DNA of 64,000 nucleotides, from positions 1,824,001 through 1,888,000 of the forward strand of contig OZ257142.1 of the NCBI GenBank assembly GCA_965279035.1. Reading direction: 5' to 3'. The stretch's first letter is position 1. Each line of letters starts with the position of its first letter. A model generated the notes under the pieces. It saw only the letters and a list, made by a program, of their open reading frames with translations. It was not told the DNA's origin and ran no database searches. Below are positions 1-64,000 of the stretch, piece by piece. Source of the DNA: Bacteroidia bacterium (GTDB taxonomy: Bacteria > Bacteroidota > Bacteroidia > M30B66). Made by a program: the position numbers and the translations under genes.

Positions 1-359
1 TAATGCATGTTTAAATGTTGATTGAAAGGTAAAGAACTTTTCTAACGACCATGTTTTTTTATGGGCTATTTTTCAATAATTCTTACGTGGTTAAATTTTA
101 GTTTCACGATTTTTCGATTGATATAGCTCATTTTAGAAGGTATTTTTATTACGAATGAGCTTGCGGTTCATAGTATTTATTTGAATAAGCGGGAGCTGTT
201 TAAATAGATCTTAAAGCACCTTGTCTTAATAGTAATATAAATTGAATTTGTGTGACGTATTTAAATTTCAATTACTTTTGAAAAATAACTTTATTGAATT
301 TAGAGATGAATTAATTTTTTAATCCATGAATTTTAAAATCATTTCATTATGACATTAGG

Positions 360-1478
360 ATGGGACAAATAATAGATTTCTTCCTCAATTTATTTGGAGC
401 TGAGAGTTGGCCAGCTCGATGGTCATGTGGTAATTGGACAGGTTTTCATGGATGGTTATATATCATTTCAAGTTTTTTAATTGCATCAGCCTATTTGCTT
501 ATTCCGTTCATTTTATACAAATACATCAAACTGAAAGCAGGTATTCCATTTCTGCGAGTTATTTGGTTATTTATATTTTTTATTCTTTCATGCAGTGCTA
601 CTCATCTGTTCGATGGAATTATTTTTTGGATTCCCGTCTATCGTATAAATGCTCTCATTCTTTTTATAACAGCACTTTTTTCTTGGGCAACTGTTTTTGC
701 ACTAATAAGAGCTTTGCCTCAGGTTATTCTTCTAAAAACACCTAGACAATCGGAAGCGATTATTGAAGAGAGAACGTTTGAACTCAATAAATCAAATCAA
801 TTGTTGCTCAAAAAAAACCAAGAATTGGATAATTATGTTTATGCAGCTTCGCACGATTTAAAATCACCTATAAATAATTTGGAAGGATTAGTTGGAATTT
901 TATTGGATGATATTGAAGAAGGAAAAATACCTGACAAACGAATTGTTGAAAAAATACAACATTCCGTATTTCGTGTTCAGAATACAATTATGAATTTAAC
1001 AGAGGTAATACGCTTAGAAAAGAACCCATATGATGATTTGGTAGAAATTTCTTTTCAGGATATTCTCGATGAAATTCTTTTAGAAAACGAAGAACTTATT
1101 CAAAGATTCCAAACGATTATACATGTAAACTTTGAAGAAATTGAATTTGTTTATTCGAGAAATGGATTTAAAAGTATTTTGTATAATTTAATTTCAAACG
1201 CAATTAAATACTCATCACCTGAACGTCGCTCAGAAGTTTGGATACGAACATATAGCGAACAGTCAAAATTGGTGCTCGAGGTTGAAGATAATGGTCTTGG
1301 GATCGACTTGAATCGACATCAAAATAAACTATTCAAAATGTTTAAGCGTTTGCACGATCATATAGAAGGAACTGGTATTGGTTTATATAGTATAAAGCAA
1401 CTGGTTGAACGTAAAGGTGGTAGCATTGAAATAGAGAGCACCATAAACGTAGGTTCTACTTTTCGGGTTCGATATTAA
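360..1478 (+). CDS. Sensor histidine kinase with N-terminal ETR1-type (ethylene-receptor-like) 3-TM domain
   Basis: N-term IASAYLLIP...FILSCSATHL aligns with ETR1 IAIAYFSIP...FIVLCGATHL; H-box SHDLKSP, N-box NLISNAIKY, DNGLG and GTGIGL boxes. Confidence 0.9.
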   Translation: MGQIIDFFLNLFGAESWPARWSCGNWTGFHGWLYIISSFLIASAYLLIPFILYKYIKLKAGIPFLRVIWLFIFFILSCSATHLFDGIIFWIPVYRINALILFITALFSWATVFALIRALPQVILLKTPRQSEAIIEERTFELNKSNQLLLKKNQELDNYVYAASHDLKSPINNLEGLVGILLDDIEEGKIPDKRIVEKIQHSVFRVQNTIMNLTEVIRLEKNPYDDLVEISFQDILDEILLENEELIQRFQTIIHVNFEEIEFVYSRNGFKSILYNLISNAIKYSSPERRSEVWIRTYSEQSKLVLEVEDNGLGIDLNRHQNKLFKMFKRLHDHIEGTGIGLYSIKQLVERKGGSIEIESTINVGSTFRVRY

Positions 1479-1542
1479 AATTGATTATTCCAATTTTTTC
1501 AGAGGTTTTTTTGATTTACTTGCATACACCCAATCCTAAATC

Positions 1543-1956
1543 ATGAACTCACCTTATTCTTGTGTTCTCATTGTTGATGACGATGAAACCAGTATTTTCC
1601 TAAGCGAAATCATTCTTGAACGAAATCGATTTGCAAGTGAAATCCATTCTTCAGCTAATGGTGAACAAGCTATTCAATTTCTATTGGATCATTGCTCAGA
1701 GATCGCTTCAAGTATCACAGGTTGCCCTGAAGTTATTTTGCTCGATATTAATATGCCAGTAATGGATGGCTTCGAATTCCTTGAAGTATTTACTACGAAT
1801 GCAGCTATTTCAAATTCATCGAAAGTTGTTATTTTGACCTCATCTAATAATCCTCGGGATATTGAAATGGCTCACAAATTTGGAATTAATACATTTATAA
1901 ATAAGCCTCTAACTGATGATAAAATCCTTCAAATACGCGATATGCTTCAAAATTAA
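1543..1956 (+). CDS. Single-domain response regulator (receiver)
   Basis: LIVDDD, LLDINMP.MDG, ILTSS and KP motifs; directly after the kinase. Confidence 0.95.
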   Translation: MNSPYSCVLIVDDDETSIFLSEIILERNRFASEIHSSANGEQAIQFLLDHCSEIASSITGCPEVILLDINMPVMDGFEFLEVFTTNAAISNSSKVVILTSSNNPRDIEMAHKFGINTFINKPLTDDKILQIRDMLQN

Positions 1957-1999
1957 AATTTGATTATTTAGAATAAATCATTTTACTACCTTCACCAAC

Positions 2000-2281
2000 A
2001 TGAAAAGAATTCTGCCACTTATTATTCTCATTGCAGGTTTTAGTTCTTGCAAGAAATGCTACGATTGTACTAAAAAATGTGGGTCTTGCCACAATGGAGC
2101 TATTACAGTTGCCGGTTGTACTGGTGATGATAACTTGAATGGAGCTTCAGTAGATTCTTGGAAAATTTACCTTGAAACTCAAGGATACACTTGTGCCTAT
2201 GACAATGTTACTGAAGAAGCATGTGGCAAGGATGACAAAACAAATAAAGAAAAGTCCTATTACGAATGCGTTGCTCAATAA
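2000..2281 (+). CDS. Small Cys-rich lipoprotein (paralog 1)
   Basis: Signal peptide with lipobox FSSC; 8 further Cys. Confidence 0.8.
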   Translation: MKRILPLIILIAGFSSCKKCYDCTKKCGSCHNGAITVAGCTGDDNLNGASVDSWKIYLETQGYTCAYDNVTEEACGKDDKTNKEKSYYECVAQ

Positions 2282-2317
2282 TGAAACCGAGCATCGTTAA
2301 CGAAAAAATTAACTAGT

Positions 2318-2608
2318 TTGATTTACTTCAGAAGCCTCATAGGAATTCTCCTTTTGTTATGTTCAATAAGTTCATGCAAGAAGTGTTTTAATTGCTCAGA
2401 TCATTGCGTTCGATGTTTAAAAACGCCCTATAAATACGAAGCCTGTGGCGGAGAAGATTTTTTAAATAAAATGTCTGTTTCCGAATGGAAGGAGTATAAA
2501 ATGAGCATAGGATATACCTGCATTGATATATATAAGAATGATGAAGTGTGTGGTGTAGATGCGAAAAATGAGAAGGAAACACAGTATTATCTCTGTGAAC
2601 CGAAATAA
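2318..2608 (+). CDS. Small Cys-rich lipoprotein (paralog 2)
   Basis: Lipobox ISSC; Cys spacing identical to paralog 1; TTG start. Confidence 0.75.
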   Translation: MIYFRSLIGILLLLCSISSCKKCFNCSDHCVRCLKTPYKYEACGGEDFLNKMSVSEWKEYKMSIGYTCIDIYKNDEVCGVDAKNEKETQYYLCEPK

Positions 2609-2665
2609 AATTTTCTTTTGATGTAATACTTTTCAGGAGCTGAATACTAATAAATAAAGTAAGCG

Positions 2666-2872
2666 ATGAAAAGGCATAAAATCCTAAGTGGGGTTCTTGC
2701 ATTTAGTTTTCCATGTTTATTAAATGCAACAGTTGTATTGCCATTAAATAAAGGCATGGATTCTCATCCCCTGAAAAAGTGTTCGACTAAATCATTATAC
2801 GTTAAACAACAGGACTCTCCTATTGGAGTTGATAGTTTAAAGAAATATGAGATAATTGTGAATCACAAATAA
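2666..2872 (+). CDS. Small hypothetical protein, possible signal peptide
   Basis: 68-aa ORF filling the gap before the sigma factor; no motif. Confidence 0.35.
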   Translation: MKRHKILSGVLAFSFPCLLNATVVLPLNKGMDSHPLKKCSTKSLYVKQQDSPIGVDSLKKYEIIVNHK

Positions 2873-2883
2873 AGAGCAGTAGT

Positions 2884-3369
2884 TTGGATTCTAAGCTTCA
2901 GGAAGAATTTTTAAACCTCATTAATCAACATCGAGGAATACTACATAAAGTGGTAAATCTCTATATTGATGATAGTATTGAAAGAGAAGATTTAATTCAA
3001 GAAATTCTTTTTCAAGCATATCGAGGATTTGATCGATTTCGTGGAGAGTCTTTATTTTCAACCTGGCTTTATCGCGTTAGTCTCAATACTGTATTTTCAT
3101 ATCGCAAGAAAAATCAACGAAGAATGGAAGCGGAATCGAATGCAATCCCAGAAGTCGTAGTTGATTTACCTTCGGATGCTTCGGAAGAACTTTATTATCA
3201 TATTCGTCAACTCGACCCAATAAAACGAATGATCATTTCTTTGCATCTCGATGGATTTGGAAACAATGATATTGCTTCAATTACTGGTATGAATGCAAAT
3301 GCCATCGGGGTGAAATTATTTCGTATTCGTGAGGAATTAACACAAAAATTAAATGCCCGTCATGACTGA
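2884..3369 (+). CDS. ECF RNA polymerase sigma factor
   Basis: Region 2 EDLIQE...FRGES.FSTWLYRV; region 4 HTH ending VKLFRIR. Confidence 0.92.
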   Translation: MDSKLQEEFLNLINQHRGILHKVVNLYIDDSIEREDLIQEILFQAYRGFDRFRGESLFSTWLYRVSLNTVFSYRKKNQRRMEAESNAIPEVVVDLPSDASEELYYHIRQLDPIKRMIISLHLDGFGNNDIASITGMNANAIGVKLFRIREELTQKLNARHD

Positions 3370-3973
3370 TCTTCAAGAACTTTGGGATAAGAGAAATAAT
3401 AAAGAAATCAGCTCGCCCGTTTTGGAAGAGAAAGATATTGCTCAACTAAAAGAAAGCATTAAATCTCCTATTCAAATCTTAAAAAGAAATTTCATCATTA
3501 ATACAGCCTTTGCTCTTTTAATTCTCCTGGGATTTATTTATTTATTCTTTACTGTTGATTGGTTCTTGTTTCGACTATTTACTGCAATCCTTTGTATTTC
3601 TTATGTAGCTGCGATTGTTTTTAATGTGATTATCTATAAACGGTATCTTCAGGTACAATCTCCTGATCAACCAATAATTACTTATTTAACATTCCTTGTT
3701 GAAGGAATGAGAAAATCGTTTAAAGCAGCCGAAATAATTGCTTTAGCTATTTATCCAATTGCTATGACCGCTGGTTTTTTATTACCATTAAGTTTAGAAA
3801 ACAAATTATCACTTCTATACAACGAACCAATTGTCCAGGGAATTTTAATAGCTTGTTATGTACTATTAACTCCACTATGCTGGTATTTAGCTAGATGGAT
3901 GAATAAAGTTGCTTTCGGAAATTATGTTGATCAATTGGATGAATTGCTATTCGATTTAAAGAAAATTGATTGA
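3353..3973 (+). CDS. 4-TM membrane protein, putative anti-sigma partner
   Basis: Overlaps the sigma stop; N-term DLQELW; four hydrophobic segments. Confidence 0.7.
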   Translation: MPVMTDLQELWDKRNNKEISSPVLEEKDIAQLKESIKSPIQILKRNFIINTAFALLILLGFIYLFFTVDWFLFRLFTAILCISYVAAIVFNVIIYKRYLQVQSPDQPIITYLTFLVEGMRKSFKAAEIIALAIYPIAMTAGFLLPLSLENKLSLLYNEPIVQGILIACYVLLTPLCWYLARWMNKVAFGNYVDQLDELLFDLKKID

Positions 3974-3975
3974 AC

Positions 3976-4449
3976 TCAGTTGAATTTTCTAATTGGACGT
4001 TTTTGTTCTACATTAAAAAGTCCTACAAATACCGAATAACCCATTAAAGCACCAAACCCAATTTGCTTCATTACTCCAAGCAAATCCGTTGTTTGCCATT
4101 CTTGTAGCACTTTACCATCCTTCACTTTGCGCATAAAAATTCCATGAATTTCGAGCTTCTTTTTATTTGCTGGAGCGCCCATAAATTTACCAGTATTTAT
4201 TGCTGTCGAAATAAATCGTATCGAAGCCATATCACCATCCACAACAATGGATGGAAAGACCATTTTTAAATCCGAAAATGCCGCTTTCATATCTTGCATA
4301 AATCCAATATACTCATCTTTGGTAAATACAAAACCATCGCCTGTATAAGTGAATTTATCATCTAACAAAGCATCTAAATCATTCCAGCGTGCTTCTAAAA
4401 TTGCTAGCGACACAGCTAATGCTGTTTTTTTAACTTCTTCCTTTTCCAT
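3976..4449 (-). CDS. SnoaL-like ester cyclase (NTF2 fold)
   Basis: AFSDL...TGKFMGAPANKK...GKV..EW pattern; start moved to the ATG at 4449. Confidence 0.85.
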   Translation of the reverse strand: MEKEEVKKTALAVSLAILEARWNDLDALLDDKFTYTGDGFVFTKDEYIGFMQDMKAAFSDLKMVFPSIVVDGDMASIRFISTAINTGKFMGAPANKKKLEIHGIFMRKVKDGKVLQEWQTTDLLGVMKQIGFGALMGYSVFVGLFNVEQKRPIRKFN

Positions 4450-4496
4450 GATTTTTTTTCTGTAAAGCAACACCGCTTCTTTGCACAGCACAATAC

Positions 4497-4553
4497 ACTA
4501 CCCAAAAAGAAAGTACTATCTGTTGGGGTAGTATAAGCGATAAAGTACATTTG
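4497..4553. promoter_or_regulatory. Two tandem 18-bp operator-like boxes plus a Bacteroidota promoter for the HxlR-family gene
   Basis: ACTAcC-N6-GaaAGT 4497-4514 and ACTAtC-N6-GgtAGT 4515-4532; GTTG 4522-4525, 20 nt, TAcaTTTG 4546-4553. Confidence 0.6.
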
Positions 4554-4557
4554 ATCC

Positions 4558-4896
4558 ATGGAATCAAAAATTAAACGCTACAATCTCGACGGGACCTTCT
4601 TTTATTGTCCAGTTGATCTCACTTTATCTGTCATTGGCGGTCGTTGGAAAGGACTCGTTTTCTGGAACCTACGTGATGGTACTCGACGATATGGAGAATT
4701 GAAAAAAATACTAGTCGGTATCAATGATAAGATGCTCTCACAAGTACTTAAAGAATTGGAAAAATCAGGAGTTGTAAACCGCAAAGTATTTGACGTAATG
4801 CCACCAAAAGTCGAATATTCCCTATCAGAAGAAGGAAAGAAATTGCTCCCCGTTATGAAATTAATGTCAGAATGGGGAGGGAAATTCGAGATTTAA
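4558..4896 (+). CDS. HxlR/DUF24-family winged-helix regulator
   Basis: CPV..TL.VIGGRWK, RYGELK, PPKVEYSL; divergent from the cyclase. Confidence 0.93.
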   Translation: MESKIKRYNLDGTFFYCPVDLTLSVIGGRWKGLVFWNLRDGTRRYGELKKILVGINDKMLSQVLKELEKSGVVNRKVFDVMPPKVEYSLSEEGKKLLPVMKLMSEWGGKFEI

Positions 4897-4928
4897 TTCG
4901 AATGCTGATTCAATTACTCAATCCAAAT

Positions 4929-6224
4929 TTAAGCCTTATAAAGACCCAGTCGCATCTTCACTTTTCGAATAGCAGCTCCTGCTAAATACGTCATGGTCAT
5001 TTCTTGTCCGCGACTCTTTTGCTGATCAATTCGAAAAATATTATAGAAGTTGGTGTAGTTTCCTCCTCTTGGTTTTTGAATACGACCATTGATTTGAGTT
5101 GTATCTAATCCATAAGGAAATTTCATACAAAATAAAAGCGATTCGGAAGATAGTGAAACATCGCATTTATCATAAGGAATAGGCGTTTCCTTTAATTTGT
5201 CATTTAAAGAAAGTAGATAGGTTTTATTGTAGTCGTGCAGGTGTATATGTGCAGGTTTAAGCAAACTTTTTACAATGAAGTTATTGGTCTTATTTAAATT
5301 GTTGATGAAGACATCTGCTTGCTTTTGTAGTTCAACTAAATCAACGGGTACGTTTTTAATTAATTTATCCTGATTTAAATCGATGTTTTTTAAATCGTTC
5401 ATATATTTTTGAATAGAATCGGTCGAATCCCATTTCTCAGGATACGTATATTCTTCACCATTATACAATACAACTGCTTGAGCTTTTGTATTATTTTTTA
5501 TGTATTGATATGTTTTCTCTGCCGTATTGATGCTGTCGTTTAAATAATAATTTTCTTCGTGGCAGAAGTAAACATAACTAGCAATTGGTATGATAGCTTT
5601 GGGTTCGAAAACGTCACATTGAAACTTGAGTGCTTCTAATTTATCATCAGCAATTTTCTGTCTAACTTCTTTTTCATCTTTGTTACCGGCCCAATAGGCA
5701 TAAGAAAACTGAGTTAATAGTACATCTACTTTTCCAACTATATTCTTAATGTAATTGGCTGGACCAATATTTCGAACTCCACAATCATTCGTATTTAAAA
5801 ATGTGTATCCACCACCTTTATATACTATCCATGAATCACCTTCTCCATAATATTCGCACAGTACTTTAAAGTCTTTACCTAAGTCGTAGTATGTGCCTTT
5901 TTGCATTTCAATTACTTCCTTAAACCCAGCTTTCCTACAATAATTAGCCACTCGTCCATCAATTGTATGTTGGAATAATACAGTAATATTCTTCTTGTAT
6001 TCAGCAGGAATCAACTTTAAATTGGGAGGATAAAAATGATCTGGATGTTCATGTGAAAACCAGATATAATTTATTTTTTTAAAATCTTCATAACTGAAAC
6101 GGGATTTGCTAATTAAATCCCATCCATTATTAAAAACACGTCCTTCAAGCCAAGGATCTGCAATAATTTTCACTCCTTCATGTTCAACAATAAACGAGGA
6201 ATGATTTACGAATTGGATTTTCAT
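4929..6224 (-). CDS. MBL-fold metallo-hydrolase (UlaG/CMAH-like)
   Basis: NHSS, DPWL.G..F..GW, SHEHPDH, GDS, NTND motifs. Confidence 0.8.
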   Translation of the reverse strand: MKIQFVNHSSFIVEHEGVKIIADPWLEGRVFNNGWDLISKSRFSYEDFKKINYIWFSHEHPDHFYPPNLKLIPAEYKKNITVLFQHTIDGRVANYCRKAGFKEVIEMQKGTYYDLGKDFKVLCEYYGEGDSWIVYKGGGYTFLNTNDCGVRNIGPANYIKNIVGKVDVLLTQFSYAYWAGNKDEKEVRQKIADDKLEALKFQCDVFEPKAIIPIASYVYFCHEENYYLNDSINTAEKTYQYIKNNTKAQAVVLYNGEEYTYPEKWDSTDSIQKYMNDLKNIDLNQDKLIKNVPVDLVELQKQADVFINNLNKTNNFIVKSLLKPAHIHLHDYNKTYLLSLNDKLKETPIPYDKCDVSLSSESLLFCMKFPYGLDTTQINGRIQKPRGGNYTNFYNIFRIDQQKSRGQEMTMTYLAGAAIRKVKMRLGLYKA

Positions 6225-6912
6225 TTGAATTATATTTTTAGAGTTGAATCCTGAAACTTCTTAACTGATATTTTAATAGATACCAAAAAGTCATTCACCT
6301 GCAAAATATAACTCAAAAAGTAATTTGTCAATAGTTAAACTCAGATTAATATTTATTTTATATATTATTGTATATGTAACATAGTGAGGAAGATACAAAG
6401 ATATTAATTACATTAGTAAGTTTTATATACATATAAAAGACAATAAATGCATCTATGATATGTGTGAGTGGTGGTTGTGTATAGCATGTTCAATTGTGAA
6501 TTTTAAAACAATCTATTAAGTGACATCATGTTCGGCAAAGTGCATGTCAAAGAGATAATATAGCTTGTTAAATGGATTAATACTACCACAACATTGGGTT
6601 TTGGCGATCCATTTACCTTTGAAATTAATAATGAAATGAAGTTTAGCGTTGGTTTATTTCGAGATTATTTGAATAAACTGAATCTATTCCTATCTATTAA
6701 AAATCTAGGTTTTGAGCTGTTGTTTCAACTAAATTGAAATCCAATAATCCATCAATTTTAAATTCTTTTAAATTAGTTTAGATGAATTAAATTCATTTTA
6801 AAATTAGTATTGAATTAACAAAACTACTATTAAATTTATTTAAACAAATTTAACCATAATCTCAAGAGTACCTTATTAACAAAAATTATCCAATTAAAAT
6901 GTTTTCTATTTA

Positions 6913-7401
6913 TTAAATACTCGACAATTTATTCAGTTCTGTTATAAAATCTGTTTTTATATTCTTCTCGTTTAAATCTTCATAAATCTGAGAATATACT
7001 TCATAATTCACCTTATTTGAATCCATTTTAATTAGAAAAGAAATAAAGTGAACACGCTTCACATCTTTCTGAGTTCCATTTAATGATACTAAGAAATCGG
7101 CTTCATTGCATTGCGTTAATATTAATACTTCATTCGGATTTAGTTGAATTATATGTAAAAACAAAAATTTATCAATTCGCGTATTTTCTTGAATAGATAA
7201 AAGTTTCTTAAATAAATCTGGAAAAGAGGTTATATCTATTTTGCCGTAAATAGCTGTTAAATTGGCAGCAATTTTACTTGCATGTGCAGGATTTTTTCTG
7301 ACTTTACGAACGTGATTATCTGCATTGGCTTTTTGAATTAAATTCTTAATTCCAATAGCAATTAATGAGATGATTAATATTAAAAGAACGACTACTTTCA
7401 T
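6913..7401 (-). CDS. Hypothetical protein with N-terminal membrane anchor
   Basis: 162-aa ORF, last gene of a tightly packed operon. Confidence 0.6.
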   Translation of the reverse strand: MKVVVLLILIISLIAIGIKNLIQKANADNHVRKVRKNPAHASKIAANLTAIYGKIDITSFPDLFKKLLSIQENTRIDKFLFLHIIQLNPNEVLILTQCNEADFLVSLNGTQKDVKRVHFISFLIKMDSNKVNYEVYSQIYEDLNEKNIKTDFITELNKLSSI

Positions 7402-7407
7402 AACTAT

Positions 7408-7815
7408 TTATTTAGCTCTCATTTTATTATTCTTCGCTTCATGAGTTAATTCTATTAAACCCAATGCTTCCATTAATGGTGGAACATATACACCAAATCT
7501 TCCACGCAATCCTTTCTTCAATCCATACCATCCTCCAATCGGATTTTGTTCAGATCTTCCCCAGGCTTCAACAGTTCCTGCTTTAGCTTCTTTTTGTTCA
7601 TCCGCACCTCCTAAATCCATCCAATCGCCATGTTGTTTGAGCATTGCATGTAAATTGTTTAAGCAGCGAGCATCGTATAATAATGTTGTTTTTCCTACAA
7701 CACATACAATGACTTCCATACCATCTTTTTCATCGCGATACATTTGATATTCCGATGTATTGGGTGGAGTTTTTAATTGAAATTGATTTGATTTATTGCT
7801 TTCTTGAAAATTCAT
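7408..7815 (-). CDS. Conserved hypothetical protein (resembles DUF6855)
   Basis: LKTPP.TSEY, GTVEAWGRS..NP.GGWYGLKKG.RGRF; family name from memory. Confidence 0.65.
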   Translation of the reverse strand: MNFQESNKSNQFQLKTPPNTSEYQMYRDEKDGMEVIVCVVGKTTLLYDARCLNNLHAMLKQHGDWMDLGGADEQKEAKAGTVEAWGRSEQNPIGGWYGLKKGLRGRFGVYVPPLMEALGLIELTHEAKNNKMRAK

Positions 7816-7836
7816 TTTTCTTCGTTTGAGAATGGA

Positions 7837-8295
7837 TTAAAATTCGGGGTCAATTAAAAAAACTATGGCAAATATTATGGCAATATTAATTAGCAAACCA
7901 ATCAAAGTAATTCCGAAAACACGCCATCCAGAATAAAATTCTCCATTGGAGGAACTGTGTTTTTCAATATAATCTTCTTGATATCGTTTCGCTAAATAAC
8001 CTGCAAGTTGTGATATTAATAATGGGATTAGTATGCTTGGGAAATGTTTTATTTCACTTACTAAAAAACCAATACTAATTGTCAGCAATAAAACTCCTAT
8101 TCCAATGAACCAGGTTAAACTTGTTTTCCTTTCATCTCCCATTTCTTTGAAGTTCGCAGCTATCAAGTATGTTCCAACGATTGGTCCACCAAAAAATGTA
8201 GCATTCCGAATATGCATTATTCTGTAAATTGGAGATTCCGAATTCTTGAAATTATCTAAAATTAAATCAGATGAATTATTCTTTTGATTTTCCAT
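7837..8295 (-). CDS. Hypothetical 4-TM membrane protein
   Basis: ATFFGGP...Y.IA.NF motif; overlaps the SPFH gene end. Confidence 0.7.
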   Translation of the reverse strand: MENQKNNSSDLILDNFKNSESPIYRIMHIRNATFFGGPIVGTYLIAANFKEMGDERKTSLTWFIGIGVLLLTISIGFLVSEIKHFPSILIPLLISQLAGYLAKRYQEDYIEKHSSSNGEFYSGWRVFGITLIGLLINIAIIFAIVFLIDPEF

Positions 8296-10201
8296 CAGTA
8301 TTTATTTCGTTCTTTTTGTTTGGATCCATCATTTCCATCAACTTCAACCCTAATAAGCCATCCATCGCGTTGCCACCTCCATTTTGACCACCAATTAAAA
8401 TATCAGGAATTAATTTTACATTTCCTTTAGATAATTCTTCGGTGATTTTATATCGCGTGAAATTTTCGCCTCCTAATGCACTTACGGCTAATTCATAGGC
8501 TTCGGCAGTTGATTTACCGATGGCTAATATTTTTCCAGCCTCTGCTGCACCTGTTAATGTTATTTGTTCTGCTTGTGCCGAAGCTTTCAATTTAATAGCC
8601 TCAGATTCTGCTTGAGCTCTTGCTTTGGTAGCTTCTGCTTCGGCAAATGCTCTCAACTTGGTCGCTTCCGATTCGGCACTTACTGCCAACTTCACACTCG
8701 CCGCATCTCCTTCTGATTTTTTTACTGTTGCACTTGCAGTTCTTTCCGCAATTTCAACACTCTGTTGAGCAGATACAATTTCCTTTTGCATATCTGCAAT
8801 GGCTGTTTCTTTCTCCATGCCCTGACGTGTTTCTTGGGCTTTTTTCTGCGTATCGTAGGTAACTTTTTGTTCTTCTGCAATCTTCCGATCCGTTAAAGTT
8901 TTCATTAACGATTCTGGAGGAACAATATCTCCAATCAAAGTATCTACAGCATTTACATTGTATTCATCCAACACTTTTTTTATGTGTGCTTTAGCAGATT
9001 CTTGACGTTCTTTTCGCGTACTTAAAAATGCTATTACATCACTATCCTGCGCTGAATTTCTAAAATAATTTCCAATGGTTGGTTCCAATACTTGTGAAAC
9101 CAAATTAACCATATTTCCAAATCGGGCAATTACTTTAGGAGCTTCCGTTGTAGGCACATGGATGATTTGTGCAACATCTAAATTAAAAGGAAATCCATCT
9201 TTCGAACGAACCGTTATAGTTGATAAATTTTTATCTAGATTATGTGCTTCACTTCGTGCGGATGCCCAATTCAAGACCAAATTCGTAGTAGGAACTTGCT
9301 CTACTTTCATTATGTATTTGTTGATTGGATATTTCCCAGGACCAAGAGGTTCTAACCACACGCCTTTATATCCTTTCTCAACAATATTTCCATGTTTAAA
9401 TTCTGATCCAGTTAAATCACTTCCCTCTTGTCCTATATAGGAAATCACCACACCAACATATCCTATGGGAATTTCCATCATCGGAATTTCTTCAATCTGA
9501 ACTGCCCAAGGATTTAAATTATAAGAACCTGCTAATATCACTTGAGGTTGTAAACCCCGATTTCCATTGTTCTTTAAAAAGGTATCGAAATCCTGAAAAT
9601 TATTATGTCCTTCAATCAATTTTCCAGCAATTTGATCAGCTTGAATCGGTTGTCCATCCAATGTAGTGACGATTCCTACCATGCTTTCTTGTATTCGCAC
9701 CATATCCGTTATCGACACTTGAAAGAGCATCGTGTTAATACGGTATGATCCTGCCGTGATGTATACGGTTTGTCGACCACGTTGGCCGCCATTGTTTAGA
9801 AATTTCTCAGCATCTTGAAAATTATCACACTCTGCTCTTCCTGCAAGGATGTTTCCAGTTGGAATTTCAGCTCCATCTTTCGCCATGACCAATCCAATTT
9901 TTCCTTCCGGAATCACCATGAAGCGTTCCATGGTAACATCGTATTGCCAAAACCACATCCCAAAATATAAACCCGGAGCTAAAGTTTTTGCTTGAAAACC
10001 GGCTTCTCCTTTTGTGGCGATTATTCTTCCGTCAGGAAGCTCTTTATTCTCACCAAAGAGTACAAATTTCTTAGTCACTAAGCCGATTTTATCTTCAGGA
10101 ACGATCACCATTCCAAATAAAAATCGCAGGATGTATTTATAGAGAAGTATGCAAATGATGAGTAAAATTACCCACCAATAATTTGAAAGAAATGTACCCA
10201 T
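8276..10201 (-). CDS. SPFH/flotillin-like membrane scaffold protein
   Basis: N-term TM, three repeated beta modules, band-7 domain (RSKDGF..NLDV), Ala/Glu-rich coiled coil. Confidence 0.9.
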   Translation of the reverse strand: MGTFLSNYWWVILLIICILLYKYILRFLFGMVIVPEDKIGLVTKKFVLFGENKELPDGRIIATKGEAGFQAKTLAPGLYFGMWFWQYDVTMERFMVIPEGKIGLVMAKDGAEIPTGNILAGRAECDNFQDAEKFLNNGGQRGRQTVYITAGSYRINTMLFQVSITDMVRIQESMVGIVTTLDGQPIQADQIAGKLIEGHNNFQDFDTFLKNNGNRGLQPQVILAGSYNLNPWAVQIEEIPMMEIPIGYVGVVISYIGQEGSDLTGSEFKHGNIVEKGYKGVWLEPLGPGKYPINKYIMKVEQVPTTNLVLNWASARSEAHNLDKNLSTITVRSKDGFPFNLDVAQIIHVPTTEAPKVIARFGNMVNLVSQVLEPTIGNYFRNSAQDSDVIAFLSTRKERQESAKAHIKKVLDEYNVNAVDTLIGDIVPPESLMKTLTDRKIAEEQKVTYDTQKKAQETRQGMEKETAIADMQKEIVSAQQSVEIAERTASATVKKSEGDAASVKLAVSAESEATKLRAFAEAEATKARAQAESEAIKLKASAQAEQITLTGAAEAGKILAIGKSTAEAYELAVSALGGENFTRYKITEELSKGNVKLIPDILIGGQNGGGNAMDGLLGLKLMEMMDPNKKNEINTDGKSKE

Positions 10202-10395
10202 TGGGAAGTAGAATAATAGAATGAAATCGCCTTTAAGCGAAATTCAAACATACCAAGTTCTTTATCGATAATCAAATACTTGTTGAAAAATTAGAATAAA
10301 AAATATGCTCCAGTTAAACATACCCACATGATCGGATTTATTTTTCCAATGGTAAACGCAATACAATAGCCGATGAAAAGGATCGTTAGTGCAAA

Positions 10396-11076
10396 ATGAA
10401 ACATAAAAAACTGCTTTTTTACAGCTTTATTCTCTTTCCAATAATTGCCTTTTCACAAAGAAAAAAAGTTGATTCAATCAATCTAAGTGCATTCATCGAT
10501 TTAACTCATTACAATTCTTGGAATGTAATAACAACAAGTAAAGGAGCATCCTTTTTTATTGATTTCAGGGATAAAAAACGCAATTGGTTTGAAGCCTGCT
10601 TAGGAGTGAGTTTGCTAAACTCGAACGTATTTAAAGTGTATGATGTTGACTTCACTCCAATTCTATATCCTCGTCCTAATGGCTCATCTTCAAGACCCTA
10701 TTTTATTCAATCCCACTCACTCGATTTTACAATTCCCTTCTTCTTGCGTTTTCGAATTATTCATAATGAAAATATTTCGTTGAAATGGAGTTTAGGAATA
10801 GCGAGTTCTTATCGATTTCTAAATACAACAAAAACATATTCATATCAAGTAGAAACATGGAATACTCCTTTTGTTCGGGGGCCAAACTATTCTAGTTATC
10901 ATAGATTAAATAATGAATTCTTTTATCTAAATGCTTTATTTCCTCTGGCTTCTATTGATGCTGTTTTCTTTGAAAAATCATCGTTTCAATGTGTTAGCCG
11001 ATTTATTTTTTCGGGTGCTAAGAATCGATTTTTAATGAATGTTGGATTGGGAATTCAAAAGCGTTTTAAACATTAA
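10396..11076 (+). CDS. Hypothetical exported protein, possible outer-membrane beta-barrel
   Basis: Signal peptide AFS|Q; alternating aromatic strands; C-term NVGLGIQKRF. Confidence 0.55.
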   Translation: MKHKKLLFYSFILFPIIAFSQRKKVDSINLSAFIDLTHYNSWNVITTSKGASFFIDFRDKKRNWFEACLGVSLLNSNVFKVYDVDFTPILYPRPNGSSSRPYFIQSHSLDFTIPFFLRFRIIHNENISLKWSLGIASSYRFLNTTKTYSYQVETWNTPFVRGPNYSSYHRLNNEFFYLNALFPLASIDAVFFEKSSFQCVSRFIFSGAKNRFLMNVGLGIQKRFKH

Positions 11077-11139
11077 TTTATGTTGAATAATTTCATTTTA
11101 AAATATAATTGAATGTATCATATTATTCAATTAAACAAT

Positions 11140-11646
11140 TTATTCGGATTTCAATTTCATAAAATTAAACAAGCCAATCATCTCTACCGAATAATCCCAC
11201 ATTTCAATGCTACTACTATATGGAATGACCGGCATTACAGCCATTGGTTCATAAACTGTTTGATCTAATTTTAATATATCCAATGAAAATTCTAATGGAT
11301 ATTCAGTGCCATTTCGAATGATAAAAACACTGTGTTTATTTGCTTTTTTTTCTTCCTCTGTGCTTCCTTTTGTTCCTATGGAAACCAAAATATCAATGGT
11401 TCCTTCGGGGGCTTTAATGGAGGTGTATTGGTCGAGTTGATTTAAATCGAACTTTTCTTCAAACAAATCAAAATTCAAAATAGCATAATGAAAACGTACC
11501 GAATCAATGGGAATTAAGCGAATGCTTATTTTTGAATACATCGGAAATGCAAAGCCAGCAATGGCTGATGTATCTGCCTGCTGAGCTTGAGCCGAACAGC
11601 TTATCAACAAGGCGAATATGATGAGTGTTTTCCTGATTAATTTCAT
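11140..11646 (-). CDS. Hypothetical secreted protein
   Basis: Signal peptide AQA|Q. Confidence 0.6.
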   Translation of the reverse strand: MKLIRKTLIIFALLISCSAQAQQADTSAIAGFAFPMYSKISIRLIPIDSVRFHYAILNFDLFEEKFDLNQLDQYTSIKAPEGTIDILVSIGTKGSTEEEKKANKHSVFIIRNGTEYPLEFSLDILKLDQTVYEPMAVMPVIPYSSSIEMWDYSVEMIGLFNFMKLKSE

Positions 11647-11699
11647 TTTTTTGAATACAATTTATCTACTATTAAACTCGCAATTTATTGTTTTATTTT

Positions 11700-11845
11700 T
11701 TATTCTCCGGATTGAAATCCGAGGTTGCGGGGGTGGGGATTATCTACGTCTTATTCATTTATTAGCCGGATTGAAATCCGGGGTTGCGGGGTTTTATTAT
11801 CTACATCTTATTCATTTATTCCCCGGATTGAAATCCGGGGTTGCC
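11700..11845. repeat. Three tandem 57-59 bp units, each with REP-like hairpin CC(CC)GGATTGAAATCCG(G/A)GG
   Basis: Copies at 11707, 11766, 11823; inverted copy at 15415-15434. Confidence 0.9.
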
Positions 11846-11874
11846 ATTTCATTAATAAATCATGTATTAACGAA

Positions 11875-12205
11875 TCAGCATACCAGCACACCAGCACATC
11901 AGCACACCAGTTTAATGTGCTAATCCGATAGCTATCGGATAGTTGATGTGCTAATGTGCTTATGGAAAGATCAAATCTGCAACTTTCCGGTAACCTAACA
12001 GCACACTAATTCAATGTGCTAATCCGATAGCTATCGGATAGTTGATATGCTAAAGTGCTAATGGAAAAACACAGCTCCAACCTTCAAGTAGCCTAACAGC
12101 ACATCAGCATATCAGCACACCATTAAATCAATTCAATGTGCTAATTCGATAGCTATCGGATAGTTGATGTGCTAATGAACTAATGGAAAAGAACACTGCT
12201 CAAAC
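11875..12205. repeat. Three composite units: CAGCACAY octamers + 18-bp palindrome ATCCGATAGCTATCGGAT + ATGTGCTA octamers
   Basis: Palindromes at 11923-11940, 12022-12039, 12144-12161 (one mismatch). Confidence 0.92.
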
Positions 12206-12209
12206 ATAA

Positions 12210-12340
12210 CGCTAACATTTTGCAAACACCCGAGGTGACAAATTGGGTGAATGAATTGATTTAGTTTAGAAAAAACTCTAAATTAACGATTGCCTCAAAT
12301 GCTCAGAATGCTTGACTTTGCTGATGTTTTGTTTTAGGGT
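12210..12340 (-). other. Degenerate attC-like site downstream of 12351..13031
   Basis: On the - strand begins ACCCTAAAAC 10 nt after the stop and ends CTCGGGTGTTTGCAAAATGTTAGCG; arm pairing imperfect. Confidence 0.45.
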
Positions 12341-12350
12341 GTTTTTAAAA

Positions 12351-13031
12351 TCATTCAGGAATGTAATTAATTATTCCCTGGTCGCCACTTTGGTAAAAAC
12401 TCTCTTCTTTTTTAGCAAATTCAATAGACTTATCATGTCGGATTTCCAATGTTTGGCTGTCAAGCCACTTTGCATATACAAATTTTCCCTTTGAATAGAA
12501 GTTAAAAACAGATCCGCCACCAGATGCCCAACTTATACTTGAGCTTGTGTCTTTGTATTCACCATTCACATAACTTTCTATAATTTCAAATGTCTTTTTT
12601 CCGTCTGGTGCAATGAGTGTCAAAAGGTGAATAGCGCTATACTCGAACTTTGGTTTTACTCTTCGTTTCGCTTTTTCCTTTTCTGTTGAAATTTGAATTA
12701 GGAATTTGTCAAGTTCTTTTTTGCGTTTTTCTATTGTCTTGTTATCAGCACCAAGTCCTTTCCAAACTTCAAGGTCTTTACCCGTTTCAATAATTTCTTT
12801 TACTTTTTTATAAACTGTTGAGTCAAGTAATTTTGTTTCCCATTGTGCCAATGCAAGTCCAAACAAACTGTTGTTACGGTCGTCATTGTCGTTAAACATT
12901 TCAGCAAAGTCGTCTTGAATTTGTTTAGAAATGTCAGCGGGATGTTGTCCTTTATTGTATAAATCAAAGAAGGTTTGATAAATGTCTTGAAAGGTGTCAT
13001 TTCCGTTTATTTTCGTATTCCAAGTCCCCAT
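12351..13031 (-). CDS. Hypothetical protein (N-term DUF4259-like), probable cassette gene
   Basis: MGTW.T.I..ND...D start; embedded in a repeat unit. Confidence 0.75.
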   Translation of the reverse strand: MGTWNTKINGNDTFQDIYQTFFDLYNKGQHPADISKQIQDDFAEMFNDNDDRNNSLFGLALAQWETKLLDSTVYKKVKEIIETGKDLEVWKGLGADNKTIEKRKKELDKFLIQISTEKEKAKRRVKPKFEYSAIHLLTLIAPDGKKTFEIIESYVNGEYKDTSSSISWASGGGSVFNFYSKGKFVYAKWLDSQTLEIRHDKSIEFAKKEESFYQSGDQGIINYIPE

Positions 13032-13069
13032 TTTTCAGTCTGTTAGCGTACTGTTTTTAAATGTCTTAT

Positions 13070-13211
13070 TAGCCTATTTCACACCATCAAATCAAATTAA
13101 TGTGCTAATCCGATAGCTATCGGATAGCTAATATGCTAATGTGCAGATGAAAAAGAAAACTGCTGCAACTTTCCGGTAACCTAACAGCACACCAGCACAC
13201 CATCACATCAA
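13070..13211. repeat. Fourth composite palindrome/octamer unit
   Basis: ATCCGATAGCTATCGGAT 13108-13125; CACCAGCACACC 13190-13201. Confidence 0.9.
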
Positions 13212-14300
13212 TTATTTAAACCAGCCTTTTCTTCTAAAATAAAACACCATACCAATGGAAATTAAAATCATAATAATCCAAACAATAGGGTAGGCCCATT
13301 CTTGATCCAATTCTGGCATGAACTTGAAATTCATTCCGTAAACTCCTACGATAAATGTTAATGGGATAAATATTGTTGAAATAATCGTCAGTGTTTTCAT
13401 GACGTTATTCATCTTATTACTCAATGAACTTAAATACACGTCCATCATGCCCGAACTCAAGTCACGAAAGGTTTCTAGCGTATCAATAGCATGCACACAA
13501 TGATCATACACATCACGTAAATAAATATCCGTATTGCCTTTTAAATGCAGGTGTTCGCTTTTCGATAAACTACTCACCACTTCACGCATTGGCCAAATGG
13601 ATTTTCGTAAATAAATTAATTCCCTTTTTAATCCATGCAATATTTGTAAATCGCTCGTTTTTGCATCATTTAATAATTGAATTTCTGTTTCTTCCAAATG
13701 ATCGCCAATCCGCTCCAGTACTACAAAATAATTATCTACAATGGCATCCAATAAACTATATAAAATATAATCAGTTCCACTTTTTCGAACTTTCAAATTT
13801 CCCTTTCTCAAACGATCTCTCAAACCATCAAATAAATCACCTTCATCTTCTATAAAACTAATAATTGTATTATTTAATAGAATGATACTTAATTGTTCTG
13901 TCTTTACTTGTTTCTCTTTATCGTCGTAACTAATCATTTTAACAACCACATACAAATACGCTCCGTAATCCTCCATTTTCGGGCGTTGTGTGGGATGAAC
14001 AATATCTTCTTGCACTAAACTATGCAAACAAAATACACGACCTAATTGCTCAACAACCGATGGTTCGTGTATTCCGATGACATTAATCCAGCGTGTTTGT
14101 TCCGAACTAACATCGTCTTTAATATCAGCAATACGGACTTTTTTCTTCTCTGTAAAATGAGATTCATCCCAAGTGAGAATATCTGCATGGACTTCAAAAT
14201 CGCGTGTTTCGCCTACATAAGCTACTGTTCCAGGTGCTAAACCTGCTTTACTTCCAAGGCGACGTTGCCGATGACGATGCGGTGTGTTGTACTTTTTCAT
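13212..14300 (-). CDS. corA: Magnesium/cobalt transporter CorA
   Basis: GLAPGT, QRPK.EDY, YGMNF..MPEL signature, two C-term TMs. Confidence 0.96.
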   Translation of the reverse strand: MKKYNTPHRHRQRRLGSKAGLAPGTVAYVGETRDFEVHADILTWDESHFTEKKKVRIADIKDDVSSEQTRWINVIGIHEPSVVEQLGRVFCLHSLVQEDIVHPTQRPKMEDYGAYLYVVVKMISYDDKEKQVKTEQLSIILLNNTIISFIEDEGDLFDGLRDRLRKGNLKVRKSGTDYILYSLLDAIVDNYFVVLERIGDHLEETEIQLLNDAKTSDLQILHGLKRELIYLRKSIWPMREVVSSLSKSEHLHLKGNTDIYLRDVYDHCVHAIDTLETFRDLSSGMMDVYLSSLSNKMNNVMKTLTIISTIFIPLTFIVGVYGMNFKFMPELDQEWAYPIVWIIMILISIGMVFYFRRKGWFK

Positions 14301-14317
14301 CTGCTCGAATATCGTAA

Positions 14318-15298
14318 CTATTTGCTTTTGTGACGCACTACACTCAATGGCCCATCAATGCGGTTCCCATCGGGTAAAATCAATTCGAATTGATACGTTC
14401 CACTGGGCAAACCAGCACCATCCCAATCGTTTCGATAATTATCCGTTTTAAAAACAACCAGGTCTTTTTTATTTCGAATCGTTAAACGACTATAGCGAGG
14501 CAATCCTTCGATATAAAATAAATCATTAAATCCATCTCCATTGGGTGTAACCACTTCGGGAACGTGCATGCGACCTGCTGGTAATATTTCACCCGAAGGA
14601 GGAGCGATAACCTGCACTTCGGTTGGTTTTTCTACTTCAGGTGTACAGCTACCTAAATACACATTGTCCACATAGAGATAGGCCAAACGAATGTATTGTG
14701 TTTGATCATTTGGCTGAAGATTCGTACTTGCATCGTTACGGAAATTACCAATGGTGACAAACTGTTCACCTCCTTTAGCTTTGAATGTAAAGGATAGGAT
14801 TTTCCAAGTTTTTCCTGTATCCGAAATGGCAAGGTATTTTTGACTTTTGAATTCTGGTTCGCGGATAATGGTGTTCCAGTCGTTCGAGCGTATGGAATCT
14901 TTGCTAAGCGCGATGCCCAATTCATCGGTAAAATAGCTCGATTTTTCTGCTGCCGAAACGGAGATTTTTAAACACAATTCTTCACCCGGAATGAGCATTC
15001 TGCTTAATCGAACTTCGAGGTATTCTCTGAAATTGGGATTGTCGGCATCGTAAAGTATCAAGCCGGCAAACTGTTGTCCTTCAGCAGCCTTTTGCTTTCC
15101 ATGTGGCACCTCTCCCGGTTTGATTAAATCGGGACTACCAATTCCTGCAGGAAACCAAGGACTTGCCTGCTCAATATTTCCTGAATATTTCGATTTTACA
15201 GGCTTCAACGAACGTTCGAAGCTCCCATTGGGTATCAAATTCTGCCCACAAACAGGCAGCACAGAAAGTAGAAAAATTATGGTCAGGAAGCGAATCAT
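14318..15298 (-). CDS. Secreted protein with gliding-motility (type B T9SS) C-terminal domain
   Basis: QNLIPNGSFE beta-sandwich; PEVVTPNGDGFND...NDWDG..LPSGTY. Confidence 0.85.
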   Translation of the reverse strand: MIRFLTIIFLLSVLPVCGQNLIPNGSFERSLKPVKSKYSGNIEQASPWFPAGIGSPDLIKPGEVPHGKQKAAEGQQFAGLILYDADNPNFREYLEVRLSRMLIPGEELCLKISVSAAEKSSYFTDELGIALSKDSIRSNDWNTIIREPEFKSQKYLAISDTGKTWKILSFTFKAKGGEQFVTIGNFRNDASTNLQPNDQTQYIRLAYLYVDNVYLGSCTPEVEKPTEVQVIAPPSGEILPAGRMHVPEVVTPNGDGFNDLFYIEGLPRYSRLTIRNKKDLVVFKTDNYRNDWDGAGLPSGTYQFELILPDGNRIDGPLSVVRHKSK

Positions 15299-15321
15299 GC
15301 AAGGGGCGCAAGATAGTATTT

Positions 15322-15670
15322 TAGTGTGCTGATGTGCTAGTTTTTTGATGTGCTAGTTTTCCCGATTGCAATCGGGAGATGTACTAGTTTGTAGCTGCAG
15401 TATACCTCCCGCATCCCCGGATTTCAATCCGGGGGGAGATTACCCTAATCTTTCACATCGCCCCAATCTCTCAATCACCCGCTTCGACAAGCTCAGCGGG
15501 CGGACTCTAGTCTTTCTCTAACCTAAGAGCACACCAACCCACCATCACATCACTTTAATGTGCTAATCCGATAGCTATCGGATAGCTAATGTGCTCATGT
15601 GCTGATGGAAAAGAACACTGCTCCAACCTCGCACTAACCTAACATCACATCATCACACCATCACACCAGC
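15322..15670. repeat. Mosaic REP-like cluster (fifth composite unit plus other palindromes)
   Basis: TCCCGATTGCAATCGGGA 15360-15377, CCCCGGATTTCAATCCGGGG 15415-15434, CTTCGACAAGCTCAG 15482-15496, ATCCGATAGCTATCGGAT 15566-15583. Confidence 0.88.
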
Positions 15671-15685
15671 CTTTAGACTTGCACT

Positions 15686-15870
15686 ATTATTTTAGTTGAG
15701 ATATCTTGACTGAAAATAAACAAAGAAACGGGGTGAACTATCTCATCAGCTAGGTCTTTAAATCCCTAAGGTGTGTATGAGTCCCCGTTTCCTTTAACCA
15801 TGTTGTTAATGGCCAGCTAGAATTTTAGACTTCGAGATCTATTAAAGGTTTTAGCCAAGAGCAACACTTA
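15686..15870 (+). ncRNA. IS110 bridge RNA (5' hairpin, target-binding loop, donor-binding loop)
   Basis: Stems 15687-15719, GAAACGGGG/CCCCGTTTC, TGTTG..GGC/GCC..CAACA; guides match the flanks and element ends. Confidence 0.82.
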
Positions 15871-15881
15871 AAAACAAAAGT

Positions 15882-16862
15882 ATGAAGAAGAACTTTATTG
15901 GCATTGATGTGTCAAAATTAACGCTGGATGTTTATTTACATAATCAATCTCAGCACAACGTCTTTAGCAATGATATCGATGGTTATACACTGATGCTTGC
16001 TTGGTTAAAGCAGTTGAAAGTGAGTGTAAAATCGATGGCCATTTGCTTTGAGCATACGGGTATTTATAGCGAGGATTTATCTGTGTTTTTGAGTGAAAAG
16101 AAGATCTGTTTTTACATGGAATCCTCCTTAAACATTAAGTATTCTATTGGACTTCAGCGAGGCAAAAATGATAAGATAGACTCCCAAAGAATCGCAAATT
16201 TCATTGCATTACATGCAGAACAGCTTAGCCCAACGGTACTATCAAAGAGTGCTGTAGCGCAGCTGAGAAAGCTCTTGAGTATGCGTTCGCATCTGGAAAA
16301 AGAGAAGATAGGCATCAAAAACAGACTTAAGAACTCATCAAAAACCACTGGTGTAGATATAGTTTTTCAAATCGAAACGGATCTGTTAAAGACCTTTAAC
16401 GATAAACTTAAACTGGTAGAAGAGGAAATCAAATCATTGATAAAGTCAGATGATAATCTTCGTCAAATCGACGAATTAGTTCAATCTATAAAAGGAGTTG
16501 GACCAGTGTCGAGTTGGTATTTAATCGCCACAACAAATGGCTTTGAATACTTCGACAATGCTCGTCAATATGCATGTTATAGTGGAATAGCTCCATTCGA
16601 AAAATCATCAGGAACATCCATAAAAGGGAAAACACAAACCGATAGAAGATCAAATCGAAAAATCAATGGAGTATTAACAATGGCGGCGCGTTCGGCAGTA
16701 TTAAATAACACCGAAATGAGAGAATATATGGAGCGTAAAATCCAGGAAGGAAAACATTATAATTGTGCACTCAATGCAGTCAAAAACAAACTTGTATCAA
16801 GAGTATTTGCTGTCGTAAAAAGAAAAACACCCTATGTTGATCTAAAAAAATACGCTGCATAG
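15882..16862 (+). CDS. IS110-family DEDD recombinase/transposase
   Basis: IGIDVSK, FEHTG.Y, KNDKIDS, SIKGVGP, SSGTS catalytic-serine motif. Confidence 0.96.
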   Translation: MKKNFIGIDVSKLTLDVYLHNQSQHNVFSNDIDGYTLMLAWLKQLKVSVKSMAICFEHTGIYSEDLSVFLSEKKICFYMESSLNIKYSIGLQRGKNDKIDSQRIANFIALHAEQLSPTVLSKSAVAQLRKLLSMRSHLEKEKIGIKNRLKNSSKTTGVDIVFQIETDLLKTFNDKLKLVEEEIKSLIKSDDNLRQIDELVQSIKGVGPVSSWYLIATTNGFEYFDNARQYACYSGIAPFEKSSGTSIKGKTQTDRRSNRKINGVLTMAARSAVLNNTEMREYMERKIQEGKHYNCALNAVKNKLVSRVFAVVKRKTPYVDLKKYAA

Positions 16863-17332
16863 ACTTGCATAAGTCCTAGAATACACACCAACCCACCAGC
16901 ACATCAGATAAGTAAGATTCTTACTCTCCTCATCTTATCATCCCTAAAATTTCCGGACTTGGGGGCTTCATTACAAAATCCATTTTCGTTTAAAGAGTGT
17001 AGAGATAAAGTTTTCAACAGAGCTAGTGTTATTTTGACACAATTAATTGGCAATGTGGGTGCTGATAGGCCTTTTATGTGGCTTATTCTGTTGAAAATCA
17101 AGGATTCTGTAAATTTGGTATTTCCATCTGATTGGTCTATTTTTATGCTCCCTAAATTTCCCTTAGAAGTACCCTAATCTGTTTTGCTTTGAAAAATTTT
17201 GACGTGCTTTCTCGCTTCTCAACCCAAAACACTGCATTTTCTGTGTGGTGTAAGAAAAACAGCAAGTCTGTAACGTTTCCGATTTCATCCCGTATGCTTA
17301 GTGTTTTGAAAACTACCCTTTTCCCCGCATCC

Positions 17333-20300
17333 ATGAAGAACTTCAACTCCACCACCATGATGCTTACCCGTATTCGTTTAACCTGCTTGTTAGTACTTGC
17401 CGGTTTATCTGCTTTTGCGCAGACTACCGTTACCTACACCCAGCAACAGGCAAACTACTACACCACTTTTACTGCCGGTACTGCTGGTAACTTCAACCAA
17501 GGCTCTTTCCAACTTGGGATGTATGCCAATGCTGGAGGTACAAAACAAGTAGCATCATTTCGTAAATTTCGAACGGATGGTTCGGGTTCATCTACCGGTG
17601 ATCGGAGTATGAAAGTCGGTGATCAGTTTGTAGTCACCTTATCGGCTACTCGTGCCTATGGTAGAATCGGTTTCTCCCTTTTGGCTTCTCCAAGTGCAAC
17701 TACTGCTTGGACCGATCGGGAAAACAATTATGCGATGAGCATGAATTTGGACGGAAATTCCGGAGCTTGGGGTAACTGGTATGCGAAGTACAATGGCGGT
17801 GGAACTTCTGCAGGATCGGCAAACGTAGCTGGACAACAAACTACCTATAAAAATTTCACTTTCACTCTTACGCTTACAGCTCCAGATCGGATGAATGCCA
17901 CCTGGACAGATGGAACAACAACTAGTAATCTCTACGATATTCAATTAAATACTTCCAACCCGATTACCGACTATTGCGTGTTTTTGGAAGACGACTGGGA
18001 TGGCGGAGCAAATCGAAACATCTACTGGGGATTAGGAGCAGTAGGAACTCAACACACATTAACCAATACAGGTAACTGTACTATTGGACAAAGCAATTCT
18101 TCCTTTACAACTTCAGGAGTAATTTTTAACGGACTCGATGCCAATAGCGCATCCACCAATAGCTTAAACAACAACTTAGTAAAAAGCGGAACTGGTACAC
18201 TCACCTTGAGCGGCGCTAATACATATGTTGGAACTACAACAGTAAATGGTGGTTCACTTCTATTAGGTGCATCCGGTGTGATTCCTGATGCAAGTAATGT
18301 AACTCTTAATGGTGGAACCTTGAGTTCTGGATCCGGTGCAGGTTTTACAGAAGTCATGGGGACTTTGAACCTTAGCGCCAATTCAACCTTAGCTCTCGGA
18401 ACAGGAGCACATACAATCACTTTTGCTAATTCCAGTGCTGTTTCTTGGACAGCCAATACGATCCTTACTGTTACTGGTTGGACAGGTACCAATAATGGAA
18501 ATTCATCTGGAACAGCAGGGAAGCTGTTTGTTGGAAATGGCTTTGGCGGATTGACAGGTATTCAATTATCAAGAATTCGATTTAATATCAGCGGTACTTT
18601 GTATGGAGCCATGCAATTGAGTACAGGTGAAGTGGTACCTACAGGTGGAACGGTTTTATACTATGGTGGTGCAAATGGTACTTGGACTGGAAGTTTATGG
18701 AGTGTTAATGAAGGTGGACCATATACTACAGCATGGACATCTGGTTGTCATGCTGTAATGAATTTAACTTCAGGAGCAAATACTCTTACTGGAGCTACTA
18801 CTAACATTGCTGCAATTACTGTAAATGCTGCGGTAACATATGCAATAGGAGGTACTTGGAGTATGGGTCCTGCAGGTGCTGCCGTTGCTCCAATATACGT
18901 AGATAATGGGGTAACATTTTCAATGCTTGGTCAGGGAATTTCAGTTACAGCTGGAAATGGTATAATAAAAAATGGTTCAGGGATTTTACAAGGCGCCAAT
19001 GGTAATAATTACTTAGGTGGATTTACAATTAACAATGGAATGTTTGCCATTGGTGGAATTAATTCCATGGGAAATGGTGGAACTTTAAATATTAATGGTG
19101 GAACATTAGCCGGAACTGCAAATCGTGATTTAACAGGAAAATTTAGTTCAATAACTATTGGTGGAGATTTTACATTAGGTTCATCTACTTCTCCTGCATC
19201 AGGTACTGCAACATTAACTTTTACAAATAATACAGCTTTAGGAAGTTCTGTTACACGTACAATCACATTAGGTGGAACTGGTTTAATTACTTGGAATGGT
19301 ATCATCAGTGGTACTAGTTCTAACTTAACGATTGGTGCTACTGCAGCGGGTTCTATGTCGCTTGGTGGAGTTAATACATTTGGAGGAAACTTTACAGTCA
19401 ATGCAGCATCAAGTACCATTACACTCGCAGCAGCAAATTCATATGGTGGAGGAACAGTTGTTAATGCTGGTACATTAAAACTTACTATTTCTTCTGCAAT
19501 CCCATCAGGTTCGGCATTAAGTTTTGCGAATACATCAGGAGCAATTCTCGATTTAACTACGACTGCTTTAACACACACTGTTGCCTCTCTTTCGGGTGGT
19601 GGCTCAACTGGTGGTAATATCAGCTTTGGCGCTCCAGCTACAGGCGAAGTGTTAACAATCAATCAATCAGGTAACACAACGTATTCAGGTTTAATTAGTG
19701 GTAACGGTTCAATCACCAAAACAGGTGCTGGAATCTTAACCTTTGGTCATACTGCTAATACTTATACAGGTTCTACAACCATTTCGGCTGGAGAGCTTCG
19801 CTTGAACCCAAGCACAACCACAGCTACATTTGCTTCACCCGTAATTTTAAGTGGTGGTAAATTGAGCACTACTTCGATTACAGCTGCTACAACTTTCACT
19901 AGCTCATCAACCTTAAAACTTAACGCAAGCAGCAGCATCGACTTAGGTTCGAATGCGCATTCCTTGAAATTTGCTGCTTCGAACGGTGTTGCTTGGACAG
20001 GTGCAACTACCTTAACAATCAATGGTTGGACAGGTACAGGAGGAGCAACAGGAACTGCTGGTAAAATCTTTTTCGGTTCTGCAGTAGGAACACTTACAGG
20101 AACTCAATTAGGGCAAATCACATTTACTGGTTATACGGGAACACCTATCCTTTTATCAACAGGAGAATTGGTTCCTCCAGTTCCGTCAGTTACCTATACA
20201 TGGACTGGTGGTGCAGGAGATTTTCTTTGGACAAGTCCAGCCAACTGGAGTCCTGGAACAAGTACAGCAGGCGTTGGTCCAACAGCTACCGACAATGTTG

Positions 20301-23300
20301 TTATTCCGGTTGCAACAAACATGTTAAACTTAAACGTTGCTAAAACGGCAGCGAATTTCACATTAAGTGGAACAGGAAGTTTCCAAGTAGGAGCATCAGG
20401 CTCGCTTACAGTAACAGGTACATTAACGAATTCAAGTTCGGCTACACCAACATTTAACTGTGGTTCAACATTCACAGTAAGCAGTGCTGGACAAACCATC
20501 CCTGCATGGAATTACGGAAACTTGGTATTGAGTGGTACAACAGCCACATTAGCAAGTTCAGGAACGATTGGTATTTGCGGAAGTTACACACCTTCTGCTA
20601 CTACCACTGTAACAGGAAGTACTGTTGATTTCAATGGTTCTACCGCTCAAAGTATTTTAACCAATGCAGCGGTATTCAATAATTTAACGATTTCGAATAC
20701 GGCATCAACTGTAACATCGGGAGTAAACGTAACGGTAAACGGAACAGGAACGATTAATTCAAGTGCTACCTTTATTCAATCGGCAGGAACTTTTGCAGCC
20801 AATGCAGTTGCCACAACGGTTAATGGTACATTACGAGTTACAAGTACAGGGGCAGCAACAGGTTCGGCAGCGAACTTAATTTTCAGCTCTACTGGAACTT
20901 ATGATCATAATCGGGATGGAGGAGCAATTCCATCGGCTTCTTGGAATGCAACTTCTAATTGTAATATCACCGGTATTAACGCAACATTGTGTACAAACAC
21001 AGCTCAAACATTTGGTAACTTCTTATGGAATTGTCCTTCATCGTCGACAACATTTAACTTTGGAGCTGCATTAATGACCAATGTTGTAGGGCTTTGTGAG
21101 ATAAGAAATACGAATGGAGCTACAGGTACACTGGGTTTTGATGCAACTAGAACTTGGACTGGAAATTTATCGATCACAGGTGGTAGAATTGCATTAACAA
21201 GAACGGGTTCAGCAACAAGTTCTTCTTTAACTGTCAATAATTTTACATTAGATAATACAAGCGATGCCAACGCACGATTTACACTTGGAGGAAATGCTTC
21301 TAATGTGGCATCAACTCTCACTGTAAATGGAACCTTCACTATTACATTGGGACAAAATGCGGCTGTCTCTCCAATTATAGTTTACGGAGGATTAGCAGGA
21401 ACTGAGAATGTTAATGTAGTAGGTAATTTCTCTCAAACGGGAGCTTTCACAGGATCTATAGGAGGTTCTTCAAGCAGAAACTTCAATTTTACGGGTGCTG
21501 GAACAAGAACAATATCTTGGGCAAGTTCAACTTTATGGGGTTCTGTTGCTGTTAATGTAAATAGTCCAGCCATTATAGATATTGCAAACTATGTATTAAA
21601 TAACACGGGTACATTCACACTAAACTCTGGAGCAGGTATCATCACAGCCAATGTCAATGGATTAACCACTTCGGGAGCAACAGGATCAATTCAATCGTCT
21701 GGTTCACGTACGTATACTTCAGGTGCTAACTATACCTATAATGGTACTGCGTCACAAGCAACTGGAAATGGATTAAATCAAAATACACCAACCAATGTTA
21801 ATATTGATAATACTGCAGGAGTAACGCTTTCTGGAGCAACAACCATAAGCGGTGTATTAACTTTGACTAACGGGAAGTTGGATATTGGTGCAAATGATTT
21901 GACTTTGAGTAGTGTCGGATTAGGAAGTGTAACGGGAGCGAGTTCATCCAAATACATTATTACTTCTGGAGCGGGACAATTACTAAGAGCAATTTCAACT
22001 GGAGGATATCCTTTAACCTATACCTACCCGGTTGGAGATGCAAGCAACTATACACCAGCAGCATTCAATTTTACTTCTGGCGGAACTGCTCGCAATATTG
22101 GAGTACGAGTAGTAAATACAGTACATCCGAGCAATACTCCTTCAACCGATTATGCCAACCGTTATTGGGCTGTAAGCAATAGTAATGCAGCTGGCACTTT
22201 TGCTTATACTCCTACGTTTACGATTGTTGATCCAGGAGATATTGGAGCTGGTTCGTATGCCAACATGAAAATAAATCGTTGGAATGGTACTTCTTGGACT
22301 CAATATGATACATCACCCAATACTACGTTTAGCACTCCTGATTTTACCTTAACTTCTACACTTATTCAGTTCACAATTGTCAATGGTGGTACTAATGAAT
22401 TTGCTATTCGCTTAAACAATCCAGCAATCAATTACACTTGGAACGGAGGTACAAGTTCATCGTGGACTACAACAACCAACTGGACACCGAATGGAACTCC
22501 AGGTGTGAATGATAATATTACCATTCCAGATGTTGCATCATATACCAATGAATTGATTGTAAGTGGTTCAAAAACAGTAACCGATTTCACAGTAAGCGCA
22601 AATGGAAAGTATACTTTAGGTGCTGCCAGTTCATTAAATGTTGCAGGAAACTATACCTATAGCAGTTCAACTGCTCCAACATTTGATTGTACTAGCACAT
22701 TGAGTTTGAGTTCAGCTTCAAGTCAAACTGTACCAGCACATAATTATGGTCATTTAAATTTAAGTGGGGGAGATCGCGTTTTAGCAAGCAGTGGAACGAT
22801 AGGAATTTGCGGAAATTATACTCCAAGCAGTGGTGTTACAACCATAACAGGAAGCACTGTTGATTTCAATGGTACATCGGCACAAACGATCATTACCAAT
22901 GCGGCATCATTTAATAATCTAACCATTTCCAATACTTCATCTACAGTAACTGCCAGTGTGAATGTTACAATCAATGGAACTGCTACGATTAACTCGAGCG
23001 CAACGTATGTTCAATCGGCCAATACATTAACCATCGCAGCAGCAACAACCACCAATGTAAATGGAACCTTACGTAATTCGGGAGGAACTATTACTAACAG
23101 TGGCACTTTAAACTTCAATGCATCGTCTATATATGACCATGCACGCGATGGTGGAGCAGTACCAACAGCTACTTGGAATGCTACTTCAAACTGTAATATC
23201 ACCGGTATTAATGCAACATTATGTACAAACACAGCTCAAACATTTGGTAATTTCTTGTGGAATTGTCCTTCATCGTCGACATCATTTAACTTTGGAGCAG

Positions 23301-26300
23301 CATTAATGACCAATGTTGTAGGACTTTGTGAAATAAGAAATACGAATGGAGCAACAGGTACACTAGGTTTTGATGCAACAAGAACTTGGACAGGAAATTT
23401 ATCGATCACAGGTGGAAGAATTGCATTAACCAGAACGGGTTCTGCAACAAGTTCCTCTTTAACTGTCAATAATTTTACATTAGATAATACGAGCGATGCG
23501 AATGCACGTTTTACTATTGGCGGAAGTGGTTCGAACGTTTCAGCGGTATTAACTACCAATGGTAATTTTACCATGGTTATGGGTCAAAATGCAGCAGCTA
23601 CTCCAGTTATAGTTTATGGTGGTATTTTAGGAACTGAAAATATTATCGTTAAAGGTAATTTTAGTCATAGTGGTTCAGGAACAGGAACCATCAGTAGATC
23701 TGGAACAGGAGGAACATCCGAAACATTCACATTTACACCAACAGGAGCTCAAACATTCACAAGTGCAAATGCTAGTTTATTTGGATTATGTGATGTAGTT
23801 CTTAATGGAACTGGATCTTTAGCTTTTGATGCAACAAGTATCATCGCCAATACAACTGGAGCTACGCCAACAGTAGGTCGATTTACCTTGGCTTCTGGGG
23901 CAACAATTATAACAGCAAATACAGGTGGTTTATCCCTTACCGGTTCTACAGGTAGTATACAATCAGGAGGAACTAGAACATACAATGCTGCCGCGAATTA
24001 CACTTACAATGGTAGTTCTGCTCAGATAACCGGTTTAGGTTTGGTTCAAGCGAATAATTTAACAATCAACAATGCCGCAGGAGTTACTTTATCGGCAGGA
24101 ACAACAATAACAAACAATGTCAACCTGAGCAATGGTGTTTTAACATTGAATACGGCTGATTTAATTATCAATAACGCAGCAACAATCACGGGAACTTTTG
24201 GACCAACTGCCATGATTGCAACCACTGGTTCAGCATCGAGAAGCTCAGGAAGAGTTATGCGCATGTTCCCATCAGGAACTTCTAGTGGATCTTTCACTTT
24301 CCCATTAGGAGATATTACAGGAACAGCTGAATATTCTCCTATAACTATTTCTCTATCTTACACTGGAGCTACATTGCCTCCTTATGTTGCCTATAAAGTA
24401 AAAGATGCACAAAATCCAAGTGATCCATCCATTACAAATTATATCAGCAGATATTGGGAAGTAACTTCCAATTTATATTCAGCTACAGGTATTTCGTTTA
24501 CAACTACATCAACCTATGTAACAGCCGATATTGTAGGAACTGAAACTTTAATAGAACCGAATCGCCTTTCTCAATCGGGTGTTGATATCGGTACTTGGTA
24601 TGAAGATGCTACCGGAAGTGCTGGTTCAAACACACTCAATGGAGCAACCTTAACTTCTGCAAACGATTTCAATGATGATGATTTAACGGGAAGATTAACA
24701 GTACCAATTTATTTCCGTTCGAATGTTGCTACAGGCAATTTTGAAAGCCCGGGTTCATGGTTAGTATCTACCGATCCTGCTTTCCTTGCACCTGTTGGAA
24801 CAACTACTACTGCATCTCCAACATATAGTAATTGTGATGGTATTGAAATTATGAGTGGTCATAATATTACCATTGCTGCTGCAGCCGGAATTGATCAAGC
24901 AACGGTAAATTCTGGAGGAACATTAACGATTGGTGCAGGAGCTACTTTGGTTGTATACAACGGAACCGGTACCGATTTACAAGTGAATGGTTCTTTGGTC
25001 AATCAATCGAGCATTGCTGTAACATTAGCAGGAACTCTTGTAATTGGATCTACTGGTTTGTACAATCATAACATCAACAGTGGAACTATTCCTAGTGCAA
25101 CATGGACTGCAGGTTCAAATTGTTTGATTTCAGGAATGACCACAACAGCACCATCTGGATTAGGTCAAGCATTTTCTGATTTCACGTTTAACTCAACATT
25201 ATCTGCAAGCAATAGCTTAAGCAGCGCTTTAACGAATGTTGGAAGAGACTTAACTATCAATGGAACTGGCGGTTTCACTTTAGGTTTAACATCAACTACA
25301 GCTTTAGCATTAACTGTTGGTAGAGATCTGAATGTAACATCAGGCTTCCTAACATTAGTTACTGGAGCAAATACCAATACTGTTTCACTTACTGTTTCGG
25401 GGGATTTAAAAATCTCTGGAAATGGTGGATTCTCCATCGCTGGTGGATCATCATCAGGAGCTGGTTCAACTACTTTAACTGTAAATGGATTAGTTAATAA
25501 TACTTCTTCTTCTGGTACTTCGTTCGTGATGTCGGGAGCATCTAAAATTGTTACTGCAACCATAGCTAATGGATATTCTCAAAGTTCAGGAACGGCTTCT
25601 ATGTCGCAAGGTTCTGGAGCAACTACATTAACCATTGCAACAGGTGGATTTACATTAAGTGGCACCGGTTCTTTCAATATGAACAATGGTGGAACGGGTG
25701 GAGCAACAATGAACATTACTTCTGGAGATTTCACACAATCTGCGGGTAACTTTAATCTCTGTGCTTCTAGTACTGGACCAGCTTATATCAACCAGAATAA
25801 TGCAGCCAACGGAATGGTATTATCTGGTGGAACAATGAATGTTTTACTTGGAAATTCTGTTACGTATGCGAATCGCCCAATCATCACCTTGGCTGGTTCA
25901 TTTAGTCAAAGCGGCTCCCATGCATTTGATTGGGGCGGAGGTTCTGTATCAAATACAGCAAGTCCATACCCAGCCGAATTAAGAGTTGCTAAAGATTTCT
26001 CACGTGCAGGAACATCTACTATCAACTGTAGTAGCGGAAGTGTGACGAATAAAGGCTTGATCTTATTCAATGGAACACAAAACATTTCCTCGCTTTCAAC
26101 AGGTACATTTAATAAAACAGAGACTCAAATTTCAGGTACTTCAACACTGAATAACGACTTCACCATGACTTCTGGTGCGAACACCGTTTTCACGATTAAT
26201 TCGGGAGGTCGTTTAAATACAAACAATTATGTAGTATCAGCTCCAGGAGGTACACCAACCTTTACTTTATCAAGTGGAGGTACTATTTCTTTAACTGCAG

Positions 26301-29300
26301 CTTCTGGAACTAGTAATTCAACTGGAAACATACAGATCAATGCCCCAACCTATAATGCTGGAGGTAACTACTTGTTCGAAGGAAGTACTTCAGGTATGGT
26401 TACTGGACCTTATTTACCTGCTTCTGTAACAGGAAATATAACTATCAATAATAGCAATGGGGTAACACTTTCGAATAACCTTACTATAGGTGCTGCAAGT
26501 GTTCTTACTTTAACCTCTGGTGTATTCGATCTTGGAACTAGCAATCTAATTTTAACATCGGGTGCAACGATTAGTAACTATGCTATTTCTCGTTACATTA
26601 AAACAAGTAGCACTGGAACAATTCGTCAAACTTTAGCTACCAATACACCTGTTCTTTTCCCAGTTGGGAATAGTGGGTACAATCCTATAACTTTGAGTCA
26701 ATCGGGAGCTAGCGATAATTATACGCTTCGTATGATTGATGGAGCTATTTCTGGATTGAGTCCAAATGATGTTACTAAGACAATCAATCGTAATTGGTCG
26801 TTTACACGAACAAGCTCAAGCATTGTAAGCATTACAGCAAGTTCTATCTCTTATAATGTAGGTGAAGAAAACAATGCAACAAACTTTAATGCTGGCACTC
26901 AACCGTATTATGGTTTATACAATGGTGCTTTATGGGTTCAAGCTACAGCCACACAAGGAGCGCAAACATTCACCTCTGCCAATGCTGTTTCTTCCTCAAC
27001 TTCTACAAGTTTCAATGTAGCAATGGGTAAAGATGATGCCTTTATTAATCCATCTACTACGTATACTTGGGTTGGTAACGGAGCTGCTGGCGATTGGACA
27101 GATCCGAATAACTGGAATCCAAGTACATCACTTGCAGGTCCTCTTCCGGGCGATAACATCATCATTAATGCTCCAGGTACTGCAAGTAATAATTTGAATT
27201 TGAATATTTCTAAAACCGTTACCGATGTTACATTCAATGGAACTGGCGTTATGGCTTTAGGAGCATCAGGTAGTTTAACCATTAATGGTACTGTAACATA
27301 CGGAGGTAGCTTTAGTGCAACTCTCAATTGTAGTAGTACAATCAATTATGCGAATACTACTGCTCTAACAATCCCGCCATTTAACTATGGAAATTTGGTG
27401 AACGCCAATGCATCAGTAAGAACATGGGCAGCAAGTGCTACAACTGGTATTTGCGGAACTCTAACAGCAGGAATTGGATCAACATTCACAGCTGGTGCAG
27501 GTAGTACAGTTGATTATAATGGAACAGGTGCACAAACAGTTGTTAATCTCAATTATAATAACCTAACGATCAGTCAAAATAGAGGAGGAGCTACTGTTAC
27601 TTTAGCTTCTGGAACTATTGATGTTGCAGGTACATTTAACCCAAGTTTGAGTAACAATTCTATTTCTTATTCAGGAAATACAATTAATTTCTCAGGTTCT
27701 GCAGGACAAGGAATTCCAGCCTTTACATATAATAACATCACAAGTTCAAATCTTGCTCGTACATGGGCAAATTCAGGGGTGATTGATGTAAATGGGACTT
27801 TTGCAATTCCATCTTCCGGTGTGCAAACTGTAACAGGAAGTACTGTTCGCTATTCTAGTACTGCAGCTGGAACAATTACTTTAACAAGTTTCTCTAGTTC
27901 TGCAACACCACGTCATTACAATAATTTAGAAATAGTTGGTGGAGCTTCTTCTATCTGGAACTTAGCTTCTGGATTTAATTTAGGATGCGCTGGTAATTTC
28001 GATTTAACTGGCGCAGGTACATTTACAGTTGCTGTTAATGCCACAGCAAATTCAATGACTGTGGATGGAAATTTAACTGTAAGTGGTTCTGGTAATTTGA
28101 TTATAGCCAATACAGCTACAGCAACTTTAGTCAACAATTTAACTGTTACAGGAAACACAACCATCAGTAATGGATTGCTTACTTGTATTGGTGCTTCTAG
28201 TAGTACTACTGTTCAAGGAAATTTAAGTACGACTGATCTAACCATTAGTGGTTCAGGAGCAGTAAACCTTGATGCAGCAAGTAATACAGCAAGTGCTGCC
28301 ATTACGGTTAATGGAAATATGAGTGTTACCAGTACTTCGGCCAGTGCAGTAAACTTTGGATCAGGTACTAATAATGCAAACAACGTATTCAACCTTAAAG
28401 GAAACCTAAGTAAATCTGGAACAGGTTCATTTAATTGTACTGGAACCTTCAATTCTACTACAGGTTTCTTCTTCAATAATGGGAGTGGAACACAGCAGTT
28501 TAGTTATGCAGGAACTGCAATGACAGCTGCGAATATCAATGTTTCAGCAGCGAGTACCTTGCAGTTAATGAGCAGCTTTAATTTAGGTTCTGCTGGTGCA
28601 AGTAGCTTAAATGTTGTGGGAACAGGTGTTCTTATTATGGGAACCAATGTAGTAACAGCAGGAAACAGTGCCAATCTCTTCAGCTTGAGTTCAACCGGTA
28701 CCTTGAAAACTGCTAATACATCGGGTGTTATAGGATCGATTGCTGGATTTACCTTTGCGAACTGTACGTTTGCATCAGGTGCTATTTTTGAATTCAATGG
28801 TGCTGCAGCTCAAAACACAGGTGTGTCAACCTTTACAGGAATTACTACTGCAAGTTTTTACACCATTACTTGGACTGGAACAACCAGCTTAACATTGGAT
28901 AAATCTTGGAGTTTAAATACTCTCAATTTCACTAACAGTGGTTTGATTTATTTGGGCACCAATAACTTAACAATTACTTCAGCTGGATCAATTACAGGAG
29001 GTTCATTCTCTGCATCCAAGATGATTGTAACCGACAATACAGGAACATTAGTTAGAAGTGTAACTTCAGTTGGTGTAGGATTACCATTTACTTGGCCAAT
29101 TGGCGAAAATACAGGAACAACAGAATACTCTCCTGTTACAATTGCTTCTTTAGCTTCTGGTGGTATTGCTGGATCCATAGGTTTCAGAGTCGTGGATGGT
29201 ATTCAACCGAATATGAGTCCTGCAACCATCTATGCAAGCAGATACTGGCCATGTACAGTTTCGGGATACAATGCAACTTATACATTAGGAAGTTCGACCT

Positions 29301-32300
29301 TTACTTATGTACCAGGCGATATCGTAGTTGGTCCTGAGTCTTCATTTAAAGGAGATGTTTATAATTCTACAACATCACTTTGGACTGAGTTAGCATCGTC
29401 ATCTGCCGTTTCTAGCGTCTTAACTATTGCATCCGGTTTGAATGGTACTGTAATGCCTACTGGTGGTTCTTCTGCAACGTATGATATTGCACCTAGAGTA
29501 GATGTACCAACGTATTATCAAACAGTAGCTTCTGGCAACTGGACTACTTTAGGTACTTGGGAAATTTCAACAGATCCTGCCTTTGTTTCTCCTGCTGGTT
29601 CACCTGCGGTAAGTGTTCCAACCAACTTGAACAGTGCTGGAATTTTCATTCGAAATGGACATACAGTAACTGTCAACACTAGTTTATCCGGTGATGATGT
29701 TACCATTTATTCTGGTGGTACTTTACAATTAACTGGAAATACATTCACATTGGCTAATGGATCAGCAGCAACCGATTTAACTGTTAATTCAGGAGGAACC
29801 TTGCTTTGTGCTTCTGCAACGAATAACTCACTTGTTGTTGCTTCAGGTGCAAGTATGCAAGTGAATGGATTATTTATGCAAGCTGGCTCTGCTAGTCCTG
29901 ATTTGACAAACAGTGGAACCATCACCATTGGAGCTACTGGAACGTATGAGCATGCTCGAAATGCGGGTATCATTCCAACTTGTACTTGGACTGCAGGTAG
30001 TCTCTGTTTATTATCAGCCGTAACGAATAATGTTCCTTCTGGTTTAGCTCAAAGTTTCCATCACTTCACTGTTAATACAACATTAACAGCAAGCGTAAGC
30101 ACATCTGGAAATCTTCAAACAATTTTGGGTGATTTTAATTTGACTACTAATCACGCATCATTTGCCTTTAGCCTTTCTGCTGGTACATCCTATAGTTTGA
30201 ATGTTTCCGGTGATATGACTATTAACAACGGAATTTTAGATTGTGCGAATAGTGGAGCTGGACCAAATTCAGTTACAGTTACTGGTACAACAACAATGAC
30301 TGGTGCCAATTCTCAAATAACTAAGAAAGGTCCAGCAGCAATGACATGGAATTTCAATGGGAATTATACTCAAAACTCAGGAACATTGGAATTCAATGCG
30401 GGTGGTTCAAGTAACACAACTGTTAACTTTAGAGGGGATGTTGTGATGAACGGGCCTGTTCAAAGAACAAATGGTGGTACACATTTGATGAATTTCTTAA
30501 AGGCAAGCGGTGTTCAGACCTTAAGTCAAGGAACTCCAATTACTACAGCTCAGGCAATTGTTTGGGCAGTAGGAAATGGAACTACAACCAATACAGTTCA
30601 AATGCTTACGGATGTGAACGTTGGAACTTCTGGATCAACAACCTTTACTGTTAATAATGCGGCCACATTAGATTTTCAAGACAAAACTTTATATGGTACT
30701 AATGCACCATTTTCTATGGGGGCAACTGCAACCTTAAAAATGGGTTCTCAATATGGAATAACCACTGCAGCAGTAGGGGCTACTTCTGGTAATTTGCAAA
30801 CTCAAGTAGCTGGAAGGGTTGTTCAAGCGACTGGAACTTTTATCTATAGTGGTACTGTCAATCAGGTTACTGGAAATTTATTGCCTTCAACATTAACTGG
30901 AACTGGTAAATTAACTATTTCAAATACTGGAACAATTGGAAATAATACAGTTACCTTAACTACAACTCCTACAACTACACCAACCTTTAATCTTGTTTCT
31001 GGGTTATTTGCTGCAGGTGTAGGTCAGACATTAAATATTACAAGTGGCGGAACTGTAAATGCTACAGGTGGTGATTTTGTTACAGGAAGTACAGCAGGTT
31101 TTATTAACTTCCCAGGAACTGGCACATGGACAGGTTCATGTAATCCGTATAATGTAAATATTAGTGGTGGAGTTAATTTTGGAGCAGGAACTGTAACCAT
31201 TCAAAATAGTGGTACACTAAAAATAAATGCTGGTGGTTTTGTGTCTACAAACGCACCTTTTTATAATGCTAATTCAAATTTACAATACAATGTAACTTCA
31301 GGAACTACTTATGGTAGAGGTTTGGAATGGTATCAATCCGCAGGCAGAGGTTATCCTGGAAATGTTAGAATTAGTAATAATAATACATTAGATCCAGCCA
31401 ATGGTGGTGGAAATATTAATGGATCTGCCGCTGTAAATACTGTATTAAATTGTGCGGGTAGTCTTACAATTGATGCAGGTTCAAGCATGTACATGGACTT
31501 TGGCGGAAATAATATGCAGGTGAATTTGAATATACTTGGTTCACTAAACATATCGGGCAATCTTTCTTCTTCAGGAACCGCAGGAAAGGATATATATGTT
31601 GGGAGAGATTGGAATTATAATACAGGAGCCTCGTATAATGCAAATACACGTGCCGTTTTCTTAAATGGATCAGTTAACCAGAATGTAGGAGGAACAGCCT
31701 CAACTACTTTCCCATATTTAGTATTAAATAACAGCGCAGGTGCAACACTTACTATTTCTCAAACAGTAAGCAATACACTAACACTTACAAATGGTAAACT
31801 AACTCTTGGGAATTTCGATTTAAATAGCAATGGAACTATCAGTGGTGCATCAACTTCTAATTATGTTGTAACCAATGGAACTGGTCGTTTGAAACAGACC
31901 GTTGCAGCTAGTAACGTTGCTTTCCCTGTTGGAAATTCAACATACAATCCTATAACGTTGAATAATACCGGTACATCGGATGTATATGGTGTAATAGCTA
32001 AAGATGGAGCTGCAGGTAGTGAATCAGATAATACCAAAATTGTTCTCAGAAATTGGGATATAAATGAAGCATCTGCCGGAGGAAGTAATTTAGCAATAAC
32101 TACTCAGTGGAATGCTCCAGTTGCACAAACTGGACAAGAAGCAAGCAATTTTGTAAGAGCGGATGCAAGTCGTTGGATTGGAAATTATACTGGTGGAGTA
32201 TGGACTCAGAATGCTTCATCTTTAGCAGGTAGTGATCCATATACGTATACGGCATCTGGTTTTACCAGCTTAGGTATTTTTGAACCGGGAATTCAAAATG

Positions 32301-35300
32301 CATTTTTACCAATTCCTATCATAACAGGCTATTCACCTACATCTGCTTATACTGGTGAAGTGATAACCATTACAGGTTCTAACTTAAATACATTAACCTC
32401 CGTAACGATAGGTGGTACAACTGCTGTTCTTACTACACCAGCACCAACATCATCAACTGCTTATTATATTGTTGGTAGCGGAACATCAGGGAATGTTGTA
32501 GCAACGAATGCTTTTGGCTCTTTTACAGCTTCAACACCATTTACTTACTTAGGATATATTACCAATAACCCAAGCGACTGGAATACTGGTTCTACATGGT
32601 TAGGTGGAAATGTTCCAATTGCGAATGCAACTACAACTGTAAATCACGCGATTACGATTAATGCAGCTGTTGTTAATTCTCCAAATTCGATTACGATCAA
32701 CTCTACAAAATCAATCACTTTTGGTGCTAGTGGAGGAGTAACTGTTAATAATACACTCACTAACGGTGGTACAATCGATATGACCTCAGGAGGTGTTCTT
32801 ACCATGGCTTCTGGTTCAACATTCGCCAATGGTTCTTCAACCTTTACTGGTGGAACAGGAACCGTTGTATTTGCTGGAACAGGAACTGTTACGAGCGCAA
32901 GTGGAGTTCCATTTAATAATGTAACGTTGAATGGTTCTGTCAATCCAAGTGCTGGTAGTTCAATTGCCGGAACACTTCGAGTTAATCAAAGTGGTTCTAT
33001 CAATACCAATGCGTTAAGTTATGGTGCTGCATCTACCTTATTATATAATGGAACTTCAGCTCAAACACCAAATGCATTAGAGTTCCCATCTTCAAGCGGT
33101 CCTGTTAATTTCACAGCAAACAATCCAAGCAATGTGTATCTGCCTTTTAGCAGAACAATTTCCGGTGATTTTAGAATATTGACTGGTACAGTTAGCAACC
33201 TGAGTGGTTCGGCCGTTACTTTAACAATGAGCGGTTCGAATGCAACTCTTGAAGTTACAGGTACTCTTCAAGGTACTGATGTTGGAGCTGGTAACGACAT
33301 AAATCTAATCGTAAGTGGTGCTCTTACCTCCATTACTGGTAGCAACGTTACAACCTTGAAAGTCCTCAATGCAACCGTAAATAGTGGTTCAACCTTAGCA
33401 CTTGCTCGAAGCAATGTAGAGGTTCGCTACGGAGCATTCAACATCAATGGTACTGGTACACTTCGTATTGATGCCAATGGAAATGTTGCTGCATTTGATG
33501 CAAATAGTCGTGTTCCAATTTATGCTTCTACAGCAAACTTGGTTTACAATAGCGGTGGATCTTATGGTCGTTATGTAGAATGGTCAACATTGAGCGGTCC
33601 TGCCGGATATCCTGGAAATGTGATAATCCAAAATGGTACAACGCTGAATATTGGAACACCTTCGACCGATCTTGGAATCTATAGCAACTTGAGCTTAGGT
33701 CAAACTGGATCTGCTGGTTCATTAAACATGCAATCAACACCACAAGGAATTACTGTTGGTGGAGATGTAACAATTGGTAGCAATACTGGAACAAGTACTT
33801 TAACATTATCTACGAATGCATCAAGTCCGGCTCTACGTTTATCAGGAAACTGGAATAGAACTTCGAATGGTGCTTTTGTAGGAACTGGTTCTAATGGACG
33901 AGGTGTTTTCTTCGAAGGTGGAAATGCTCAAACGATCACTGCACCATCTACAGAAACATTTGAGTATTTATTGATCAATAAAACTTCAGGAACTAATGTA
34001 ACATTGAACAGTCCAGTAGTTGTGAATGCAACACTAACATTTACTTCTGGAACAGTAACATTAGGAAGTAATGATTTAACAGCAGCAACTCAAACAGGAG
34101 GAAATGTTACTTCGTATGCAATCACCAATGGTGCAGGTAAATTGAAACTGAATGTTAACAATACCAATATTTTCTTCCCTATTGGACCGAATTCAACTAC
34201 GTATGCTCCAGCTACATTGAATCAGGCTTCAACAGCGGAAGTGATAGGAGTAAGTGTTGCAAATGCACCTTCATACACACCTGCAGTAAACGATAACACT
34301 CAAATGGTAACCTTAGAGTGGAAAATGAATGAGTCGGTTGCTGGATCGAATTCTTTGATGACTCAATTCCAGTGGGCATCTTCTTCCGAAGCAGGTAGCT
34401 TTATTCGTGCAAATGGTGTTTTCCATGGTACATGGAATGGCACTACTTACACAGTTCGTCCAGCAAGTGCTACAACAGGATCGAATCCTTACATTTCTAC
34501 TTCAACTGTAAACTATACATCAACACTTAGCAATCAAAACTTTGTGGTTGGAAACATCAGTGGAATCATTGGTTGTTTCTCTACTGTTGCAAATGGAATT
34601 TGGAATGATGCAAATACTTGGTCAAGTGGAGTAATACCTCCAGGTGGCTCAAGTGTATGTATCAATAATACCATTACAGTTGGTCCGTCCGATCCAGATG
34701 TTACTGCTTTAGGAGTTACCATTAATGCTTCTGGTTCAATTAACTTGGATGTTGCAAGAACATTGACCATTTTAACTACTGGTGCTTTAGTAAACAACTC
34801 CGGTTCAAATCAGAATTTTGGTTTAGGTAGTGTATATGCAAATGGAGTTTTATCTATTGCTGGAGCAAATGTTTTCCTTCTTCCTAATTTAACATTAAAC
34901 GGAAATACTACAGTAACAACATCTCCAACGATTTTATCAAACCTAACCTTGAATTCAGGTGCATTCTTAACAGCATCACCTACTTACGGTTCTAACGCAA
35001 CCTTGATTTATAATACAGGTGGAAGTTACACTGTGAGCAATGAGTGGACTGGTAATTCGGCTACTCCGGGATTAGGTATACCTAAAAACGTAACGCTTAC
35101 AGGAACTACCTTGAACATGCCTACTAGCGATAGAGGAATTGGAGGAAACCTTAGCATTAGCAGCGGTACGGTGAATATGAATGGTACTTCGGGCGATTTA
35201 TATGTTGGTGGAAATTGGACGCGTGCTTCATTTGCTACGTTCAATCCAAATGGTCGTGCTGTGTTCTTTAACGGTTCTACCAACCAAACCATTTCAGTTA

Positions 35301-38300
35301 CTTCAAGCGGTACTGAAACATTCTCTTACTTATTAGTAGCTAAATCGGGAGGTAACTTGATTTTAGATAATACGAATCCGACGAATGTTACAGTAAGTGC
35401 TTCTTCAGGAAATGTGTTACAACTCAACTCCGGAACTACCATTGATTTAAATGGTAACACCATGTCACTCACTGGTACATCTGGAAATGTGAGCCTGCTT
35501 GGTGGAGCAAATTCAGTTATAGGTTCGGCTAATTCTGTATTCGCAATTTCAGGAGGTTTGAAAACTATTGTACCTTCAGGTGGAGCTACACTTAGCTTTG
35601 GATCGAATGTGAAAGTTGCTTTAAGTAATGGAATCAATTTCGGTTCATCCACATCAACCATAAACGGAACATTACAAATTGCTTTAGGTGGATACGTTAG
35701 TGGAAATGCACCTACTTATGCAAGTGGTTCAACTCTACGTTATTTCTCTGGTAGCACTTATGGCCGCGGTTTAGAATGGAGCACGAATTCAGGACCAGGT
35801 TATCCATACCATGTGACTGTTGATCAAAATGGAACAGTTACAACAGCCGACTTAAGTACAGGATCTGCTACTTGTCAACTAGCTGGAGACCTCACCTTGA
35901 ATAATGGAGGAAATATGACAATGGGAGCAATGACGAGTCCATTGATCATTCTTGGTAATGCTGTTATAGGAGGAGCTTCAAGTGGAACATTAACATTAAG
36001 TTCTGCTGCTGGTGGAGATGTTCGTATTGCTGGTGATTTAACCCGCAATGCAGGAGGAACGCTCACTCAAAACGGAAGAGAAGTTGAAATGAACGGTACA
36101 ACTGTTCAAAATATCAACGGAGTAACCAGCTTTGCATATCTAGCAATCAACAATTCAGGTGCTTCTGTTAAGTTAAATGCAAACTCTACCATTAGTAATC
36201 GTTTGCGTTTAACGAATGGTTCATTCGATTTAAATGGACAAACTTGCACTATGGCGAATGGTTCTAAAATCCTACGGATTAATGGAACGATGACAGCTTC
36301 TCCAAGTGTTGCCCCTGGCGATTTGTATGATTTGGAATATCAAGCAAGTGTGGCAAGTAGTTTCGAGTTTATTTCAGCCAATGATGCTGTTCGCGATTTG
36401 ATCATCACTACAGGTAATACATTAACACTAGGTGCTAGTCGCACATTCAACCGAGATTTAACATTGAGCGGTGGTGATTTGAATTTGGCAACTTATACAC
36501 TTACTGCTAGAGGAAATGCTGTGGCACCTTCATTCTCTGGTAGCATTACAGTAAGCGGTGGTGGTACACGAACTATTACTGGTGCTGCAGGTTCTGGTTT
36601 TGATTTCACTGGATTTGGTGCAAATAACCCAACCAAATACACTAAAACAGTATCAACGTTTGGAGGAACACTTCTTAATTTTGATTCGAATGTATTGGTA
36701 CGCATTGGAGATGGTTCAGTTGACTTTGGATCAGGAAGTCCAACTACCATTAACGGAGTCCTTCAAGTATTGCTTGGTGGTTCTGTAGGACAAATTTTGA
36801 ATCCATGTTATTACGGATCAAACTCGATTTTGAGATTTGCTAATACAGTAGATTATCAAGTTGGAGTAAATGATAAAACTTGGGCAAGTGGTTCTATTTC
36901 TTCAGGTAATCCTGGTATTCCATACAATGTGGAGGTAAACGATAACGGAACTGATCTTCAGTTACAGGATACACGTGCATTGAGAAATAATCTAGCAATC
37001 ACCGATGGTACATTTACTTTAACTCCAGCATACACCAGTACGTTCAATATTGGTGGTAACTGGACACGTTCGGGTGCTACTAGCGCATTTAATCATAACA
37101 GCAAAAAAGTGGTATTTGACAAACAAGCCGCTGGTAATCAAACAATCACTGTTAGCTCAGGAGTTACTGCCGAAACATTCTACGACCTAGAAGTTTCTCC
37201 TGTAACTGGTAATTTGCAAGCTGGATCTTCATCCGCCTTGAATGTGTTGAATACGCTCAATTTCGTAAGTGGTAAATTGGATATTGGAGCAAATCGCTTA
37301 ACAATTGGAACCGCATCAGCAAACGGTAGCATAACAAATGCAAGCAGTTCGATGTATGTCATTTCGAATGCAACTGCGGGTGGTGGTAATATTCGCCGCT
37401 ACACAAATACAAACGCAACATTCGACTTCCCAGTAGGTGATGCTGGTGGATATAATCCGGTTTCTTTAACATTGAGCAATGGTGGACAAGCTGGTGCTTA
37501 CATTACTACTACAGTAGTTTCAGGAATGCATCCAAATATGACGGCTCCTGCACCAACGATTTACATTGCACGTTACTGGTCAGTAGAACCAACTGGATTA
37601 GCTACGAGTCCTGTTTACGACATCAACTATACTTACATTACTGGTGATGAAGTAGGCGTAGGAACCATGTACCCTGTTAAATACAGTACAGCAACAGCAA
37701 CTCCAGGATGGCAAAGTTGTCCAGGCTCTTTAGCTGCTGCCGTTACAGGAACTGCAGGTGGTAATAACGTTCCAACAAAAACGTTCTCATGGACTGGTTT
37801 AACAACCTTCTCCGATTTCTCTGGAGCTGGTGATGGTTCACCTCTTCCAATTGAATTGTTAAACTTTACTGCTACTCCAAAAGGCGAAGTTGTGGTGTTA
37901 GATTGGTCAACTGCTTCAGAGATTAACAATGATTACTTCACGTTAGAACGTTCTGATGATCTTGTTAAAATTGAATCAGTTGGTAAAGTAGCTGGAGCTG
38001 GAAACAGCACGAATATTCTCAATTACACGTATTCTGATAAAATGCCTTTGAGTGGAGTAAGCTATTACAGATTACGCCAAACCGATTTTAACGGAAGTAC
38101 TGAAGTGAGTGATTGGGTTCCAGTTACATTTAACAAAGGCAATACGGCTTTAGATTTTGGTTTCTTCTTAACTAATCGTGGTGAGAACTTCCTTCAATTT
38201 GGAATTGCCAATACAGCACCTATCACTTCATTAGAAGTTATTGATGCAACAGGTAGAGTGATTGTGAATGAGGTGTTTGAAACAAGAAACAGCAATACAA

Positions 38301-38395
38301 GCAAAACGCTTTACATGCCTGAAATTGCACCTGGTGTATATTTCCTTCGTGTTCAAAGTGGCGGACAACAGTTAATTCGCAAGTTTGGCTGGTAA
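17333..38395 (+). CDS. Giant (~7,020 aa) T9SS-secreted beta-strand-repeat surface protein/adhesin
   Basis: Signal peptide ending AFA|Q (ATG 17333 or 17357; the ORF-track TTG at 17189 is unlikely); PATR repeats KSGTGTLTLSGANTY.G.T; IPT/TIG-like domain near 32310; PLPIELL.F...W.TASE.NND.F..ERS...YYRL.Q.D plus type A CTD. Confidence 0.92.
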   Translation: MKNFNSTTMMLTRIRLTCLLVLAGLSAFAQTTVTYTQQQANYYTTFTAGTAGNFNQGSFQLGMYANAGGTKQVASFRKFRTDGSGSSTGDRSMKVGDQFVVTLSATRAYGRIGFSLLASPSATTAWTDRENNYAMSMNLDGNSGAWGNWYAKYNGGGTSAGSANVAGQQTTYKNFTFTLTLTAPDRMNATWTDGTTTSNLYDIQLNTSNPITDYCVFLEDDWDGGANRNIYWGLGAVGTQHTLTNTGNCTIGQSNSSFTTSGVIFNGLDANSASTNSLNNNLVKSGTGTLTLSGANTYVGTTTVNGGSLLLGASGVIPDASNVTLNGGTLSSGSGAGFTEVMGTLNLSANSTLALGTGAHTITFANSSAVSWTANTILTVTGWTGTNNGNSSGTAGKLFVGNGFGGLTGIQLSRIRFNISGTLYGAMQLSTGEVVPTGGTVLYYGGANGTWTGSLWSVNEGGPYTTAWTSGCHAVMNLTSGANTLTGATTNIAAITVNAAVTYAIGGTWSMGPAGAAVAPIYVDNGVTFSMLGQGISVTAGNGIIKNGSGILQGANGNNYLGGFTINNGMFAIGGINSMGNGGTLNINGGTLAGTANRDLTGKFSSITIGGDFTLGSSTSPASGTATLTFTNNTALGSSVTRTITLGGTGLITWNGIISGTSSNLTIGATAAGSMSLGGVNTFGGNFTVNAASSTITLAAANSYGGGTVVNAGTLKLTISSAIPSGSALSFANTSGAILDLTTTALTHTVASLSGGGSTGGNISFGAPATGEVLTINQSGNTTYSGLISGNGSITKTGAGILTFGHTANTYTGSTTISAGELRLNPSTTTATFASPVILSGGKLSTTSITAATTFTSSSTLKLNASSSIDLGSNAHSLKFAASNGVAWTGATTLTINGWTGTGGATGTAGKIFFGSAVGTLTGTQLGQITFTGYTGTPILLSTGELVPPVPSVTYTWTGGAGDFLWTSPANWSPGTSTAGVGPTATDNVVIPVATNMLNLNVAKTAANFTLSGTGSFQVGASGSLTVTGTLTNSSSATPTFNCGSTFTVSSAGQTIPAWNYGNLVLSGTTATLASSGTIGICGSYTPSATTTVTGSTVDFNGSTAQSILTNAAVFNNLTISNTASTVTSGVNVTVNGTGTINSSATFIQSAGTFAANAVATTVNGTLRVTSTGAATGSAANLIFSSTGTYDHNRDGGAIPSASWNATSNCNITGINATLCTNTAQTFGNFLWNCPSSSTTFNFGAALMTNVVGLCEIRNTNGATGTLGFDATRTWTGNLSITGGRIALTRTGSATSSSLTVNNFTLDNTSDANARFTLGGNASNVASTLTVNGTFTITLGQNAAVSPIIVYGGLAGTENVNVVGNFSQTGAFTGSIGGSSSRNFNFTGAGTRTISWASSTLWGSVAVNVNSPAIIDIANYVLNNTGTFTLNSGAGIITANVNGLTTSGATGSIQSSGSRTYTSGANYTYNGTASQATGNGLNQNTPTNVNIDNTAGVTLSGATTISGVLTLTNGKLDIGANDLTLSSVGLGSVTGASSSKYIITSGAGQLLRAISTGGYPLTYTYPVGDASNYTPAAFNFTSGGTARNIGVRVVNTVHPSNTPSTDYANRYWAVSNSNAAGTFAYTPTFTIVDPGDIGAGSYANMKINRWNGTSWTQYDTSPNTTFSTPDFTLTSTLIQFTIVNGGTNEFAIRLNNPAINYTWNGGTSSSWTTTTNWTPNGTPGVNDNITIPDVASYTNELIVSGSKTVTDFTVSANGKYTLGAASSLNVAGNYTYSSSTAPTFDCTSTLSLSSASSQTVPAHNYGHLNLSGGDRVLASSGTIGICGNYTPSSGVTTITGSTVDFNGTSAQTIITNAASFNNLTISNTSSTVTASVNVTINGTATINSSATYVQSANTLTIAAATTTNVNGTLRNSGGTITNSGTLNFNASSIYDHARDGGAVPTATWNATSNCNITGINATLCTNTAQTFGNFLWNCPSSSTSFNFGAALMTNVVGLCEIRNTNGATGTLGFDATRTWTGNLSITGGRIALTRTGSATSSSLTVNNFTLDNTSDANARFTIGGSGSNVSAVLTTNGNFTMVMGQNAAATPVIVYGGILGTENIIVKGNFSHSGSGTGTISRSGTGGTSETFTFTPTGAQTFTSANASLFGLCDVVLNGTGSLAFDATSIIANTTGATPTVGRFTLASGATIITANTGGLSLTGSTGSIQSGGTRTYNAAANYTYNGSSAQITGLGLVQANNLTINNAAGVTLSAGTTITNNVNLSNGVLTLNTADLIINNAATITGTFGPTAMIATTGSASRSSGRVMRMFPSGTSSGSFTFPLGDITGTAEYSPITISLSYTGATLPPYVAYKVKDAQNPSDPSITNYISRYWEVTSNLYSATGISFTTTSTYVTADIVGTETLIEPNRLSQSGVDIGTWYEDATGSAGSNTLNGATLTSANDFNDDDLTGRLTVPIYFRSNVATGNFESPGSWLVSTDPAFLAPVGTTTTASPTYSNCDGIEIMSGHNITIAAAAGIDQATVNSGGTLTIGAGATLVVYNGTGTDLQVNGSLVNQSSIAVTLAGTLVIGSTGLYNHNINSGTIPSATWTAGSNCLISGMTTTAPSGLGQAFSDFTFNSTLSASNSLSSALTNVGRDLTINGTGGFTLGLTSTTALALTVGRDLNVTSGFLTLVTGANTNTVSLTVSGDLKISGNGGFSIAGGSSSGAGSTTLTVNGLVNNTSSSGTSFVMSGASKIVTATIANGYSQSSGTASMSQGSGATTLTIATGGFTLSGTGSFNMNNGGTGGATMNITSGDFTQSAGNFNLCASSTGPAYINQNNAANGMVLSGGTMNVLLGNSVTYANRPIITLAGSFSQSGSHAFDWGGGSVSNTASPYPAELRVAKDFSRAGTSTINCSSGSVTNKGLILFNGTQNISSLSTGTFNKTETQISGTSTLNNDFTMTSGANTVFTINSGGRLNTNNYVVSAPGGTPTFTLSSGGTISLTAASGTSNSTGNIQINAPTYNAGGNYLFEGSTSGMVTGPYLPASVTGNITINNSNGVTLSNNLTIGAASVLTLTSGVFDLGTSNLILTSGATISNYAISRYIKTSSTGTIRQTLATNTPVLFPVGNSGYNPITLSQSGASDNYTLRMIDGAISGLSPNDVTKTINRNWSFTRTSSSIVSITASSISYNVGEENNATNFNAGTQPYYGLYNGALWVQATATQGAQTFTSANAVSSSTSTSFNVAMGKDDAFINPSTTYTWVGNGAAGDWTDPNNWNPSTSLAGPLPGDNIIINAPGTASNNLNLNISKTVTDVTFNGTGVMALGASGSLTINGTVTYGGSFSATLNCSSTINYANTTALTIPPFNYGNLVNANASVRTWAASATTGICGTLTAGIGSTFTAGAGSTVDYNGTGAQTVVNLNYNNLTISQNRGGATVTLASGTIDVAGTFNPSLSNNSISYSGNTINFSGSAGQGIPAFTYNNITSSNLARTWANSGVIDVNGTFAIPSSGVQTVTGSTVRYSSTAAGTITLTSFSSSATPRHYNNLEIVGGASSIWNLASGFNLGCAGNFDLTGAGTFTVAVNATANSMTVDGNLTVSGSGNLIIANTATATLVNNLTVTGNTTISNGLLTCIGASSSTTVQGNLSTTDLTISGSGAVNLDAASNTASAAITVNGNMSVTSTSASAVNFGSGTNNANNVFNLKGNLSKSGTGSFNCTGTFNSTTGFFFNNGSGTQQFSYAGTAMTAANINVSAASTLQLMSSFNLGSAGASSLNVVGTGVLIMGTNVVTAGNSANLFSLSSTGTLKTANTSGVIGSIAGFTFANCTFASGAIFEFNGAAAQNTGVSTFTGITTASFYTITWTGTTSLTLDKSWSLNTLNFTNSGLIYLGTNNLTITSAGSITGGSFSASKMIVTDNTGTLVRSVTSVGVGLPFTWPIGENTGTTEYSPVTIASLASGGIAGSIGFRVVDGIQPNMSPATIYASRYWPCTVSGYNATYTLGSSTFTYVPGDIVVGPESSFKGDVYNSTTSLWTELASSSAVSSVLTIASGLNGTVMPTGGSSATYDIAPRVDVPTYYQTVASGNWTTLGTWEISTDPAFVSPAGSPAVSVPTNLNSAGIFIRNGHTVTVNTSLSGDDVTIYSGGTLQLTGNTFTLANGSAATDLTVNSGGTLLCASATNNSLVVASGASMQVNGLFMQAGSASPDLTNSGTITIGATGTYEHARNAGIIPTCTWTAGSLCLLSAVTNNVPSGLAQSFHHFTVNTTLTASVSTSGNLQTILGDFNLTTNHASFAFSLSAGTSYSLNVSGDMTINNGILDCANSGAGPNSVTVTGTTTMTGANSQITKKGPAAMTWNFNGNYTQNSGTLEFNAGGSSNTTVNFRGDVVMNGPVQRTNGGTHLMNFLKASGVQTLSQGTPITTAQAIVWAVGNGTTTNTVQMLTDVNVGTSGSTTFTVNNAATLDFQDKTLYGTNAPFSMGATATLKMGSQYGITTAAVGATSGNLQTQVAGRVVQATGTFIYSGTVNQVTGNLLPSTLTGTGKLTISNTGTIGNNTVTLTTTPTTTPTFNLVSGLFAAGVGQTLNITSGGTVNATGGDFVTGSTAGFINFPGTGTWTGSCNPYNVNISGGVNFGAGTVTIQNSGTLKINAGGFVSTNAPFYNANSNLQYNVTSGTTYGRGLEWYQSAGRGYPGNVRISNNNTLDPANGGGNINGSAAVNTVLNCAGSLTIDAGSSMYMDFGGNNMQVNLNILGSLNISGNLSSSGTAGKDIYVGRDWNYNTGASYNANTRAVFLNGSVNQNVGGTASTTFPYLVLNNSAGATLTISQTVSNTLTLTNGKLTLGNFDLNSNGTISGASTSNYVVTNGTGRLKQTVAASNVAFPVGNSTYNPITLNNTGTSDVYGVIAKDGAAGSESDNTKIVLRNWDINEASAGGSNLAITTQWNAPVAQTGQEASNFVRADASRWIGNYTGGVWTQNASSLAGSDPYTYTASGFTSLGIFEPGIQNAFLPIPIITGYSPTSAYTGEVITITGSNLNTLTSVTIGGTTAVLTTPAPTSSTAYYIVGSGTSGNVVATNAFGSFTASTPFTYLGYITNNPSDWNTGSTWLGGNVPIANATTTVNHAITINAAVVNSPNSITINSTKSITFGASGGVTVNNTLTNGGTIDMTSGGVLTMASGSTFANGSSTFTGGTGTVVFAGTGTVTSASGVPFNNVTLNGSVNPSAGSSIAGTLRVNQSGSINTNALSYGAASTLLYNGTSAQTPNALEFPSSSGPVNFTANNPSNVYLPFSRTISGDFRILTGTVSNLSGSAVTLTMSGSNATLEVTGTLQGTDVGAGNDINLIVSGALTSITGSNVTTLKVLNATVNSGSTLALARSNVEVRYGAFNINGTGTLRIDANGNVAAFDANSRVPIYASTANLVYNSGGSYGRYVEWSTLSGPAGYPGNVIIQNGTTLNIGTPSTDLGIYSNLSLGQTGSAGSLNMQSTPQGITVGGDVTIGSNTGTSTLTLSTNASSPALRLSGNWNRTSNGAFVGTGSNGRGVFFEGGNAQTITAPSTETFEYLLINKTSGTNVTLNSPVVVNATLTFTSGTVTLGSNDLTAATQTGGNVTSYAITNGAGKLKLNVNNTNIFFPIGPNSTTYAPATLNQASTAEVIGVSVANAPSYTPAVNDNTQMVTLEWKMNESVAGSNSLMTQFQWASSSEAGSFIRANGVFHGTWNGTTYTVRPASATTGSNPYISTSTVNYTSTLSNQNFVVGNISGIIGCFSTVANGIWNDANTWSSGVIPPGGSSVCINNTITVGPSDPDVTALGVTINASGSINLDVARTLTILTTGALVNNSGSNQNFGLGSVYANGVLSIAGANVFLLPNLTLNGNTTVTTSPTILSNLTLNSGAFLTASPTYGSNATLIYNTGGSYTVSNEWTGNSATPGLGIPKNVTLTGTTLNMPTSDRGIGGNLSISSGTVNMNGTSGDLYVGGNWTRASFATFNPNGRAVFFNGSTNQTISVTSSGTETFSYLLVAKSGGNLILDNTNPTNVTVSASSGNVLQLNSGTTIDLNGNTMSLTGTSGNVSLLGGANSVIGSANSVFAISGGLKTIVPSGGATLSFGSNVKVALSNGINFGSSTSTINGTLQIALGGYVSGNAPTYASGSTLRYFSGSTYGRGLEWSTNSGPGYPYHVTVDQNGTVTTADLSTGSATCQLAGDLTLNNGGNMTMGAMTSPLIILGNAVIGGASSGTLTLSSAAGGDVRIAGDLTRNAGGTLTQNGREVEMNGTTVQNINGVTSFAYLAINNSGASVKLNANSTISNRLRLTNGSFDLNGQTCTMANGSKILRINGTMTASPSVAPGDLYDLEYQASVASSFEFISANDAVRDLIITTGNTLTLGASRTFNRDLTLSGGDLNLATYTLTARGNAVAPSFSGSITVSGGGTRTITGAAGSGFDFTGFGANNPTKYTKTVSTFGGTLLNFDSNVLVRIGDGSVDFGSGSPTTINGVLQVLLGGSVGQILNPCYYGSNSILRFANTVDYQVGVNDKTWASGSISSGNPGIPYNVEVNDNGTDLQLQDTRALRNNLAITDGTFTLTPAYTSTFNIGGNWTRSGATSAFNHNSKKVVFDKQAAGNQTITVSSGVTAETFYDLEVSPVTGNLQAGSSSALNVLNTLNFVSGKLDIGANRLTIGTASANGSITNASSSMYVISNATAGGGNIRRYTNTNATFDFPVGDAGGYNPVSLTLSNGGQAGAYITTTVVSGMHPNMTAPAPTIYIARYWSVEPTGLATSPVYDINYTYITGDEVGVGTMYPVKYSTATATPGWQSCPGSLAAAVTGTAGGNNVPTKTFSWTGLTTFSDFSGAGDGSPLPIELLNFTATPKGEVVVLDWSTASEINNDYFTLERSDDLVKIESVGKVAGAGNSTNILNYTYSDKMPLSGVSYYRLRQTDFNGSTEVSDWVPVTFNKGNTALDFGFFLTNRGENFLQFGIANTAPITSLEVIDATGRVIVNEVFETRNSNTSKTLYMPEIAPGVYFLRVQSGGQQLIRKFGW
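20941..23514 (+). repeat. Intragenic duplication: 20941-21282 vs 23173-23514
   Basis: ~114 codons almost identical in protein (WNATSNCNITGIN...DANARFT); DNA differences mostly synonymous; offset 2232 bp. Confidence 0.9.
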
Positions 38396-38415
38396 TATTA
38401 GAATCGAATCCATTG

Positions 38416-38447
38416 AAAAAGCCGTCCTAGTTTGGACGGCTTTTTTT
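38416..38447 (+). terminator. Rho-independent terminator, likely bidirectional
   Basis: AAAAAGCCGTCC-tagttt-GGACGGCTTTTTTT. Confidence 0.9.
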
Positions 38448-38626
38448 ATATGTATTCATTCAGCAATTACTCCATTGAATAGATAAAATCAATGCATGCT
38501 TAGGAATTAGATGATTCTAAGTATGATTGGGAAGTAAAGGATTTGATGAGATAGTTCCTTTTATAGAGTCATTCTTTTTCTTAAAAGAATGCTTTAGATC
38601 GAAGGAAATGAATCGAGCTCTTATTC

Positions 38627-39157
38627 TTATTTGATTCCTTCAAATTCAAACTGAAACTTAGTGGCAAATTTTTCCTGTGCTACACTTAGTTTTTGATTTA
38701 AGATTTCCTCTTGAGAGCGAACACGTTCTACAATTAGATTAAGCTTAGTTATATCCCCATCGGAAGCTGTATCCCCCTTTAAAAAAATATCAATCATTTC
38801 TTTGTATTCATGATGGAATACATTGTTATAAAACTGCAGTAAATCAATCGCCGAGTTTCTTAGTAAGGAATCACCTTCATAGTCGCTTAGTTGATTGAGC
38901 ATTGCTAATGAAGAATCGGAACGAGTGACCAATGCATGATATTGAAGCAAAACTTCTTGTTCTGTTCCATTATCGAAAGCATCGGTCAATTTAACCATGT
39001 TTCGGATGGTTGCATTCTGATGATCAACAATAAAATCGTTGTATTCTACTGGGGTGTAGAAAATTATTTCACCCGCATGAGCTCTTTTAGGGGAGCAGGA
39101 GGGAAGTAAAAGGACGATACAAACGCAACAAAACAGCGATGAAGCAACCTTGATCAT
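38627..39157 (-). CDS. Helical lipoprotein, unknown function
   Basis: Lipobox LPSC; P.EYND.IV..Q and AQ.KFA..F motifs. Confidence 0.7.
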   Translation of the reverse strand: MIKVASSLFCCVCIVLLLPSCSPKRAHAGEIIFYTPVEYNDFIVDHQNATIRNMVKLTDAFDNGTEQEVLLQYHALVTRSDSSLAMLNQLSDYEGDSLLRNSAIDLLQFYNNVFHHEYKEMIDIFLKGDTASDGDITKLNLIVERVRSQEEILNQKLSVAQEKFATKFQFEFEGIK

Positions 39158-39208
39158 GAATTCAACATCTTCGATGGCAAAACTACTCAAAAGAGTGGCT
39201 TAATATCA

Positions 39209-39250
39209 ATAAAAAACGCCCTGTTCCTTTGTTAGGAACAAGACGTATTT
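39209..39250 (-). terminator. Probable terminator of 39275..40087
   Basis: Imperfect stem ACG..TGTTCCT/AGGAACA..CGT with A-run at 39211-39216. Confidence 0.55.
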
Positions 39251-39274
39251 GAAAACAGGTATGTTGAATGTTTT

Positions 39275-40087
39275 TTATCTCGAAACGTTAAATTTCTTAA
39301 CGATATCGCCAGTTGAAGTATGAATTCGAACAAAATAAACTCCAGCACTAATTCCTTCTAATGAAAGTTGTACTGGAGAACCATACGTTGCTTCTGGGCG
39401 ATATTGCTGAACCAAACCTCCTAAAGCATTCATTACTGTTATTTGAGAAACTGTTCCCATTGATTCTGGAATTCGAATAAACAAATTGCCATCACGAACA
39501 GGATTTGGGTATAATGTTAAATCAGATGAAACCGTCGAAGAATTCGTTGTGTTTGAAATATCCATACGATTCTCAAGAACAGGACTTGTTAATTCGATAT
39601 TGGCATCTACTGTATTTCCAGTTAATCCTCCATCTGAAATAACAGCATGTGAGATTCTTGGTTCAACGTCTGTCGTAGGATTGGTATTAGCTTGAAATAC
39701 ACCTGAAATATTATCAACTGTAATATAATGTACAGTTAATAGTTGAATGCGAACAGTTGGATTGTATGAATATGGACGAATGAATGGACGAACATTTCCA
39801 CCACGAATAATAATGTCAACGTCCACTTTCCCATCTTTAAACTGAGAAATTTTCATGTCCTGTGCAGGATTCTCTTTCGGATTAAGAATCTCAATGGCTT
39901 CAATTCGTTGATCAGTTAAAATCTGAAGTGAAACATGCAAATCACGCGAACCATCATAGGTTCCATCGTTTGGTATCGTTATAAACACCGGTGAATTCCA
40001 TGTTTCTTCTTTGCCTGCCTGCAGGTTTAAGGTTTGAAAGGATGCTAGTGCAACCAATACGACTCCAAGAAAGTAGCTACGGTTCAT
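39275..40087 (-). CDS. T9SS type A CTD-containing secreted protein
   Basis: Signal peptide; LYPNPV...GVYFVRI...KKFNV. Confidence 0.88.
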   Translation of the reverse strand: MNRSYFLGVVLVALASFQTLNLQAGKEETWNSPVFITIPNDGTYDGSRDLHVSLQILTDQRIEAIEILNPKENPAQDMKISQFKDGKVDVDIIIRGGNVRPFIRPYSYNPTVRIQLLTVHYITVDNISGVFQANTNPTTDVEPRISHAVISDGGLTGNTVDANIELTSPVLENRMDISNTTNSSTVSSDLTLYPNPVRDGNLFIRIPESMGTVSQITVMNALGGLVQQYRPEATYGSPVQLSLEGISAGVYFVRIHTSTGDIVKKFNVSR

Positions 40088-40342
40088 AACGGTGTGTTTT
40101 AGTGAATAATCAAATATACGTTAAGATTTTAACCTGACACAGAACACTAATCGATCAGTATCGGAATAATTTAGCAACGAAGTTTTCGTCAACTTAGTTT
40201 TCCTTAATGTTTAAATGCCACATTTCCAGCAGTATATAATTTGTTACTGAGGGCAATTTTATCGGAATTCTCTAAAAACACAATTTTTTAAAGTAGGTCG
40301 ATGACGTTCAGAATCGTCTATTTTTGTTCACAGACACGTGGT

Positions 40343-41779
40343 ATGCAACAGAGTAAACTCATACAGTTACTGAAATCCCTTTCCAAAAAGGAATTCAAGG
40401 AATTTCAAGGCTATGTGTCTTCGGAGTTCTTCAATAAGAATCAGCAGTTGATTCGTTTGTTAGATCATTTATCACATTACCAAGGATATTTCGATACTTC
40501 CAAACTCGATAAGGAAGTATTCTTTAAGAAGCACTATCCAACCGAAAAACTGGAAGAACAAAAATTTCGCTACTTACAAAGCGACCTCACCAAATTACTT
40601 GAGGATTTTATTGCCTATTCGCAATACAGTAAAGACAATTTTCAACGGAAATACTTTTTACTTGAAGCACTCAATCAGCGAAATCAAGACAAATATTTTC
40701 TTCAGGAATTGGATGCTATCAAAGAGCAGAACGACAATTCACCGTTTCGCGATTCTGTTTATTATTTCAACCAACATAAGATTAGCGAGCTTTCCTATCA
40801 ACATACTTCTGAAAAACGAAACAGAGCTTTTGACTCTTCCCTTCAAGAAGTCATCGATAATTTAGAAATTACCTACCTCGCTCGTGGGTTTCGTTATTAC
40901 TGCGAAATGATCAATCGTCGTAATATTCTCAGCGTTGAATACAACCTGAGTTTTTTTGATGAAATGGTGAAATACTTGAACAACGCCATTTTTGATTTCG
41001 TTCCTGCAATTCGAATTTACCGTTTAATTCACAAGGCCTTAACCGAACCTGATAATCAGGAGAATTATGAAGAGTTGCTCAAATGTTTGAACGAAAACTC
41101 TCATTTATTCAGCAAAACCGAACAAAGAGGCATGTACGTTTTTGCTCAAAATTATTGTATCAAACGTATCAATCGTGGTGAACCTGGCGCTTTGAAACAG
41201 ATTTTTGATTTGTATCAAGCAATGGTTGATCGGGATTTGATCTACGAAGGTAATTATGTGAGTCAGCCCGATTTTAAAAACATTGTCACAACCGGTTTGC
41301 GATTGGGAGAAGTAGAGTGGGTGAGTGGTTTTATTGAAGAATTCCGTGGCAAACTCAATCCTGAATTTAGTGAAAACGCCTTCACATATAGTATGGCTTG
41401 GGTGCATTTTACACGAAGAGAATTTGATAAAGCGCTTCGGATGCTTTTACGTGTAGAATTCAATGATGTGTATTATCACCTTGATTCGAAATCGCTATTG
41501 ATGAAGGTGTATTTCGAAATGGAAGAATTTGACGCATTCTTTTCTTTGGTAGATGCATTCAAAATATACCTACGCAGAAATAAATTCATTTCAGAGTTTC
41601 AACGTGAAACATATCATAACTTCATCTTGCTTCTCAATAAACTGATGAAAGTAAAATTGAGAAACAATGCAATGTCATTGGCTTTGCACGAAGAAGTATG
41701 TTCGACAAAACCAGCAGCAGATTTAGTTTGGCTAAAAACTAAATCAGAAGAGCTGATGAAAGTTGCTAAACTGACTTAA
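40343..41779 (+). CDS. All-helical conserved hypothetical protein (possible wHTH + TPR-like)
   Basis: SKLIQLLKSLSKKE start; TAttTTTG box at 40319-40326 supports ATG 40343. Confidence 0.75.
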   Translation: MQQSKLIQLLKSLSKKEFKEFQGYVSSEFFNKNQQLIRLLDHLSHYQGYFDTSKLDKEVFFKKHYPTEKLEEQKFRYLQSDLTKLLEDFIAYSQYSKDNFQRKYFLLEALNQRNQDKYFLQELDAIKEQNDNSPFRDSVYYFNQHKISELSYQHTSEKRNRAFDSSLQEVIDNLEITYLARGFRYYCEMINRRNILSVEYNLSFFDEMVKYLNNAIFDFVPAIRIYRLIHKALTEPDNQENYEELLKCLNENSHLFSKTEQRGMYVFAQNYCIKRINRGEPGALKQIFDLYQAMVDRDLIYEGNYVSQPDFKNIVTTGLRLGEVEWVSGFIEEFRGKLNPEFSENAFTYSMAWVHFTRREFDKALRMLLRVEFNDVYYHLDSKSLLMKVYFEMEEFDAFFSLVDAFKIYLRRNKFISEFQRETYHNFILLLNKLMKVKLRNNAMSLALHEEVCSTKPAADLVWLKTKSEELMKVAKLT

Positions 41780-41849
41780 TCATCGAACTATTCATTGAAT
41801 TCAACAACTTTCTTTTACTTACATTGTTCATTGCATCTAATCTAAACGT

Positions 41850-42698
41850 ATGAAACATTCAATCACTTTCGTTTTTGCCTTTTTTCTCGCAACATTCGGA
41901 TCTGTTCAAGCACAAAAAAGCTGTTGTACTCAACCCATTCAAGATGGATCAACAGAAGCTTTAGCGATGAACGCTTCTTTTCAGGCAGCACATGAAATTC
42001 CATTGCCTTTGAATTATGCTCCTTCAATAGGGAAAATGATCACCTATAAAGCTGCCGATGGACAAGCTGCCAATGCCTTTATTGTTCCTTCTGCAAAACC
42101 TTCAAATAAAGTGCTTATTCTTTGTCACGAATGGTGGGGTTTGAATGATTATATCAAACGCGAAGCGGAAGAATGGAGCAAAGAATTGGGTATTACAGTC
42201 TATGCTGTTGATTTATACGATGGCAAAGTAGGAACTACGCAAGAAGAAGCTGGTGCCTTAATGAGTAAGTTAGATCCCAAACGAGCTAGTTCCATTGTTA
42301 GCGGCTTGCTTAGTTATATTGGCACAGTAAAAGAAATTGCCACATTGGGTTGGTGTATGGGTGGAACTTGGTCTTTTCAAACCGCTTTGCTTGCGGGAAA
42401 TGATGCTAAAGCCTGCGTGATGTATTATGGTTTTCCTGAACAGGATGCCGCTAAAATCAAAATGCTAAAAACGGATGTCTTGTATATTTATGCTTCGCAA
42501 GATGATTTTATAAAACGTCCAGCAGTAGATGCTTTTGCTGAAGCCATTGTGAAAGAAAGTGGACGTAAAATTACCGTTGTACCTTTCGAAGCGGTTCATG
42601 CTTTTGCCAATCCAAGCAATCCGAAATACAATTCAGAAGCTTCGGCAATTGCTAAGAAACTAGCTGTAGCTACAATTAAAAAAGGTTTAGGGTTATAA
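41850..42698 (+). CDS. Dienelactone hydrolase family protein (exported)
   Basis: HEWWGLN, GWCMGG nucleophile elbow, YYG, HAFANPS. Confidence 0.93.
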   Translation: MKHSITFVFAFFLATFGSVQAQKSCCTQPIQDGSTEALAMNASFQAAHEIPLPLNYAPSIGKMITYKAADGQAANAFIVPSAKPSNKVLILCHEWWGLNDYIKREAEEWSKELGITVYAVDLYDGKVGTTQEEAGALMSKLDPKRASSIVSGLLSYIGTVKEIATLGWCMGGTWSFQTALLAGNDAKACVMYYGFPEQDAAKIKMLKTDVLYIYASQDDFIKRPAVDAFAEAIVKESGRKITVVPFEAVHAFANPSNPKYNSEASAIAKKLAVATIKKGLGL

Positions 42699-42713
42699 GT
42701 AACCATTCAAATC

Positions 42714-42753
42714 AAAAAAAGCCCTCTCTGTAGTATCGGAGAGGGCTTTTTTT
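42714..42753. terminator. Bidirectional terminator
   Basis: A7-GCCCTCTC...GAGAGGGC-T7 between convergent genes. Confidence 0.9.
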
Positions 42754-42770
42754 ATGCTTTTATTTGACGA

Positions 42771-43703
42771 TTATGCTTGATAAAATTTTTCTGTATCTCG
42801 AATTCCATCTTCATACGAAGTGGCTTTCCAACCAAAGTGTTTTTCGAATTTTGAAGAATCGAAATGGTAGGGAGAATCATACTGATAGAGCATTTCAACG
42901 GATTCTCCAATCACAGGAATAAACAATCCTAAAATACGTATCAGAAATTTAGGTAAGGTAGATACTTTCGATTTTCCTTTGGTGAATCGCGCTCCAATTT
43001 CGGCTAATTGTTCTCCACTTAAACCCGGATTGTAGGTTGGTACATGCCAAGTTTGACCAAATGCCGATTCATCACAAGCAAGTGCATATAAGGCTGCCCC
43101 AGCATCGGGAGCATAGGTCATTGAATGGGGAACTTTAGGGTTAACCATCCATTGTCCATTTTTACCAGCCCGTTGATTTTTTAGCATGAGCTGATGATAG
43201 AAACTAACCGGTTCTGCATAAGGGCCATAAAAATCGGCACTTCGAGCAATGATGCCTTTAAGTTTTCCTGCCTTGATTTCAGCTAAAAACATGGATGCGA
43301 TTTCGGCTCTAACTTCTCCTTTTTTACTCACCGGTTTGAATGGTGTTTCTTCAGTCATTTTTCCTTGAACACGCCCATACATATACACGTTATCAAAAAA
43401 GATGATTGGAATATTCAATTCGATACAGGCATCCAACACATTGCGCATGATAAGCGGCCATTCTTTTTGCCAAGTACTCGTTTTATATTCTATTCCAACG
43501 AGAAAGTAAACAATCGAAGAACCTTCAATTGCTTTCAAGACAGAATCTTTGCTTTTAACATCAGCACTTCGGCTTTCACATTGAGGAGCTGATTTACCTG
43601 ATCGGGAAACGAGTCTTACTTGCTCTCCGTTTTTTAAAAGTATGGGTAAAAGATTTGATCCGATTGCACCTCCGGCGCCAAGTATTGTATGAATTCCTTT
43701 CAT
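42771..43703 (-). CDS. NAD-dependent epimerase/dehydratase family protein
   Basis: GAGGAIG Rossmann motif, DNVYMYG, P.SKKG..R, DFYGP. Confidence 0.9.
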   Translation of the reverse strand: MKGIHTILGAGGAIGSNLLPILLKNGEQVRLVSRSGKSAPQCESRSADVKSKDSVLKAIEGSSIVYFLVGIEYKTSTWQKEWPLIMRNVLDACIELNIPIIFFDNVYMYGRVQGKMTEETPFKPVSKKGEVRAEIASMFLAEIKAGKLKGIIARSADFYGPYAEPVSFYHQLMLKNQRAGKNGQWMVNPKVPHSMTYAPDAGAALYALACDESAFGQTWHVPTYNPGLSGEQLAEIGARFTKGKSKVSTLPKFLIRILGLFIPVIGESVEMLYQYDSPYHFDSSKFEKHFGWKATSYEDGIRDTEKFYQA

Positions 43704-43816
43704 TTCAATTTTTATTTTAAGTCAAAACTAAGTTGAGATACTATGTTAGCATATTGAATTTAGGTGAATGCACTTTATTCGAAGGTGAATCACCTTTATT
43801 TCATGTTGAACCGAAA

Positions 43817-43850
43817 CAAAAAAGCACGTATGAAGTTCATACGTGCTTTG
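43817..43850 (-). terminator. Terminator after the desaturase
   Basis: AAAGCACGTATGAA/TTCATACGTGCTTT inverted repeat. Confidence 0.8.
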
Positions 43851-43870
43851 ATTTTTTTCAAACATTCAAA

Positions 43871-44950
43871 CTAGCTATGAGAAGGAATGTTCATTTGTCC
43901 TAAGGAACGCAAATGGTTTATGTGAGAATGAAGTGCGTTTCTCATTTTACGATGTTCAATGTACTTAACTCCAAATTCATCACAGGTTTTTTTGATGATT
44001 TTACTGATGGCTGGATAATGAACGTGTGAGATTTTTGGGAATAGATGGTGTTCAATTTGAAAATTCAATCCACCTACAAACCAGCAAATAAATTTATTGC
44101 GAGTTGCAAAATTGGCAGTAGTTTTCAATTGGTGAATAGCCCATTCATCTTCTATTTTATTAGCAACTGGTTCTGGAAACGATGTTTCTTCAACCGTGTG
44201 AGCTAATTGGAAAACAACACTCAATACAACGCCAGCAAACATTCCATAAATAAGAAATCCTAAAGCCCAAGCACCTAAACCAACGGTATAGATTGGAACA
44301 AGCACAAAGATTCCAAAGTGAATGACTTTAAACGCCCAAAAGCTAATATGATCGGCTAATTTCATTTTCTTAAGCGGCATACTTCCTACTTTTTGAGTGA
44401 AGTATTTTTTATAATCCGTAAAGAAAATCCAGTAGATATAAAGCAAAGAATACGCAAACCAGAAATAGATATGTTGGTATTTATGCATCTTTAAATACTT
44501 CTGCGAATCACAGAGACGTAGAAAAGGACGAGCGTCAATATCATCATCTATTCCATCAATATTGGTATAGGCATGATGAATTACATTGTGTTTGGTATTC
44601 CACATAAATACGTTTGCTCCCAAAAAATTGAGCGACAAACCAGCTAGTTTATTAATCCAGCTGTATTTACTAAAGCTTCCATGTGCACCATCGTGCATTA
44701 CATTAAATCCGATAGAAGCAGTTAATCCACCTAAAAGAAGGCACTCAACTAAGGCAAAATACCATACTGGAGTAAAGAAAACTAGGTGTGTATAAACAAG
44801 TAAAAAGCTAACAACAAGAATGATTGCTTTCAAGAACAACTTATAATTCCCTGTTGTTGCTGCGCCCACTTCTTGGAAATAGGCAGTTATTCTTTGTTTG
44901 AGTTCAGAATGAAAAGAACTATTGGTAATCGTGAATTTAGGAGCGGCCAT
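43871..44950 (-). CDS. Membrane fatty acid (acyl-CoA) desaturase
   Basis: His boxes HDGAH, HNVIHH, QIEHH. Confidence 0.93.
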   Translation of the reverse strand: MAAPKFTITNSSFHSELKQRITAYFQEVGAATTGNYKLFLKAIILVVSFLLVYTHLVFFTPVWYFALVECLLLGGLTASIGFNVMHDGAHGSFSKYSWINKLAGLSLNFLGANVFMWNTKHNVIHHAYTNIDGIDDDIDARPFLRLCDSQKYLKMHKYQHIYFWFAYSLLYIYWIFFTDYKKYFTQKVGSMPLKKMKLADHISFWAFKVIHFGIFVLVPIYTVGLGAWALGFLIYGMFAGVVLSVVFQLAHTVEETSFPEPVANKIEDEWAIHQLKTTANFATRNKFICWFVGGLNFQIEHHLFPKISHVHYPAISKIIKKTCDEFGVKYIEHRKMRNALHSHINHLRSLGQMNIPSHS

Positions 44951-45162
44951 GTTTCATTTTTAAGTTCGTACTGCACCAATTTTTCAAGGGAAAAATAATC
45001 ATCTCTCAAAAAACGCGTAAATGTAATTCATAATTGAATTCAACTAATAAGTGTTAGCCTAGTACTTTCGAACAAGACTTGTTTATATAGTTAAACGATT
45101 GGAATTCAGCTGCCAAACAATGTTAATGGAATCTCAATATTAGAAAGCATTTGATTGAATTT

Positions 45163-46491
45163 CTAGGTTGTTCTCGGGCGACGATGACCTCTCCAGCGAT
45201 TCCGTGTTCTCACTTCGGCACCGACACCTGCAGCTCCAGCTAATTGTGATGCTGATTTTTCACGGTCGGCCCTAGGAGGTCGTTGTGCTTGAGGTTTTTT
45301 CTTAGCCTTAGTAGTTGAATTTCGCGGACCACTCATGATGACTTCAGAACCAGTGCTCAATGGCCATGGGTGATTCATCATCACCGGAACAACCTTATTG
45401 ATTAATTTCTGAATGTCGCGTAGATATTCTTTCTCTTCTTCATCGCAAAACGAAAAGGCAATTCCACTTGCTCCGGCACGACCAGTTCGGCCAATTCGGT
45501 GAACATACGTTTCGGGAATGTTGGGGATTTCGTAATTGATTACGTGTGAAAGATTGTCCACATCAATTCCACGTGCTGCAATATCAGTAGCAACTAATAC
45601 ACGTGTAACACCTGATTTAAAATTTCCTAAAGCGCGTTGACGGGCATTTTGTGCCTTGTTACCGTGAATCGCTTCAGCAGAAATTCCTGCTTTGTGCATG
45701 TCTTTCACTACTTTATCAGCACCATGCTTTGTGCGTGTAAAGACCAATGCTGAAATGATTTTCTTATCCTTCAATAAATGAACAAGCAAGTGTTTTTTAT
45801 CGTTTTTATCGACAAAGAAAATCTGCTGTTCAATGGTTTCTGCTGTTGAAGAAACCGGCGTTACTTCTACTTTCACAGGATTGGAAAGGATCGTATCGGC
45901 TAATTTCTGAATCTCAGGAGGCATAGTCGCTGAGAAAAAGAGCGTTTGGCGTTTAGCAGGAATTTTTTGTAGGATCTTTTTCACATCGTGAATGAATCCC
46001 ATATCGAGCATACGATCGGCTTCATCGAGCACGAAAATTTCGAGGTGTTGCAAATGCACAAAACCTTGATTCATCAAATCAAGTAAGCGACCGGGAGTAG
46101 CGATTAGGATATCTATTCCACGTTTCAGAGCATCGGTTTGTGGGCGTTGAGGAACTCCTCCAAAAATAACGCTGTGACGAAGGTTGGTAAATTTCCCATA
46201 GGCCGTCATGCTTTCACCAATTTGGATGGCTAATTCACGTGTTGGTGTGAGAATAAGCGTCCGAATGTGCTTGTTTGAAGAAGGTTTGGGAGGTGTGTTA
46301 AAAAGCTGCTGAAGAATTGGAATCGAAAAAGCAGCAGTTTTTCCGGTTCCTGTTTGTGCACAACCTAAAAGGTCTCTACCCTTTAAAACATCGGGTATTG
46401 CTTGTTCTTGAATGGGTGTGGGTTGAACATAACCTTCTGCTTTCAAAGCACGGAGGATAGGTTCGATCAGTTGTAGTTGATCAAAATTCAT
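45163..46491 (-). CDS. rhlE: DEAD-box RNA helicase, RhlE-like
   Basis: Q motif, [29 protein letters not shown]; basic tail. Confidence 0.9.
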
Positions 46492-46648
46492 AATTTGTTT
46501 TCAGGCGTCAAAAGCCTTCAAGCACTGATACAGCGAAGGAATGGGTGACCTGTTGGAAATTCTGGAACTTGCCAGAACAGGGGTGAAATTCTCCCTGAAA
46601 TTGCCAGACGGTAATACAGGGCTCAGTGGTGAATCGGCGGCAAAGATA
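46492..46648 (-). promoter_or_regulatory. Promoter and structured ~145-nt 5' leader of the helicase
   Basis: TAtcTTTG at 46648-46641; three hairpins in the leader. Confidence 0.6.
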
Positions 46649-46677
46649 GTTGAAAGAACTGAGGCTTCGACATGAAA

Positions 46678-48018
46678 TTAATTCTCCTTCATAGGAAGTA
46701 TCCAATCGGGTGTATGCCAAGGAGAATAGGTAATGTTGGCTAAATTGGTTTTGGGATCGACAAAAGCTTGAGGTTTTCTTCCGTTCATTCCTACTAAAAT
46801 ATCAGCAGTTATAATTGGTTCGTAATTTAAATACCGGCGTAAATCCTTTTTGAGAAACATGCTGAATTTATATATCATATCGGCATTCTGCCCCATCATA
46901 TTGATTTGCATCGTATTAATCATGCGACCGATATTGATTTCTTGTGGAGGATCCTGTTCTAGTTTACGTGCATAAAATTTAACACTCACCTCTTTCGTGT
47001 ACGATTTCATCCGCCAGCCAAAAAAGTTTGCTTGCCCATTCCAATCCACGTTTTTTGAAACTAACAAATACCGAAAAGGAAGAAGCAATTGAATTAAAAT
47101 AAATCCGCAAATTAAATTTCGAACAAGTGGTTTTATTGGGAAAAGAATCGTTTCCTCTGCCGATTTTTTTAACTGAGTAAGTTGAATTCCCATGTCCTCT
47201 AATCCGATCCTGCTCAATAATTTTCGCAACTTATCGGGTGGAGCAAAAAGCAAATTGGCGGCAGTCATTGCTAAAGGAAAAACTCCAATCGTTCCACCTT
47301 CACCTATGTTGAACATGTAATGATTGGTAACATGGAAAATAATGGTAAGTATTGTCGCGATAAGAAAGCTCTTACGATTCCAAAGTAAAAAGCCAATCAC
47401 TAAGTCGAAAATCAATCCTCCGTAAGTTAAGTAATAAACGATCACATCATTTTGGAAGATTGGAATTGTTGTATTCATGTACAACAACGATCGTGGAGGT
47501 TGTTGAAGAAAAAGCCAGTCGTGGTTGAGTTTGACAATTCCTCCAAAAAAATAAACGAGGACAACGAGAAACTGAAATAAAAATAATTGCCAGTATGGAA
47601 TGACTTCTTTACCAGTACTATCGCGCTTAGGAGTAAAAAAGAGAAAGCATGAAGTAAGCATGAGGAAGAAGTAGAAGTGATTATTGAAATAGGCTTCTTC
47701 CAGAAACGTGAGGTAGGCAAAGGAAAGAACGAAGATGATAACACCAATTCGCATTGTTTTGCGAAAGATGAGGAGAGCTGGTCCAATGAATGTGCAATAA
47801 AGAATGAACTTCATTCCACCAGCAGGAAGCGGTTTTATGAAAGGGAGATAATCGAATGTGAAGAGAAAGCGAGGAGCAAGAATTCCTGCTTCAATAAAAT
47901 GAGCCGAAACATACACGTAAAATTGGAGCAGTAAAGCCAAAGCAAAAGCTACTCGAAACAAGTTCAGCGGTAATGCATCAACAGGTTGAAACAAACGCTG
48001 CGTGAAACGATTCATCAT
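46678..48018 (-). CDS. HTTM-domain protein (vitamin K-dependent gamma-carboxylase-like)
   Basis: L..FR..F, YFNNHFY, VYFFGGIVKLN.DWL, IGVFP, FGWRM. Confidence 0.88.
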   Translation of the reverse strand: MMNRFTQRLFQPVDALPLNLFRVAFALALLLQFYVYVSAHFIEAGILAPRFLFTFDYLPFIKPLPAGGMKFILYCTFIGPALLIFRKTMRIGVIIFVLSFAYLTFLEEAYFNNHFYFFLMLTSCFLFFTPKRDSTGKEVIPYWQLFLFQFLVVLVYFFGGIVKLNHDWLFLQQPPRSLLYMNTTIPIFQNDVIVYYLTYGGLIFDLVIGFLLWNRKSFLIATILTIIFHVTNHYMFNIGEGGTIGVFPLAMTAANLLFAPPDKLRKLLSRIGLEDMGIQLTQLKKSAEETILFPIKPLVRNLICGFILIQLLLPFRYLLVSKNVDWNGQANFFGWRMKSYTKEVSVKFYARKLEQDPPQEINIGRMINTMQINMMGQNADMIYKFSMFLKKDLRRYLNYEPIITADILVGMNGRKPQAFVDPKTNLANITYSPWHTPDWILPMKEN

Positions 48019-48040
48019 CTATTAAAGCAGGAATTGAATA

Positions 48041-48541
48041 TTAAGCGAATTGACAGATAATTCCACCCATCAACATCATGGTGAGTACCCAAAATCCTCC
48101 ATTGATGAAAATATATTTAAAACTTTTACGCTCGAACAAAGCAGTTACGCCAGCAGCTGGTAAAAGGAGGAATAATCCCGACATAAATCCATGTAAAGCA
48201 CCGTGTTTAAACGTGCGGAAATTATGGCCGTGTTGATCCATGAAGTTTTTATAATAGCCTCCAATTTCGGTTGTTGGATCCAACACTCCAGGTTCGTTTG
48301 CTAATACGGAGAAAACATGGTATTGGTGTATAACTAAAAATTGAAGAATGAATGCGATGAAAACACAGAATAAATAGGTAACACCAAAGATGACAACCAT
48401 ATTTCCTTCTTTCAATTGTTCTGGAGATAAGCCTGCTGTTCTCATCCAAGCATTTCCAAAAACTTTAGGGTGATACCAAATCATTCCAACTAACATCGGA
48501 ATTAAAGCAGCAAGAAGCAGAATAGGAAAGTTTATGTTCAT
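48041..48541 (-). CDS. DUF1761 membrane protein
   Basis: G.IWY.PKVFG..WM, FRTFKHGALHG. Confidence 0.85.
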   Translation of the reverse strand: MNINFPILLLAALIPMLVGMIWYHPKVFGNAWMRTAGLSPEQLKEGNMVVIFGVTYLFCVFIAFILQFLVIHQYHVFSVLANEPGVLDPTTEIGGYYKNFMDQHGHNFRTFKHGALHGFMSGLFLLLPAAGVTALFERKSFKYIFINGGFWVLTMMLMGGIICQFA

Positions 48542-48582
48542 AGGTAGGGTTTTTTTTCAAAGATATATTTTTTCAATGCCTT

Positions 48583-49137
48583 TCAAAATCCTTCCCTATT
48601 TTCTATGTCCCAGTTTTGTTTTGAGAGTTCATATAATAGACCATCCAATCCATGAAAAACTTCCTCAGTTCGAAGTTTCATTCCCAATTTTTCTATTACA
48701 TGTATGGAGGCTTTATTCTCTTTTGCAGCACGAGCAATGATAGTATCTAATTCCAAATCATAAAAACCCGTGTTAAGCGATGCAATTGAGGATTCTGTAG
48801 CATAACCTTTTCCCCAAAATCGACGATGAAATCGATAACCCAAATCTGTTTCACCAGTGTTTTGCACTCTTAATCCACACCATCCAATAATTTCAGACGT
48901 TTCTTTTAAAATGCAAGTCCAACGGCCAAATCCATCTTTTAAATAAGAGATAGAAGGATAATTTCGTAGAAATTCTTCTGCTTGATGGATGTTTTCAAAA
49001 GGATCGTCACCAGTGTATTTCAACACTTCCCAATCTGCATTCAAGGCAAAAAAGTCTGGCGCATCTTCCACCCGCATTTCACGCAAAATGAGACGGTCAG
49101 TTTCTTTATGAAACGTGAAATCTAACTTATCGTCCAC
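48583..49137 (-). CDS. GNAT N-acetyltransferase (RimJ/RimL type)
   Basis: ETDRLILRE, LGYR....WGKGYATE, N.AS..V.EKLG. Confidence 0.92.
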   Translation of the reverse strand: MDDKLDFTFHKETDRLILREMRVEDAPDFFALNADWEVLKYTGDDPFENIHQAEEFLRNYPSISYLKDGFGRWTCILKETSEIIGWCGLRVQNTGETDLGYRFHRRFWGKGYATESSIASLNTGFYDLELDTIIARAAKENKASIHVIEKLGMKLRTEEVFHGLDGLLYELSKQNWDIENREGF

Positions 49138-50434
49138 ACTGAACTTTTTGAAAAGTGATTCCCTGATTTGTTTCTATGATGAGTGTATAGATTCCTCTGG
49201 ATAAAGCAGATGTATTCATTTCGGTTGTATTGCCTACTAAATGAATTTTCCCTAAAAGATCGATCAGCTTATAGGAAATGAATTTTTCGCCTTCGGAGCA
49301 TTCGATGTGCATTGATTCTTCTGCTGGATTGGGATAAACTCGAGGTTTTTTCAAATTTAGTGTGTTGATGGAACTTGGTTGCTCGCACATGATTCCATTC
49401 AATCTTCTCCAAATTTCATTATCCAATACGGTAGGAACTAAACCACCCAAGCCATTAGGATCATTTCCCATACGCACCAACACAATACCTTTAGAAGGAA
49501 CAACATTCAAGTACTGACAATTTTTCCCCAATGCCGAAATCATATCATCGGGAGCATTGGGCATCAAAGAACCTGGAATAACCAACTGAGAACCAGGCAG
49601 CATGTATGATGATTTTCCATTCAACCACCAGAGATATCCATAGGAAAGATTGTAATTCTGAGAAGTATTGGTCATTGCGTCGAAATAACTCATATCGTGC
49701 AACAGTGTATCTTGATTCCAAACACCACGATTTAAAATGGTTAGTCCAAAACGAGCAAAAGCCCGAGTGGTGCTATACATCACGTTATTGCTGCCAGTCA
49801 TAATGTATGCACTAAATCCCATTCCGAGTCGAGATCGAACATTGGCATTGTAGAATTGGTTCACCGTATTGCCTGTAGCACCAGCCATAACACCATCAAG
49901 CAATGTATAAGGAGCATTGTGATATGCCCATCGAGTTCCGGCATCTGCTAAATATTCAAGGCATGTATCCATGGTGCAATCGGGTTCAGGAACACCATCG
50001 TTCAAGCCACTGGTCATAGTGAGTTGGTTTAAAACAGTAATATTGACTTCTTGTTGAGGTGTTTCATTGGTCCAGCCAGTTCCTAGATAATTGCTGCTTG
50101 GATTATGTATGTTTAAAAAACCTTGTTCTTGTGCCATACCAACCATGAATCCGGTAAGCGATTTTCCTGCAGATGCCCAATACCAAAGGCTATCGCGTGT
50201 AAACGTTCCGTAATATGCTTCCAAGGCTATTTTACCATCTTTCAAAATAAGAAAGGATTTAGAATTGTTGTCGCCTACGTAATCGATTAACGATTGAATG
50301 GAATCTGTACACCAGCCTAATTCGGTAGGTGATATGGTGTCCCAATTCGGGCCAATGATAGGAGGGAAGTAAAGTGATTGTGCATTACTTGAAGTTGCAA
50401 ACCACACAAGGAGTAGAGTGAAAATTTTTTTCAT
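49127..50434 (-). CDS. Serine hydrolase (beta-lactamase class C-like) with T9SS CTD
   Basis: SAGK (SxxK), LTMTSGL, YHN; VYPNP...GIY CTD. Confidence 0.9.
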   Translation of the reverse strand: MKKIFTLLLVWFATSSNAQSLYFPPIIGPNWDTISPTELGWCTDSIQSLIDYVGDNNSKSFLILKDGKIALEAYYGTFTRDSLWYWASAGKSLTGFMVGMAQEQGFLNIHNPSSNYLGTGWTNETPQQEVNITVLNQLTMTSGLNDGVPEPDCTMDTCLEYLADAGTRWAYHNAPYTLLDGVMAGATGNTVNQFYNANVRSRLGMGFSAYIMTGSNNVMYSTTRAFARFGLTILNRGVWNQDTLLHDMSYFDAMTNTSQNYNLSYGYLWWLNGKSSYMLPGSQLVIPGSLMPNAPDDMISALGKNCQYLNVVPSKGIVLVRMGNDPNGLGGLVPTVLDNEIWRRLNGIMCEQPSSINTLNLKKPRVYPNPAEESMHIECSEGEKFISYKLIDLLGKIHLVGNTTEMNTSALSRGIYTLIIETNQGITFQKVQCGR

Positions 50435-50473
50435 GCTTAGCAGACAGTATAAGTGAAAAGAGTTTAATGCGAT

Positions 50474-52279
50474 TTATTTTGGACAGCTAATACCTAATTG
50501 AATTGATGCATCAGTAATTCCAAGTTTCTCTGCTTGCCAAGCATCCAAACAGGCATCTGGAAGAAATAGCAATTGTTTGACTTGCGCTCGAATTAAATAT
50601 GAAAAAGCAAGTTTATCATCAAGCTGAATGGCTTTATTGCATTCATTTAGAGCTAGTTGAAGCAAGTTTGTATCGATGGGTTTATTTGTTTTAGATGGCA
50701 TGTTGAAATGAGAGATTCCTGAAGTTGATTGAATTTTAAAATTAAGCTCTTTGATTTTATTGTTTTTTTCAAAAGCCATTTTGCAATACGTTATAGCTAA
50801 ATTGGTATGAGGTAATGGATTTAGACCGGAAATAGTGCATGATTCTATTAAATCTGCCTTCGCTTTAATCAATTCATTTTTCTCGTTATACAAAACTGCA
50901 CGAACATTTAAACATGTGGAATAAATTGATTTAAATTCTTCAACTCGGCTATACGCCTGAATTACATTCACTGAACTATCAGCATATATCAAGGCTCTTT
51001 CAAATTCATTCTTATTGCTATAACACTCTGCTAAAGCTTCATACAAGGAAGCCATGGATCCAGAAAAATAAAGTAAGGCTTTTTTTTCATCCAGTTTATA
51101 CTCGGGATTTGATTTAATGTCGGTTATGAATTGGCTTTGATGTCCGGCACAATTCAAGTAATCAGAAATAGCTAAATCTATATTTCCCGCAGCTTTATAG
51201 GCATTACCTCTGAATGAAATTAAAAGTGGACTAGAAGGAAATTTTTCTAAACCTTCGTTATAATACAGGACTGCTTTATTGTAGTCTTCTAAATTATATG
51301 CTGCTATTCCTCTTTGATAATAATAGCTCTTTTGGTTAGCATCGCAGAGTTCATTTAGTTGAAGCTTTATGGTTTTAATTTCTGCGGTATCTGATTTAGG
51401 AACGAATTTTTGGGCAAGCTGATAATTGAAGCAACATGAATCCATGTTTTCTAATTTGTGCCAGCTCATCGCACGATACAAATAAGCCGTGTAATTAGAA
51501 CTGTCCATTACAATGGCATCTGTATACGATTTAATAGATAATTCGAACTCTTGTAAATAATACAAAACACTTCCTTTGTATGTGTGGTAGTCGATATTAC
51601 TAGGGTTGATTTTAATAGCTTCATTTAAATCGACGAGAGCTCTTGACCAATTGCTTTGATTGATGAAGAAATTGGCTCTAGAAAAATAAACAGCTGCATT
51701 TTCGGGTTCTTTTTCTATGGCAGTAGCAAAATCAGCTTTAGCTAAAGCTTCATAGCCAGCACGTTGATTTAGACCAGCACGTTGTATATAGCATTCTGCC
51801 CGTTCAGGCTTGAGTTGTATGGCTTTATCAAAATCACGCAAAGCACCAGCGTAATCTTTTTTGGTTTCACGCAATTCGGCACGCATTAAAAAGGCATTTT
51901 CATTCGTAGCATCTGCCACAATTGCTTTTGAAACAAGCTCTTCTGTTTTGCTTAATTGATTTTGACTTGCTGCAATCTGTGCTAAGTTGAGAAAACAATT
52001 GCTGCATTGTGGATTGATCTCAATGGCTTTTTGGTAATCGATTTTTGCTTCGTTTAATAAACCCAATTTGATTTGAGAAAATCCTCTTCCTCTCAGTGCT
52101 TTTTCATTGTTAGGTTCTTTCTGAATGAGCTCATTGTATAAATTGTAGGCTTTCTTGAATTCTGCTTTTTCGAGTAGAGAATCGGCTTGTTTTATTAGTA
52201 GATTGTTTGGTTGTGCAATTGACCTGATTGATGTATTAAAAAGTACAAGGAAAAATAAAATGATAGCCGAGTAATTCAT
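50474..52279 (-). CDS. Exported tetratricopeptide-repeat protein
   Basis: Signal peptide; many TPRs (A..D..KAI...P). Confidence 0.9.
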   Translation of the reverse strand: MNYSAIILFFLVLFNTSIRSIAQPNNLLIKQADSLLEKAEFKKAYNLYNELIQKEPNNEKALRGRGFSQIKLGLLNEAKIDYQKAIEINPQCSNCFLNLAQIAASQNQLSKTEELVSKAIVADATNENAFLMRAELRETKKDYAGALRDFDKAIQLKPERAECYIQRAGLNQRAGYEALAKADFATAIEKEPENAAVYFSRANFFINQSNWSRALVDLNEAIKINPSNIDYHTYKGSVLYYLQEFELSIKSYTDAIVMDSSNYTAYLYRAMSWHKLENMDSCCFNYQLAQKFVPKSDTAEIKTIKLQLNELCDANQKSYYYQRGIAAYNLEDYNKAVLYYNEGLEKFPSSPLLISFRGNAYKAAGNIDLAISDYLNCAGHQSQFITDIKSNPEYKLDEKKALLYFSGSMASLYEALAECYSNKNEFERALIYADSSVNVIQAYSRVEEFKSIYSTCLNVRAVLYNEKNELIKAKADLIESCTISGLNPLPHTNLAITYCKMAFEKNNKIKELNFKIQSTSGISHFNMPSKTNKPIDTNLLQLALNECNKAIQLDDKLAFSYLIRAQVKQLLFLPDACLDAWQAEKLGITDASIQLGISCPK

Positions 52280-52303
52280 ACTGCAAGCTAAAGAATTGGA
52301 TAT

Positions 52304-52448
52304 AAAAAAAGCAGCCGATTAAGACTGCTCGATTCACATGATTTTTTCAACCACTTTTACTAATAAATATGCTATAAATTCTGATTTCGTCCCGGAAACA
52401 AAAGCCTTTCGGTTAGATTGGATTGCTCCGGGTTCGAAATCTTTTTAC
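52304..52448 (-). ncRNA. Candidate small RNA or attenuating leader
   Basis: Long hairpin 52383-52441, terminator 52304-52329, promoter-like CAcTTTTG 52460-52453. Confidence 0.4.
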
Positions 52449-52669
52449 AGTGCAAAAGTGATTTTTACAGATGAATTCAATTTAAAGTGCATGTGAATAT
52501 TCACACATTGATTTGATTGAAAATTCAAGCTAAGTTTTCGTTTGTGTTAAGAATAATCAACTTACCTGTTGTGTGGTTAACTAATTAATTTAATATTTTC
52601 ATATCAACCAATGAAATAAGGCTGTTTAAGCATCTTGAAAATAAAACATTCATGTTTGTCTACGACGTA

Positions 52670-52815
52670 TTACTTTCTTGTCTTGAAACAAGAAAGTAAC
52701 CAAAGAAGTTCAAGTCTGGACGATGCTGCTTGCGCTCAAAGCCTTTTTTCGACCATTCTGCAAAGACAATCATTTTTCTAATCAAAGTCGAAACACACCC
52801 TCGCCGCCCAGACTT
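52670..52815. repeat. REP/MITE-like structured element
   Basis: TTACTTTCTTG-N8-CAAGAAAGTAA hairpin followed by CCAAAGAA; AGTCTGG/CCAGACT closing stem. Confidence 0.55.
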
Positions 52816-52867
52816 AGCCATCGCACTGATCCGTATCTAAACTTAATTTTAATTTAATATAATTTTA

Positions 52868-53834
52868 TTGAATTAGTCATTTAAGCAATAATCATTTTAT
52901 AAGTATATGGTTCTGCTTTTACCATTCTCATCATTAGATTTTCGAAGATTCCTTCATTCATTTTATGCCTGTTAAATCGATATGTATACTCATCAATATA
53001 AGGCTGTAAATGTCTAACAGAATGATGGACACCTCTAAGCCAAGCTTTAAACATCATTATTGTTCGATGGAGTTCTTTAAAATTCCTTCCTTTCTTCTCA
53101 GACTTTTCTTGAATTAGGTTCGGAAATTCAGACTCCAAGCCTTTATATCCAGCCCATTTATCAGTTCTAACATTCGCATTGGGAGCAATATGATCCCTCA
53201 TAAATTCACTCAAATTCTTTTTGTTAGCTGTCGCCACAACTTTCCCATAGAATCTTGATACGCCTCTTGATTTCTTTTCAATGGCTAGAACTACAACTTT
53301 TTTCTTTCCTTCATTTCTTCCAATGGATTTATCATCTTGTCCTCCAACATATGTTTCATCAACATCAACTTTCCCTTTCATTGGATTTTTCTTACTGCTT
53401 TTCATTGCATTCATAACCTTTTGTTTAAACAACCAACAAGTCTTCTGCCCCAAATCAAGCTTTCTACTTAGCTCAGTACTGCTTATTCCTTTCTTGCTAG
53501 TTGATACATAGAAAACAATATAAAAAGCCTTCAGAATTGAAAATTTACATTTGTGAAACAGTGTTCCAGATGTTGGCGATTCTAAATGCCTGCAAACAGT
53601 GCATTGCCGCTCGTAAAGACTAATGCCTTTACAAAAGTTTTTGTTCTTACATCGTCGACAGGAATAACCATTTGACCATTTCAAATTTGCCAAATATGCG
53701 TAACAACTTTCTTGATTTGGAAACTGAGCCTGAAAATCAAATAATGAAAGGCTTTTAAATTGTGCATTCATATTGTATCTTTTGATTGCCCTAAATTATT
53801 AAAGAAATCAATATTGACTAAACTACTAATTCAA
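52868..53834 (-). mobile_element. Complete IS1595-family element (967 bp)
   Basis: 23-bp imperfect TIRs TTGAATTAGT..TTTA..CAATA (19/23); 8-bp TSD TAATTTTA at 52860-52867 and 53835-53842. Confidence 0.92.
52881..53771 (-). CDS. IS1595-family DDE transposase
   Basis: Zn ribbon CxxC..CxxC, VDETYVGG, RTD.W.GY, HLQPY.DEY.YRFN. Confidence 0.95.
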   Translation of the reverse strand: MNAQFKSLSLFDFQAQFPNQESCYAYLANLKWSNGYSCRRCKNKNFCKGISLYERQCTVCRHLESPTSGTLFHKCKFSILKAFYIVFYVSTSKKGISSTELSRKLDLGQKTCWLFKQKVMNAMKSSKKNPMKGKVDVDETYVGGQDDKSIGRNEGKKKVVVLAIEKKSRGVSRFYGKVVATANKKNLSEFMRDHIAPNANVRTDKWAGYKGLESEFPNLIQEKSEKKGRNFKELHRTIMMFKAWLRGVHHSVRHLQPYIDEYTYRFNRHKMNEGIFENLMMRMVKAEPYTYKMIIA

Positions 53835-53928
53835 TAATTTTATTTAAAGTCATCTTCAAACATAGAATATTGGCAAATGCGATTAACATTATTGAATAAT
53901 ATAATTAATTTCTAACAGTACAGCTGGT

Positions 53929-54999
53929 TCAATTTGAAGAAGGAATTTCTAAAACCACTTCATCACTTTGTGCGTGACCAGTACAAATCAATACCCAGCC
54001 TTGCATTAAATCATTATCGGTTAGGACTTCGTTTCGAACCATTTCTACTTTTCCTGAAATGCACTTTGCCATGCAGGTACTGCATCGTCCCGATTCACAA
54101 GACCATGGAAGTTCGATGTTGTTTTTTTTAGCGAATGCTAGAATCGTTTCGTTTGAAGGGATTTTTAAATGATACAGTTTGTCTTTGTAAGTGATGTTTA
54201 CTTGACGAATTCGGGTGCTGAATTTTGTTTGGATTTCTGAGGGGATTTCTTGGTAAAATAATTCCTGATGGAAATGTTCCGCAGGTATTCCCACACTGCG
54301 CGAAACAACTTCCGATAAGTACATGTAACTTTCAGGTCCACAAGAAAATACATGTGCATTTGATAAGGGAAAGTTCAAGGCGTTTTGCAAATAATTTTCT
54401 AAGAATTCTCCTGTCAAATGGGCATCGAAAATGTTTTTAGCATCACTAAGAAACCAATGAATTTGAAGTTGATTTGGAAATGAATCAGCAAGTCGATTTA
54501 ATTCATTATAGAAAATACATTCTTCTTTTGATTTACTGCTATAAAGCAAATGCAAGCGAACATTTTTCATCTGGAGTAATGCCGTTTGTAGCATACTCAT
54601 AATGGGTGAAATTCCACTTCCAGCTGCAATAAAAATCAGATCGCAAGGAGTTGTTATTTCAGGTAGTTTGAACTTTCCTGCTGGTTCCAAACACTCGATA
54701 CTATTTCCTAATTGCCAACGATCGAAAATCTCACGCGATCCTTCACCATTACTAATTCGCTTCACTGTGATACGAATCAATTCTTCCCCCGGAAGCGAAG
54801 AAATAGAATAGGAACGTCGAATCGGAAATGTGCTTGGTTTGAGGATAACCGTAAGAAATTGACCAGCAACAAATGTCAATGTTTTGCCATCTATTGGTTT
54901 GAAGTAGATACTCTTGGTGGATGGAGTTTCAAGTTCAATTCGTACAATCTCAAGCAATCGAAATTCACTCAACGTAAACGATGTTTTATTGTCGGACAA
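53929..54999 (-). CDS. Flavin reductase-[2Fe-2S] ferredoxin fusion (PaaE-like)
   Basis: RSYSISS, AAGSGISP, CGP, C.SG.CSTC...C. Confidence 0.92.
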   Translation of the reverse strand: MSDNKTSFTLSEFRLLEIVRIELETPSTKSIYFKPIDGKTLTFVAGQFLTVILKPSTFPIRRSYSISSLPGEELIRITVKRISNGEGSREIFDRWQLGNSIECLEPAGKFKLPEITTPCDLIFIAAGSGISPIMSMLQTALLQMKNVRLHLLYSSKSKEECIFYNELNRLADSFPNQLQIHWFLSDAKNIFDAHLTGEFLENYLQNALNFPLSNAHVFSCGPESYMYLSEVVSRSVGIPAEHFHQELFYQEIPSEIQTKFSTRIRQVNITYKDKLYHLKIPSNETILAFAKKNNIELPWSCESGRCSTCMAKCISGKVEMVRNEVLTDNDLMQGWVLICTGHAQSDEVVLEIPSSN

Positions 55000-56758
55000 G
55001 TCTTAACTGCTCTCCATTTTCAGCAGATAATATATACACACCTGCTGAGGGTAAGTGAATGGTTTCGGAATTCTTTAATTGAAATTCCTGAATGAGTTTT
55101 CCTTGAATCGAATAAAGCTTCATGTTCATTGGTTTTCCTGCATTTTTGACAAATACATCTTCTCCTGATGGTATAGGAAAAGCAGAAATTTTACTTGTGT
55201 TTTCAGATACTTGTTCCATTCCAACAAAGGCACTGAGTTGTGCAATGTGGTTGATTTCAGTACCTAAATGATGAGTAAAAGCTCCTCCAGCATAAAGCAT
55301 AGCTTGATCTACAGATAGACAATAAACAGTAGAATCAAAAACAGCAACGGGTGTTGGAAATTCATCTGGACTATTCCATTTCATGAGGTTCTTACCAAAG
55401 GTCATTAAATCATATTGATCAAAATCTCCTCCTGCATATAACATGTTCGACATGAGTTTAATGGTGTAAATAACTCCGGTGGTGTCGAGTTGGGCAATTT
55501 CGTTCATACCAGTTAAGGAAAGCCAATTACCGCCGCTGTATTGCATCATTCCGTAAACCTGTCCATTTTCCATAAAAGCTCCGGCAGCCGTTGGTTCATT
55601 ATTCCAATTTTCCACGTCGTACACCACAGTTCCGATACCATTTCCAATGGCTTCAGGCAACCCGTTAAATAGTTTGCCAATGTGGTTTGTGTTAACAGCG
55701 CCCGATTGAGTGAATTCTCCTCCGTAAATTAATCCATCGGCGGTTGTTTTGAGACAACGTACAGGACCATTTGGACTCCAGCTTAATGCAACCCATTCGC
55801 TACCATTCCATTTAGCCAAATTACTTCCGCTAGGTAAAGTGAAATCACCAGCAGCATATAAAGTTCCTTCGTGCCATTCAAGATCGTAGATTGTACCATT
55901 GATTGCAGTTCCCATTGGCACCCAAACACCATCTTGAATTCGAGTAATATTCGAAACAGTATGACTTCCAGCTTGACTAAAGTTTCCAGCCGCAATAAGT
56001 TGCTGATTAATCGAATCAAGAGCGTAAACCGGACCATTTGTCCCGCCTGAAGTTTCTGTCCATAGCCAACCTGCAAAACCCGAAATGTAGGTAGCGATAT
56101 GAGCTGCTGGTTGATTATCTGCTTGATTAAAAGCGCCTGCAGCGATGAGTTCTCCGTTTAAGTTTATAATATCGTACACATCGTTGTTGGTTCCATTAAG
56201 CAAAGGAATAACGGTTGTAGTTGGCGGGTAACCAGGTTGAATCCAAGCTAATTCATCTACTGTAAAACCATTCTGTGTTGCCCATTCTACAACTCCATTC
56301 ACTTGAATTTCGCGCACGTAAGCGAGATTTTGTTTCCGACAAATTTCCTGAGCGAGTGCATCTGCTCCGCTTTGTTCCATCAGATAACCAACAGCACAAT
56401 GCGTATTGTAATGATCAATAAAGACAGGTGTTTGATACGGTGCATGTTCGTTAATGGGGAATTTACCTACTTTACAATAAGCATCTAAAACGCTTAATAA
56501 ATGCATCCGATTGGCTTGCTGAGAAGCAGATAATGTTGAAGTCTTCCGAGCACTTAACACTTGAATCACATTGGATAAATGCAATTGAATGGCTTCATTA
56601 AAATTTTTAACAGAACAGGAATTTATTGACCATTCTTTGGGTAAATCGGTTTGTTTTAATACCTCTTTGTTTACACGCTGCATGCATTGGATAGTAGTTT
56701 CGGATGCAATGAGCGGTTGCATTAAGAAAAAAACAAGAAATGGAAACAGAATTTTCAT
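54986..56758 (-). CDS. T9SS CTD protein: uncharacterised N-terminal domain + beta-propeller
   Basis: FPIN...PVFID...THCAVGYLM; repeated LYAGG.F blades; AFPIP...GVYIL CTD. Confidence 0.8.
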   Translation of the reverse strand: MKILFPFLVFFLMQPLIASETTIQCMQRVNKEVLKQTDLPKEWSINSCSVKNFNEAIQLHLSNVIQVLSARKTSTLSASQQANRMHLLSVLDAYCKVGKFPINEHAPYQTPVFIDHYNTHCAVGYLMEQSGADALAQEICRKQNLAYVREIQVNGVVEWATQNGFTVDELAWIQPGYPPTTTVIPLLNGTNNDVYDIINLNGELIAAGAFNQADNQPAAHIATYISGFAGWLWTETSGGTNGPVYALDSINQQLIAAGNFSQAGSHTVSNITRIQDGVWVPMGTAINGTIYDLEWHEGTLYAAGDFTLPSGSNLAKWNGSEWVALSWSPNGPVRCLKTTADGLIYGGEFTQSGAVNTNHIGKLFNGLPEAIGNGIGTVVYDVENWNNEPTAAGAFMENGQVYGMMQYSGGNWLSLTGMNEIAQLDTTGVIYTIKLMSNMLYAGGDFDQYDLMTFGKNLMKWNSPDEFPTPVAVFDSTVYCLSVDQAMLYAGGAFTHHLGTEINHIAQLSAFVGMEQVSENTSKISAFPIPSGEDVFVKNAGKPMNMKLYSIQGKLIQEFQLKNSETIHLPSAGVYILSAENGEQLRLVRQ

Positions 56759-56864
56759 GACGTATTGATTATTGGAGAAAGATAATGAATGAAGAATGGA
56801 TTGTCAATGCAGAAAATCATTCATATTAGGTTTAATACATTTGGATTTCAAATTTTGAGGTTAG

Positions 56865-58709
56865 ATGCGAAAAGTAGTTTTAGGTTTTATTGGATTGATT
56901 TTTCATTTTCAACTAAGTGCAAATCAACCAGAACGAGTGGAACCAGCGAATTGGTGGGCAGGAATGAAATCTCCGTTTTTGCAAGTCTTGGTAAAAGCTC
57001 CACGTATTTCACAATTGAATGTTCGATTTTCTTATCCGGGTTTGCGTTTGTTGAAGTCTCATCCTGGCGATCATCCTGATTATTTATTTCTCGATTTAGA
57101 ACTTTCGGATCAACTTCAGCCAGGTGATTGTGAGTTTACTTTTTACGATTCTGCTAAACAAGCGAAAAAGCACTATCAATACACCTATCGTTTTCTAAAA
57201 CGCAACGAAGGTTCTGCTCAGCGCAAAGGTTTTTCGGGGAAAGATGTGATTTACCTCATTTGTCCCGATCGTTTTGTGAATGGCGATCAGAGCAACGATT
57301 CCAAACCCGATATGCCTGATAAACTCAATCGGAACGATCCATCAGGGCGACACGGAGGCGATATTCAAGGCATTATTCAATCGCTCGATTATTTACAAAA
57401 CTTGGGTATTACTTCTTTGTGGATTAATCCTTTGGTGGAAAACAATATGCCTCAGCATTCTTATCATGGCTATGCAATTACTGATTTCTACAAAATAGAT
57501 CCACGATATGGTGATATAGAACTTTACCTGAAGCTTGTTCAGGAAGCCAAATTGCGCGGTATATCAATCATTGCAGATCAGGTAGCAAATCATTGTGGTT
57601 CTTCGCATTGGTGGATGAAAGCACTTCCATTTAAAGATTGGATCAATTATTCCGATTCGGCTCAGTTTACCAATCACATGCGCAGCACCTTGCTCGATCC
57701 ACATGCTGTTGCTGATGATCGTACTTTATTCTCCGATGGTTGGTTTGTACCTACCATGCCCGATCTAAACCAGCGAAATTCATTCGTAGCAAACTACCTC
57801 ATTCAAAACAGCATTTGGTGGGTAGAAACTGCTGGATTGGGTGGAATTCGAATGGATACGTATTCCTATCCTGATAAGGCATTCATGAATATTTGGTCAA
57901 AACGAATTATGGATGAATATCCTAACTTTTCGATAGTAGGAGAGGAGTGGTCGGAAAATCCGGCTCTTGTTGCTCAGTGGCAAGCAAAGGATAAAGTTAT
58001 TTCGGGTGAATCGGCTTTACCTTCTTTGATGGATTTTCCACTACAAGCTGCATTAGTCAAAGCACTTACTCAACCCGAAAACTGGAACACAGGCTGGATT
58101 TTACTCTATGAAGCATTAGCAAATGATTTCCAATATCCACATCCCGAAAAGTTGGTGGTTTTTGGTGATAATCATGATATGGATCGTTTTTATTCGCAGT
58201 TGGGTTCGAATCCATCTTTGTTTCGTTTGGGCATGGTGTATTTGCTTACTACACAGCGTATCCCGCAAATTATGTATGGAACTGAAATTCTCATGCGCAA
58301 TGAAAAACATAATAATCATGGAGAAATTCGCAGCGATTTTCCTGGTGGATGGAACGCCGATTCGGTGAATGTCTTTTCTAAGCAAGGGTTATCGACCGAT
58401 CAAATTCAGGCATACGAATTTTTAAGCCGTCTGCTTAACTGGCGTAAATCATCCGAAGTCATCCATTCAGGATCAATGGTTCATTTTGCTCCCCAAAAAG
58501 GGGTTTATGTATATGCGCGTGAAAAGGGAACAAAATCGGTTTTGGTTTTAATGAATAAAGAGAATTCAGAAGTAACGATTGACCTGAGTCGTTTTTCTTC
58601 AATAATTCGTGATCGAAAAATTGCAAAGGATGTTTTGGCAGATCAAGAGATTTCGGTGAGTAAAGAGTTGATAATCTCTCCCATTTCGGCTAAAATAATT
58701 GAATTCTGA
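56865..58709 (+). CDS. GH13 cyclomaltodextrinase/neopullulanase (SusA-like)
   Basis: RVEP.NWW.GM N-domain, YHGY, ANH, RMDT, VGEEW, DNHD. Confidence 0.93.
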   Translation: MRKVVLGFIGLIFHFQLSANQPERVEPANWWAGMKSPFLQVLVKAPRISQLNVRFSYPGLRLLKSHPGDHPDYLFLDLELSDQLQPGDCEFTFYDSAKQAKKHYQYTYRFLKRNEGSAQRKGFSGKDVIYLICPDRFVNGDQSNDSKPDMPDKLNRNDPSGRHGGDIQGIIQSLDYLQNLGITSLWINPLVENNMPQHSYHGYAITDFYKIDPRYGDIELYLKLVQEAKLRGISIIADQVANHCGSSHWWMKALPFKDWINYSDSAQFTNHMRSTLLDPHAVADDRTLFSDGWFVPTMPDLNQRNSFVANYLIQNSIWWVETAGLGGIRMDTYSYPDKAFMNIWSKRIMDEYPNFSIVGEEWSENPALVAQWQAKDKVISGESALPSLMDFPLQAALVKALTQPENWNTGWILLYEALANDFQYPHPEKLVVFGDNHDMDRFYSQLGSNPSLFRLGMVYLLTTQRIPQIMYGTEILMRNEKHNNHGEIRSDFPGGWNADSVNVFSKQGLSTDQIQAYEFLSRLLNWRKSSEVIHSGSMVHFAPQKGVYVYAREKGTKSVLVLMNKENSEVTIDLSRFSSIIRDRKIAKDVLADQEISVSKELIISPISAKIIEF

Positions 58710-58749
58710 AGCGCATTTTCCCTTCTTTTGTGCGAGAATTTCATGTTAT

Positions 58750-59637
58750 ATGATTCGTTTTATCATTGTTTTTTGTTTGTGTACTATGACGCTTTCGGCT
58801 CAGAAGAAAGTTCCCGGAAATGGTCGAATTCAACGTTTTCCACTCTTCCCATCAAGTCAAGTTGCACCACGCGATATAGATGTTTGGCTACCTGAAGAGT
58901 ATCCGCTAAAAGGACCGTATTCGGTTATCTATATGCATGATGGGCAGAATCTTTTCGACTCTGCTACAGCTTATGGAAATATTCCTTGGAAAGCCGGAGA
59001 AGCTGCATCTTTATTATTACGGAATAAGAAAATTGCACAATGCATCATCGTTGGGATTCACTCTACTGAAAAACGCTTTTTAGAATACAATCCTCAATCA
59101 GTTTTCAAAACACTTCCTGCTACTCTTCAACAAAAGTTGATCACCGAATACCAAGGTGAACCTATTTCGGATGCTTACCTGTTATTTATCGTCAAAGAGT
59201 TAAAGCCTTTTATTGATAATACATTTTACACCAGTCGTTTACAAGAGAATACATGCATTGCTGGTTCCAGTATGGGCGGATTGATTTCTCTTTATGCTCT
59301 ATGTGAATATCCAAACATATTTGGTGTTGCAGGATGTATTTCAACACATTGGCCGGTGAGTTTAAAAATGAATGATGCCCGAATTCCGAAGGCGATAAAA
59401 GCCTATTTAACTAAGAAATTGCCTATGGATGGAAAGCATCGAATTTACTTTGATTACGGTACTGAAACGCTAGATAAACAGTACAAACCGTATCAAAAGG
59501 AAATTGATTTATTGATGAAGGAAAAAGGGTATTCTAAAAAGAATTGGGTAACGAAAGAATTTCCTGGAGCAGCTCATACTGAAGCATCATGGCAAAGCCG
59601 ATTTCCGAGTGTTCTCAAATTTATGTTAGCCAAGTAA
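58750..59637 (+). CDS. Alpha/beta-hydrolase esterase
   Basis: YMHDGQNLFD, GSSMGG, H.E.SW. Confidence 0.9.
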   Translation: MIRFIIVFCLCTMTLSAQKKVPGNGRIQRFPLFPSSQVAPRDIDVWLPEEYPLKGPYSVIYMHDGQNLFDSATAYGNIPWKAGEAASLLLRNKKIAQCIIVGIHSTEKRFLEYNPQSVFKTLPATLQQKLITEYQGEPISDAYLLFIVKELKPFIDNTFYTSRLQENTCIAGSSMGGLISLYALCEYPNIFGVAGCISTHWPVSLKMNDARIPKAIKAYLTKKLPMDGKHRIYFDYGTETLDKQYKPYQKEIDLLMKEKGYSKKNWVTKEFPGAAHTEASWQSRFPSVLKFMLAK

Positions 59638-60501
59638 TCAGGGTTCTGTTTTAATGATAAATGTTGAGTAATACACCATGTTGGGTAACTCAATGTATTT
59701 TTCTATAGAAGATCGAATAGTTACTGTTGTTTCATAAGGAACAGATAAGGACGATTCGGTTGGTTTCCAAGGTTTATCAAAGTTGATAAGCAAAATATCA
59801 CCTTCACCACCACCAACAGGTTTATATCCAGCAGTAGAACCCGGAAATTCCTGAACATTGAATTCACTTTTGAGAATATCGTAACACTTAGATATACTCT
59901 TTGATACAGCCGCAACTTCCACAATTTTCAAAAATTGATCGGAAGAAAAGTCACCCGTTACTTCTGTTCCAAATTCCTTACGAGCAACCAACTCTACGAT
60001 ATTTCCTGTAGGATCTTCGAAATAAATAGAACGTGCATTTTGTGCAGGATTCGAAACGATTTCAGCTCCAGTTGTTTCGTCTTTTAGGATGTTTACCGGA
60101 CTGCTTGGACCGTTGAGGTATTTTCCATTTGGATTTTTAAGCCAATCCAAAGTCTTTTCTATTTGATTTTTAGGAATCAAAATGCTGAAATGATTAACAA
60201 TAGGATCGCCGCTAGCTAATAAATTAAATGTTAATCGGGAATTCCCAAGCTTCACTGTAAAGCCATGAAGTGTAGTATCGATGACTTGCAAGTGCAAGGA
60301 GCCTTCCCAAAATTCACGCGACTTTTCGACATTATTTGTCTTGATTTCTAATTCTTTAATTTCTAAAGATTGCGAAGGATAATCGATTGTTTTTAAATCT
60401 TCCTTTTTACATGAAGAATAAACACAAGTCAATGCGATCGTAATCAAACTAAGGATTACAAAACTTTTATATTGAACAAACTGCTTTCTTAAGATACTCA
60501 T
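59638..60501 (-). CDS. VOC/glyoxalase-fold lipoprotein
   Basis: Lipobox YSSC; HF.I.IP, SIYF.DP.GNIVELVAR. Confidence 0.75.
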   Translation of the reverse strand: MSILRKQFVQYKSFVILSLITIALTCVYSSCKKEDLKTIDYPSQSLEIKELEIKTNNVEKSREFWEGSLHLQVIDTTLHGFTVKLGNSRLTFNLLASGDPIVNHFSILIPKNQIEKTLDWLKNPNGKYLNGPSSPVNILKDETTGAEIVSNPAQNARSIYFEDPTGNIVELVARKEFGTEVTGDFSSDQFLKIVEVAAVSKSISKCYDILKSEFNVQEFPGSTAGYKPVGGGEGDILLINFDKPWKPTESSLSVPYETTVTIRSSIEKYIELPNMVYYSTFIIKTEP

Positions 60502-62090
60502 TTGCGTTTTGCCTTTTGTTTTGCTTGTAGTTTCGCTTTTTGTTTGGCTCTAGAAAGTTTCTTTTTCTCCGACTTGGTTAATTTGACCTTTTTAGTTTGT
60601 GTAAAGTATTCAGGAACTGTATCGTCTTGAGAATAATCACGATCTAAAGCGAAACTCAACCCAACACGAATCACAGGACTTGCTTCCCACACTTCGCCTT
60701 CTAAATATCCGCGCGTTTTATAACCAGCTTGGAAAGCCAGCGACATTGGGTGAATCCAATCTTTGGTTAAAAGTAGATTTCCGCTTAAAATGGCAGCTCC
60801 TCCCCAATTAATGGGAAGTGATGATTGTGCAATCCAATCTTTAAAGAAATAGCGTTGTTTCCAAATGCTAACATGCGCATTGAGACTGAAGTTAGTGCTT
60901 CTTTTTAGATTGAAGATTTTAACACCACCACCATATGATTCGGAGAAATTTCCTGTTCCGATTCGGCTATAAAGCTGAATCATTTGACAATGTTTTGTTA
61001 GTGTGAGCGAAGGAATCCATTCAGGACCAAACGGTGTAAATCCTAATCGAACCCAAGGCAAAGCATATTTTCCATATCCCAATTTGATAGCTGGTGTAGC
61101 CATCGAATCTTGTCCTTGAATCATGTATTTATAAAACACACTATATAATGCAGTATAGAACGTTGGATTGGTAAAAGTAGCAATGGCGTAATCTCGTTTT
61201 AGATCGCTTGCTTTGTATTTGTAGTCGCTATAAAAACCAAATTGTCGGTTGGTATAATACAGCCAATTACCAGCTGCTGAATTTCCAGGTTCTTGGTTTG
61301 AAGATAATGATAGAACGCTTGCTAAACCAGCCATTTGCGCCCGAACCAAATGAAGTGATTCTCGGTAGTTGAGCGATTTTCTTTGCATCCACCTTAATGA
61401 AATCTGATCAGAAGCAATCGATCCTGCATCCAAGGCGGCTCCTGATATTTGAGCTAATTGCATGCGTGAAGCTTGATCTTCAATTACCGGCCTATCGTAT
61501 TTCATGCTACCAACCGGTTTCCATAATGCAAGCGGGTAGGGCGGTGTGAATGAATAGCCAACTCCTTTCAGCTTAAACTCACGTGTTCTTCCCATCGATC
61601 CAAAGAAATCTTCTTCAGCCGATAGTAAGAGTGATTCAATAGGTGCATCAATCAAAAAGATTTTTCCAAAACGATACAAAATTGACCAGGTAACTTCCGA
61701 TCGTGTGGTATCACCTCGCCAACGGACAGGTAAGATCGAATCTTCCCAAGCGCTCAACTTTTTTTCAAGTGTTAAAACAGATGGAATACCTGCATTGGCA
61801 GTCATTGGCCAATCTAACAATACATTGTATTGAATGCGATCGCTGTATTGAATTTTGAATTTTCTAATTTTTCGTGCTGGGCGAGGTGGGCGTAAAACAG
61901 CACCATCTTTTAGTACACGTTGATTTTTTTCTTTAAAAAGTGAATCACGCCAAAACTCAGTCGTATCAACGCGTATCGTATCTTTTTTAGGCTTTATTGT
62001 ATCACGAAAAGTAGCTTGTGTACGGTTAGGTACCTGAGCTTTGCTTATCAGTGGGGAAATAAGGATTATCAGGAGGAGAATTCTTCTCAT
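60498..62090 (-). CDS. Hypothetical exported/outer-membrane protein
   Basis: Signal peptide; C-terminal beta strands (TPFGPE, GYKTRGYL.G); Lys-rich tail. Confidence 0.65.
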   Translation of the reverse strand: MRRILLLIILISPLISKAQVPNRTQATFRDTIKPKKDTIRVDTTEFWRDSLFKEKNQRVLKDGAVLRPPRPARKIRKFKIQYSDRIQYNVLLDWPMTANAGIPSVLTLEKKLSAWEDSILPVRWRGDTTRSEVTWSILYRFGKIFLIDAPIESLLLSAEEDFFGSMGRTREFKLKGVGYSFTPPYPLALWKPVGSMKYDRPVIEDQASRMQLAQISGAALDAGSIASDQISLRWMQRKSLNYRESLHLVRAQMAGLASVLSLSSNQEPGNSAAGNWLYYTNRQFGFYSDYKYKASDLKRDYAIATFTNPTFYTALYSVFYKYMIQGQDSMATPAIKLGYGKYALPWVRLGFTPFGPEWIPSLTLTKHCQMIQLYSRIGTGNFSESYGGGVKIFNLKRSTNFSLNAHVSIWKQRYFFKDWIAQSSLPINWGGAAILSGNLLLTKDWIHPMSLAFQAGYKTRGYLEGEVWEASPVIRVGLSFALDRDYSQDDTVPEYFTQTKKVKLTKSEKKKLSRAKQKAKLQAKQKAKRK

Positions 62091-62182
62091 GCGTTCTTGT
62101 GGGCGGATACAAAACTATCCAAACTCTACGAAATTCAAACATTTAAGTAAGGGAGTTTCCAACAGTCTCAAATTCAGGGAAA

Positions 62183-62869
62183 TTAACCTAAATGTTTCAA
62201 TGCTTCTCGCCGACTTAGGTTAGAAATTGGGTTGTTTTCGACGAATAAAACGACTTTTTTGGGGAATGATTTAGCCAATTCTCTTAAAGACCAACCGATC
62301 GCTTTGCGAATAAAAAACTTTTTTTCGTTCATTCGATTTTGAATCAATTGAAATTGAAGTTCGATGTTGGTTTCTTTCTTATACTTCAATTGAATTAAAA
62401 TGCTGGCGCGCTGTAGCCAGAAGTTGGAATTGTAATTCCATCTCAATGCAGTTGGAGATAGAAGCTCAGGATATTTTTGACAGACCGATGCAGTTAAAAC
62501 AGGACTAATAAAATCAATTGTATCCCACCAGGAATGTTTAAGCATCAATTCTTCAAATAATACTAAGTGGTGTTCATTGAACTGTTTTCGTTGATGGAAG
62601 AGGCATTCCATAGCGAAGTAATGATATTCCCGAATAGGTAAATCCCAAAGCATTGGAACTAATTCTTCGCAGGTTTCTAGTGTTGGTTTGTTGAATTGAT
62701 TGAATAATGAACGCGTTAATTCTGCACGTATCGGTTTCTGAATTCCAAGATATTGAAATTGATATTTCATATACGCCTCCATTGCAGAAGCTTTATCTGT
62801 ATTGGCTGCTTTTTGAAAGGCGATTTGAACTTTTTCAAACCATTCATGAGCCGAAAGTGTCGATTTCAT
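62183..62869 (-). CDS. alkD: DNA alkylation repair protein, AlkD family
   Basis: M.AYMK.QF..LGI..P.R, WWDT.D, FFI.KAIGW.LRE, LS.REALK. Confidence 0.88.
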   Translation of the reverse strand: MKSTLSAHEWFEKVQIAFQKAANTDKASAMEAYMKYQFQYLGIQKPIRAELTRSLFNQFNKPTLETCEELVPMLWDLPIREYHYFAMECLFHQRKQFNEHHLVLFEELMLKHSWWDTIDFISPVLTASVCQKYPELLSPTALRWNYNSNFWLQRASILIQLKYKKETNIELQFQLIQNRMNEKKFFIRKAIGWSLRELAKSFPKKVVLFVENNPISNLSRREALKHLG

Positions 62870-62946
62870 CTTGCCAATATAAATCCCTTTTAACAAAAAA
62901 AAGACGCAAAGAATTTCTTCGATGCGCCTTTCTATGGGTTGGGTTT

Positions 62947-63477
62947 TTATTGTTTAACGTATTGTATTTCTGCTGCAATTCGAACATCTTCACTAACTAA
63001 TACACCACCAGTTTCGGTAGCTGCATTCCATGTTAAGCCAAAATCTTTTCGGTTAATACTACCCGAAACAGTAAATCCTGCTTTTAGATTTCCCCATGGA
63101 TCTTTGGCAATACCTCCTAACTCAGCTTTTAAACTTACTGATTTAGTTACATCACGTATAGTAAGATCGCCGTGAATAGTGAATTCTTCCTCATTTTTCT
63201 TCTCAATCGAAGTCGATTCAAATGTCATGTACGGAAATTTCTCAGCACTGAAAAAGTCATCCGATTTTAGATGAGCATCACGTTGCTCATTTCCAGTATT
63301 GATAGTATTTAACGCAGCTTTTAAACTGATTTTAGCTGTCGAAAAATCATTTTCTTCGGTTGTAACTTCACTTTCAAATTGACCGAAACTGCCTGTTACA
63401 GTTGTGATCATTAAGTGTTTTACTTTAAACTGCAATTCACTGTGTGTTGGGTCGAGCACCCATTTTGTTGAACTCAT
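62947..63477 (-). CDS. YceI family protein
   Basis: W.LDP.HS...F.VKHLM, RDAHL.S.DFF, G.LTIR.VTK. Confidence 0.95.
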   Translation of the reverse strand: MSSTKWVLDPTHSELQFKVKHLMITTVTGSFGQFESEVTTEENDFSTAKISLKAALNTINTGNEQRDAHLKSDDFFSAEKFPYMTFESTSIEKKNEEEFTIHGDLTIRDVTKSVSLKAELGGIAKDPWGNLKAGFTVSGSINRKDFGLTWNAATETGGVLVSEDVRIAAEIQYVKQ

Positions 63478-63502
63478 GATTGATTGGGTTTATGTGTATT
63501 TA

Positions 63503-64000
63503 TTAAAGATTCATTGGAACTTCCATGACCAAAATTTCGGATTTTTCGAGCGTCTCAAATTGTAAGGAATCTGTTTCCCAAACACCCATTCCATCACGTT
63601 TATTAAGCACATTTCCATTGATACTCAAACTACCTTCTAACACAAAAACATAGATTCCGTTTCCTTGTTTCTTAAGTTGATAGCTAGTTTTAAATCCCGA
63701 GTCAAAACTGCCTAGATGAAACCAAGCATCTTGATAAATCCAAACACCTTCATCCTCCGCATTGGGAGAAAGAATTTGTTGAAGTTGATTGTGTCGATTT
63801 GATTTTGGAAAATGGAGTTGATCATATCTCGGTTTTACATCCCGTTTATTTGGATACACCCAGATTTGAAGAAAATTCACCAGCTTTTCTGTATTGCGGT
63901 TATACTCTGAATGAGTAATTCCCGATCCAGCACTCATCACTTGAACATCATTTTCTTTGATCACTTGCACATTACCCATGCTGTCTTTGTGTTCCAAATC
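63503..64000 (-). CDS. Pirin family protein (5' part outside the window)
   Basis: EHKDSMGN, VQVMSAGSGI.HSE.N, FLQIWV. Confidence 0.92.
   Translation of the reverse strand, partial: DLEHKDSMGNVQVIKENDVQVMSAGSGITHSEYNRNTEKLVNFLQIWVYPNKRDVKPRYDQLHFPKSNRHNQLQQILSPNAEDEGVWIYQDAWFHLGSFDSGFKTSYQLKKQGNGIYVFVLEGSLSINGNVLNKRDGMGVWETDSLQFETLEKSEILVMEVPMNL

What the first reader, a model, noticed from the sequence alone, without database searches (positions are those of the whole stretch)
15671..16890. IS110 bridge RNA whose guides can be read directly and point at the host's own repeat family
Seen: the 211-nt left end folds into a 5' hairpin and two stems with internal loops. Loop 1 has CATCAGC (15744-15750), an inner hairpin, then GGTGTG (15770-15775, complement of CACACC), together specifying CATCAGCACACC. 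Removing the element restores CACCAGC|ACACC. Loop 2 has CTAGAAT (15817-15823, identical to right end 16876-16882) and TAAAGGT (15843-15849, complement of ACCTTTA), specifying the circle junction CTAGAATAC|CTTTA. Known: IS110 recombinases such as IS621 use such bispecific RNAs, and IS621 targets REP sequences. Inference: this is a Bacteroidota bridge recombinase programmed against a CAGCACAY repeat, with empty sites at 11897-11908 (perfect), 12110-12121 and 13190-13201.
Basis: partly seen in the sequence, partly recalled or inferred. Interest (0 to 1): 0.85.

Follow-up and report, generated by a model that had tools for sequence, protein, structure and literature searches.

The report
Bridge-RNA insertion sequence targeting host repeats
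This is an intact IS110-type jumping gene whose own small guide RNA spells out both the host repeat it inserts into and its own joined ends, a known kind of system seen here in a Bacteroidota-type genome with a few unusual details.

Summary
Window 15671-16884 is a 1,214-bp IS110-group insertion sequence with a 211-nt left end, a 326-aa DEDD/Ser recombinase and a 22-nt right end.

The left end folds into a 5' hairpin plus two stem-loops with internal loops. Loop 1 carries CAUCAGC and GGUGUGU, which match the flanks CACCAGC|ACACC. Loop 2 carries CUAGAAU and UAAAGGU, which match the joined ends CTAGAATAC|CTTTA.

I fetched 12 further left junctions and 12 further right junctions from one genome collection and one metagenome collection. 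All four guides change together with their DNA partners: cognate 4.4 of 5 variable bases match, against 2.0-2.1 of 5 for non-cognate pairs.

The target is an octamer (CAGCACAY) array belonging to a palindromic host repeat.

This is a new member of a known kind (bridge RNAs, Durrant 2024), not a new mechanism. Three details are worth noting:
- The circle junction would assemble a Bacteroidota-type -33/-7 promoter.
- The target crossover dinucleotide is always GC while the donor's is always AC, and both are read by a wobble-capable GU.
- This asymmetry fits recent top-strand-transfer models.

No RNA or transposition data exist for this element.

The parts
15671..16884 (+). Complete IS110-group insertion sequence, 1,214 bp. 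No target duplication; only one base (C) is shared by the two junctions.
   Evidence: In the related full copies, L019 is 1,215 bp, L001, L020 and L021 are 1,249 bp, L018 is 1,254 bp and L015 is 1,312 bp; the frameshifted cargo-bearing copies L016 and L017 are 1,713 and 1,715 bp.
15671..15881 (+). Left end (211 nt) encoding the predicted bridge RNA.
   Evidence: Fold; 8-sequence alignment and consensus fold; pair counts.
15674..15681 (+). TAGACTTG, a -7-like box (consensus TAnnTTTG) of a promoter that is complete only across the circle junction.
   Evidence: TAnnYTTG at left-end positions 4-11 in 9 of 9 complete elements. The consensus is taken from passages of PMC7366714 and PMC2483708. This is inferred, with no transcript data.
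16864..16867 (+). CTTG, a -33-like box (consensus TTTG) in the right end. In the circle it lies 20 bp upstream of the -7-like box.
   Evidence: a YTTG with a 19-20 bp spacer in 9 of 9 circle junctions. None occurs in the 32 nt upstream of the 8 integrated copies that could be checked.
15690..15715 (+). 5' hairpin of the RNA. It is variable across relatives.
15725..15791 (+). Target-binding stem-loop: outer stem GAAACGGGG/CCCCGUUUC, an internal loop and an apical hairpin.
   Evidence: Helix 2 is 97.5% paired, with 3 pairs changed on both sides.
15744..15750 (+). Left target guide CAUCAGC: 5 variable nt followed by GC. It has the same sense as the left flank.
   Evidence: Against CACCAGC it gives 6 Watson-Crick pairs and 1 U.G wobble.
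15770..15776 (+). Right target guide GGUGUGU. It pairs with the top strand (G/A)C-ACACC.
15777..15778 (+). AU directly 3' of the right target guide, in the position of the IS621 handshake dinucleotide. It is complementary to the last two bases (AT) of the element's right end.
   Evidence: Invariant in 8 of 8 aligned left ends. The handshake concept comes from passages of PMC13626964. This is inferred by analogy.
15801..15866 (+). Donor-binding stem-loop.
   Evidence: Helix 5 has 6 pairs changed on both sides.
15817..15823 (+). Left donor guide CUAGAAU, identical to right-end bases 16876-16882.
   Evidence: Guide and right end co-vary as CTAGAAT, TTAGAAT or ATAGGAT, with 9 of 9 perfect.
15843..15849 (+). 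Right donor guide UAAAGGU, complementary to AC-CTTTA at the circle junction.
15882..16862 (+). Recombinase gene, 326 aa, intact. The residues D9, E57, D97, D100 and S243-G244 align with the IS621 catalytic residues.
   Evidence: The IS621 residue numbers come from passages of PMC11208158.
16863..16884 (+). Right end (22 nt), ending in CTAGAAT-AC.
15664..15670 (+). Left half of the occupied target, CACCA-GC.
16885..16889 (+). Right half of the occupied target, ACACC.
11897..11908 (+). Unoccupied site CATCAGCACACC, a perfect match to both target guides.
13190..13201 (+). Unoccupied site CACCAGCACACC, the same 12-mer as the restored occupied site.
12110..12121 (+). Unoccupied site TATCAGCACACC, mismatched at the first position. 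TATCAGC is also the left flank of 2 occupied sites in G003.
15519..15670 (+). Host repeat unit carrying the insertion. It consists of an octamer array, the palindrome ATCCGATAGCTATCGGAT, complementary octamers, a spacer and the octamer array that holds the target.
   Evidence: families D1-D4, with copies also at 11876, 11975, 12097 and 13061. One search gives a DNA hairpin at -12.9 kcal/mol, z -2.6.

Best explanation
Window 15671-16884 is an intact, probably recently active IS110-group insertion sequence. Its recombinase is guided by a bridge RNA encoded in its own left end.

**Shown by sequence and comparison**
- The RNA has a target-binding loop. [quoted passage not shown]
- It has a donor-binding loop. 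CUAGAAU pairs with the right end, and UAAAGGU pairs with AC-CTTTA of the joined ends.
- In relatives, each of these four segments changes together with its DNA partner.
- The programmed 12-mer CAYCAGCACACC recurs in octamer arrays of a palindromic host repeat. The element therefore lands in intergenic repeats rather than in genes.

**Inferred**
- The element excises as a circle. Its junction CTAGAATAC|CTTTAGAC puts a -33-like YTTG from the right end 19-20 bp upstream of a -7-like TAnnYTTG in the left end. That would make a Bacteroidota-type promoter that fires only from the circle and starts the RNA near 15686-15690.
- The top strands are cut after the invariant C and exchanged, as in IS621.
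- In this clade the base before that C is G in every target and A in every donor. The U at the 3' end of both top-strand guides reads A by Watson-Crick pairing and G by wobble.
- Every left junction keeps GC and every right junction keeps AC. This is what top-strand transfer followed by replication would leave.
For: **Protein**
- PF01548 and PF02371.
- NF033542 above its cut-off.
- Full-length alignment to ISCro4 (E 1.6e-25) and IS621 (E 1.5e-22), with DEDD and Ser-Gly conserved.

**RNA fold**
- 90.6% of cells are paired against 38-51% in the slid controls, and 9 pairs change on both sides.

**Guide and flank covariation**
- Left target guide, 5 variable nt: cognate mean 4.38 of 5 (n=13) against 2.09 of 5 for non-cognate pairs (n=118).
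- Right target guide: 4.44 of 5 (n=9) against 1.98 of 5 (n=62). These counts use Watson-Crick pairs only.
- Examples: L016 guide GGCGAUGGC with flank GGCGATGGC; L015 guide CCCGCCAGC with flank CCCGCCGGC; L001 and L021 guide AAAUAGC with flank AAATAGC.
- The left donor guide equals the right end in 9 of 9, across three variants.

**Junctions**
- 13 of 13 left junctions read GC|CTTTAG and 13 of 13 right junctions read AT-AC|.
- More distant relatives have the same dinucleotide at both junctions: AC/AC in L027, GC/GC in L028, TC/TC in L031 and L032.

**Promoter**
- One search shows the motif pair in 9 of 9 circle junctions.

**Copy number**
- The IS unitig 15667-16887 has depth 748 against 165-185 for its flanks in run X1, and 2265 against 500-540 in run X2. 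That suggests about four identical copies, all sharing CAGC...ACA.

**Top-strand chemistry**
- Abstracts and passages of two preprints.
Against: - There is no transcript, circle-junction or transposition evidence for this element. No listed sequencing run is on record as RNA.
- Rfam 15 gave only chance-level hits in 15400-17200.
- The single-sequence fold is only marginally better than shuffles.
- The occupied window site matches the left guide through a wobble, not perfectly.
- 3 of 13 left flanks (L004, L005, L020) mismatch the guide at the outermost variable base, and L015 mismatches at the innermost.
- The two bases after the left donor guide (UU, AA or AU) do not read the donor dinucleotide, unlike in IS621.
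- Some non-cognate pairs reach 4-5 of 5 because several guide sets are related.
- The junctions are not all independent events. L001 and L021, and L016 and L017, have similar flanks.
- Depth of contigs is only a rough copy number.
- The -33 motif is CTTG, not TTTG, in the window. The 19-21 bp spacing rule is recalled, not taken from a call.
Confidence: 0.88

Rival explanations
1. The G/A difference before the shared C is not a mismatched crossover dinucleotide. In this reading the crossover region is the single C, the G belongs to the left target arm and the A belongs to the right end. Ordinary double-strand exchange through a Holliday junction would then leave the observed junctions with no heteroduplex, and nothing could be said about strand bias.
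For: Only C is common to both junctions in all 13 left and 13 right junctions. The left donor guide is followed by non-conserved bases that do not read the dinucleotide. In IS621 the published structures place bottom-strand cleavage such that mismatch repair was already invoked (passage of PMC11208158).
Against: In three more distant lineages the dinucleotide is identical at both junctions: AC/AC, GC/GC and TC/TC. This argues for a constraint on the first position too. Both top-strand guides in the window clade end in GU, which spans two bases. The left target guide also spans GC.
Confidence: 0.35
2. The left end is only a structured 5' UTR or promoter region, and site choice is made by the protein. 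The loop matches to the flanks would then be coincidence or a by-product of the element living in low-complexity CA-rich repeats.
For: The fold z-score is weak. The window target is low-complexity and common locally. There is no RNA evidence.
Against: Guides and flanks co-vary in relatives whose targets are not CA-rich, such as GGCGATGGC|TCTATA in L016 and CCCGCCGGC|GGGGGA in L015. The donor guide co-varies with the right end in 9 of 9. The geometry is the one shown experimentally for IS621.
Confidence: 0.04
3. The copy is a fixed, inactive relic, so the empty sites are irrelevant today.
For: Only one copy is visible in the 64-kb window. Relatives L016 and L017 have frameshifted recombinase genes.
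Against: The ORF is intact with its catalytic residues. The assembly unitig of the element has about 4.3 times the depth of its flanks with no variant positions in runs X1 and X2, as expected for several identical, recently made copies.
Confidence: 0.1

Closest known systems
IS621 of Escherichia coli, with its 177-nt bridge RNA (Durrant et al. 2024, PMC11208160; Hiraizumi et al. 2024, PMC11208158)
   Same: The RNA lies in a long left end, upstream of a DEDD plus Ser recombinase. It has a 5' hairpin and two internal-loop stem-loops, with four guides of the same polarity. The target lies in a repetitive palindromic host element. A guide-target wobble occurs at natural sites: IS621's loop encodes ATCGGGCCTAC while the natural site is ATCAGGCCTAC. 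The promoter is split across the circle junction.
   Different: The proteins are only distantly related (phmmer E 1.5e-22). Rfam gives no hit. The left target arm has 5 variable nt rather than 7. The crossover dinucleotide is RC, not CT, and differs between target (GC) and donor (AC). The left donor guide does not read it. The split promoter fits the Bacteroidota -33/-7 consensus instead of sigma-70 -35/-10.
ISCro4 recombinase (PDB 9t56)
   Same: It is the best solved-structure match (E 1.6e-25, residues 4-318 aligned).
   Different: The similarity is distant, and its RNA was not compared here.
ISPpu9 and ISPpu10 of Pseudomonas putida (PMC12288879; bioRxiv 10.64898/2026.03.19.712850; abstracts only)
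   Same: These are IS110 elements that insert into repetitive extragenic palindromes or into a conserved intergenic stem-loop.
   Different: The host phylum is different. Whether the neighbouring palindrome here (ATCCGATAGCTATCGGAT) acts as a structural determinant was not tested.
CazIS110-1 (bioRxiv 10.1101/2025.10.25.684509) and IS621 in a cell-free system (bioRxiv 10.64898/2026.08.31.748434)
   Same: Both report top-strand excision and insertion (copy-out, paste-in). The invariant pattern of target dinucleotide on the left and donor dinucleotide on the right seen here is what that chemistry predicts.
   Different: Those are biochemical results on other elements. Here there is only a comparative pattern.
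IS1111-group elements and seekRNA
   Same: They belong to the same recombinase family and use RNA-guided targeting.
   Different: In IS1111 the RNA is encoded in a long right end. Here the right end is 22 nt and the RNA lies in the left end.

Membership tests
IS110 family (IS110 group) insertion sequence | Recombinase with an N-terminal DEDD RuvC-like domain (PF01548) and a C-terminal Tnp domain (PF02371) | tested here: met
   PF01548 at 60.3 bits against a cut-off of 29, and PF02371 at 66.8 bits against 21.3. NF033542 at 169 bits against 140.
IS110 family (IS110 group) insertion sequence | Catalytic D, E, D, D and Ser(-Gly) residues conserved | tested here: met
   D9, E57, D97, D100 and S243-G244 align with IS621 D11, E60, D102, D105 and S241-G242. 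The PDB chain carries a 2-residue offset, which is my reading of the alignment.
IS110 family (IS110 group) insertion sequence | Long left end, short right end, no terminal inverted repeats and no target duplication | tested here: met
   The left end is 211 nt and the right end 22 nt. Only one shared base lies at the junctions. The group criterion comes from a passage of PMC11208160.
Bridge RNA | [quoted passage not shown] | tested here: met
Bridge RNA | [quoted passage not shown] | tested here: met
   using 13 left junctions and 9 complete elements.
Bridge RNA | The second loop pairs with the element's own right and left ends (the circle junction) and co-varies with them | tested here: met
   The left donor guide equals the right end in 9 of 9 across three variants. 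The right donor guide pairs with AC-CTTTA in all 11 left ends in which it could be read.
Bridge RNA | An identical core dinucleotide in target and donor, read by all four guides (IS621 rule) | tested here: not met
   The target is GC and the donor AC in 13 of 13 left and 13 of 13 right junctions. The left donor guide does not read it. Relatives L027, L028, L031 and L032 do have identical dinucleotides. This is a departure from the IS621 prototype rather than from the class as a whole.
Bridge RNA | The RNA is transcribed, binds the recombinase and is required for recombination | not testable with these tools
   No run on record as RNA was listed. This needs wet-lab work.
Bridge RNA | Match to a curated covariance model | tested here: inconclusive
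   Rfam 15 gave no relevant hit at E up to 10. I did not establish whether Rfam 15 holds a bridge RNA family at all.

The most novel reading that the evidence does not exclude
In this clade the crossover dinucleotide is deliberately unequal: G-C in every target and A-C in every donor. It is bridged by a 3'-terminal U in both top-strand guides, which reads A by Watson-Crick pairing and G by wobble. The A has never been overwritten by the target's G during diversification into at least six guide sets. This clade would therefore be a natural strand marker showing that only the top strand's information is inherited at each junction. That would be independent, in-vivo, evolutionary-scale support for single-strand (copy-out, paste-in) bridge transposition. 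The same clade would also show that the split circle-junction promoter has been rebuilt for the Bacteroidota sigma factor.
Probability: 0.3. Interest if true: 0.6.

Novelty: new member of a known kind. Interest (0 to 1): 0.35.

Why it matters
The element gives a cleanly readable, comparatively validated bridge recombinase and RNA pair from a Bacteroidota-type genome. Its 12-nt target code is CAYCA-GC-ACACC. A set of natural reprogrammed relatives serves as a ready-made specificity panel.

For genome annotation, it explains why this element sits in repeat arrays and predicts where further copies can land.

For the mechanism debate over Holliday-junction against top-strand-only transposition, the unequal GC/AC dinucleotide offers a built-in marker. 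An ordinary junction-sequencing experiment could exploit it.

It does not reveal a new class of system. Bridge RNAs have been predicted for most IS110 elements since 2024, and NCBI already names the protein family 'RNA-guided transposase'.

Tried and rejected
- Supplementary files of the papers were not opened. Supplementary Data 2 and Table 5 of PMC11208160 list predicted bridge RNAs and target motifs and may already include this clade.

**Searches that gave little or nothing**
- Rfam: only four chance-level hits (E 3-9) to unrelated families.
- Sequencing runs: no RNA holder listed, so nothing can be said about expression.
- Read laying: no contig joins across the element (no empty-site allele) and no circle junction was seen. 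The runs are contigs, so this is not evidence of absence.
- Order-level genome search around G003: 1 of 24 genomes matched, and that was G003 itself.
- Class-level sample: 7 of 400 genomes matched. Six of these matched only weakly, on the donor loop.
  - L030 (G364) did not contain the motif pair I screened for and was dropped.
- L003 (32% identity) was not analysed.

**Limits of what was found**
- I could not link the two right-target-guide variants in G003 to particular right flanks, because the contigs break inside the element. Only the metagenome contig L019 links the GGUGU variant to ACATC.

**Ideas considered and dropped**
- A sigma-70 promoter scan, which is not applicable to this phylum.
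- RNAalifold's pairing of the left donor guide with the right donor guide. I treat it as an alternative RNA-only fold, not the functional state.
- A crossover dinucleotide of CC/CA instead of GC/AC. It gives the same sequences but has no guide support.

**Literature searches**
I found no paper describing this clade, an unequal target/donor dinucleotide in a natural IS110, or a Bacteroidota-type split promoter. These were four keyword searches of an incomplete library, so this is not proof that the points are unpublished.
Full report
**What is in the sequence**

Between a T9SS-type gene on the minus strand (14318-15298) and a 7,068-aa ORF (17189-38395) lies one intact ORF, 15882-16862 on the plus strand, of 326 aa. 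It carries both IS110 domains, PF01548 and PF02371. It passes NCBIfam NF033542, 'IS110 family RNA-guided transposase', at 169 bits against a cut-off of 140.

The protein aligns over residues 4-318 with the two solved bridge recombinases, ISCro4 (E 1.6e-25) and IS621 (E 1.5e-22). Residues D9, E57, D97, D100 and S243-G244 fall on the IS621 catalytic residues D11, E60, D102, D105 and S241-G242.

The neighbouring ORFs carry T9SS type A and type B sorting domains. The related contigs carry Bacteroidota, Bacteroidia or Chitinophaga labels.

**Boundaries**

The sequence reads ...CATCACACCAGC|CTTTAGACTTGCAC...GTCCTAGAATAC|ACACCAACCCACCAGCACATCAG. Taking out 15671-16884 restores CAGC+ACAC, which is one unit of the surrounding 8-nt periodic array (family D3).

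The same ends, CTTTAG... and ...TAGAATAC, bound relatives in other assemblies. The element is therefore 1,214 bp, with a 211-nt left end and a 22-nt right end. The finding's end coordinate (16890) overshoots by 6 nt.

**The RNA**

The 211 nt fold into a 5' hairpin (15690-15715) and two stem-loops with internal loops, at 15725-15791 and about 15801-15866. On its own this is weak (z -2.0).

I aligned eight distinct left ends and counted pairs for the proposed structure.
- 90.6% of cells form standard pairs, against 38-51% when the 3' partners are slid by 1-3 columns.
- 9 pairs change on both sides, against at most 3 in the slid controls.
- 0 of 500 shuffles reach the observed covariation score.

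RNAalifold found the first stem-loop independently. For the second it preferred to pair the two donor guides with each other, which I read as an RNA-only alternative fold.

**Guides**

The geometry established for IS621 is as follows. [quoted passage not shown] Read that way:
- Loop 1 gives CAUCAGC (15744-15750) and GGUGUGU (15770-15776). These specify CAYCA-GC followed by ACACC.
- Loop 2 gives CUAGAAU (15817-15823) and UAAAGGU (15843-15849). These specify CTAGAAT...AC-CTTTA, the joined ends.

The occupied site is CACCAGC, so the guide's U faces a G on the bottom strand. That is a wobble, not a mismatch. IS621 behaves the same way: its natural site ATCAGGCCTAC differs from the loop-encoded ATCGGGCCTAC.

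**Comparative test**

Three searches supplied the comparison set:
- one scan of genome contigs with the protein;
- a search of three genomes;
- one scan of metagenome contigs with a conserved left-end pattern.

Together with the window they gave 13 left junctions (window, L001, L004, L005, L011, L012, L015-L021) and 13 right junctions (window, L001, L002, L010, L013, L014, L015-L021). Nine elements are complete.

The scaffold is conserved while the guide segments differ, and each follows its DNA:

| Locus | Left target guide | Left flank | Right target guide (complement shown where given) | Right flank |
|---|---|---|---|---|
| L016 | GGCGAUGGC | GGCGATGGC | UUAUAGAGU, complement AC-TCTATAA | TCTATAG |
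| L015 | CCCGCCAGC | CCCGCCGGC | pairs by 2 wobbles | GGGGGA |
| L018 | AAUUAGC | CATTAGC | UGAUGUGU | ACATCA |
| L001, L020, L021 | AAAUAGC | AAATAGC or GAATAGC | AGUGUGU | ACACT or ACATT |

The left donor guide is CUAGAAU, UUAGAAU or AUAGGAU exactly where the right end is CTAGAAT, TTAGAAT or ATAGGAT (9 of 9).

Over the five variable positions, counting Watson-Crick pairs only:
- the left target guide scores a cognate mean of 4.38 of 5 (n=13) against 2.09 of 5 for guides paired with other elements' flanks (n=118);
- the right target guide scores 4.44 of 5 (n=9) against 1.98 of 5 (n=62).

With wobbles allowed, the cognate means are 4.62 and 4.89.

Caveats:
- Several guide sets are related, so 12 of 118 and 12 of 62 non-cognate pairs reach 4 or more.
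- Some junctions may share ancestry (L001 with L021, L016 with L017).
- L004, L005 and L020 mismatch at the outermost variable base, and L015 mismatches at the innermost.

**The target is a host repeat**

The window holds five copies of a 93-130-nt unit (starts at 11876, 11975, 12097, 13061 and 15519). Each has a CAGCACAY octamer array, the perfect palindrome ATCCGATAGCTATCGGAT and the complementary octamers. The unit at 15525-15612 folds as a DNA hairpin at -12.9 kcal/mol, z -2.6.

CAYCAGCACACC with up to 1 mismatch occurs 9 times in the window, against 0.23 expected. All nine lie between 11.8 kb and 16.9 kb.

In genome G003 there are at least 4 left ends and 3 right ends. The flanks are ATCAGC|ACAT arrays next to a similar palindrome. 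ATCAGCACAT occurs 37 times there, against 2 for the reversed control. The L001/L020/L021 element also sits in a recurring flank (GAAATAGC|ACAYT..GGCAAG).

Targeting of repetitive palindromes is known for IS621 and for ISPpu9/ISPpu10.

**Activity**

In the two isolate runs I laid, the element is one unitig (15667-16887) with no variant positions. Its depth is 748 against 165-185 for the flanks in X1, and 2265 against 500-540 in X2. That suggests about four identical copies.

The unitig stops exactly at CAGC on the left and ACA on the right. The next bases out are the Y positions that the guides read by wobble. Contig depth is only a rough measure. No empty-site or circle-junction contig was seen, which shows nothing either way.

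*(i) Promoter.* In 9 of 9 complete elements the joined ends place a YTTG in the right end 19-20 bp upstream of a TAnnYTTG at left-end positions 4-11. In the window these are CTTG at 16864-16867 and TAGACTTG at 15674-15681. None of the 8 integrated copies that could be checked has a YTTG in the 32 nt upstream.

TAnnTTTG at -7 and TTTG at about -33 are the published Bacteroidetes housekeeping promoter consensus (passages of PMC7366714 and PMC2483708). The usual spacing is recalled, not taken from a call. This mirrors the sigma-70 promoter that IS621 reconstitutes on circularisation, translated into another phylum's promoter grammar. It is inferred, not shown.

*(ii) Crossover dinucleotide.* IS621 has CT in both target and donor, read by all four guides. 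Here the only base common to both junctions is C.
- All 13 left junctions read GC|CTTTAG.
- All 13 right junctions read AC|.
- The left target guide ends in GC.
- Both top-strand guides end in GU, which reads AC perfectly and GC by wobble.
- The bases after the left donor guide (UU, AA or AU) do not read the dinucleotide.

More distant relatives found in a 400-genome sample (7 of 400 matched) have equal dinucleotides: AC/AC in L027, GC/GC in L028 and TC/TC in L031 and L032. So a two-base crossover region seems ancestral, and the window clade has relaxed its first base to purine/purine.

*(iii) Handshake position.* The two bases after the right target guide (AU, invariant in 8 of 8) are complementary to the last two bases of the right end (AT). 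In IS621 the dinucleotide at this position pairs with the incoming strand after top-strand exchange and tunes efficiency (PMC13626964, passages). By analogy, the post-exchange state of insertion would be favoured here.

**Reading of the asymmetry**

IS621 cuts the top strands just 3' of the dinucleotide. Suppose only the top strand is transferred and replication then fixes it, as two preprints report for CazIS110-1 and IS621. The left junction would then always keep the target's dinucleotide and the right junction the donor's, which is exactly what is seen.

Exchange of both strands over a 2-nt stagger would create G.T and A.C heteroduplexes. It should sometimes convert the donor A to G, and this has not happened in any sampled member.

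The rival is that the crossover is the single C, in which case the pattern says nothing about strands. I rate that at about one in three. Only cleavage mapping or junction sequencing in a repair-deficient host can decide.

**Verdict**

The system belongs to a class described in 2024, for which covariance models already predict an RNA in 85.7% of IS110-group elements. It is therefore a new member of a known kind. The unequal dinucleotide and the phylum-specific split promoter are modest, testable additions.

My four literature searches found no description of these two points. The library is incomplete, and the papers' supplements were closed.

Noticed in passing
window 17189-38395 (+): A single 7,068-aa ORF with highly repetitive Thr/Ser/Gly/Asn-rich modules and a C-terminal T9SS type A sorting domain (Por_Secre_tail, 36.9 bits). 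It starts about 300 bp downstream of the insertion sequence.
   Followed up: partly
window 11680-11844 (+) and 15408-15434: A second repeat family. Three tandem units of about 58 nt each end in the hairpin CCCCGGATTGAAATCCGGGG followed by TTGC. An inverted copy lies at 15408-15434 (96% complementary). It sits next to the octamer/palindrome repeats in both intergenic regions (families D6, D8 and I4-I6).
   Followed up: no
L016 (1,713-bp element) and L017 (1,715-bp element): Relatives with frameshifted recombinase genes (ORFs stop after 86 and 67 aa) and about 450 bp of extra sequence between the gene remnant and the right end. Their guides, ends and split promoter motifs are still intact and still match the flanks. 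They may be mobilised in trans.
   Followed up: partly
L004/L011 versus L005/L012 (genome G003): One genome carries two variants of the right target guide (AAGGUGUGU and AUAGUGUGU) on otherwise near-identical left ends. Its right flanks are of two kinds (ACATC.. and ACATTAG..). This looks like guide drift within one host, but the contigs break, so guide and flank cannot be linked.
   Followed up: partly
L018, apical part of the target-binding stem-loop: The apical hairpin contains CTTAGAATAC, a close copy of the element's own right end plus dinucleotide (CTAGAATAC). It is absent from the other members. It could be chance or a donor mimic.
   Followed up: no
window 15674-15683 and 16860-16869: The 10-mer TAGACTTGCA occurs in direct orientation near both ends of the element. 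In the left end it forms the -7-like box. In the right end it overlaps the stop codon and supplies the -33-like CTTG.
   Followed up: partly
window 15817-15835 versus the circle junction: The 5' strand of the donor loop (CUAGAAU-UUUAGACUU) reads like the joined ends with the three bases ACC removed (CTAGAAT[ACC]TTTAGACTT). The stretch UAGAC also forms the loop's inner hairpin. The significance is unknown.
   Followed up: no
run X5 (organism B), laid on window 15735-16907: A second organism holds a 95-99% identical copy with the AUAGUGUGU guide variant (changes at 15769 and 15770). Its right flank still aligns to 16885-16907 of the window.
   Followed up: no
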